From NCBI GenBank assembly GCA_030167865.1, contig JALAGF010000925.1:1-43365 (forward strand): 43,365 nucleotides of DNA, in the 5' to 3' direction. Each line of letters starts with the position of its first letter. Positions within the stretch are counted from its first letter, which is position 1. Made by a program: the position numbers and the translations under genes. The stretch comes from Craspedostauros australis (lineage: Eukaryota). Positions 1 through 43,365 of this stretch are shown one piece after another. The notes under the pieces are model-generated. The model was not told the DNA's origin. It made no database searches and worked only from the letters and a program-made list of their open reading frames with translations.

Positions 1-444
1 GGGTCTCGGATCCGTGAACCAACCAAAAATGTACCGAATCAGTCTCATTGAAGAAAACTCACAAGACGAGGAACAACGCAAAAAACGCACTCACAAAGGC
101 CCTATTAGAGGTAGCTTGGCCATGTTCATCACCTCATAACTTTATAATCAATGCCCGGACTCACTGTCTAGCACCTTTCCCTTATTACCAATGTGTTAAA
201 TTATACATGGTTGAATTATAGTCTCTATAGGAGCCCATTTTTTCAAAATCCTGCCGTGGTCGTACGGTCATTGGCTGACGTGGGTCATATGTTCCAATGG
301 ATCAAACGATGACATCGATGGAAATGCCAAATTCCGTGCGCAACCCGTCAAAAAAGTTCTTTCCCGAACGTGTCTGCGCACATTTTGTTGTTTGCATCGG
401 AAAAACTAATGAATGCCACGTGATCATCACGGATCAGCGTGCAT

Positions 445-635
445 ATTCGACCAAGAGGACCGTAAAACTACAAAGGTCCAGAAAAATTAAATTACGACCT
501 TAGAGCTAAATCGGGCTCCATAACACACCTCATATTTTATCTAGTTTATGAATATGTGAGTGGTGTGGTTGAAAGCCCCGAATGTTGTCACCCCTCCAGG
601 ACGGACTGCAGGTCTCGTCACTCAATCGGGTCTTA
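445..635 (+). repeat. ~190-bp dispersed direct repeat, copy A (probable transposon end fragment)
   Basis: Matches 3244-3434 in the same orientation. The first 76 bp have only 2 mismatches, and both copies end in GGGTCTTA. Confidence 0.9.
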
Positions 636-966
636 TCGCGGTGAGAATTATTGCCGAGTACAGGAGGATAGAGCCAACCAGTGTCCAAAAGGGGCCGGAA
701 CTCTACAACCAGCGTCGTCGCTTACTGTGTTCTCCGTTCTGTGCAGGTCGTCCGTCCGATCAGGGCGAAGCCCCAAGACGAAGAGCTGCTCTATGGTCAC
801 AGGAGCGACGACATCCTCGACACGAGTGCAGTAATACGCAGAGAGACGATGCTCTCTCTGTCTCTACCGCAAACGAACATCGGAATTGGTGAGAAATCCA
901 AATTTTGTCGCTTCTTGTGGCAAAAGAGTGATTACCCTACGATCTACTCTGTGTGATGACTTCTCA

Positions 967-2550
967 TCACGCGTAACAGGAAGAATCGCCGATGCAGCCT
1001 CCGTCAGCCACCAGATCAACGTTGAAATAGCATGCCCTGGTGCCGAGGCAAGCTCCATTGCCCACATCGCCGGTGTTGCGGTAGCACGCTCGATACATGT
1101 TGCACGAATCCACCCCGATCTCGCCCCCGTTGTAGTAGCAGGCTTGATCTCCAATGCAGGAGCCCTTCGCAATGTTGCCTTTGTTGTATCTGCATGCGTA
1201 GTCCAGCTGGCAGGAGCCTTCACCGATGGTGCCCCTATTGTAAATACAAGAGTCTCCACCAATGCATGCGTTAGACGTGACGATTCCGTCGTTGCGTCGG
1301 CATGCGTCATCGCCCAAGCACGATCCTTCCCCCACATTGCCGTAATTGTAGTCACAGGCGCTCTCGCCGAGGCAGGAGCCGTCACTGACATTTGCAGTGT
1401 TGCCGACACATGCCGTCTCATTGATACATGAGCCACTACCAAGGTAGCCAGTGTTATCAGCGCAAGCGAAGCTTCCGAAGCAAGAACCCTTGCTGACGAC
1501 CCCCCCGTTGTACACGCATGCACGATTACCAATGCAAGCGTCATCGGCGATAGTGCCAGAGTCCGCGAAGCCAGCGTACTGGAAGCAAGCTTTTTCTCCG
1601 GAGCAAGAGCCCTTACCGACGGGCCCCGTGTTGGACATGCATGCACGATCGCCATTGCAAGCGTCATCGGCGATAGCACCAGAGTTCTCGTAGCAAGCAG
1701 CCTCGCCGTTGCAAGCACGGGAGGGCACGGACACAGTGGTGTACTGGCAGGCTCTGTCACCGTTGCAAGAGTAGGAGGCAATCTGGATGGTCATCGTGAT
1801 GTTGGGATTGAAGAAGCAAGCTTTCTCGCCGTTGCAGGAGTCAGGGCAGACTGTTACAGAGCTTCCACTGCTCCAAGAGCATACGGGAGATGCGGCGTTG
1901 ACCGACGCTTCGCAACAGTTGGCATCCTCGGCCGCGCACTTGGCAGTGACAGCTTCGGCTGTTCCAGTGAAGCACGGCTCGAGTACCTCGGGGGGCTTGG
2001 TCGATTTCGAGGACTTCGCCGATTTCGACGATTTGGTCGATTTCGAGGACTTCGCCGATTTCGAGGACTTGAGCTGACGACTGTTGGCGTCGCGAGCCTC
2101 GTCTGTCTCTGTTCCAACAGACAGAGTGCTGTGCTCGAGCGATGCACGCTCATCCTCATCGCTGGACGCATCTTGGGCTTGAAGGCGACCGAGATCGGCG
2201 TACTTGTCCTTGATGTTGGTGGAGACGGAAGGACGTGGACGGCGGATGCTGTCTGCGATCTTGTCTGTTGCAGTTTCGACCTTTCCATCGTGAGAATGCA
2301 GGTGAGAGTGGAAGTGAGAGTGCAAGTGAGAGTGCGATTGCGAGTATGGCATGTTGGCATCTTCCCTCTTGTGGTTGGCTGTCAACTCCATGAGCCTCGC
2401 CTTGGCAGTGTTGATGTTGGCGTCGACATTGACGTCGATTTTGCCATCTGCGGCTGCCTTCTTGTTGGTGTTCAGCACCGCGTCGACGCCATTGCAGATG
2501 ATGCTCTGAGCTACGACGAGAGCGAGGATGTCTTTCTTGATGATCGGCAT
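967..2550 (-). CDS. Secreted protein with RxL site, KxxK (silaffin-like) repeat and 16 Cys-x5-Cys repeats
   Basis: 527-aa ATG ORF with a hydrophobic N-terminus (ILALVVAQSIICNGVDA), a His-rich tract and RQL-KSSKSAKSSKSTKSSKSAKSSKSTK. These are followed by ~18-aa repeats of [SA]CxGxxACxxNxGx[IV]xx[GD]. Confidence 0.85.
   Translation of the reverse strand: MPIIKKDILALVVAQSIICNGVDAVLNTNKKAAADGKIDVNVDANINTAKARLMELTANHKREDANMPYSQSHSHLHSHFHSHLHSHDGKVETATDKIADSIRRPRPSVSTNIKDKYADLGRLQAQDASSDEDERASLEHSTLSVGTETDEARDANSRQLKSSKSAKSSKSTKSSKSAKSSKSTKPPEVLEPCFTGTAEAVTAKCAAEDANCCEASVNAASPVCSWSSGSSVTVCPDSCNGEKACFFNPNITMTIQIASYSCNGDRACQYTTVSVPSRACNGEAACYENSGAIADDACNGDRACMSNTGPVGKGSCSGEKACFQYAGFADSGTIADDACIGNRACVYNGGVVSKGSCFGSFACADNTGYLGSGSCINETACVGNTANVSDGSCLGESACDYNYGNVGEGSCLGDDACRRNDGIVTSNACIGGDSCIYNRGTIGEGSCQLDYACRYNKGNIAKGSCIGDQACYYNGGEIGVDSCNMYRACYRNTGDVGNGACLGTRACYFNVDLVADGGCIGDSSCYA
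1996..2070 (-). repeat. 36-bp coding tandem duplication encoding (KSSKSAKSSKST)x2-K
   Basis: ttggtcgatttcgaggacttcgccgatttcga occurs twice in tandem with a 36-bp period. Confidence 0.9.
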
Positions 2551-3243
2551 GGTTGTTGGTGCGTGTTGATGTTGTTTTTACTTGTTGTGTGTGCGCTTTG
2601 GCCTTGAGTCAAGGTGAGTTGAGTTGATTGAGTTGAGTTGGTCTGTTCTCGATTTTGTGGCTGATGGCAAGGAATCGCTTGAAGGGTGAAACTCTTGGAT
2701 GCCATCTGTATCATGTGCTGTTGTTGTTTGCGTTCTTGGGCACTCTTCCTCCTCATGGGTGTCGAGCACGAGTTTGGATCCGACAACTTCAGAAGCTTTC
2801 GACTTCGTGGAAGTGGCTGCAACGGCGATGGCACGCTTGGATGCCGGACATTGTGGCGCTCATTTGGTTTCACCTCGCCATTTTTGCTCAGGGTTCCGTG
2901 AACAACGGATGATTACTTCGGCCCCGCCGACTCAGTCGACGGTGGAGGATCCTGCACAAGGGTGCTCCAGTGACAATAGATATTTGAGGTCGTGGAGTGT
3001 TCTTTGGTGACGTCTGTTGCGAGCGGGACTTGCTCTCTCTGTGCGCATCTCCGATTGATGTCGCTCACTTGAGCTTCGTTGCCCACCGTTCACCCTCGTA
3101 AAACCACTTCACGACAGAGAGCTGAGGGGAACAGTCCTTGGTCGCCCTCCGCGTCCCCCTCACGCTTGTTCCAGGCAAGGATGAATGCATGGTGCCTGGG
3201 TCGGCAAGTATGACAACCCGCCGAGTGAATCGACGGCGCGAAC

Positions 3244-3434
3244 ATTCGACCAAGAGGACCGTAAAACTACAAAGGTCCAGAAAAATCAAATTAAGACCTT
3301 AGAGCTAAATCGGGCTCCACTAAACATCTTATAATTTTATCTAGTTTATGAAATGTGAATGATTTGGTTGAAAGTCCCGTATGTTGCCAGCACCCCAGGA
3401 CTGGCTGCAGCTCCCGTCACTCAAGTGGGTCTTA
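3244..3434 (+). repeat. ~190-bp dispersed direct repeat, copy B
   Basis: Matches 445-635. This copy also contains ttaagacc...ggtcttaa as a short inverted pair (3291-3435). Confidence 0.9.
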
Positions 3435-3786
3435 ATGTTTGTCAATGGACTTAGCTCGCCCTTCGTTTGGTTCGATGTCACAGTTTAGATTGCTAATTTC
3501 GGTAATCGTATTTGCGCGAATTCTGCATGCTGTGTTTCTGGTGTCAATTTTGATTTTCGAATATTAGTGATGAGGTAGATTTCACGACAATGACGATGGT
3601 TGTCGTCACACCACATCACATCGCATCACATCGCGACGATTCGTCCTGTTGGCATCATCGTTGGAAGTTGCAATACTGCATGAAGAAGTGACAGTTATCG
3701 CAAAAAGGCAACACAATCTCACACCATCTATTCTGTAATACTTCAACTTGCATGGTATTGGCATTGGCAACCAGACTTCGCTGGTC

Positions 3787-4635
3787 ATGACGGGCTGTCC
3801 TCGTTGCAACCAATCGAAGCTGAAGACGTGGATTGCTGTGCTGACTTTGGTGGCATCGATCTGCAACACAATAGCATTCTCATCCACCAACGGCCGATCG
3901 GCGTTCGTGCAAGGGCATCCAACTGTCACAGCAGGAGCACCACCGCTACCACAATCCAACATCTTTCCACCACCCCATTTCTCGACATCGCTGTCGCAAT
4001 CCTCAGGTTCGTCCACGGAAACACCCGACGCCGACGCACAGCCAACGATGATGAACTCCGCCATCGCCAAGATCGGCAAGACCACATCGGCGGTGGTGGC
4101 CCTCACTTTCTTCGTCTTTCTCTCGTACTACCGCGACAGCCTCATGCTGTCGTTCTGGATCGGCGCCATCTCCAATGGCATCCTCAGCAAGGTCCTCAAA
4201 AAGATCATCAACCAGTCGCGGCCCACAACAACCGCTGACAACGCAAGCAAAATCCAACCCAGCGACGGCGGCATGCCCAGCTCGCATGGCATGAGCCTGG
4301 GATTCATCTGCACCTTCACGGCCTTGACCGTGACGTGGACGCAGCTGCCGCTCTTCATCTATTCCATGATCAGCTTGGTGTACCGCGTGCAATCCAAGCT
4401 GCATACGTGGCAGCAAGTGGCGGTGGGTGGCACGGTGGGGTCCTTCAACGGGTATCTGTGGCACGCATTGTGTTTCGATCACAATGTGATAGAATGGGTG
4501 TCGAGCAATATTCTCAATGGTGCAGACGCCATGCCGGTGTACTACCTCGCTGTGCCTGCATTTGTAGGCTTGGCTGTCGTGGGATCCTTCGAGCGGCGGC
4601 TTTCCAATTTCTTCAAGCAGCGCAAGCAACAGTGA
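3787..4635 (+). CDS. PAP2-family lipid phosphate phosphatase (LPP-epsilon/dolichyldiphosphatase-like), probably plastid-targeted
   Basis: Motifs C1 KKIINQSRP, C2 GMPSSH and C3 YRVQSKLHTWQQV, plus several TM helices. First in-frame ATG is at 3787. The signal peptide ends at TIA-F and is followed by a Ser/Thr-rich transit-like peptide. Confidence 0.88.
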   Translation: MTGCPRCNQSKLKTWIAVLTLVASICNTIAFSSTNGRSAFVQGHPTVTAGAPPLPQSNIFPPPHFSTSLSQSSGSSTETPDADAQPTMMNSAIAKIGKTTSAVVALTFFVFLSYYRDSLMLSFWIGAISNGILSKVLKKIINQSRPTTTADNASKIQPSDGGMPSSHGMSLGFICTFTALTVTWTQLPLFIYSMISLVYRVQSKLHTWQQVAVGGTVGSFNGYLWHALCFDHNVIEWVSSNILNGADAMPVYYLAVPAFVGLAVVGSFERRLSNFFKQRKQQ

Positions 4636-4765
4636 TGGTGAGAGTACGAGTGGCATGTTCTCATAGGTTACTCGTACTACGCGAAAGACAGAGTTACTAC
4701 TTGGAGATGTCACCTTTTATACCACAAACATTCTTCATCATCACCAATCCATTTTTTGCACTGTT

Positions 4766-7282
4766 CTACTGCCTGCCTTCGTTCACCAGCTTGATGATTT
4801 CCAGAATGATCTCGGCGGCTTCGGGCAGACTGTTCAAATTATCCTCCGTATCTTCGTGACCGCGTGCCAACACCGCATCCAACGTCGTCTCCGGGTATTC
4901 ATCCGTGCTCACGTTGTTGAGAGATGGCTGCAGCACATCCGTGACGTGCTCGTGCTTTTCGTAGAATCGATAGAACGATTCGCTCACCTTGCTCTGCTGT
5001 ACGGTGTCGACAAAATGATCGAACTCATCCCACATGTGCGCCGCGTTGTCTGCGCCCCATACATCGAAGAAGCTCGAGGTCTTGTTCCTGCTGCCGCCGC
5101 GCACACCTCCAGTTTGTCGCGATGCGGTGGATAACGTTTCGAAGGAATTGCCAAAGACGTGCGGTTTTTGACACGAGCTGTCGACGTGCCGGCTCAGTTC
5201 CACGTTCAATCGTTGCTCGTCATCCGACTCCAAGTAGTGCGCCAACAACGGCATCTCCGAGAAGATGCATTCCGACATCAGTTGCGATCCAGCGGATGAG
5301 GCAACGCCATCAGCGACGCTCATGAGGGGAACGAACATCGATCGATCCATCACGCGGATCAACCGCGGGTGGCCAAGTTCCTCCTTGGCATTTGCATTTC
5401 CCATACCTCCACCGCCGAGACTACCGCCCGAGTCTTCCACCAGTCTGCGATGAACATCTTCCTTCATTTTGCGTTCCTCTTTCGTCGCTTGCTCCTTCAT
5501 TTCGCGTCGATGCTGCTGTTCCAACTCCGTGTACGGCACACCTCTGGCTTCCCGCACTTCGTCATGATTGTGCACGATCCATTTGGCACCGTACCGATTG
5601 GGGTCGCTGAGCATATCACGAAAGTACCCATTGTCAAACAGCAGCACATCGAACCCAGCCTGCAGCAAGGCCCGCGTGGCGATGGCACCGTTGTGATCTC
5701 GGAAGTAGCAGATCACGATCTTGCGTCGCTGGGCAGATTTGGCAGCGAGCGGTGGTTCCAACGAATCCAACAAAAGGTGTTTGACCTGATCTTCGCGTGG
5801 CAGAACGGGTGCAAAGCGTCCCGTCCGCTGCGAATAGCGTCGCGAGTACGCCATGCGGATGACTTCGGGCCGCATGGGCGCCCGCGCCACCGTTCCGCTT
5901 TTGACGGCGCTCTCCAAGAAGCAGAAATGGGTCGCGATTTGCCATTCCGAAAAGAAGCTGGAGCGGAAGTTGAGCGTGGCCTGCTTCTGCCAGCTCTGGC
6001 TGAGAAAGGCGTTGTTCGTGATCCACGATGGAGTTTGCGCAATGTGAAAGAGTTGTCCATGCGCGATGCCGACGGAGGGGATGCCACCCAGCTTGGCACG
6101 CAGCATGCCCGGCAAATCACCATCGCTGATCACGAGTACGGGGTATCGATCGCGATTGATCGAGACTTCGCAGTCGTTGATGATGCGTTCCGCGACGTGT
6201 GAGATCATGGAGAAGAAGCTCATGGAGGGCGTGAGGGAGGACACGCTGAGTGCCGTGGTGACACCTTTGCGCTCGTGACTGTGGGTGATGAGTTTGGAAT
6301 CCTCATGCATGGCCCGCCACATCGATGCTCTGGATAAGAACAGACGCACATCGACGCCAGCCTCATTGAGCTGATCCACGATGGCGACGCTCCTGGCGTA
6401 GTGACCAATGCCGCGTCCATGCACGTAGTACTCGACCAACGGGTTCTGCGTGGATCCCGACCCGCCAGCAGAATCCCCATGGTCCAGAGCGTGCGGTGGC
6501 GGCGTGCACACGCGCATCCCATCGCTGAAGAAGTCAAACAAGATCCAACAGGCCAACAGAAAGCATCCAATGACGAGCCTCAGCACGACGTAGCTGGATA
6601 TGCGCCGCATGCTGTTGCATGGCCGCTTCATCGATCTCCAGGCGTATCTCATGTACAGCGAACACACGACGCAGAGCTCCCTCGCGATGACCTTGAGAGA
6701 CGGTAACGGTGGCGCGTTGCTGCTGTCCTGAGATCGGGATCCCTCCCTCCCGATGCCAGCATCGCCGTGCGCATTGGGATTGGAATTTGGCATGTCGCTG
6801 TTGCCCGACAATGGATCATGTCCAAAGAAAGATGAATGCATCGATGCAGGTCCACGCCTTCGAAGTCCGCCCTCGCCCTTGTATCTTTTGGAGAAACGAA
6901 ACACGTCATCGCTCCTGCCTCCGCTTTCTCTCTGCATCGCAGCTGCTGCTGCTGCTGCTGCTGACGACGACGGCGACGCTGTAGATTGCGCAAACATGGA
7001 TGGCACCTCCGAATCTCGACTCCCACCCTTGTGCATGCGCTGGTGTGCTTTGCGCTGTCCCTTGGAGGGTGTCGCCGATGGTCCTGGCGATAAGGTCGCC
7101 GACCGCGTCCTCCTGCGTGGACTTCGCATGGCTCTCGCATTGCGCGATGGCCGTTGCTGGTCGTCAAAGTGCGTCGATGATTGCGCCGACGCATGCCGAT
7201 TGCGCGATGTCAGGTCGGATCGGTTGCGTCCCTCGTCGCCGCCGTCATTGGAAGAATCATCCTTGAGACCGAACGGGTTCAT
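4766..7282 (-). CDS. Type II membrane GT-B glycosyltransferase (Glyco_trans_1_3/MJ1255-like)
   Basis: 838-aa ORF with a low-complexity N-terminus and a single TM (VVLRLVIGCFLLACWILF). Motifs: YYVHGRGIGHYARS, VISDGD...GIPSVGIAH and VASSAGSQLMSECIFSEMPLL...EQRLN. Confidence 0.78.
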   Translation of the reverse strand: MNPFGLKDDSSNDGGDEGRNRSDLTSRNRHASAQSSTHFDDQQRPSRNARAMRSPRRRTRSATLSPGPSATPSKGQRKAHQRMHKGGSRDSEVPSMFAQSTASPSSSAAAAAAAAMQRESGGRSDDVFRFSKRYKGEGGLRRRGPASMHSSFFGHDPLSGNSDMPNSNPNAHGDAGIGREGSRSQDSSNAPPLPSLKVIARELCVVCSLYMRYAWRSMKRPCNSMRRISSYVVLRLVIGCFLLACWILFDFFSDGMRVCTPPPHALDHGDSAGGSGSTQNPLVEYYVHGRGIGHYARSVAIVDQLNEAGVDVRLFLSRASMWRAMHEDSKLITHSHERKGVTTALSVSSLTPSMSFFSMISHVAERIINDCEVSINRDRYPVLVISDGDLPGMLRAKLGGIPSVGIAHGQLFHIAQTPSWITNNAFLSQSWQKQATLNFRSSFFSEWQIATHFCFLESAVKSGTVARAPMRPEVIRMAYSRRYSQRTGRFAPVLPREDQVKHLLLDSLEPPLAAKSAQRRKIVICYFRDHNGAIATRALLQAGFDVLLFDNGYFRDMLSDPNRYGAKWIVHNHDEVREARGVPYTELEQQHRREMKEQATKEERKMKEDVHRRLVEDSGGSLGGGGMGNANAKEELGHPRLIRVMDRSMFVPLMSVADGVASSAGSQLMSECIFSEMPLLAHYLESDDEQRLNVELSRHVDSSCQKPHVFGNSFETLSTASRQTGGVRGGSRNKTSSFFDVWGADNAAHMWDEFDHFVDTVQQSKVSESFYRFYEKHEHVTDVLQPSLNNVSTDEYPETTLDAVLARGHEDTEDNLNSLPEAAEIILEIIKLVNEGRQ

Positions 7283-7956
7283 TGCGCGTGTTGTTGCTGC
7301 TTCCGTGGTTGTTGGAGTATTTCTAATGAATCTTCCCTGTGATGGCCATCGTCATTGTTGTGCGGAGCAACAGGCAGAATGAGAGGCGGAGTGGTGTTGT
7401 GGTGATTGGCGGCGATTGGTGAAGGGAGCAGAACCGCCACCAAACTTGCGCATTGGCGGAGGAAGGAACAACAATCGAGTCGTGACAAGCTGGTTATGCA
7501 CGAATGGATGAACAAGGAGATGATCTTGCATTGATTTGTCGTATGCGACATGAGTGTGACGTTGATGTTTGATTCACCGAAACAAGAGAGAAGAAGCATG
7601 ATGGAACATGATCGACCAACACACGACTCGGATGGAGCGTTCGAGTTCGTTGTGGCGGACGAAGGCGACCATGGCGGTGACCACTGTTGTGGGTGGTGGG
7701 AAGCAAGAAACCGGCACGATGAAAAAAGGAGAGGAAACAGAGAGACAGTGAGCGAAGAGACTACTCTGTGCAGATTGCAAGAAGAACATCGTTTCCAAGA
7801 TCATCATCGCCACTGCAGCCATCGTCTGCACAAGTACTCCCCAGAGAACCAGGAAGGAAGGAAACCACTGACGTTTCATTGCAGGATAGAACAAAGTAGA
7901 GTCGATTGGAGCAAGAGCAAGAGACAGAGTTGAAGCTGCCAAGTTTTTGAATCACC

Positions 7957-9206
7957 ATGGAATCGTACGAAGACTTCGAACGGGTACGACATCGACAAGC
8001 ACTGTGGAGCATATTGTTACATTATGGAATAGAGTATTGTTGCTTCGTGCTTGTGATTCTGCAGATCGACTGACTGAGTGTGTTCCGCAGACCCTGCTCG
8101 ATGCCATGGTGGTGGTGTTGGCGGTGGTACAGCGTCGAAGAGTCACCAAGATGGGATCCATGTGCAGGACTGCTGCTGATGCCGTTGTTCCTTCCGCTAT
8201 TTGGTTCTGACCGAAGCAATCACCTAACTCACCAACGTACTATACTCCACATACTCTAATCTACGCATTCACTACGTCAACAACAACAACAAATTGACTG
8301 GCAACTCGCCACCACCGCGCAGGACTACAACGCCCATCTCTCCCGCATCCGCGGATTCCTGGCTGGCACAAAATCCCGCGATACCTTGGTGGAATGCGAG
8401 CGACTGATCGGTGAGGCGCAAGGATGCGCCACCGCCATGCAAGGTCTGGCCGAGGTAGACGGCAATGCCATGAAGGTCAAGGAAGCCCAGCAGCGCATCG
8501 ATCGCGACATTACTCCTCTGGCCAAAGAGGTGGCGCGTGCTCTGCAGCAAATGCCACCCACCAACGCGCAGAGCCGTGAGCAGCTGTTCGCCAGTCATCA
8601 GAGTGGCATGGATCAGCACAGTCGCGATTTGGAGAGCTTGATTACCAATTCGGATGATATGCTGCGGGAATCCAGGTCGTGAGTGCAGCTACAGAATGTG
8701 CATTGGTGTGTTTGTGGAGCTGGTATTGAGCGCAATCGGACCAGAGCATGGTCACGCGCAGGTTCACCGTTTGGGTTGCAATCGTTTCAAAACTGGATCA
8801 TCTCAATTGTGATTGAGCACGATTGGTATGAACGCCAAGAACCCATCGATCTTCCTTGCACTGTTCCCACTGGTTCCTGCATGCTCACACACCCCACTGT
8901 CCATTCTCCATTCCCGTCTTATTCTTTATTCCCACTGCTGCTTCTCCTGTTGCCAACGTCAGATTGATGCTGGAATCGGAGGCCATCGGCAACTCCACGT
9001 TGGGCCAAATGGGGACGCAGCGGGAGCAGCTGCAGAATGCCAACTCCAACGTCGACGCAACACTGGCGGCTGCCCGACAGGCCGGTACCATTCTGGCGTC
9101 CATGTCACGCAAGGTGTGGCGCAGCAAGCTGGGGCTGTACGCCATGATCGTCATCCTCGTGTGCATGAATATTTGGGCTTTCGTTTGGTTGGCAAAGAAG
9201 AAGTAG
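7957..9206 (+). CDS. VTI1: Vti1-like Qb-SNARE (3 exons: 7957-7983, 8323-8678, 8963-9206)
   Basis: GT-AG introns join in frame: MESYEDFER/DYNAHLSRI...MLRESRS/LMLESEAIGNSTLGQMGTQREQL. The product has an N-terminal helical bundle, a SNARE motif with QREQL and a C-terminal TM anchor. Confidence 0.8.
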
Positions 9207-9835
9207 AGTGGAGTTCAGTTTGCATGTCATGGAATGGAATGGAATGGAATGCCACGGAATGTAAGGCCTTCTTTTGCACCGGTCAATCTGTACTCAATCC
9301 AACTTCCTGAAACCCCACTACTAACAATACATAGGAGAACATAGGGTCACATCACACAGAAGCAGCGACACCAGGTTGCACTGGAGTCTGGGGGTTGGAT
9401 CTCGTGTGCCCTGCGCAATAGAGTACTGTGGTTGAATCCAGCATCCAGCACACGATGGCTTGACCGCGGACTGTCATTGCAACACGAATTGCGAGTGTGG
9501 ATGGAGAGAGTCTATGAACAAGGAATGTAGTCATCGACGTCATCAAGTCTTGCTCCAAATCATCGCCAAAAGCACGACCCAAATCTCACCAAGGCCTTTG
9601 TGCGAACAACCCAACGGATCCTCCCTCGCGAAACGCACGACAAACAGAGGCGAAGCGAATCATGAAAGATCACAAATGGAAGTTGACACAACAAACGAGA
9701 AGGACCAAGTCTTAGTCTTACCCATTTGATTCTTGCATTGCCATCACCATCACTGTGAACTGGACTGGAGCCTCTGTCCAAGCCAATCAACAAGTTAACC
9801 ATAACAAGCATACTCATCCTCATACAGCAACCAAC

Positions 9836-11414
9836 ATGGCCGACTTTGAGCCCCCCAAGGAGGATTACGGCCACCCCGATTCCGCCATCCGGCTGGCATC
9901 GTGCGTGCACCGCTTCCGCGTCCCCAAGATGAATCCCAACCGCAACGTCTCCTTCGCACGCGCCTTCAAGACCATGGGCTCGCACCCCAAGACGCGCAAG
10001 ATCATGATCAAGGCGGGTCAGGAACGTCAGAAGCTCAACAACGCCGTGACGTCCGACAAGGTCTCGCATGAACGCGTCGTGGCTGATGCCAAGCGGTACC
10101 AGCCGCTCATCAGCCAGATCCTGCTCACGTGCAAGGTGCAGCCGGAACTGGCGCAGTTGGATGGTGAGTGTGTTGTATTGTGTTGTTTTGCATTGTAGCA
10201 TATGTGGATGTGTTCATGGCATTGCTTGTTTGTTTGTTTGTTTGTTTGTGGAGTATGATGTTGTGATGGTCTCGTGCTGTGTTCTGCATTGCGTTGCGTT
10301 TGTCTGTCTCAATCAAAGCAGACTGTTATTCAGGCCTCAATCAATATCATCACACGTGAGCAGAGTCCTCTACTTTGCATAATATCAACCTACTCTCACC
10401 ACATTGCACTCCCACTCACACACGAGAACAGAACGGCTGATCTTCGAATGGAACTCCGGCGTGGAGAACGACCAGAAGAAGTTCTTCAAATCGGAGGCCA
10501 TCATGTTCGACCTCGTCATGTCCATGCTTGCGGAAGGGTTGGGCAAGGCCGGTGTGGCCACCGAGGCGAGCATGGCGGGAGAGTTCGCCATCGCCAGTCG
10601 AGAATACGCTGCGGCAGCGGGCATATTCGACTTCCTGTCGAAGGACCAACTCCCCAAATGGATCTCGCGCGGCAGCAAGATCGATGCCGACCAACTGCCC
10701 ATCGAATGTTCGTTGGGCATCGCGAGCGCGCTCAAGATCCTGTTCCAAGCCAACGGACAGCAGATGGCCGTCGCCACCGTGCTCATCAAATCCGGCACGC
10801 CCAACTACAGCCTCGTCGCCAAGCTCTGCTTCGGCATCGCCGAACAGCTCGAGGCCTTCGTCGCCGCCGTCCGCGAGGACAGCTTCAAGCAGATGGCGCG
10901 CATGGACAAGGACTTCTTCACGCTCATCACATTCCAAACGCAGATACACAGATCCCTGTCGCAGTACTTTCACGCCCGCTCGCTGTGGGAGCAGCAGGGC
11001 GAGTACGGCACCGCCATCGCCATCCTGCATGATGCCATGGAGGCCATCCAGGTGCGCAGCTCGGCCGCCGGCAAGGGCATTCCCGACGCCAACTCGACCC
11101 GCGCCCTCATCCCGTTGGGTGCCGACATCAAGAAGCTGCGGGAGCACATGAAGAAGCTGCTGCGGTACTGGGAGAAGGACAATTCGTCGGTGTACTTTGA
11201 ACGGGTTCCGCACCACGTGCCGGAAGAGAAGAAGCTGCAGGCCGGCATTCAGATGAAGAAGATGGAGAAGTACAAGCTGGCCGATGCGGAACCGCTGCTG
11301 TTGGCGTTTCCCGAAGGCACGGAGGGTCAGATGGAGCGATCCGACAGCGATTTGATGAAGGAGCTGCAAGCGCTAGAGATCGAGGAGCTGGAGAAGGAGC
11401 TGGCAGGGATGTGA
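9836..11414 (+). CDS. BRO1-domain protein, BROX-like, no V domain (exons 9836-10163, 10432-11414)
   Basis: Intron gtgagt...cag restores the frame. Motifs FEWNS, AAGIFDFL, QQMAV, AKL and EKDNSSVYFERVP match the BRO1 signature (KDNxxIYxxxVP). Confidence 0.85.
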
Positions 11415-11701
11415 AATACTCGTGATTAGACGAGAGTTGAGAAGAGGGCAATGGAGTGGAGTGGAGTGCTCTGGTTGTACTAATACGGGTGTGCGACGCA
11501 ATTGTATGGGTGGATGTAACAACACGGGTACGAGGATGTGGATGCGAACAGGAGCGGCAATGATCATGGAACATGCCGTACCATGTCCAGATACTAGGTC
11601 ACCAGAGCCACTAACAGAATACGAGTAGCGCCAAAAAGTGGCTCTCATTCAATCGCAAATCATGTTGTGAATGTGATCATTCTCTCTAGAGAGCGTTCGG
11701 T

Positions 11702-12913
11702 CTACGTCACCTTCTTGGCTGTAAACAACGACGGCGGATTCTCGATGATGGACTTGCACTGGATTAATCGCAGTTCCTTCGACTTGACGGTCTCACCAGC
11801 CTCCTCGTGCGTCTTCTTGATGACGCTGTACATCGTATTGATGACGATCTCCAACACTGCGCCCAGCGACTTGTCCGAATCGGCATCGGCCGTATGCGCC
11901 AACAACAGGGCCGCCGTCAGATCGCCGGTTCCCGTGAACTGTCCCGCCAAACGCGGACAGTCGATACGCCAAATCTCGGCAACATCCGTCGTCTTTTGCG
12001 ACGCCAGAATGGAGATGGTGCTTTCATCCTCGCCGAAGACGGCGCTCGTGATGAAGACGATGGAGGGACCCATCGCATGCAGCTTGTCGCATGCCGCCTT
12101 GGCCGATGCCATGTCCGTGACGGCGATGCCCGTCAGTTGCTCGGCCTCGAATTGGTTCGGCGTCACGACGTCGGCCATGGGGATGACCTTGGTTTGGTAG
12201 ACGGCGACGAGATCCTCCGGCACGTAGAACTTGCCTTCATCACCGAGGACGGGATCGCAGACGAATCGGAAGTTCTTGGAGTATTTGCGCAACGTTTGCA
12301 GGACGTCGAGGACGCTGGAGAGGAAGGAAGCTGATCCGATGTATCCTGTGAGGACGTGTCCGATGTCGTCCAGGAGCTCGTTCTCCTCGAGGCCCTTCAT
12401 GACCTCTTGGAGCTGGTTGCCGTCAAGGACCTGTCCTGTCAACCATTTGGAGTATCCTGTGTGGTTGCTGAAGTGGACGGAGTTGATGAAATCGACATCG
12501 AATCCAAGCAGTTGCAACGGGAATACGGCGGCCTTGTTGCCGACATCTGATGCACAATTGCAAGAACATCAAGTTGTATTCGTATGGTATGACGGTTGGA
12601 AAGAGTGGCGAGGAGAAGTGCAGTATGGAATGGATGAGCGAGTGCTGGATTGGTTTGTTCTTGCTCTTCTGATGTGCACAATGCGTTGGCTGGCAGCCAT
12701 AGAGCACATGCCATGGTACGTACTTTACTGTTATATGCTGCAACGGACGAGCTGGCGCGATCTTCCACGTTGCGCAAAGCCATCAGTCTCTCCATACGAA
12801 TACTGACATGCAACAGCACTACTCAACTCGACTCTATCTACTCGACTCTCTAGAATACGTAACTTACACCCATGCACCACATGCGACTGGATAGAAAACA
12901 CGCGCTTGCCCAT
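11702..12913 (-). CDS. PDXK: Pyridoxal kinase (exons 12913-12868, 12546-11702)
   Basis: Spliced N-terminus is [30 protein letters not shown]. Further motifs: SNHTGY, LTGYIG, VCDPVLGDEG, TPNQFE and FTGTGD. Confidence 0.96.
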
Positions 12914-13345
12914 GACTGTGCTGTTTGTGTATTGTCGTTGTTGTGTTTTGTGGGGAATGGGTGTGGGTGTGGGCGGACACATCCATCCATGCTGGGTCCA
13001 CAACAAACACCACAACAAGAGTCGCAAGAGATGGTAGGAACCACACAATAACCATGTTTGTCGCTCCAACAATCAATCAAAAGATCGCAAGTGCGTACCC
13101 ACACACAACTTCGTCACGTGCCTTGATGCCGCAGTCCGCATCGTATCCACCCCACCCCGTCCTCCGTCACATCCTATCAAAGCAAGACAGAACGCGTACG
13201 CATATGCATCCAGCTAATTTACTCGCTACATGATTAGGGTTCGATTGTATTCTACAATACGTATGTGGATTAACACGTTCAAGTTATCTTCCTTGTGACG
13301 AATATCGATTGCGCTCTATGGCATGTCGTATGTTGCGAATGAAGA

Positions 13346-14460
13346 TTATATTCCTGCCGGAATACCTGGACTCACAACACCTTGCGGCGTCAATCCCATC
13401 AGATCCTGCTGCATCATGGAGAACATGCCATACGGTGGCACGACGGGCGTGTTGTTGATGATGAGATTCTCGAACTTGTGCTCCATGATCTTGCCCGATT
13501 CGACATCCAGTTTGTAGACGGAGATTCCATCGACGTAGACGGGCCTGCCCAGTGGCACTTTGGGTATCAGGACGGCATTCCATGACACCTTGATGGAGGA
13601 TCTGCAAAAGTCGTACACCATGCGGAATTGAAGACCGGAACGTTCCTTGAACCAGAACTTTAGGAAGGTCTGCAAGAATTTGATGGAGGACTTGTAGTTG
13701 TCGAGTCCCTGTATTGTGACACCGGATGGATCAACGACAGTGATGTCCTTGTGGTAGATGGAGTAGTCTATGTGTGTAAGTGCGTGTTGGGATGATTGTT
13801 GAGGTAACAAAGGAGCGGAGATAACGTGAACGTGAAGCAGAGTGTGAATGAAGTGAAGTGATGGCAAGGATGGATGGAATATGCACTGTGAGACTCGCTG
13901 TGAAGTGACATCCAATGCAATTACGCTGAACAGTACTAATACGAGGCCATCAGACATCAGACATCAGCATCCACATCAGCACGTGTTGTGCCAACACCGA
14001 ATCTGCGGAAAAGAATCCATTCTGAGGCAGATTTCTTCGTCTCCGACGTCCACACCCAACCCCCCATTCCTCCATTGGGTCGCTGCGCCACAAGGTGCCA
14101 CCACAAGGTAACACCACAACATGCCGATCAACCAGCACGCGTGCACTTTCTCACGAACTTACCAGGCTTCCGTCTCAGTATTTCTGGCATGTCCTTGCGG
14201 ATCGTGTCCATGGCCTTGCCCAGATTCATTTGGAATTCACGTCGTTCGTCGGCGATGGAGCGGATCACGGGTGGCAACTGCTGCTGACCGACACTGCTGC
14301 TGGTTATGGTGGTTTCGTTGCTGTTCATGCGCACAATGTCAATGAATGGCATCGAGGAGGATTGTGCCACCGTATTTGCCGCAACGTCCAAGCGGACATG
14401 CTGTGGAGCGAATCCTCTGGTCGTGACGAAGCACGCTGCTACTATGATCGTGCGAAGCAT
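13346..14460 (-). CDS. DUF2358 (NTF2/SnoaL-like) protein, plastid-targeted (exons 14460-14163, 13767-13346)
   Basis: Presequence MLRTIIVAACFVTTRG-FAP. Spliced sequence reads NLGKAMDTIRKDMPEIL...PDYSIYHKDITVVDP...GLDNY...DGISVYKLD...GKIMEH. Confidence 0.82.
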
Positions 14461-15200
14461 CTTTGATTCGTTTGCTGTTGCTTCTATTGCTGCTCCTGCT
14501 GCTGCTGTCACTTTCCTATTGCTATTGCTATTCCTATTCCGGTTGCGTTTGCACAATCACTGGGCTGCGATGTCTCTGCTGTTGCTGTATTTCTGTATTG
14601 CTGTATTGCTGGTCTGATCTGTTTTTGTGAGCTATCTCAAACTCCAGGCAATCTCTGCTTCCTTGCTTTGTTGGTGTTTCTTCCTTCTTCGTTGTTTTGG
14701 TTCCTCTCTCTCTCCCTCTGTGGTTGTGTTCCTCTCTTCTCGCGTGTGTTTGTTGTGCCCCGGATTCGTACGAACGTGGCTACGCACAAAAACAGAGAAA
14801 CAGGTGGATGTGCACAACTCCGTTGTTGCGTGTTTTTGGTTGGTGGATGGCGGAGAATGGGACTGACGTTGGCCACTTCATGTCGCATGCGACAAGAGCG
14901 ACGAACGTAATTGCAACGAAAACTCAGAGGACTCGTTTAGTTTCTTTCTGTGCGCCATTCTCTTCGTCTGATTCAGCCAGTTCGCTTTCTTCTTTTCCAC
15001 TCCAAACCCGAACCAAATGGGAACTGGCGATGACTCCAAATTCCGTGATCGATCCGCTCTTCATCCCCTGAATCATTCCATGATCTGCCCACACTACCAT
15101 AGGTACATGTGTGGAGTACATCGTATTCTATTTCGTACGTGGTCTGCCCAAGTATTCGTCAACTTCGCTTCTCAGCTCAGCGCTTCAGAACTTCAGCACT

Positions 15201-18200
15201 TCACTTCAGAGGAACAAGCACCTCCGTGTCAAGGCCACGAACGCCTTCGATGATGACGCGCAGGATGACGAAGCCGCTATCCTCGCCGCCGCTGGCCTTG
15301 GCCGCTGCCCAATCGAAATCCAACTGCTTCTTCACCTTCGTGGTGCCTCCGCGTGGTGCCTGGAAGGACGTGTACGCCAGCAGGAAACGGCTGCTCACGG
15401 TGCCCAGAATCAAGCTGACGGAGTATCCGCCATCGACGCCCTTGCGATTCTGCTTGCCGCCGCCCTGCCGGTTGATCTCCATCTCGATCTCCAGCGTGCC
15501 GCGTTGTCCGGCGCCTTGCGATTCCTTGCTGGGGTTGAAGGTCGCCTTGCTCTGCTCGATCTTGATCAGCGGCATGCTGTAGATGGCATTCAGAGTGGAC
15601 TTCAATGCGCCAGCGGATTTGCCCTTCGACAGCTTCTTGATCAGGTTGGCGCAGTCGTCGCGCTGCATCTCTCGCAGCGATCTCATGTTGTGCGCCTTGG
15701 CGTTACCGTGCTTTGGTTTCGTGGACAGTCGGTGCACCAGGTCCGCGTTCAGTCCAGGAACCTGCGACATCGGATCGCTCGCCGGCGTCGTGCGGGTCTC
15801 CATCACCTGTCGCACGATGGAGAACTGCGTCACCAGTTCGAACGAACCCTCGGTGGTGCCGTCCTGCAATGCGATGAAGTTCATGGCGGCCAGCAGACGC
15901 GGCGTGTTCTCGATGACGGACTTGGTGTCGTTGATGTAGTCGCTGATTGGCAGCTTCGCTCTCTCCAGGTAGGCTTGCAGTAGGAGGAAGCACTTCGTGT
16001 GGGGATCCTCGTAGATCTCCGGATTCACGTAGGTGCGCTCGCTTTGGCCAGAAACGACAGCAGCGGTGTCTGGACCCCACATGAGCTCGTCGCTCAGTTC
16101 CTCGTTCATGATCTCCTCGTTGTGACGCACCGGCAGTTCGTCGAATTCATGCGTCGATGACAAGGCGTACAGCAACCAAGCGGATGCCACTTCATTCAAC
16201 CGCGTCGGTCGCACGAAATTCACCGGAATTCCCACGCTGATACTGTTGTCGTTGCGACCGTATCTCGATGGGTCTTCCTCCGCCTGAATTTGTTGCAGGA
16301 TGATCTTACGTGCTTGGCGGATGCCGAACTGCATCTGACGAGGCGTGCGGTACTGCAGGTAGTAGTTCGAGCAGGCGGATCCAAGAGTGGTTACCTCCAC
16401 GGGTGCATCCAGGCCGTCGGCCTCGCCGATCTTCACGCACCCTTCCTTCTCCAGCTTCTCCAACGCCTCTTTCGCGCGCGAGAGAAGGAACTCCTGCACA
16501 TGCTCCGGTGACGATGACTCCGCGCCGTAGTAGATGGGATTCTGCTTCACGCGTCTTGCGAAGAACGTCCAGGACAGATATCCCGTGGCATCCAGGATGG
16601 AATTCACGGTCCCGATGGCGACTTCGGCGTTGAGATTTTCGCACAGCCGTTCGCTGAGGCACGATTCGACGGGGAACGGCGAGAACAGGAACTTCTTGTA
16701 AAATACCTTCTTCGAGGTCTCCGCCATCACGACGGCAATGCCTATGGTGTCAAAACCAGGACGACCCGCACGTCCGATCATTTGGAGGACGTCGGTCAGC
16801 GGATAGTCGACGTATCGTGAGCTCTTGCCGTCGTAGTACTCGGTGCCCTTCACGATGACGAGACGTGCTGGAAGGTTGACTCCCCACGCGAGCGTTGCTG
16901 TGGCCACAAGCACTCGGATTTCACCGCTCAAGAACAACCGTTCCACCACATCACGGTCGCTGGCGCTGAGACCTGCGTGGTGCAGACCGATGCCGAACTG
17001 GATCGTGTGGCGTAAGGCCTCGTCCTGAAGAGTCTCCGCGATGGACTCGATGTAAACATCATTGCATCCCAGGAAGGCCTTTGGATTCATGTCGGCCGCT
17101 GCGTACGAAATGATGTCGAATGCTGTCAGACGTGTCTGCCGTCGCGAGGCGACAAAGATCAGCGAAGGTCGGTCCGGTGCATGCTCCTTGATGGCGGCGT
17201 AGCATGGCTTGTTCATGGTCGCCATTCGAGGGCAGTAGTGCTTGCCGGGGTAGCCCTGGATGTGCACTTTCGTCGGAACAGGACGGATAGATGGCCGGAA
17301 GTTGTACAACCCCCTCTTTGCCAACGGCCCATGATCTGAAATGTCGATGCCCATCCAATCCGCCAAATCCAATGGATTGGCAACGGCAGTGCTCAATCCA
17401 ACGATGCGCACGATCTCCTCCTGACGGCCTCCTGTTGTTGCTGCTGCTGCTGCTGTTGCTGTTGCTTTTGTTGTTGTCAAGCTGTCGCTTGCATTTGCAT
17501 CAGCACCGCCGGCAACATGCGATGCATCCGTGTCGGCAGCCTTCACGCCTGCCTGCTGGAGATGACGCGAAATAAATCGCGTCCGACTGACGATCGCCTC
17601 CAACACAGCTCCGCGGTCTTCACCAAGAAGATGGATCTCGTCAATCACCAGCAACCGAACGCGCTGAATGAATTCACGCTTGTTTGAGGTATTACTTCCC
17701 GCGAGGGGGTCCACTGTGCCGCGCCAGCCTCTGGAAATGAGATCCCACTTCTCTGGCGTGCAAACGAGAACATCGGCACGATCCAACGATCGCTGGTCGT
17801 GATGCGTGTCTCCTGACAGTTCCAAAATGGTCCACTTCAACGGTGGCGAGGACAGTTTCTTGGTCCACTCCTTGAGCCGTTCTCTCGCCAGAGACTTGAG
17901 TGGCGCGATGTAGACGCAGATGCCATTGGGGTACAGTCGCTTCATTCGCAGCAAGGCGATCTCGGCGACGAAAGTCTTACCACTGCCGGTTGGTGCACCC
18001 AGCAGCACCGGCGTGTTGGTGTGGTACAGAACGTGGAAGAGTTGCGTTTGGACCGGGTTGAACGTTTCAATGTGAGAGAAGAGGCCTTCGTATCTGACAT
18101 CCTGCAGCGCTGTGGTGGGTAGCGGGGTGAGATCGAGGAGGTTGGTGAAGGTGTTCTTGTGCTTGGGCAGGTTCAATGCGCTGACCGACACGGCATCGAC

Positions 18201-21200
18201 GGTTTCCACGCCCACCCACGAATCCGACACGACCCGCACGAAGTACTGGCTCGGCAACGGGCGGAATGCGGGGACGGGAACATCCAACGTCACCGGCTCT
18301 GGGTAGTTCTTCTTGGAAAACGTAATGTGCTCGGAATGGTGGATTCGGTCGCTGTCCGAATCTTCGATCCAGATCCAATACGACTGCGCACCTCTGTGCC
18401 ATCTCCCATTCCACGCAAAATCAGGATGCACCTCGATTTTGAAACGCAACACGTCGTTGGTCACCGGCATGACGCGAGTGATGACCTTGGGACGCGGCAG
18501 CAGTCGTATCGTCCTCTGGATCTTGCGTCCGCCTTCCCTCTTGAGACGGCAGATCTGCCCGACTTCGTCCGGCGTCATGTCCAGCAATTGCAACGTCGTG
18601 TCGAAGGATCCCATGTTTCTCGTCTGCAACCTGCTCTCCAAAGCCTTGATGATGTTGTCCTTGATCTCCTCCTCGAAATGACGCAACGGCGATTGGAACC
18701 ACCAAAACCGATAATCGAAGCACTTGGCGATCTTGAGCAGTTTGAGTGCGATGGCTGCCTTGCTTTGCTTCATGCACATTTCGAATATGGCGCGCGTGAC
18801 GCGGCCTGCGTTGGCGGCGATGTAGTTCATGTCGCTGACCAACGTGAAGCCCTTGACTCTGGTGCGGGAGATGTAGGTCTGCATTAGCACGAAGGCCTTC
18901 GTCGTAGAGTCGTGGATGGGGCCGTCGTACTTGAGGGGACATTCCTTGCGCAGCTTGTCCAGCTCTTCCTGTTCTTCGGGTCGCAACCTCATCTGCTCGA
19001 ACTCGGTGGCCGACGCAATGATGCTGAAGAGGTCCGAGTCGGTGGGCGATCGGCGCGCACCGAGCATCTGGTTGAAGGTGGAGACGCTCTCGGCTTGGAT
19101 GTAGAAATGCGCGGCGGTGCGACCCAGATCCGTCATGGAGAGGTTGCCGGAGTTTGCGCCGTAGGTCACCATCTTGTTGCTCGTGAGCTCCTCCAGGGCC
19201 ATCATGACCAATTCTCTGCACCTCTCGCGCAGCATGGGGTCGTCGTTCTTCTGATCCTGCGTGATGCCGTAGGCCAGGGGATTCTTGAGCATGCGGACGT
19301 AGAGGTAAGTGTATCCGATCCACGTCACGGCCTCGTTGACGGTAGTGACGGTGCCGCCGACGATCTCGGCATTGAGATGATCCGTGAGCTGCTTGATGAA
19401 GTTGGACTCGATGGGCACGGCCATGACCATCTTCTTGAGGTATCGTGGCAACGCCTTGTGATCCGTGATCAACGTCGCCTCGCCGGATGTGTCGAACTGC
19501 GGACGGCCAGCACGACCGAAGATCTGCTGCACATCGAGGATGCTGAGATCCGTCATCTTGCCCTTTTCGGGGTTGTAGATGTTGGTGCCCTTGATGATGA
19601 CGGTGTGGGCTGGGAGATTGACTCCCCACGCCAGTGTGGCCGTGCAGCACAGCACTTTGATGGCGCCGTCCGCGAACATTTGTTCGCTGAGCTTGCGATC
19701 ACCACGCAGCATGCCGGCATGGTGGATGCCCATGCCGTTGTGGAAGTGGTTTGTAACTTCTCGGTTGCGTGACTTCTTGGCCCTGTCTGCGTACCGCGAA
19801 TAGGCGGCGCCGTTGGGACCTTCATCGCCCTGCGTGATGAAGAGGCGGTCCAACGTGCCTTCTGCCGATGCGGATTCTGCCAACGCCGTTGCGGTGTCGC
19901 CCGTGCCCTTGCGCGAATGGAGGAAGACCATGACCTGGTAACCACGTTCCAATGAGTCCTTGACGATCTCGTAGCAGACGAGGTTCATCTTCTTCTCCAT
20001 TTGGAACCGCTTGCGCTCATCGCCGGTGACTCCGATGAAGGACTGCTGCAACGGCACGGGCCTGTACTCCGGACCGAAGTAGAACAACCCCTTCGGTGGC
20101 ACCTGCAGGAACTCTGCGACGTCGGTGTAGTTGGGCAACGTGGCGGAGAGGCCGACGATACGCTGCTGCCGCTGCCGGCTCTCGACCAATCGATGCAACC
20201 GCGACACGACGGATTCGATGACGGCACCGCGTTCGTCGGCCAGCAGATGCACCTCATCGATGATGAGCAGGCCGCATTGGTTGCCCAACGAATTATCGTC
20301 GTTGCCGGACTTGCGCGTGACGACATCCCACTTTTCGGGCGTCGTGACGATGACGTTGGCCGATTGCGCCTCGGCGCGCGTGAGCTGCATATCTCCCGTC
20401 AACTCGCGCACGATCAAGCGCAGGGGTTTGAGCTTGGCGCCGAACTTCTCTACGACTTCCTGCGCGAGGGCCTTCATGGGCGCGATGTAGACGACCTTGT
20501 CGCCCGTGTCCATGAGGTCCTCCTCGTCGCGGTAGCTGATGAGACCGACGTCACGGAAGTGCGCGGCGACCGCGAGCAAGGCCACGTTGGTCTTGCCGGC
20601 TCCCGTGGGTGCGCAGACGAGCATGTTCTCCCTGCGGTTGAAGGCGGTGTCGTAGACTGTGGATTGCATGGGATTGAGTGACTTGGTGCCGGCAAAGACC
20701 TGCGCGCAGTCCTCGTCCATGATGTCGGCAATGTTCAAGCGTTCATGCAGCGTGGATGGATCGAGCTTGGCGTACGGGATGGTGACTTTATCGTAACCAA
20801 TGTCGTCATTGAACTCGCGTTCCGTGTCCTTGGGCAGGCCTTCCTCGGCGTAGTGCTTGCGCGATCCCTCCGGCATGAGCGCATTCTGGATGGCCTGCAG
20901 CTCCTCCGTGCCGCGGTTCATGAGACCGCCGTCGCCGTACGCCGACTGTTCCACGGACAGCAGTTCGGATTCTTCGAGGATGGCGCCCGCATCCTTGGCG
21001 CGTTGCAATGCCTTGGCGGCCCGCTGCGCTGCTTTCTTGGCCGCCTTCTGTGCCTTCTGCTCGCTCTTGCGCGTGACGGTGTGCGTGGCGCCCGACATGT
21101 CGCCGGGTCCCATGAGGGCCTCCGCCTCCGCCTTGGTGATGGCCGCGATGTGGGCGGCATCGAGCGCTTCCTGTTTGAGCTTCTGTCGTTGGGCTTCTTG

Positions 21201-21659
21201 CGGATCCAGGATGGTCTGCGTGACGAAGGGCGACGTCGTCTCTCCAAAGTCCTGAGCCGTGATGTTGTGCTGGATCTGCGACAGCTGCGGCATGATCTCG
21301 AAGAGGACTTCCATGGCGGCATCGGAAGGTCCCAGGGCCGTGAAGAGGGCCTCCTGCTGCGTCGATTCATCCTGCAATTGGCTGGCATCCCAGATGGCCC
21401 TGGCAAGCTGTTGCGTGCCGATCTGCGAGGGCACCTTGGCGCACACCTCCATCAGCCATCGCATGGAGATGCCATCCGCAGCATCGTCCCCTCGTTCATT
21501 GAGCTTGGACTCCTCCTCTTGATGCTGCAGCACGGGGATGTAGTCTCTGAGGGCGGCAATGAATCGATTCAGGGCCTCCTGCACCTGCTGCTTGGAGTAC
21601 GTCTCCTTGGTCTTTCCGAATCCTTGCTCCTCCTCGATCTGTGTCAGCAGTTCTTCCAT
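15201..21659 (-). CDS. ASCC3: Activating signal cointegrator 1 complex subunit 3 / Slh1-like Ski2 helicase (two helicase-Sec63 cassettes)
   Basis: Two cassettes: APTGAGKT...DEVH...QIFGRAGRPQFD and APTGSGKT...DEIH...QMIGRAGRPGFD. HYCPRMATMNKP favours ASCC3 over Brr2. Likely start is MEELLTQ at 21659, intronless. Confidence 0.93.
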   Translation of the reverse strand: MEELLTQIEEEQGFGKTKETYSKQQVQEALNRFIAALRDYIPVLQHQEEESKLNERGDDAADGISMRWLMEVCAKVPSQIGTQQLARAIWDASQLQDESTQQEALFTALGPSDAAMEVLFEIMPQLSQIQHNITAQDFGETTSPFVTQTILDPQEAQRQKLKQEALDAAHIAAITKAEAEALMGPGDMSGATHTVTRKSEQKAQKAAKKAAQRAAKALQRAKDAGAILEESELLSVEQSAYGDGGLMNRGTEELQAIQNALMPEGSRKHYAEEGLPKDTEREFNDDIGYDKVTIPYAKLDPSTLHERLNIADIMDEDCAQVFAGTKSLNPMQSTVYDTAFNRRENMLVCAPTGAGKTNVALLAVAAHFRDVGLISYRDEEDLMDTGDKVVYIAPMKALAQEVVEKFGAKLKPLRLIVRELTGDMQLTRAEAQSANVIVTTPEKWDVVTRKSGNDDNSLGNQCGLLIIDEVHLLADERGAVIESVVSRLHRLVESRQRQQRIVGLSATLPNYTDVAEFLQVPPKGLFYFGPEYRPVPLQQSFIGVTGDERKRFQMEKKMNLVCYEIVKDSLERGYQVMVFLHSRKGTGDTATALAESASAEGTLDRLFITQGDEGPNGAAYSRYADRAKKSRNREVTNHFHNGMGIHHAGMLRGDRKLSEQMFADGAIKVLCCTATLAWGVNLPAHTVIIKGTNIYNPEKGKMTDLSILDVQQIFGRAGRPQFDTSGEATLITDHKALPRYLKKMVMAVPIESNFIKQLTDHLNAEIVGGTVTTVNEAVTWIGYTYLYVRMLKNPLAYGITQDQKNDDPMLRERCRELVMMALEELTSNKMVTYGANSGNLSMTDLGRTAAHFYIQAESVSTFNQMLGARRSPTDSDLFSIIASATEFEQMRLRPEEQEELDKLRKECPLKYDGPIHDSTTKAFVLMQTYISRTRVKGFTLVSDMNYIAANAGRVTRAIFEMCMKQSKAAIALKLLKIAKCFDYRFWWFQSPLRHFEEEIKDNIIKALESRLQTRNMGSFDTTLQLLDMTPDEVGQICRLKREGGRKIQRTIRLLPRPKVITRVMPVTNDVLRFKIEVHPDFAWNGRWHRGAQSYWIWIEDSDSDRIHHSEHITFSKKNYPEPVTLDVPVPAFRPLPSQYFVRVVSDSWVGVETVDAVSVSALNLPKHKNTFTNLLDLTPLPTTALQDVRYEGLFSHIETFNPVQTQLFHVLYHTNTPVLLGAPTGSGKTFVAEIALLRMKRLYPNGICVYIAPLKSLARERLKEWTKKLSSPPLKWTILELSGDTHHDQRSLDRADVLVCTPEKWDLISRGWRGTVDPLAGSNTSNKREFIQRVRLLVIDEIHLLGEDRGAVLEAIVSRTRFISRHLQQAGVKAADTDASHVAGGADANASDSLTTTKATATAAAAATTGGRQEEIVRIVGLSTAVANPLDLADWMGIDISDHGPLAKRGLYNFRPSIRPVPTKVHIQGYPGKHYCPRMATMNKPCYAAIKEHAPDRPSLIFVASRRQTRLTAFDIISYAAADMNPKAFLGCNDVYIESIAETLQDEALRHTIQFGIGLHHAGLSASDRDVVERLFLSGEIRVLVATATLAWGVNLPARLVIVKGTEYYDGKSSRYVDYPLTDVLQMIGRAGRPGFDTIGIAVVMAETSKKVFYKKFLFSPFPVESCLSERLCENLNAEVAIGTVNSILDATGYLSWTFFARRVKQNPIYYGAESSSPEHVQEFLLSRAKEALEKLEKEGCVKIGEADGLDAPVEVTTLGSACSNYYLQYRTPRQMQFGIRQARKIILQQIQAEEDPSRYGRNDNSISVGIPVNFVRPTRLNEVASAWLLYALSSTHEFDELPVRHNEEIMNEELSDELMWGPDTAAVVSGQSERTYVNPEIYEDPHTKCFLLLQAYLERAKLPISDYINDTKSVIENTPRLLAAMNFIALQDGTTEGSFELVTQFSIVRQVMETRTTPASDPMSQVPGLNADLVHRLSTKPKHGNAKAHNMRSLREMQRDDCANLIKKLSKGKSAGALKSTLNAIYSMPLIKIEQSKATFNPSKESQGAGQRGTLEIEMEINRQGGGKQNRKGVDGGYSVSLILGTVSSRFLLAYTSFQAPRGGTTKVKKQLDFDWAAAKASGGEDSGFVILRVIIEGVRGLDTEVLVPLK

Positions 21660-23440
21660 GATTGTGCGTGGATTCTGATGGTGTTGCGGTTGCGCTTGTG
21701 CTTGCGCCAGTGTTGTACGTATGATACGTTCTATGGATGCTGTACTACGTGAATTGATTGCTTCTATTATATGGATACGATTGCTTCTATGGATATAGTA
21801 TGATTGTGTTATTGTGAATGAGATGAGAGGGATGACAAGGGATTTTCGGCGGATGTCGATTGTTTTGATGTGGATGCTGATGTTGGCGTTGTGGTGGTTG
21901 CCGCCATCACGCTCGGTGTGTGTTGATTTGTTTCTTTGCGATTCTTGGATGTGCTTGACTGATCGTGTTGGTCGTAGATCCATGCACGTTTGTGGGCATA
22001 GTACACGTTTGGAATGGTGGACACGTCTGAAAAATACGTGTGTGACTCCGACCACCTCGATCCAAGACACAGACCGCCTCCACAAACAAGTCTTGGCTTT
22101 GTCACCCACGACTTATCGGCAGGAGGTCGGAATGCGTGCTCGTTGTGGCGCACGAGTCGACAAAATTTGCGGAATCCCGCTGCGATGCACCACGTGTGGC
22201 CGTTGGATGGCCATCCGTTGGAGCGGGCTCGTTCATTGCGCACCTCAATTTTTGGACTCAATTTGAATGGTCCAACCGACATGATCCGTCGCATGTGTGT
22301 CGCAATATCCGTGATACGTTAAGTGTGGCACATGATCTGACATGCGCAAGACAAAGGAACGGTAATTGATGGCCACATTTTGGGTCGTTGTTGCGGGCAG
22401 TTGGGTAGTGCGTGTCGACATGGTGCTGCGCAGCTTGGACGCGTTGGGTTCCCTGGAAGAGAACAAGAGACGGAAAGGCCGAAAAAGAAGCATGCGAGAG
22501 GGGCGATTCTCCTCTTTGGCTGTGTCAGTTTGCTTCTTACGCTTCCTCTCTTGTGCGTGGTTGCGTGTGTGTCGCGTCCTTGTTGTCCCTCAAGAGGAAG
22601 AGAAAAAGAAGAAAGAGCGTGGTCTCATGTGTCGATGTAACTGATGGTGTTGATGGCGCAGCCTCCGGCAGTCATGATGCCTGTCGAAATCACTCCCAAC
22701 CTCCGTCGACGAAGTCTCTGTGAGAGTGTTCGGGAGGGCGAAGCTGTCTTATTCGTGAACGCGCACCATGCAAGTTCACACTGTCTTGTGAGAAGACAAA
22801 GCGTTTGCTGATGCCACACAATACTGTAATAGTCGGTCGTGTACTGCTACCATACTATCCCGCACTATACGCTCATCCACATGCCAACACAACAAGGCGC
22901 AGCCAAAGTTTCGATCGTTGCTCCTTCTTTGGCCACTCCAACCATAGAAATAATCCATCCAACGAAGCATCCAACGAAGCAACACCACACCTCTGCCTTC
23001 ACTTGGGCCTCTACTGGGTCTCCACTCTCCGTCTTCTTCTTTCGTACGGTCGGTCAATCAGCCAGGCTCTCGGAAGACTCATCGCAAAGAGACACATCAC
23101 AAAGACACAAACAACGGAAGATGCATTCAGTGCACAATTTCAAGTGATTGCACAATAACACGAGCTCTACTATATTACTCTACCAATACAGCCACCAACG
23201 CCAACATCAGCATCAACACCAAGTACGATTGCAACAACAAGTGAAGGAACATACTCTGCCCCTGCGTGTCTCTGTCTCTGCTATACCATACCGCAAGCAC
23301 AGATTCCCACCTGTCCTCGCAAACGCCAAGATACGACCGACTCTACTCCACATAATCCTGCCTGCCATCCGATCCACTCGTACCATATCGTACCATATCA
23401 TACCATATCATACCATACCATACGTACTATACAGTGAACA

Positions 23441-24556
23441 ATGCAAACAATGCAGCAACTCAACGCAAGCAACCTGAACACGCTGAACAAACTGAACAAC
23501 ACAATGTTCTCGCCCATCACATCACCGGACGATGCCTCCAATGCGCACAACGTGAGCATGAGCAGCAACAGTCACATGAGCAGTGCGGGCAACAGCAGTT
23601 TAAGCAGCGGTAGCGCCAGCGCTAGCAGCAGCAGCAGCCCCGATATCCACATGAGCCACACATCGCACAGCCTCGAGTACCAGGAAGTCTGCGACGTGAT
23701 CGCCGTCATGCTGCGTCAGGAGGCCACGAGCTACAAACGCATCCCGTACGCCCAATCGCCGCACGCCGATCGCCTGCACCGCGAATCGGTCGACGCCTCG
23801 TGGCGCCAGCGCATCGTCGAATGGATGTACGGCGTGGTGGATCATTGCAACCTGCGCCGCGACTCCGTGGCCGTGGCCTCCTACTTCCTGGATCTGGCCA
23901 CGGTGCGCGGCTTGGTCAGCACGCGCCGCGACTTCCAGCTCGTCGCCATGACCAGCCTCATGATGTCCATCAAGCTGTACGAATCGACGTCGGTGCGCCT
24001 GGAGAGCATGGTCAAGCTGGGCCGCGGCCTCTTCACGGCCAAGGACGTCATCGACATGGAGACGCAGATACTCACGTCCATGAACTGGTGCGTGCATCCT
24101 CCCACGCCCATCTGCTTCATGCGACAGTTCCTGCGGTTGCTGCCCTCCAAATCATCCGTCGCGCGCTACATCGTCGTCGAGGTCTCGCGCTTCATCTCCG
24201 AAATCACGACGTGCCTCTACAAGTTCGTCAGCTACCCCAGTTCCGTCGTCGCCTACGCCTCCATGCTCATCGCCATGGAACGCATCGACGCCTTGACGTT
24301 GACGGTAAGGGAACGCGAGCTCTTCATGCAGGCCATGAAGGACTGCACGGGATTGCAGACCATGTCCGACATCGTCCTGCAGGCCGTGCGCGATCTGCGG
24401 CAGTCGTTGGAGAACAACGTCAACCTCACCGATCTGCTCGAGACGATCGACGCGCATTGTCAGACGCGGCAGGTCGCCGACAATGCCACCAACATGTCCT
24501 CGTGCAAGGCCAACCGTGGTTTGGATTCGCCGCGCGACGTGTCCGATGTTATATAG
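23441..24556 (+). CDS. Cyclin, diatom-specific (dsCYC) type
   Basis: Cyclin box WRQRIVEWMYGVVDHCNLRRDSVAVASYFLD, FQLVAMTSLMMSIKLYE and METQILTSMNWCVHPPTPICF. The N-terminus is Ser-rich and the C-terminus carries an SPRDV motif. Confidence 0.92.
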   Translation: MQTMQQLNASNLNTLNKLNNTMFSPITSPDDASNAHNVSMSSNSHMSSAGNSSLSSGSASASSSSSPDIHMSHTSHSLEYQEVCDVIAVMLRQEATSYKRIPYAQSPHADRLHRESVDASWRQRIVEWMYGVVDHCNLRRDSVAVASYFLDLATVRGLVSTRRDFQLVAMTSLMMSIKLYESTSVRLESMVKLGRGLFTAKDVIDMETQILTSMNWCVHPPTPICFMRQFLRLLPSKSSVARYIVVEVSRFISEITTCLYKFVSYPSSVVAYASMLIAMERIDALTLTVRERELFMQAMKDCTGLQTMSDIVLQAVRDLRQSLENNVNLTDLLETIDAHCQTRQVADNATNMSSCKANRGLDSPRDVSDVI

Positions 24557-24827
24557 TGGAGTGTCGTGCAGCGCAGCGACGTCCGAGCAGTGATATGCAC
24601 AAAGATACATACGACCGACTCCACCATTTCTATGTAGCCATGTATTAAAGTTAAATACCCAACATAGATTGAATATTGACACAACTCAAACGCAGCACAG
24701 CATTGCTTTCTTGCATGGCACATGATCGGGTGGTATGGCACAGTATTATTATTACGATATGTAGAATATTATTTGTAACAGTGTGATTCTATGGAAACCT
24801 CCGCCTATCTCACGACATGACGTCTCA

Positions 24828-25946
24828 TCACTGCGTACTCAACCCCAACAACTCCTTGATCATGGCCGGCACGATCAACACGGCGAACACAGGATTGCGG
24901 CGCACGAAATCCAACGACCGGAAATGAAACACGGACGCCGCCAAGGACAGATCGCGGTTGTAATCCACCTTGTGCCACGTCCAGGTCGGCACCCACACGG
25001 CATCGCCGGCATGCGTCACGACGTGGTATCGCGGCACGTGCGACACGTCGCGTTGGAACGATGGAAAGAAGGCGCGGCCGTCGGGGGCCAAGGCGGGGCG
25101 CAGCAGGAAGCTGTGTTGCGGTTCGATCAGCAGCCATTCTTTGGAACCGCTCAGTTGCACGGCGACGTTGGCGATGGGCTCGCTGTGCAGGCCAGTTGTG
25201 GGGCGCGCGTGGCATTCTTGGTCGTCGTCTTTATCATCATGGGATGCTGTTGTGCTGCTGCTGCTGCTTGCTACAGTCGTTGACAGTTCGCCGTTCGCGA
25301 CGAAGAGCGGCACCGTCGTTGTGCCGGGCAACAAGTACGTGTTGCCCAACAGATATTTGGAATCAAAGTGGTCTCCGAACAGCTGCGTCATCAACGCGGC
25401 GGGCACCACCTCCTGCAGCAGCTCCGGATACCGTTGCACCACCAACTGCGAGCCAATCTTGTGCGGCATGCCGCGTGTGATGTTGGCCACGATCTCGCCC
25501 ACTGGTGCGACGGCGTCCGGCGTCAGCGCTTGCGCAGATCGGGCATCGGTGAAGTACGGAATCTCAAGTTCCATCTCGCGCATCAATCCGGCGATGGAAA
25601 GCTTGCGACGATCATCGCGCAACGCCGATTCATTCCACAGTCCGCGCAACAGCAACGGCCGTTGTCTCCAATCGGATCCGTACGTCGTGATCAAATACTC
25701 CGAAATGTCACGCGTCTTCTGCACATCGACAGTCGCGATCGGCATCGCCGTGACGCTGGGACGGTGCGCATCGTGCCATCGATGCCATGCGTAGTTGTGC
25801 AGCGCTTTGCGATGCTGATCGATGGGCAGCCATTGCGCGATGGACCATGCCAGCAACGGCAGCACCTCCGTGTTCGTTTGGTATGCTACCGCGATCACGC
25901 AGGTCACGATGGCGGCGAGGATGCTCAATGTGGCCACTCTCATCAT
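24828..25946 (-). CDS. JmjC/cupin_8 2-oxoglutarate-Fe(II) oxygenase with N-terminal signal peptide/anchor
   Basis: Motifs RPLLLRG, TGLHSEP (HxE), QLSGSKEWLL and AGDAVWVPTWTWHKV. Hydrophobic N-terminus from the ATG at 25946. Confidence 0.85.
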   Translation of the reverse strand: MMRVATLSILAAIVTCVIAVAYQTNTEVLPLLAWSIAQWLPIDQHRKALHNYAWHRWHDAHRPSVTAMPIATVDVQKTRDISEYLITTYGSDWRQRPLLLRGLWNESALRDDRRKLSIAGLMREMELEIPYFTDARSAQALTPDAVAPVGEIVANITRGMPHKIGSQLVVQRYPELLQEVVPAALMTQLFGDHFDSKYLLGNTYLLPGTTTVPLFVANGELSTTVASSSSSTTASHDDKDDDQECHARPTTGLHSEPIANVAVQLSGSKEWLLIEPQHSFLLRPALAPDGRAFFPSFQRDVSHVPRYHVVTHAGDAVWVPTWTWHKVDYNRDLSLAASVFHFRSLDFVRRNPVFAVLIVPAMIKELLGLSTQ

Positions 25947-26470
25947 CTCCTCGTTGGCACAGGTACGACTTTGGCAGAGCAAGTGATTTCAAACGGATCT
26001 CTCGACAAAGATGGAGAAACGCAATCAAATGAGATGGCGGGAAGGCGGATGGAGAAGTGAATCGTTTGGACCTGCACGTTGCGGACAAGAAGGTTGCGGT
26101 TCCGCTCTTGTTGAAGTTTTGCTCCGTCGAGTCTTGCCTGGAAGAAAGCACTCGTGATTTACAGGTCTCGACACAACCGACTGCTCGCATCACGAGATTG
26201 CCTTCGTTTGATGTCAACCACGACACAACAAGACACGACACGACGCGGCGCGGCATGAAGCGAAAGATCGTCGCTCAGCTGGCGATGACGAGAGTGATGC
26301 CACCCATCATCCGAACGCAAAGATCAACGATCAAAGACGCAAGTGAGCAAGAAGCTCAAGTGAGGAAGAACAGAGGAGGAAGGTTGTTCATCGCATAGGT
26401 CGTACCCACATCATACCGCACCAGCACCATACCCATACCACCTGCAGCAACTGAAGAGCAACAACACACG

Positions 26471-27653
26471 ATGATGCCATCCACAGCATCCACCACCGCC
26501 ATTGTCTACTGCTGCTGCGTGCTCGCATTCATCGCATGCAGCGATGCCTTTGCATCCAAGGGATGGATGCTGCAACAGCAACGCGGGTCGACCCAGCTGC
26601 ACATGGCCAAGAAACTGAAGAACAAACAATTCGAATTGGCCAAGAAGCTGGCCGAAGCCAAGAAGCAAAAGGCCGCAACTGATCCGAAAGCCGCCAAGCT
26701 GTCGAAGCAGGAAATCAAGGAACGCAATGATCGTCTGCGATTCGAGGAGCTGCTGGAGACCAGGTCGGGAAGTACCTTGAATGACTACTCGTCGGATGGC
26801 TATCTCAATCGGGAACAGGAAGAAGAAGAGATCAACGCAGCACGTGAGTTCGTTCATTGTTGTTGTTGGTATTAGTTGTGGCTGTGGCAGTGGTGATGGC
26901 AGTGGTGATGGCAGTGGTGATGGCAATGTATTATATTTATATTGCTTGCCAACTCCACCATAAAAATACATACGGGTGTGATGTGTTTGATGTCATGTAT
27001 TGGATACTCTTTCATGATGCGTGGCTGACACCATTTTCAAATGCTTGCACCTGCATGCACATCCATGCACATCCACGCACAATCGTCGAATACGTCACTG
27101 GGGAAATGCAACACTTTGATATCACTCGATGACAGGACGCGGCGTCGAGCGTTTGTTTGAAGGCGATCCAGCACCCACGGAAGTTTTCGAGAGTCTGGTG
27201 CAAGTCACGACAAGTGCAAGTGCCAGCAACGCCCTGGGACCCATGGGCGCCAAACGCATCGTGCCATGGCTGCCAGCCGATCGTGGTACAGGTGCCAAGC
27301 CAAAGGACTACCTCATTGTCGTTTGCGATCCGCGGCTAAAATCTCCCTACCTGCAACAGACCGTCCGAACCTTGAACACGCAGCTGCCGATGGAACTGCG
27401 CAAGCGCCTCATCGTTGTCAACGCCGACACGCCCGCGGAGAATCGTCGATTCATCAAGAAGAATGGCATCGACAAGGTGGACGTCTTCTCCGACGAGAAG
27501 ATGGAGTGGATGCGAGCCTACAGCGCGTTGGGCGCGGAACGGCTCACCATGACGATGTTCGTCGTCGGGAATGAGCAGGTCAAAAAGCTGGCGCGTGATT
27601 TGGATCCCGACGCGGCCATCAGGGTCATCACGAATGCCGTGAAGAATATGTAG
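26471..27653 (+). CDS. Plastid-targeted protein with coiled-coil and C-terminal peroxiredoxin/AhpC-like thioredoxin fold (exons 26471-26843, 27136-27653)
   Basis: Signal peptide ends at SDA-F, and the gtgagt...cag intron restores the frame. IVVNADTPAENRRFIKKNG...VFSDEKMEWMRAY...TMFVV resembles the AhpC/BCP C-terminal half. Confidence 0.72.
26885..26925 (+). repeat. Intronic 12-bp tandem repeat (tggcagtggtga)x3
   Basis: Read directly from the sequence. Confidence 0.9.
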
Positions 27654-28252
27654 AGAGTAGGAGCAACGAGCAATGGACAATGAGCAATGCGAAAGAAAGC
27701 GCTGCTACTGCGCTACGCTACATACATCTAGATTAGAAGATTGTATCGTTTGTTGCAGACAATGGCTATTGCTCTTCTCTTCTGTTCTCTTCACTTGCCT
27801 TCATCACATGGCAGCGGGGCACATCGTTGTCTATCCCCAATCGAGCATTCTAGCGCCGCATGTGACACGCGGCAAACCTGGTTGTGCCGCCTCAACTCCC
27901 AACACGCACTTCGAGCATGGAGAAGGCGATGTCACGAAACGTGGACGAGAAAACTACTTTGGACAGATCATTCCACGAGCTCCCAACCGCTTCCTCAGTC
28001 GCTGTAGTTACCTGCTATTACTGATCACCTCAAAAACAGCTGAAACAACTCGAACTCTCGCGCAAACCACAACACGAATCCCGAGTTGTGGCAAACAGCG
28101 GCCCGACCATTCGCGATCCTTGGGAGCTTCCGCTTGCACTGCCACCGTCATCATCATCATCAACATCATCATCAACAACCACAAATTGTAGCAGCAACGA
28201 CCAGTTACATCTTCCCACTTTCGAATGTGCGTGACGCATCGGCACAATCAGC

Positions 28253-30937
28253 ATGGGTAAGAAGAAGATCTGGCACTGCACTCTCGTGGTCGCCGTTTGC
28301 GTCTTCCTCCCGACCTGCGTCGCCTTCACCTGTCTCTTCGACGATGCCAAGCAATCCAAGCAATCCACACCAAGCATCTGTGAGCATGCTCACCAGCGCT
28401 ATCTTCCGCAGTCCAGGTCAAGGCTGCTACTGTCATCGTCATCATGGAATGGACGGGAACCGTCATCGGCGACGCTTCCAGACCAAGCAGCAGCAGCAGC
28501 AGCAGCAGCGTCTGGACAGATACCCTATTCAACGTCTGGCGACCATCACGGCGAACCCGCTGGCTCACCTGCAAGTCCCTTGACGGGCAATCATGATAGC
28601 AATCATGACAGAATTCATGACAATAATGGTGATAATGGTGATCACCTTATGAGTACCAACAGCGACCGAGACAGCAGAGGCGGCGCTGGTGACATGTACA
28701 TGAACGGCGATGATGACATTGACGATGATATTGACTATGACAGCAACAATGATAGCTACAGCGACGGCGACAGTGGCAATGACATCGACAATGACATTGA
28801 CAACCTCTGTCTATGCGAAGGGACGGGGACAGCGTTGAAGGCGGCGACGCACATTGTCCTCGATCAAAGCACGTTGGGACAGTGGGAGTCAAAGGACTTC
28901 AATGACGCCGCCAACACGCTCGATGCCTGGTCGTACAAGTGGTCCAGAAATGCGCCAATCATATCGGAGCACATACTGCGGCGTATCATTCTAGAGCAGC
29001 TGGCGCAGAATCAGACCACGCCGGAGCTGCATCAGCAGATGAGGTCGGTCTACCACTCCGTCGTCCGGGTGTGGGCCAACAGCAGGCTGCGCGGTGCGCC
29101 GGAGAGAGCGGAAGAGATCATGGACGCCATGCAGGAGCAGTACGAACGGTTTAACGATACCAACCTGCAGCCCACCATCGAGACCTTCAACTACGTGCTG
29201 CGGGCGTACAGCAAATCCAGACAGCGCGATGCCGTGGAGCAAATCGTGAGGGTCATTCTCAAGATGGAACACCTGCGAGCGCTCAACAAAACCGATGCGA
29301 TTCCCAATGATGCCACCTACTTTCATTGGCTCCTGGCCATATCCCACAGCGGCAATCAAAAAGCGCTGGCGCAGATGAAGCATGTGCTTACCCGCTTGCA
29401 GCAGCTCCATGACAGCGGCCACCATGAGATCCCCAAACCCTCCAGACGCTGTCACAGCCTCTACATCGACGCGATCTGCACCGCCGTCGCCGAACGACGC
29501 ATGCAGAGCTCCAAAGGCGCTCAAATGGCCGATGATCATCTACGGCTCATGATTGCCAGAGATGATGACGAAGCGAAACCAGAGACGCACACCCTCAACG
29601 TGGTCATCGACGCATGGAGCAAAACCTGGGATTCGCGGGCCGCGCAACATGCGGAGTCGTTGGTCCGGTTGTTTGAGAATTACCACATTGACTGTGGCAA
29701 ATCCTTCAGCACCATGCCAAACACCCACACCTACAACGGCCTCATCGCATGCTACAGCCGTTCCGGCGCGCCTGGCATGGCCGACAAATCCTACCGCATC
29801 CTCCAGCGCATGGAGAATGCCTCCCGAAGCGTCAGCAACTCCACCTTGCAACCGAATGAGTTCACGTACGGCACCGTCATGAATGCTTACGCCAAATCCA
29901 ACCAGAAGAACGCGCCGGTTTTGGTCGAGGAATTGCTGTGCGTCCTGATCCAAAAGCACAACCAGACTGGCGATCATCGACTGCGTCCGACCATCATTTC
30001 GTTCAACATCTGCATTGGCACGTGGGCCAAATCCAACGACCCCCGCGCAATCCAGCGGATCAGCCAGTGGATTAATTACATGGAACGTCTCGGCAACGAA
30101 GGCCATCGTCTTCTCTACCCCAACACGCGCACGTACAATCGCTACATCCAGGCGCTTGCCAAAACAAACAAACCCGATATCACCGACAGATCCATCGCCG
30201 TGCTCAACCTCATGATCCAGCGATGCAAGGATCCGGAACGATACGATCTGGCACCCAACGCCATCACGTTCACCAACATCATTCGCTGCCTGTCCGCAAG
30301 CGACCGGCATGATGCTCTGGACAAAGCCAAGGACCTCCTCTCTCTCATGGAGGACCTGCACAGCTCGGGATTCCGTCACATCCGTCCCAACGTCGTCACG
30401 TACAACTCGTTGATCGAGATCGCGGCCAAATCAAAGAAACCCAACAAAGCTCGCATCGCGGCAAGCATTGTGCGACAAATGCGAAAGGTCTCCTTGCGCC
30501 CCAACACGATCACCTTCAATCTCGCCCTCAACGCCTGCGCCAACTCCAACCCCGACGACGACCCCAAGCAAGTCCTCGACGTGGCCATGCACATCTTCCA
30601 GGAGGCACGATCGACGAGCGCCACGGATTTCGTCACGTACAGCACGACGGTGCGCGTCATTTCCGAATTCGGATCTCAATGGCAACACCAGCAGATGCTG
30701 CAGGACATGTTTGAAGCGTGTTGCGAGGACGGCCAAATCCGAGTATCCTTCTTGACGCAACTGAAACTCGTGCTAGACGATTCTGCCCAATACCGCAAGA
30801 TGGAACGCAGGGTGGTGGATTCGAATGGGAAGATCTTGAAGGCTGTATCCAACCGTGTCGTGTTGAGGCAATCCAGGAGAAACCATCGTGGTGATGGCAG
30901 TGGTGGCGATGATGACAGCAAGTCATTCGCATTTTGA
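28253..30937 (+). CDS. Pentatricopeptide repeat (PPR) protein, organelle-targeted
   Basis: Repeated diatom-type PPR motifs: PTIETFNYVLRAYSKS, PNTHTYNGLIACYSRS, PNEFTYGTVMNAYAKS, PNVVTYNSLIE and PNTITFNLALNACA. N-terminal signal ends at CVA-F. Confidence 0.93.
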   Translation: MGKKKIWHCTLVVAVCVFLPTCVAFTCLFDDAKQSKQSTPSICEHAHQRYLPQSRSRLLLSSSSWNGREPSSATLPDQAAAAAAAASGQIPYSTSGDHHGEPAGSPASPLTGNHDSNHDRIHDNNGDNGDHLMSTNSDRDSRGGAGDMYMNGDDDIDDDIDYDSNNDSYSDGDSGNDIDNDIDNLCLCEGTGTALKAATHIVLDQSTLGQWESKDFNDAANTLDAWSYKWSRNAPIISEHILRRIILEQLAQNQTTPELHQQMRSVYHSVVRVWANSRLRGAPERAEEIMDAMQEQYERFNDTNLQPTIETFNYVLRAYSKSRQRDAVEQIVRVILKMEHLRALNKTDAIPNDATYFHWLLAISHSGNQKALAQMKHVLTRLQQLHDSGHHEIPKPSRRCHSLYIDAICTAVAERRMQSSKGAQMADDHLRLMIARDDDEAKPETHTLNVVIDAWSKTWDSRAAQHAESLVRLFENYHIDCGKSFSTMPNTHTYNGLIACYSRSGAPGMADKSYRILQRMENASRSVSNSTLQPNEFTYGTVMNAYAKSNQKNAPVLVEELLCVLIQKHNQTGDHRLRPTIISFNICIGTWAKSNDPRAIQRISQWINYMERLGNEGHRLLYPNTRTYNRYIQALAKTNKPDITDRSIAVLNLMIQRCKDPERYDLAPNAITFTNIIRCLSASDRHDALDKAKDLLSLMEDLHSSGFRHIRPNVVTYNSLIEIAAKSKKPNKARIAASIVRQMRKVSLRPNTITFNLALNACANSNPDDDPKQVLDVAMHIFQEARSTSATDFVTYSTTVRVISEFGSQWQHQQMLQDMFEACCEDGQIRVSFLTQLKLVLDDSAQYRKMERRVVDSNGKILKAVSNRVVLRQSRRNHRGDGSGGDDDSKSFAF

Positions 30938-31149
30938 ACAACAAGGGATTCAGAGTGGAACAATACAAGTGGACGAAGAGGAGGAGCAAGTGCGACATTG
31001 GAATTCGTACTGGGAGAGTGCCTCTAGAGAGTAATGATGCTTGAAGAAGAAATGCTCCGTTGAGCTTAATAGAACACTCCAGCTCGACTCGTACTCGTAC
31101 TCGCACATTGATGCCCTGCAAGTGCTCTGCATACTCGTACGCGTCATGC

Positions 31150-32646
31150 TCATTCGTACAATGCCTTGATGCGCTTGTATTCCTCCCGATACTCCCGTTC
31201 CAACGCCTTCCACTCAGCGAACGATCTCGCATTGATGTCGTACAGATGCTGCGGCGACCGCGATAACAATTCGCTGACACCGTTCGCAATGTCCAACAGC
31301 GTCTTGGCCACATCGAAATGATGCGATCCCAGATGCATGCGTTGCAAAGCCAGCAGCTGACACGCGCTGTCGATGCACCGGCTCCACAGCTTGAGCTGCA
31401 CGGCGGTGGTCATGTGCTGCGCATTGCGCAATAGCAGCAGCTGGCAGGTCTCCACGTGCAACGTGCGACACGGGATCCACAGGATATGTTGCGGCGAGGC
31501 GATCTGATGACCGATCTCCAATGCCGATCCTTCCATGGCCTTGACGTGCTCCCACAGCTCCGCGCTTGGCGTGCCTTGCACGATATCTTGCAGATATTCG
31601 GTGCGCAAGTGTTCCAAATCCTCAATGGCCGATTCGATCTGTTTGGTGACGGTGTCTTCGGCGGCTTGCAACGATGATTTCGGCAACGAGCCTTGCCAGA
31701 GTTCCATCTTGAGATGGGGTCCCTTCAGATATTCCACGCCGACATCGAAGCGATGCTGATCCCACAGATGCTGCCGTCTCGATGCGTGGCACAGCACATT
31801 GGGAATGTACGAGATGGTCAACGGTTCACCTTCGGCGACGTAGCGTGTGGTGCGCACTTCCGAGTAAGTCGTGGTGGTCGTGGGCACCAGCTTGGCGCAG
31901 TTGGGAAAGCAGGCGTGATTGAGCATTGCCGAATGCAAGTAGATGCCGGATTCCAACCCGTTGTACCGCAGCGCCAGAAACAGCCGATGTATATCAGTGT
32001 CGGTGATTGCCGATCCGTCCTTGTTCGTGATACCTTGTGCCTGCGCGTGCTGGACCAGTTCCGCAACTTGATCTGGATCACATTCCTTTCGCATGCGTTG
32101 CATCATCATGGCGATTTGCTCATCATCGTTGTCACCATCGGCATCGTCGTCTACCTGGCGTTTCGTGGGATGGAATTCCTCCAACACAGCGGCATGTTCC
32201 AAGACATGACGCACAGACACCAGGCTCAACGCGTTGCCGAGCTGCTCGTCCGGCCAGGTTTGCAGTGGCTCCTCCTTCAGAACCAACGTGCCTGGTTCCA
32301 GTCGCCGCGTTGCCACGTATCCGCGACCTCCGCCCATCTCTTGCAACGAAACCAGCTGCATGGGACCCAAGAACAGCGGTTCCGGCCATGGCAGCTGCAT
32401 CGTTCGGAACGAGGAGATCGGAGTATCGGCCTTGATGGAACCTGCTGCATCGTCTTGGATCTGAAGGTACTGCTTCGAGGCAGCGCCGCCATCATCCGAG
32501 CCAGCGTTGGCCTGATCCTTCAGCGTCTGCGCAAGAATGTGGCTTGCAGTTTCTGCCGTTGCTGCTGTTGTTGCTGATGCGGTGTTGTCATCATCGTCGC
32601 TTTGTTCGCTGTCATCGCCGAATGCCGCGAATGGATCTTCCTCCAT
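31150..32646 (-). CDS. SMYD-like split SET-domain lysine methyltransferase
   Basis: Motifs GGGRGYVATRRLEPGTLVLKEEP, MLNHACFPNC, GEPLTISYI and RRQHLWDQHRF, followed by a helical C-terminal domain with LGSHHFDVA. Confidence 0.88.
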   Translation of the reverse strand: MEEDPFAAFGDDSEQSDDDDNTASATTAATAETASHILAQTLKDQANAGSDDGGAASKQYLQIQDDAAGSIKADTPISSFRTMQLPWPEPLFLGPMQLVSLQEMGGGRGYVATRRLEPGTLVLKEEPLQTWPDEQLGNALSLVSVRHVLEHAAVLEEFHPTKRQVDDDADGDNDDEQIAMMMQRMRKECDPDQVAELVQHAQAQGITNKDGSAITDTDIHRLFLALRYNGLESGIYLHSAMLNHACFPNCAKLVPTTTTTYSEVRTTRYVAEGEPLTISYIPNVLCHASRRQHLWDQHRFDVGVEYLKGPHLKMELWQGSLPKSSLQAAEDTVTKQIESAIEDLEHLRTEYLQDIVQGTPSAELWEHVKAMEGSALEIGHQIASPQHILWIPCRTLHVETCQLLLLRNAQHMTTAVQLKLWSRCIDSACQLLALQRMHLGSHHFDVAKTLLDIANGVSELLSRSPQHLYDINARSFAEWKALEREYREEYKRIKALYE

Positions 32647-33532
32647 GCTTTCGTGCTTGCTGGATTGGCAGATCCTCTTTGTGTCTCTGTTTCTCTGTTG
32701 TACTCAAAAGGGGAGTGCTCTGATTGCACCATGCAATTATCCAATGATGCAATTGTCCAATTCCAGTGGAGGAGAGTCGTTCAGAGTACTCCGAAGGTCC
32801 ACCAGATTCATCCGGTTTGTTATTGCTTCTCTTGGAACATGATACGGTGGCCATCGTACTCACTGGTCTTGTTGGTTTTTGACAGGAGGCAGAGATGTGC
32901 GCTTGTTGGTCTCCGTTTCGTTGTTGAAGATAGCTGTTTGAGATTTGTACGATAGGCCAATACTCATCGTTCATATTCGACTTTGTAATTTGGGATGTGC
33001 TAATCCATGCTCGCGCCACGAGGGCAAAGCCGCCAACCTGTCTCCTGCGGGCGCCGAAGTCGCACGAAGTGCCACTCGCACAGTCGTACGTGTTGTACAC
33101 TGCTATGTGCATGGGTGGTGGCCACCAACCTTCTTTGTTTGGAGAAGATCGCATGTGGTTAGTGGTGTGATGCACGACTACCGCGCTCTTCTTGTATCAT
33201 TTCCCAACCAAGTTCTCAGCAACAATGTCTCTCTCAATCACCTCTGTAACCGCACGGTTCCAGAAGAAAACTCACAACGTCTTTCCCTGGTTGCTTAAAC
33301 GACCGTGAAGGCACACAACGTCAGCGGTGATGTTGATCATGCAGCTGCGCAACAGCAGTAGCATGTTGAGGGGCCGAGATGGTGGAACAACAGACCTTTG
33401 TGTGACAAGAACGACACAACCATCATCGACACTCGCAACCTTTGCAACGAACGCAACGAACACAACCATAAGAACGATCACAACAACGGGGTGGGCATCG
33501 AACCTCTCTCCACACGAAAGCAACTCTCAACC

Positions 33533-36500
33533 ATGACGACGATCAATGATACCTGCATGCCGCCAAGCGGCGACGACAAACACGATGATGGGACCATGAC
33601 TTCCCGCACCGCTGACAATGATACTATTTCTTCCTTTGATCATCCTTCACCAATCGCCAGCAATGGGAGATGCAATCCAACGGGATACGAGATGCGCTTG
33701 TGTCTCGCCGCGGATTCATCGACTTTCCTCGAGATGACATCCGCAACGTCCACCGACTTCAGCACCAGAAATGATACCCACGCCCAACACGTGGACAGTA
33801 GACGGTCTCGCCAATTTGTCACCGATGCCTTGCCCTCGAGCCGATACAGCGTTCTGAACAGTTGTACGGATCATCGGCCAGTTCTCGCAACAGAGACCAA
33901 TCGCATGCGCACATCTAGAAAGTTGGCAGAGATCTCCCAAGCGTCGCTGGACTTTTCGCGTGTCACCCTGCTCGGAAGGGACAAGGAACAACGGGCTCTG
34001 GACCATGCATTCCAACAGATCCTTAACAAGCCAACACCTGCAGTCTCAGCGCTTTCTTCGTTGAATGAAGACGGCGCACGCCATGGAGACCGCACCCATA
34101 AACGCAATTCAGTCAATCGCAATACCGGTGGAGCTGACAGCAGTGGCAGCTGCATCGATCAGCATCCAGATACGCAGACGGCCTCCATCCGATCCTTCGT
34201 GTCCATCTCAGGGTACTCTGGCACCGGGAAATCAGCGTTGGCTGCCACTCTTCATCCAAAATGCATGGCCAACAACGTCTTTTTCGTTTCCGGAAAATTC
34301 GATCTGAAGCAGATGGATGAACCGTATTCCGGTTTCCGAACTGCCATGACCAATCTGTGCTCGCAAATCTGCAGCCTTCCAAGGGCTGATGCTGATGCCA
34401 AAGCGACTGGCAGCGTACTAATACCTGAAGGACGGGACAGCCGGAGCTTCGATGTGATCAGGCAGCGCATCATACAGGGTCTCAACATCGATGAGCTGCG
34501 ATCGCTCCACAACCTCATCCCGAACCTCGTCGATGTCATTGGCAAAGATACACTGTGTGACACAGACATCCCAAGCAACGACGGCAACGCAAGCAGCACA
34601 GTGATAGCCAGCCAACATGCACACGCAAACACAGAAGGCTTCAAGGAGCAGTCCGTTAGGCTCAAGTTTGCCTTCCGTCGATTCATCACGATCATCTGCG
34701 CCTACTGCCCCCTTGTATGGGTATCCGACGATGTCCAATGGGCTGACAAAGAGTCGCTCAACATGATCGAGTCATGTTTGTTGGACATCACCATCTCCTC
34801 ACTCATGATTGTCATCTGCTTCCGATCTAAACTCATCAGCACGGATGGAATCGACAGCAGTCGCGCCGGCAGTGGGGATGTCCACGTCTCCGATTTAAAT
34901 TCTGGGACAACGTCCAACACAACCAGTCTGGTTGGCGAAATGCTGGTGTCGATAAAGAAGAAGCGACGGGAGCGCTTCCTTCGGTACGCCAATCTAGAGA
35001 TCAACAACTTGTCGTTGGACAACGTGCACAGCATGCTCAAGCAGTTGTTGGGAATATACAACGATGATGACCACAGTGACGGTGAACACGAGAGCAACAG
35101 AAGCGACAGCAGCTACGGACTGGCAGAAATCGTCTTCAAGAAGACCGATGGCAACGTCTTCTTCGTCCAACAGTTCATCCGGATGCTCGTCAAGGACAAA
35201 ATCCTGGCATACAGCATCGCGTCGACGAAGTGGGTGTGGGATAACGATCAGATCAAGCAAAAGACTCCGGCAACCATCAATGTGGCGGAGCTGATGGAAC
35301 TGAAGCTGCAGCAGATCGACACGGCACAGTACCTGCTGCCCTTGGCTGCATGTTTGGGATCCACATTTTCGTGGCTGCTTTTGCGGACGGTGCTGGAGGG
35401 ATTCGCTGAGGACGATGGAACAAGCGAAGTAGGCCACCGAGCAATGTACGAGTCTCTGTTTGGTCCGCCGCCATCAAGCGAAGCTGAATGGTTGGATATC
35501 CTGGAGACCTATGAAGAGGAAGGACTGATCGAATCTCGTACTGATAGCTGCAGCAGCAGCGGCTCCACAAACGAGACCGCACCGCCCGCGGCATCACCAA
35601 CACCAGCGTCCGCTGCATCGGAGTACTCCTTCATTCATGACAAGGTACAGGAGGCGGCATTGGGAATGATTTCTTCGAAGATGCACCTTCTGGAGCTGCA
35701 GCATCGCATCGGACTCATCTTGATGCATCGGTTGTCGCCGGATGACTTTGAGTCGTCGTTGTTCGTGGTGGCAAATCTTCTCAATGCCCGTCTGGATATG
35801 ATCCCGCAGTATCCATCATCGTTACCAACGACGCCAAAAGCAAATATCATCGACGTCATGCAAACGGTACGCTTCCGGATTGCAAAGCTCAATCTCGATG
35901 CTGGTACCGTTGCTGCATCTCACTCGGCCTTCCGAGCAGCCTTCAAATACTTCCAAAATGCCATCGACATGATGCCGCACAACCACTGGAAGTCGCATTA
36001 CGACATGAGTCTTCAACTGTTCACGTCAGTCACGGAGTGCGCTTACGTGAGCAACAAGTACGACATGATGCAGAAGTATGGTCGCATGGTGATCGAGCGA
36101 GACAACTGTCCTCTCATCGACAAGATGAGGGTGTATCACGTGCTTATGGATGGGGAGATGGCGATGCTCGAGCGTACCAACCTGAACGATGTGATGAAGC
36201 TGGGCACCGAAGTGATGGCACAGCTTGGGTATCGGTACCCCAAGAACGATATCATGAGGCTGCTGGTCCTCATCAGAGGGATGCTCAAGCTCAAGGCATC
36301 CGCAAAGAAATGGACGATCGAATATTTGGACTCGATGCAACCAATCGAAGATCCGATGGACGAGCTCATTCTGACAACCGTCGACAAGTACGGGTGGACC
36401 GCAGCTATTTGCGATCGAGGCTTGCATCCTTTGATCACAATCGATGGCGTCAACGACGCACTGACGAAAGGAAGATGCAATATCACTCCAGTTGCTCTGG

Positions 36501-37615
36501 CAAGTCTTGCGATGGTAATAGGTCCCATTCTGGGAGATTGGGATTCTGCAAGGTTGTATACCGACTATGCACTCAACATGCGCCTCACAATGAACGATAA
36601 AGCATCAGCAACCCGGGCGACGCTTATTTCGTACGGCATGGTATTGAACAATCTCATCCCGTACGAGAGCTGCAAACAACCATTGCTGGACGTCCATTCG
36701 GGAGCTATGGCTGCAGGAGACGTCTACGCTGCGATGTGGGTCATCGCCTTCTACCTCGACCTGTGCTTTCTGACAGCCAAGCCGTTGGAAAGCTTGGACG
36801 CAGACTATTCGAGATGGAAGAAAGTGTGCGAAGACTTTAACCAACACAAGATTTCTGAACAGCTGTCCACCAGGTGGCAAATGACGTTGACTCTGAGAGA
36901 ACAATCTGATGGACAGGTCGTCCTCGTTGGTGACGCATATGATGAAATCGCGGCCATGCAACGCATCGAAGAAACCAATGACAAGCCGCTGAAAATGGAC
37001 ATGCTTCGAGCGAGACTTTTTGCTGCAGCGTACATCGGTGATTACTATGGAGCTACAAACACAGCTTTGGGTAACTACGATACCCGACTCAAAGAGAGCC
37101 CTTCCTACATCATGACGATGCCGTACATATTCTGCGCCTCTTTTTCAGCAACGATTACTTGCCACCAAGATGCGCGCCTCACACGGTCCAAGCGCAACAA
37201 GATCAAGCGGTTGGCCCAGCGATCCCGCAAGGCACTCCAAGCTGCCGTGGACAGAGGCAATCCGAACGCGGTGCATTACCTTGCCATCCTCACTGCGGAG
37301 AGGGCTGCATGGAAGGCGCACAAGAAGCGACGCCAAGGAGACGCGTTCCAAGCCGCCGCCAAGCTGTACCAGGATGCCATTCTGCTCTGTGCGCGGACAG
37401 GATTCCCTCAGAATCAAGCGCTGGCGAATGAACGACTGGCCGAGCACATGCTGTTGGAACGCGACACGGAAGGCGCGGGGTACCACCTTGACGAAGCAAT
37501 TCGATTGTACGCGGAATGGGGCGCGGGCAGGGTGAAATCGCTGCAGGAGCGTCGCGAGCACATTCGCGTTACAGCTACAGAGATGAGAGGTCCCAACAAA
37601 GCAGAACACCGGTAG
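33533..37615 (+). CDS. Stand-alone STAND-type ATPase (AAA_16) with C-terminal TPR-like helical region
   Basis: Motifs LLGRDKE, Walker A ISGYSGTGKS, FVSGKFD...PYSGF, Walker B WVSDDVQWAD, KKTDGNVFFV, FIHDKVQEAA and QALANERLA...YAEWGA. First in-frame ATG is at 33533; intronless. Confidence 0.88.
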   Translation: MTTINDTCMPPSGDDKHDDGTMTSRTADNDTISSFDHPSPIASNGRCNPTGYEMRLCLAADSSTFLEMTSATSTDFSTRNDTHAQHVDSRRSRQFVTDALPSSRYSVLNSCTDHRPVLATETNRMRTSRKLAEISQASLDFSRVTLLGRDKEQRALDHAFQQILNKPTPAVSALSSLNEDGARHGDRTHKRNSVNRNTGGADSSGSCIDQHPDTQTASIRSFVSISGYSGTGKSALAATLHPKCMANNVFFVSGKFDLKQMDEPYSGFRTAMTNLCSQICSLPRADADAKATGSVLIPEGRDSRSFDVIRQRIIQGLNIDELRSLHNLIPNLVDVIGKDTLCDTDIPSNDGNASSTVIASQHAHANTEGFKEQSVRLKFAFRRFITIICAYCPLVWVSDDVQWADKESLNMIESCLLDITISSLMIVICFRSKLISTDGIDSSRAGSGDVHVSDLNSGTTSNTTSLVGEMLVSIKKKRRERFLRYANLEINNLSLDNVHSMLKQLLGIYNDDDHSDGEHESNRSDSSYGLAEIVFKKTDGNVFFVQQFIRMLVKDKILAYSIASTKWVWDNDQIKQKTPATINVAELMELKLQQIDTAQYLLPLAACLGSTFSWLLLRTVLEGFAEDDGTSEVGHRAMYESLFGPPPSSEAEWLDILETYEEEGLIESRTDSCSSSGSTNETAPPAASPTPASAASEYSFIHDKVQEAALGMISSKMHLLELQHRIGLILMHRLSPDDFESSLFVVANLLNARLDMIPQYPSSLPTTPKANIIDVMQTVRFRIAKLNLDAGTVAASHSAFRAAFKYFQNAIDMMPHNHWKSHYDMSLQLFTSVTECAYVSNKYDMMQKYGRMVIERDNCPLIDKMRVYHVLMDGEMAMLERTNLNDVMKLGTEVMAQLGYRYPKNDIMRLLVLIRGMLKLKASAKKWTIEYLDSMQPIEDPMDELILTTVDKYGWTAAICDRGLHPLITIDGVNDALTKGRCNITPVALASLAMVIGPILGDWDSARLYTDYALNMRLTMNDKASATRATLISYGMVLNNLIPYESCKQPLLDVHSGAMAAGDVYAAMWVIAFYLDLCFLTAKPLESLDADYSRWKKVCEDFNQHKISEQLSTRWQMTLTLREQSDGQVVLVGDAYDEIAAMQRIEETNDKPLKMDMLRARLFAAAYIGDYYGATNTALGNYDTRLKESPSYIMTMPYIFCASFSATITCHQDARLTRSKRNKIKRLAQRSRKALQAAVDRGNPNAVHYLAILTAERAAWKAHKKRRQGDAFQAAAKLYQDAILLCARTGFPQNQALANERLAEHMLLERDTEGAGYHLDEAIRLYAEWGAGRVKSLQERREHIRVTATEMRGPNKAEHR

Positions 37616-37958
37616 TCTGATGGTTGATGTGACTGTATCTATTCATGTGGATAGCAGAGATCCTACTTTTGACGCCATTTCGTACGTGTATGCTTCGGTT
37701 TAATGGGTGTCCCCAAGTGCACCGCATCCAGCGTCATGATACATCGAACGCTCCAACTACACTCGTCAATAGTACCATGCGAACGAGCCGTGTGGTATTC
37801 GTGTACCACAGGATGAATACTGATGCAGTCACGCACTATTCGTGTGTGATGAATCTTATGGAATTGATAACTGATGTTACCGCAACCACCAATATGGGGT
37901 TGCTTTTTCGTGTCGCAGACTGGTTTGCAATTCAGATATATTGGTTCATTCAATATAT

Positions 37959-38546
37959 CCCTAATGAGAAATTTGTCACTGATTTTGGGTTCGCATCAAC
38001 AGCACTATTTGGCCTCCACGTGTAGGTGGTGAGATCGCATGCCAGACCAACATGGTCCTCCAGTGTGGTGGCTTCTCTCATTATTTAACTGGAACCTTCT
38101 GGCGCAGGCAATTTCGGCTGCAAACAAGGCCACATAAGGAATTCAGAACCCTAAGGACATACCCCATAAATAAATTATTTTTCAACAAGCCGGAACGCTT
38201 CGTGCATAGACACTGTTGAAAGACAATGATTGGATGACAATCGCAGACTTCGCTTGGAAATAGCACTGAAACAAGTTCTGCGAAGCACCGGAAGGTCTAA
38301 CCGCCGTCGGAAACCAAAAGAAGCACCAACGCCAATTCTGGAGAAACAAAAATCAAAAGTTTTGAGGACACAAAAGCGCCTCTCCGCGATAACGCTGTGT
38401 GGAAGTCGAAAACACAGTCTCAGTACCACCTCAGCTGACCGATGCGAACACAAAAGAGGTGACAAATGTGGCACATCGATCCAAATTTGTCACGTCAATG
38501 TGAAGTGCCAAATTTGTCACATCGGGGGCCCAAAATCTCATTAGGG
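37959..38546. mobile_element. Non-autonomous TIR DNA transposon (MITE-like), CCC...GGG termini with ATAT flanks
   Basis: ATAT|CCCTAATGAGA ... TCTCATTAGGG|ATAT forms a perfect inverted match. Subterminal AAATTTGTCAC repeats occur at both ends, and there is no convincing ORF. Confidence 0.8.
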
Positions 38547-38550
38547 ATAT

Positions 38551-40185
38551 CTGAATAAGATGTCCTCAATTGCACAGCTTCAGAAGTATGGCGATGATTG
38601 TCATCATGGACCAGACCATGCCATCTGATCTTGCTTTCACCCCTGCACTTGCAAGCATGCATTCCTCACACATGTGGATCCAAACAGTGCAGGACATCAT
38701 TCACAACAGTATTGGTGTGAGAACTTGTGCAATCTCATTTCTTCCATCATTATTAGCATTATGCTTTGTTCCGCACAGCTCTCTCTCGTGTTCGAGCTTA
38801 GTTGTGCGTATGAATCGTATCCTGAACCAACACGAACCATGAAATGGTCACATTACGAGCGAATAGCTCGACGAGAAACAAAACTAAAGAAGTACCAAGG
38901 TACTGGGTATTAGAGACAAGGTACCACGAAACAAGAACGATACTGTGAGATAGCTACTGGCCCAAACCAGTTGAACCTGAAGAGATGTAAAGATCCTATC
39001 CGATGCTTGCAGAACAGAGGAATGCAAGAGCAGAGGCATGGACATGAACAGAGGTCAGAGAGTAAGCTCACAACTCTTAAGTTTGTAATAACATTTGAGT
39101 TCCCAACAGACTTCCAGTGAACGCCACCTTCTCGATCTGATCAATTGCAGAAGGACGCGTTCTCCCCTACATTATCACCAATTCCTCAAGTCTAACAATC
39201 ATCATCTTGAATTGCACTCTTCATGCTTACAATTCTGACTTCACCAGATTCAGAATTGGGCCAGCTTTCATGAACTTCATCATCAACTACTTGAGCACAA
39301 CACAGTACCAACCATCTACATACTTCATTGTCGGATCTGATCAATCTTTATTTGGAGTATGTACCCTGTATTGTAATCTGTTCTATCACAGTGGTTTGAT
39401 TGGTGTTGCTCAGGTGTGATGCACAAGAGAAGAGTTGGAGAGATGGTTTATTGTGTGAAAGTGTATCTTCATGGATATCATACCATTATTATTGACTCAT
39501 TTGGGCACACCCAGACAAGAACAATAATGGTGCGCAAGATCTACTGAAACCACAGAATAGGAATTCAGTGAGGACAGACTACCTCCCAACTTACAGTGTC
39601 CTGCGTCGATGCTCAATAGTTAGCATTACACAAGCATTCCAACCCCAATGACCACAACATCTTCCTCCTTCTCCTCTTCTTCACTCGCAAATCATTGCCT
39701 AACTTCGTACCATGATCGATCAGATTTAGACTATCTGGGTGCCTTATGCTCTCCTGATCTTTTGAATTGCGATTCCATTTGATTCCATCTTTGACTATGG
39801 GAACAACCACATTGTCATGGCAATGCCATGGATATCCAACCTGTTTCAACAAGAGCAGGGAATCCAGCTATGAATTCTGACATTAAGTGCTGCTGCATCC
39901 TCTTTGCAACTTCAACATAATGCTGAGCGGTGTACTCTACATTGCAAAGCAACATCATATGGAAAGATGAGTAGAGGAAGCACCATTGTCTGACCTCAAC
40001 ACTGAACCAGGAGGATCAGTGCAGAGTTGTATTGACTGTGTGAACACCGTTTCTTCATCCTTCAATTACAACAACAAAAAGCTAACAAACTCAGAACACA
40101 CAAGCCCAAGATTCATCATAGCAACTCTACTTCTGCAAGTTCACTCCATGTGAACTGCATCAAACGGTTTCCCTAAAAAGGCCAT
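38551..40185 (-). pseudogene. Decayed AT-rich, CpG-depleted relic (probable ancient TE or pseudogene)
   Basis: Abrupt drop in GC and CpG with many TG/CA dinucleotides. Only short, stop-interrupted protein-like frames on the minus strand; family not recognised. Confidence 0.45.
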
Positions 40186-40403
40186 TTGCAAGGCTTTTCC
40201 CACCGAATCGTGTTATCAAACAGCACACGAATTCGAATTAACAGTCCTCTTTCCGAACCGAGCAAGACACAGTTTTACCGCTGCTTCCGGAATTCACCCT
40301 TTTTGGTTAGAAACGCGCCGGCCCCGTGTCGCGCCGAAAACTGTTCGGAACATAGTAGCACGTACTAGAGGATGCTCGAATCGTTCACGAAGAACATCAA
40401 CAA

Positions 40404-40673
40404 TGACGAAAGTGACGCACGGAACAATGGAAGTGACAAGTCATGACGTCACAGCGAACGATTGCTGACGCTCGATTTGTCGACCTGCGTCAAAGGGATC
40501 GTTCTCACAAAGTCTGTCGACAAAGCCAGCACCAGCACCAGCACCATCTGGACGATGTGTTGTGCCAGAGCGAGGAAGCGTCATGACGGCGATCCCAATG
40601 CAACAAACGAAACACGACTGCGTGGCTTGGGCTGTACGAACTGATCGCTGCGGAACAAGGCATCCCCCTGACG
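40404..40673. promoter_or_regulatory. Cluster of TGACG/CGTCA motifs including a perfect TGACGTCA palindrome (candidate bZIP sites)
   Basis: Nine half-sites at 40404, 40413, 40444, 40447, 40466, 40488, 40579, 40584 and 40669, upstream of the ATG at 40975. Confidence 0.4.
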
Positions 40674-40974
40674 CGGTCTGCCGCTCGAAGCCGCCCCGCA
40701 GGCGTTGCCATCGTTGGAGTCAGGATGCTGTTCTGACAGACCCGTCGGGCCGATGAACCCCAACTGCGGCCAAACAAGACACAAATCCGATGGTTGGCCG
40801 CGACGACGGTTCTGTTGCCCACGGTGGCGGTGCTGTTTCTGTGTTCTTCGCTGCGTCGTTGCGCTTCGACGGATAGGTGGCGAATGGACAGACCTATCGC
40901 TTCGTATCGCTATTCCTACACACAAAAATGAGAAGCAACAACGACGAGCACAACATCATCTCTCATTGCCGACA

Positions 40975-41681
40975 ATGGCAGACGCAACACCACCGCCCGA
41001 TCATCACATCTGGCGCACAAACGGTGGCAGATCCCACGTGAATCATCCAGCGAACATCATCTACAGATGCATCATCTGGGTGTTGTGGGCGTACTATCGC
41101 AATGCGCCGAGAGGTGAGAAGTGGCGGGTGGTACAGCTTGCCCGTGCAAGAATCAACGAAGAGACATCGGGCCTCTTCGTCGGGAACGTTCGTCTTGTCA
41201 ATGGTCAATTGATCTGGGACGAACGTAGCGAGTCTCAGAACTTCATCACCATTCAACATGCGCTACGCGAAAAGAGTCGGCCCGCTCCTATCGATCCCCA
41301 AGCATTGCAAGACGCTCAGAGTCGCGTTGGTAAGTCACTGCATCGCAGTCCATGGCATTTCCTTGCACTCTTCCTTACTCTCCACAGTGGCATTGCGTGC
41401 CCGGATGCCCTCCCATGCGCTTGCAGATTCTCACCGATCGTTGATATTTGCGTTCTGCTGCCGCACTCTCTTCTATGATTATCTCTTATGATTATCCCTT
41501 CGCAGCCATTGCACGAGAGGCAGATATGGCGGCACAAGCGATGCCAGGTGTGTTCAACAGACACCAACAAGACGAGGCCCCAGCGCTGCCACCGGCGGGC
41601 AACGGCGCTGACGACGACATTCTTATGTTGTGGGGGCGCCCTTTTCATTCGCTGTATCGACTGGACGAGAGCCAACGATGA
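40975..41681 (+). CDS. Divergent DUF6824-domain protein (exons 40975-41329 and probably 41506-41681)
   Basis: GGRSHVNHPANIIYR...Y.....EK...GLFV...W.E...IQHALRE follows the DUF6824 pattern. Strong donor gtaagt at 41330; the acceptor is uncertain (41505, alternatively 41426). Confidence 0.68.
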
Positions 41682-41749
41682 TTCCATTGTCAACTTTGCC
41701 GTCGATCCACCGAATCCATCCCTTGTGGAGACAGCTCAGAAGCCTTTCT

Positions 41750-41750
<1 letters not shown>

Positions 41751-41779
<29 letters not shown>
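41751..41779 (+). repeat. (GA)n microsatellite
   Basis: About 14 GA units read directly from the sequence. Confidence 0.95.
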
Positions 41780-41785
<6 letters not shown>

Positions 41786-42043
41786 CGCACCGAAACTCGC
41801 AGAGTTGTTTTTACCCCGGACGAGGACTCGCCCTGCGCCGACAGCCACCTCGACCATGCGCAGGCTCCACCTCTGTACAATCCATTTTCGAGAAGGTCCG
41901 ATTAGCGGACGTTCATTGACATCATACTGTATTAAATGCTCTATTAGGATAAACGTTACATAATACCACAGTCGCATACTCGTAGAGTGGAGCAGAGTTA
42001 AGTCCTTCTGCTTGCGCACACACCCGATATTCATTGACGATGC

Positions 42044-43365
42044 TCATCGGTTGGGCGGCGGGATGAGGAACAACGGAGAGGGACGACGCACGGCCTGCTT
42101 GGCGTCGCGCAGTCGCTGAATGGCGAGCTCCAAATGAGGCTGCGAGACCTGGCCGCTGCGTTGGCGCGTGGCCAGCAAGGCTGCATCATTGACGACCGTG
42201 CGAATATCACCACCGGAAAAGGCATCGGTGAGGTCTTTCGAGGCCAGACGATCCCACTCGATGTTGGGTGCGCAGTTGATGCTCCTGGTTTGGACTTTGA
42301 AGATGTCTCTGCGGCCATCAGCGTCGGGATATCCAACGTGGATCTGTCGATCGAATCTGCGCAGGATGGCTGGATCGAGGACATCTGATGGTGCAAAAGT
42401 GCAGGAAAGCACGCAGGCACACAGATGAACGCATGGGCAGATGGATGGGTGGATGAGCGAAAAGAGAAGAGAAAGGAAGATAAGATAAGGTGTAGAGCAG
42501 GTTGCATGGCATGCAGGCGCGCATAAAACCAACCAACCAACAAATGAATGAATGCAGAAAATGAAGCAGTGAGTTGATGAGCGATTGGATGCATCACAGT
42601 TGTTCGTGTGGGTTTTGCACTCCGCAATCATTCGAAAGCGACGTGCACAGTCAGAGCACATTCCACAATCAACGTACCTGCACGATTGCTCGCGGCAATG
42701 ACGATGACCGTGACGGCCTTCGAGGTCGTTTGAAATCCATCCATTTCCGTCAGCAGCTGATTCAAGGTCTGATCCCGCTCATCGTTGCTGTTCATGGAAT
42801 CGATGGATCTGGATTTGGCCAACGCGTCGAGCTCGTCGATGAAGATGATGGCCGTGGCTGGCTTCGTGGAGACAGGTGCCATCCACGACAAGAGGGAATG
42901 CCACACCCCGAAACGGTTGCGGTACGCGTCGTTGCGGGCCTTGCGGAAGACGGCACGCACACGCGCGCTGCCGCGACCCACGTACATTTCACAAAAATCG
43001 CTGCCGCTGCAGACGAGGAAGGCATCGCAGTTGGCCTCCCCGGCCACCGCCTTGGCGAGCAGGGTCTTGCCCGTGCCGGGCGGTCCGTGCAACAGCACAC
43101 CACGCGGTGGTGTGGCGCCGAGCTGCTGGTAGTGCCGCGGATTCTCGAGGTAGGACACGATCTCGTACAGCTCCGGGATGACGTTGGGCAAGCCCGCAAC
43201 ATCGCGGAAGGTGGTCTGCTGACGGCGATGCGGCGTGACGTTGGACAGTATGTCTTCTCCGCCATGCATGTTCTTGAGCATGCGGTAGGCGAAGGCGAGG
43301 TACACGAAGGGCAGCGCGACGAGCAGAGCGGCGGATGCTTTGGACGACAGCGACTGCGGCAGGGC
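42044..43365 (-). CDS. FtsH-like membrane AAA+ ATPase lacking the M41 protease domain (5'-partial; intron 42677-42385)
   Basis: TM segment followed by [58 protein letters not shown] and [18 protein letters not shown]. The stop comes shortly after the small AAA subdomain. Confidence 0.88.

Follow-up and report, generated by a model that had tools for sequence, protein, structure and literature searches.

Silaffins proper are tightly associated with biosilica, carry polyamine- or methyl-modified lysines and phosphoserines, and precipitate silica, and RXL-type processing is described for the precursors of silaffins, cingulins, and frustulins alike (accessible text of PMC4557024). Both groups of lysine-tagged silica proteins, the silaffins and the cingulins, are low-complexity and repetitive, as presented in that text and in the available part of 10.1101/2021.09.18.460806. 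Three sequence rules for targeting to silica have been published. One is a screen for an N-terminal ER signal peptide together with multiple KXXK motifs (X being S or G) that have 1 to 6 residues between them (PMC5501833). Another defines an LER by two or more K(X)2K motifs (X being S or G) separated by a maximum of four residues, in a protein that has a signal peptide but lacks any transmembrane domain; of the candidates from a screen that asked for a signal peptide, no membrane-spanning domain, and either an LER or a UM motif, two of two were seen in the frustule by GFP (PMC9650480, as far as its text is available). The third, the pentalysine pattern, occurs in 29% of silica-proteome proteins versus 1.5% of the background (available part of 10.1101/2021.09.18.460806). 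The Sil1p precursor of Cylindrotheca fusiformis runs in the order signal peptide, acidic N-terminal domain, RXL, and basic K/S-rich part (PMC4557024, accessible text). The Craspedostauros australis protein described here follows the same order, but whereas Sil1p is cut to short peptides and is without a folded domain, here a single tract stands ahead of a 342-residue folded region.

The protein is encoded in the window (the whole 43,365-nucleotide stretch of C. australis DNA that was analyzed) by an intron-less CDS at 967..2550 on the minus strand, with 527 codons beginning at an ATG and a TGA stop at 967-969. There is no in-frame start upstream of this ORF, and its start and end both align with those of a Craspedostauros relative (P0002), indicating that it is complete at both ends. 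A six-frame scan of the whole window for a two-unit Cys pattern gave 15 matches, 13 of them within this ORF (the remaining two are isolated, in other frames, and elsewhere in the window), and the sole pentalysine match also lies in it. Contigs from sequencing run X1 (type not stated) cover 931-1414 and 1443-1653 of the window; they retain the stop, as TAA in place of TGA, and differ by one Tyr-to-Ser change. A 641-base "joint" in the same run was dismissed as noise, its contig matching just 23 to 25 bases per side. The layout set out in an earlier note on this DNA is real: the intact 527-aa ORF has a signal-like N terminus, a pro-region, RQL, and nine lysines at every third residue.

Residues 1-24 (2479..2550, minus strand) form a putative ER signal peptide, with KK at positions 5 and 6, a hydrophobic core (best 10-residue Kyte-Doolittle mean of 2.43, beginning at residue 8), and a ...VDA end; the call is based on composition and on conservation in three relatives, the segment being conserved in all four proteins of alignment A2 (the protein and those relatives). 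AF2 puts a helix at residues 5-35, and inspection of the protein sequence by eye showed no further hydrophobic segment. The pro-region (residues 25-157; 2080..2478, minus strand) is poorly conserved among the relatives and is predicted to be disordered from residue 66 (AF2 pLDDT of <50 over residues 66-190), and its final 40 residues have a net charge of -8. It includes a His-rich tract in which H and S alternate (residues 70-87; 2290..2343, minus strand), the coding DNA of which is a 12-nt tandem repeat at 2290-2335. With residues 1-238 alone as the query, none of 6287 candidates had an E value of ≤0.01; the pro-region and tag thus have no relatives detectable by that route.

At the end of the pro-region lies RQL (residues 158-160; 2071..2079, minus strand), a candidate processing site that is the sole R-x-L in the protein and directly adjoins the start of the K/S tract (residues 161-185; 1996..2070, minus strand). 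A script locates the nine lysines of this tract at 161, 164, and onward to 185, every third residue; its net charge is +9, and it contains four KSSK motifs, at 161, 167, 173, and 179, with two residues between neighbors. The coding DNA is itself a 36-nt tandem repeat (2.1 copies, 92% matches, 1996-2071). The proposal that this KxxK tract is of silaffin type is in keeping with all three sequence rules, which were derived from the centric diatom T. pseudonana: the pentalysine expression K..K..K.{1,2}K..K matches at residue 161, the LER definition matches twice, at 161 and 173, and the KXXK screen also selects the protein, given a signal peptide judged by composition and conservation. Shared with the T. 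pseudonana LER/pentalysine proteins (CinW2/CinY2, Tp5357, Tp12162, and tpSil3) are the signal peptide, RXL, and K(S/G)2K clusters, and the heptapeptide KSSKSTK of the tract recurs in the LER of Tp5357 (Table 1 of PMC9650480, a source available in part). Those proteins come from a centric species, and the accessible portions of PMC4557024 and PMC9650480 describe no DUF7640-like repeat or beta-helix in them, whereas the C. australis protein has one tract, at its predicted mature N terminus, and such a repeat behind it.

Among 158 proteins of the repeat family, a pro-region, basic site, and K/S tract ahead of the cap occur in this protein and three relatives only: P0002, from Craspedostauros, and P0040, from Stauroneis constricta, both sources being benthic raphid pennate diatoms, and P0019. 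In all three, a signal peptide is followed by a variable pro-region, a basic site, a tract rich in K and S, and the CFTG cap, and the pro-region of each includes a small cluster of His. The site equivalent to RQL reads RDL in P0002, RRL in P0040, and RRA in P0019 (which is therefore without R-x-L), in every case directly preceding the K/S tract, such that the junction of RxL and K/S tract singled out earlier recurs in relatives. None of the three fits the strict pentalysine or LER pattern; P0002 and P0040 satisfy only a weaker rule, two K..K motifs within 10 residues. Because some members of the family are bacterial and just 3 of the 158 proteins have a pentalysine cluster, the presence of DUF7640 does not by itself mark a silica protein.

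The folded region begins with an N-terminal solenoid cap (residues 186-238; 1837..1995, minus strand) that opens with CFTGT, contains six cysteines, with invariant Cys in alignment A2, and has one short helix (198-207 in AF2); the cap motif CF.G[STN] is present in 13 of the 158 family proteins. Behind it, residues 239-527 (970..1836, minus strand) comprise 16 DUF7640 rungs with 32 cysteines and a net charge of -13, as supported by Pfam and structural models. The 16 C-x5-C units located by script begin at residues 239 through 519, with spacings of 23, 18, 18, 18, and 23 followed by ten of 18, so that 13 of 15 intervals equal 18 residues; the 16 repeats of mostly 18-aa period that the earlier note had read from the sequence are thus present and, with a DUF7640 (PF24646) match of 204.2 bits (E of 7.2e-61, five matched stretches, gathering threshold of 28.1 bits), far beyond chance. 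Nothing besides DUF7640 was matched in the Pfam scan at an E value of ≤1. The 18-residue rung consensus is C-x-G-x-x-A-C-x-x-N-x-G-x-I-G-x-G-S, and the rod is acidic and lined with Tyr and Asn: Tyr occupies rung positions 8 and 9 in 30% and 46% of cases here versus 9% and <6% in the family. These Tyr-rich positions set the C. australis protein apart from the DUF7640 family, with which it has the rungs in common, as do the pro-region, basic site, and K/S tract that it shares with the three relatives.

The DUF7640 family is already catalogued, though uncharacterized, and comprises 372 representatives (E of ≤1e-3) from diatoms and bacteria, including Chloroflexota. In the 47 of 158 family proteins scanned, its partner domains are solely extracellular modules: PT, FG-GAP_2, Laminin_G_3, P_proprotein, Big_1/Big_3_5, PKD, DUF11, TSP_3, and DUF7633. 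Across the family, a Cys gap of 6 is seen 1206 times and a gap of 7 is seen 48 times, with insertions sitting in the 12-residue gap; the C-x5-C pair is thus retained as a unit, as expected for disulfides. Rung numbers show no even preference (73 even, 61 odd), and the C. australis protein has an even number of cysteines, 38, after the signal peptide. We found no paper in literature searches for DUF7640 or for two Cyclotella gene ids. A search for related loci with the bacterial member P0010 returned only its own MAG and one Limnocylindrales locus, the corresponding search with alignment A1 gave no conserved stretch, and a Protein Atlas search gave no usable match.

Two AF2 models predict with high confidence that the rungs form a solenoid, and structural and sequence matches mark it as a left-handed beta-helix in which each coil spans 18 residues and follows the hexapeptide register known from LpxA and GlmU. 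In both, pLDDT is >90 over most rungs; low-confidence breaks fall at 320-360 in one model and at 214-265 and 369-384 in the other, and since the breaks lie at different points, the rod may not run without interruption. Left-handed beta-helices matched in VIA have Z scores of 13.6 to 16.4 for one model and 14.5 to 15.5 for the other, at rmsd values of 2.8 to 4.0 Å except for YdcK (Z of 16.4, rmsd of 5.9 Å). For the two models, respectively, GlmU (1hm0) gives Z scores of 13.8 and 15.5 (rmsd of 3.0 and 2.9 Å over 190 and 189 residues), and LpxD (2iu8) gives 13.7 and 15.4; right-handed helices superpose only at 10 to 13 Å. Adhesin beta-helices and beta-rolls (EtpA, UspA1, and BpaC) are also among the VIA matches. 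From sequence, phmmer matches LpxA (E of 5.4e-4) in the same hexapeptide register, an aliphatic residue, then G, and a small residue at i+4, and in the LpxA register both rung cysteines lie at equivalent positions of adjacent faces. For a disulfide staple within each rung, the evidence conflicts: that placement speaks against it, and the retention of the C-x5-C pair as a unit, the lack of an even-rung preference, and the even cysteine count speak for it. At the level of the models, the rod carries two columns of 16 cysteines each. The usual rise in such helices is ~4.8 Å per rung, by which a 16-rung rod would be roughly 7 to 8 nm long.

The beta-solenoid foreseen in the earlier note is therefore upheld by two confident models, and its proposed likeness to beetle antifreeze proteins is not: the helix is left-handed, the beetle protein, which we take to be a right-handed 12-residue coil, is absent from the match lists, and the antifreeze-type proteins that do appear there are those of spruce budworm (1m8n) and ryegrass (3ult). 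Given the left-handed fold, the nearest antifreeze analogue is the spruce-budworm protein, a secreted, Cys-containing beta-solenoid, as is predicted for the protein here. The combined AlphaFold and Foldseek check that had been suggested yielded the solenoid but no significant Foldseek match: against the PDB, neither model had a match at an E value of ≤0.001 (best E values of 0.6 and 0.8), and the top weak rows are all left-handed beta-helix enzymes. The C. australis protein resembles LpxA, LpxD, GlmU, YdcK, and gamma-carbonic anhydrase in its predicted fold, in coil length (18 residues), and in hexapeptide register. Left-handed beta-helix hexapeptide enzymes are cytosolic, trimeric, and without Cys ladders; the C. 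australis protein, unlike them, has a putative secretory leader. Assignment to the hexapeptide-repeat acyltransferases was rejected, with no Pfam Hexapep match at an E value of ≤1.

Among diatom wall proteins, neither the frustulins nor the cingulins accommodate this protein. The frustulins resemble it in being Cys-rich, acidic, and secreted and in having precursors that contain RXL (PMC4557024, accessible text), but their ACR domains are ~50 residues long with the hexapeptides CQGDCD/CEGDCD and VPGCSG (PMC4712521), and both C(Q/E)GDCD and VPGCSG are absent here. In cingulins, KXXK regions alternate in a highly repetitive manner with W- or Y-rich regions (same portion of PMC4557024); here, there is a single K tract, and Tyr occurs inside folded rungs rather than in alternating low-complexity regions. 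AC3362 of Amphora is a different kind of protein, and its paper mentions no cysteine. None of the papers listed in a literature search joined diatoms with a left-handed beta-helix or hexapeptide repeat, and the searches brought up no characterized family of the same architecture; the repeat domain alone is catalogued.

Taken together, the sequence features make the protein a good candidate for a silica cell wall protein, and we give roughly even chances to its being a processed, frustule-associated pre-pro-protein of the diatom secretory pathway. As its composition and conservation suggest, the signal peptide would take the protein into the ER, and the largely disordered pro-region would be removed at the single RQL site, its acidic end perhaps masking the basic tract until cleavage. 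By the published targeting rules, the exposed K/S tract would then act as an LER/pentalysine cluster, directing and anchoring the protein to the biosilica wall, probably with phosphorylated serines and alkylated lysines. What remains would be the capped, left-handed rod of 16 rungs seen in the models. Its most likely role is in the frustule, as part of either the structure or the surface coat, with a cationic silica tag holding a rigid acidic rod; an enzyme role is not likely.

Several observations fit other destinations. The protein could be a secreted cell-surface or extracellular-matrix component (in mucilage, EPS, or adhesion) that is not built into silica, its K/S tract serving as a flexible cationic linker for anionic polysaccharides and its beta-helix as a spacer or glycan-binding rod. 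The company that DUF7640 keeps speaks for this, the domain being joined to adhesin-type modules in diatoms and bacteria (FG-GAP, Laminin_G_3, Big_1, and PKD) and, by source name, to VWD in Seminavis; so do the adhesin folds among the VIA matches, the benthic raphid origin of the two named relatives, and the failure of relatives to keep the strict silica-targeting pattern. We consider this possible though doubtful, since the tract agrees with every one of the silica-targeting rules and since the accessible description of the eight C. australis adhesive-trail proteins reports CAA, PTS, DUF4215, and vWA features (in CaTrailin3, a CAA domain with Cys repeats of six Cys each) and for none of the eight an architecture such as this, which also leaves the earlier adhesive-trail suggestion without support. 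A role in metal handling is improbable: the His-rich pro-region and the 32 laddered cysteines, unless oxidized, might act as cell surface chelators of Zn, Cu, or Cd, a role that has been proposed for frustulins, and the relatives' His clusters are in keeping with this, but the His tract sits in the part predicted to be removed, the Cys pairs are kept as units, and cysteines of a secreted protein are expected to be oxidized. Chelation of Cd by frustulins is reported in the accessible text of PMC4557024.

Two further readings carry very little weight. An ice-binding or antifreeze function, working like that of insect beta-helix antifreeze proteins, would suit the superpositions of the domain model on 1m8n (Z of 9.5, rmsd of 3.0 Å, 109 residues) and on the ryegrass ice-binding protein 3ult (Z of 11.3, rmsd of 2.3 Å, 111 residues), but a common fold by itself shows no function, no Pfam ice-binding family is matched, and the regular 18-residue rungs are without T-x-T, the four such motifs in the protein being confined to the pro-region (residues 93 and 147), the cap (195), and the irregular first rung of 23 residues (252); the ice-binding role floated in the earlier note thus finds no support and is highly unlikely. 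Equally hard to credit is targeting to the plastid or periplastidial compartment through a bipartite presequence, although it would explain the unusually well-conserved N-terminal hydrophobic segment. Diatom plastid import calls for F, W, Y, or L at +1, and ...VDA is indeed followed by such a residue in all three relatives (L in P0002 and P0040, F in P0019), whereas V follows VDA in the C. australis protein; moreover, the region after VDA has many D and E residues, and 38 cysteines and a repeat fold better suit the secretory route.

If the preferred reading, a silica-tagged wall protein, is extended, the protein and its raphid-diatom relatives may represent a new class of biosilica protein: a rigid, Cys-laddered nanorod pinned on silica by an N-terminal lysine tag that RXL cleavage unmasks, in which positive tag and negative rod would allow head-to-tail self-assembly into an ordered lattice of organic material, by which the frustule is patterned or reinforced, with the DUF7640 module, shared with Chloroflexota, having perhaps moved between bacteria and diatoms. 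We regard this extension as tentative and rather unlikely as a whole. Even so, set beside the low-complexity lysine-tagged proteins, a tagged protein with a rigid, defined rod would make it easier to study how organic scaffolds come to be placed on diatom silica, and it would be a natural fusion of a silica-binding tag to a folded cargo, of interest for biosilica immobilization. For the family, DUF7640 as a Cys-laddered, left-handed beta-helix provides a structural hypothesis for several hundred surface proteins of diatoms and bacteria.

The 527-aa protein is encoded at 967–2550 (−) by one uninterrupted frame of 527 codons, running from ATG to TGA. A script located the elements that the earlier note had described: the RQL site at residues 158–160, where the protein has its sole R-x-L; nine lysines at every third residue (161, 164 ... 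185); and 16 C-x5-C units, whose starts span residues 239–519 and whose period is mostly 18 aa (13 of 15 intervals, the remaining two being 23). The pattern that the note described is genuine and not a chance one. At the N-terminus, a hydrophobic core (best Kyte-Doolittle mean over 10 residues, 2.43) comes after two lysines. The pro-region, which contains 10 His, includes a tract of alternating His and Ser at residues 70–87 (window 2290–2343 [−]) that the earlier description lacked. A smaller pro-region His cluster is present in each of three relatives (P0002, P0040, and P0019); the tract may serve in metal binding or pH sensing, within the portion that processing is predicted to remove. The DNA behind the lysine tract is a 36-nt tandem repeat, and that behind the His tract is a 12-nt tandem repeat. 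Net charge is −8 over the last 40 residues of the pro-region, +9 in the K/S tract (residues 161–185), −6 in the six-cysteine cap (186–238), and −13 in the rungs (239–527).

The same three relatives keep the layout of the N-terminal half: first a conserved signal segment with VDA at its end, then a pro-region (poorly conserved among them), and after it a basic site, a tract rich in K and S, and the CFTG cap. The basic site, RQL in our protein, reads RDL in P0002 (from Craspedostauros), RRL in P0040 (from Stauroneis constricta), and RRA in P0019. Craspedostauros and S. constricta are raphid pennate diatoms, and the record names of both sources are of the MMETSP type; such records are presumably transcriptome assemblies, in which case these relatives are transcribed.

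By every sequence criterion applied, the module is silaffin-like, as had been proposed, and its layout is conserved in the raphid-diatom relatives. The tract fits the pentalysine-cluster expression, reported for 29% of silica-proteome versus 1.5% of background proteins (preprint 10.1101/2021.09.18.460806), as well as the PMC5501833 screen (KXXK with X = S/G, 1 to 6 residues apart) and the LER definition of PMC9650480. The latter study selected proteins that had a signal peptide and an LER or UM motif but lacked a transmembrane domain, obtaining two candidates that GFP placed in the frustule. A review (PMC4557024) regards RXL as probably a general motif for processing the precursors of silaffin, cingulin, silacidin, and frustulin, and gives the order of Sil1p as signal peptide, acidic domain, and lastly repeats that are basic and made up of K/S. 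The strict targeting patterns, which derive from a centric diatom, match our protein but none of the three relatives; P0002 and P0040 match only a weaker rule (two K..K motifs within 10 residues).

The repeats score against Pfam DUF7640 at E = 7.2e-61, which places their domain in a family that is catalogued but unstudied; a literature search by the name DUF7640 returned no paper mentioning it. A word-indexed search (8000 candidates scored) gave seven relatives at E ≤ 0.001, five of them diatom by source name (Craspedostauros, Seminavis, Skeletonema, and two from Cyclotella). With HMMER, run exhaustively over 1.84 billion representatives, 372 proteins reached E ≤ 1e-3, of which 113 reached E ≤ 1e-10 and 4 reached E ≤ 1e-30. 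Among the 47 of 158 family proteins taken into a Pfam scan (all 43 of 400 to 5000 residues, plus four shorter), DUF7640 was present in 46, and every domain type that accompanies it is extracellular: PT repeats, FG-GAP_2, Laminin_G_3, proprotein-convertase P-domain, Big_1/Big_3_5, PKD, DUF11, TSP_3, and DUF7633. Derived from 683 units of exactly 18 residues, the rung consensus is C-[NIVL]-G-x-x-[AS]-C-x-x-N-[TS]-G-x-[IV]-G-x-[GN]-[SA], from which our protein is set apart by Tyr at positions 8 and 9 (30% and 46%). The family is common to bacteria and diatoms, since arrays also occur in Chloroflexota MAGs: P0010 (locus L001, 2001–5369), in the “Candidatus Brachythrix odensensis” MAG, carries them fused with proprotein-convertase P-domains and linkers of PT type, and a Limnocylindrales MAG (locus L002) contains a weaker relative. 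Chimeric gene models probably account for two long matches, P0014 and P0065 (one a 7465-aa protein, the other the polyprotein of a retrotransposon, with RVT and gag domains); DUF7640 was not detected in P0065 at E ≤ 1e-4.

Two AlphaFold2 models were built, each from a 79-sequence alignment. The full-length model (mean pLDDT, 68.8) exceeds 90 in most rungs and falls below 50 over residues 66–190, suggesting that the pro-region and tag are disordered; the model of residues 186–527 has a mean pLDDT of 78.4 and a pTM of 0.62. Low-confidence breaks differ between the two, making a single unbroken rod uncertain. Foldseek returned no significant match for either model, its top weak rows all being left-handed beta-helix enzymes. 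A second, independent aligner, run against 48,161 representative chains, matched the full-length and domain models, respectively, to YdcK (2f9c; Z 16.4 and 14.5), GlmU (1hm0; Z 13.8, rmsd 3.0 Å over 190, and Z 15.5, 2.9 Å over 189), LpxD (2iu8; Z 13.7 and 15.4), and QdtC (Z 12.9 and 15.1), and fitted right-handed beta-helices only at an rmsd of 10 to 13 Å for both models. LpxA was found by sequence alone (E = 5.4e-4), with the rungs aligned in hexapeptide register: its aliphatic residue plus G falls on rung positions 2–3 and 14–15, and its small i+4 residue on positions 6, 12, and 18. Beta-bridges in both models lie at positions 2 and 14. Together, the structural matches, register, and bridges indicate a left-handed beta-helix with an 18-residue coil, and on these predicted models we assign DUF7640 to a cysteine-laddered form of that fold. 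The solenoid of the earlier note is predicted in both models, but the beetle antifreeze protein to which it was likened is absent from the match lists; the antifreeze proteins in the domain-model list are those of spruce budworm (1m8n, Z 9.5) and ryegrass (3ult, Z 11.3).

All 38 cysteines past the signal peptide lie in the cap (6) and rungs (32), where they putatively form disulfides. In 148 family proteins, the short gap between cysteines is nearly constant (6 in 1206 cases, 7 in 48), and it is the long gap that varies in length (12 in 808, 13 in 98, 14 in 60); even-numbered arrays are not preferred (73 even versus 61 odd), which, with the constant short gap, favors each C-x5-C as a unit. In the LpxA register, each cysteine immediately precedes an aliphatic position, and the two of one rung occupy equivalent positions on adjacent faces, which counts against a simple intra-rung staple; by geometry, an undistorted triangular coil would be expected to hold them too distant from each other to bond.

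Outside this ORF, the 43-kb window has no further match to the pentalysine pattern and just two to the two-unit Cys pattern, both isolated and in other frames. Neighboring genes are ordinary eukaryotic ones (PAP2, BRO1, Brr2-type helicase, cyclin, PPR, and SET proteins among them) and, the host being eukaryotic, are uninformative on function. An 838-aa ORF at 4766–7282 (−), with a low-complexity, Ser/Ala/Arg-rich N-terminal half, matches no Pfam family at E ≤ 0.001; a 1360-aa ORF at 33533–37615 (+) has an AAA_16/NPHP3_N-type NTPase domain, suggesting a STAND-like protein. GC content drops to 0.44 at 38001–40000 (versus 0.51 to 0.59 in the rest). A public sequencing run contains near-identical contigs over 931–1414 and 1443–1653, with TAA in place of the TGA stop and a Tyr-to-Ser change two codons before it; these look like an allele or sister strain in which the end of the frame is kept.

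We read the protein, from its sequence, as most likely a processed, lysine-tagged structural component of the silica cell wall, a reading to which we give about an even chance. A serious rival is a general cell-surface or matrix role, for which the adhesin-type partner domains within the DUF7640 family argue. Frustulin is ruled out by the absence of ACR hexapeptides, and the protein does not have the cingulin architecture. Of two other roles raised for it, ice binding is favored only by the shared fold, T-x-T being missing from the regular rungs, and a place in adhesive trails is unsupported, as the published descriptions on which this comparison draws give other architectures for the eight trail proteins reported from C. 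australis, although proteomics can miss proteins.

The cap motif occurs in 13 of the 158 family proteins, but the lysine tract precedes it in only four (our protein and its three relatives), a signal peptide or PT-rich linker taking its place in the remainder. This distribution suggests that the module was added to an older DUF7640 body, in keeping with the view of the protein as chimeric. Two further diatom-type DUF7640 proteins place a K/S-rich tract elsewhere: at the C-terminal tail in P0006 from Cyclotella cryptica (residues about 560–612) and upstream of FG-GAP repeats in P0026 (about 188–220). With the tract in these other positions, the pairing of rod and lysine tract may have arisen more than once.
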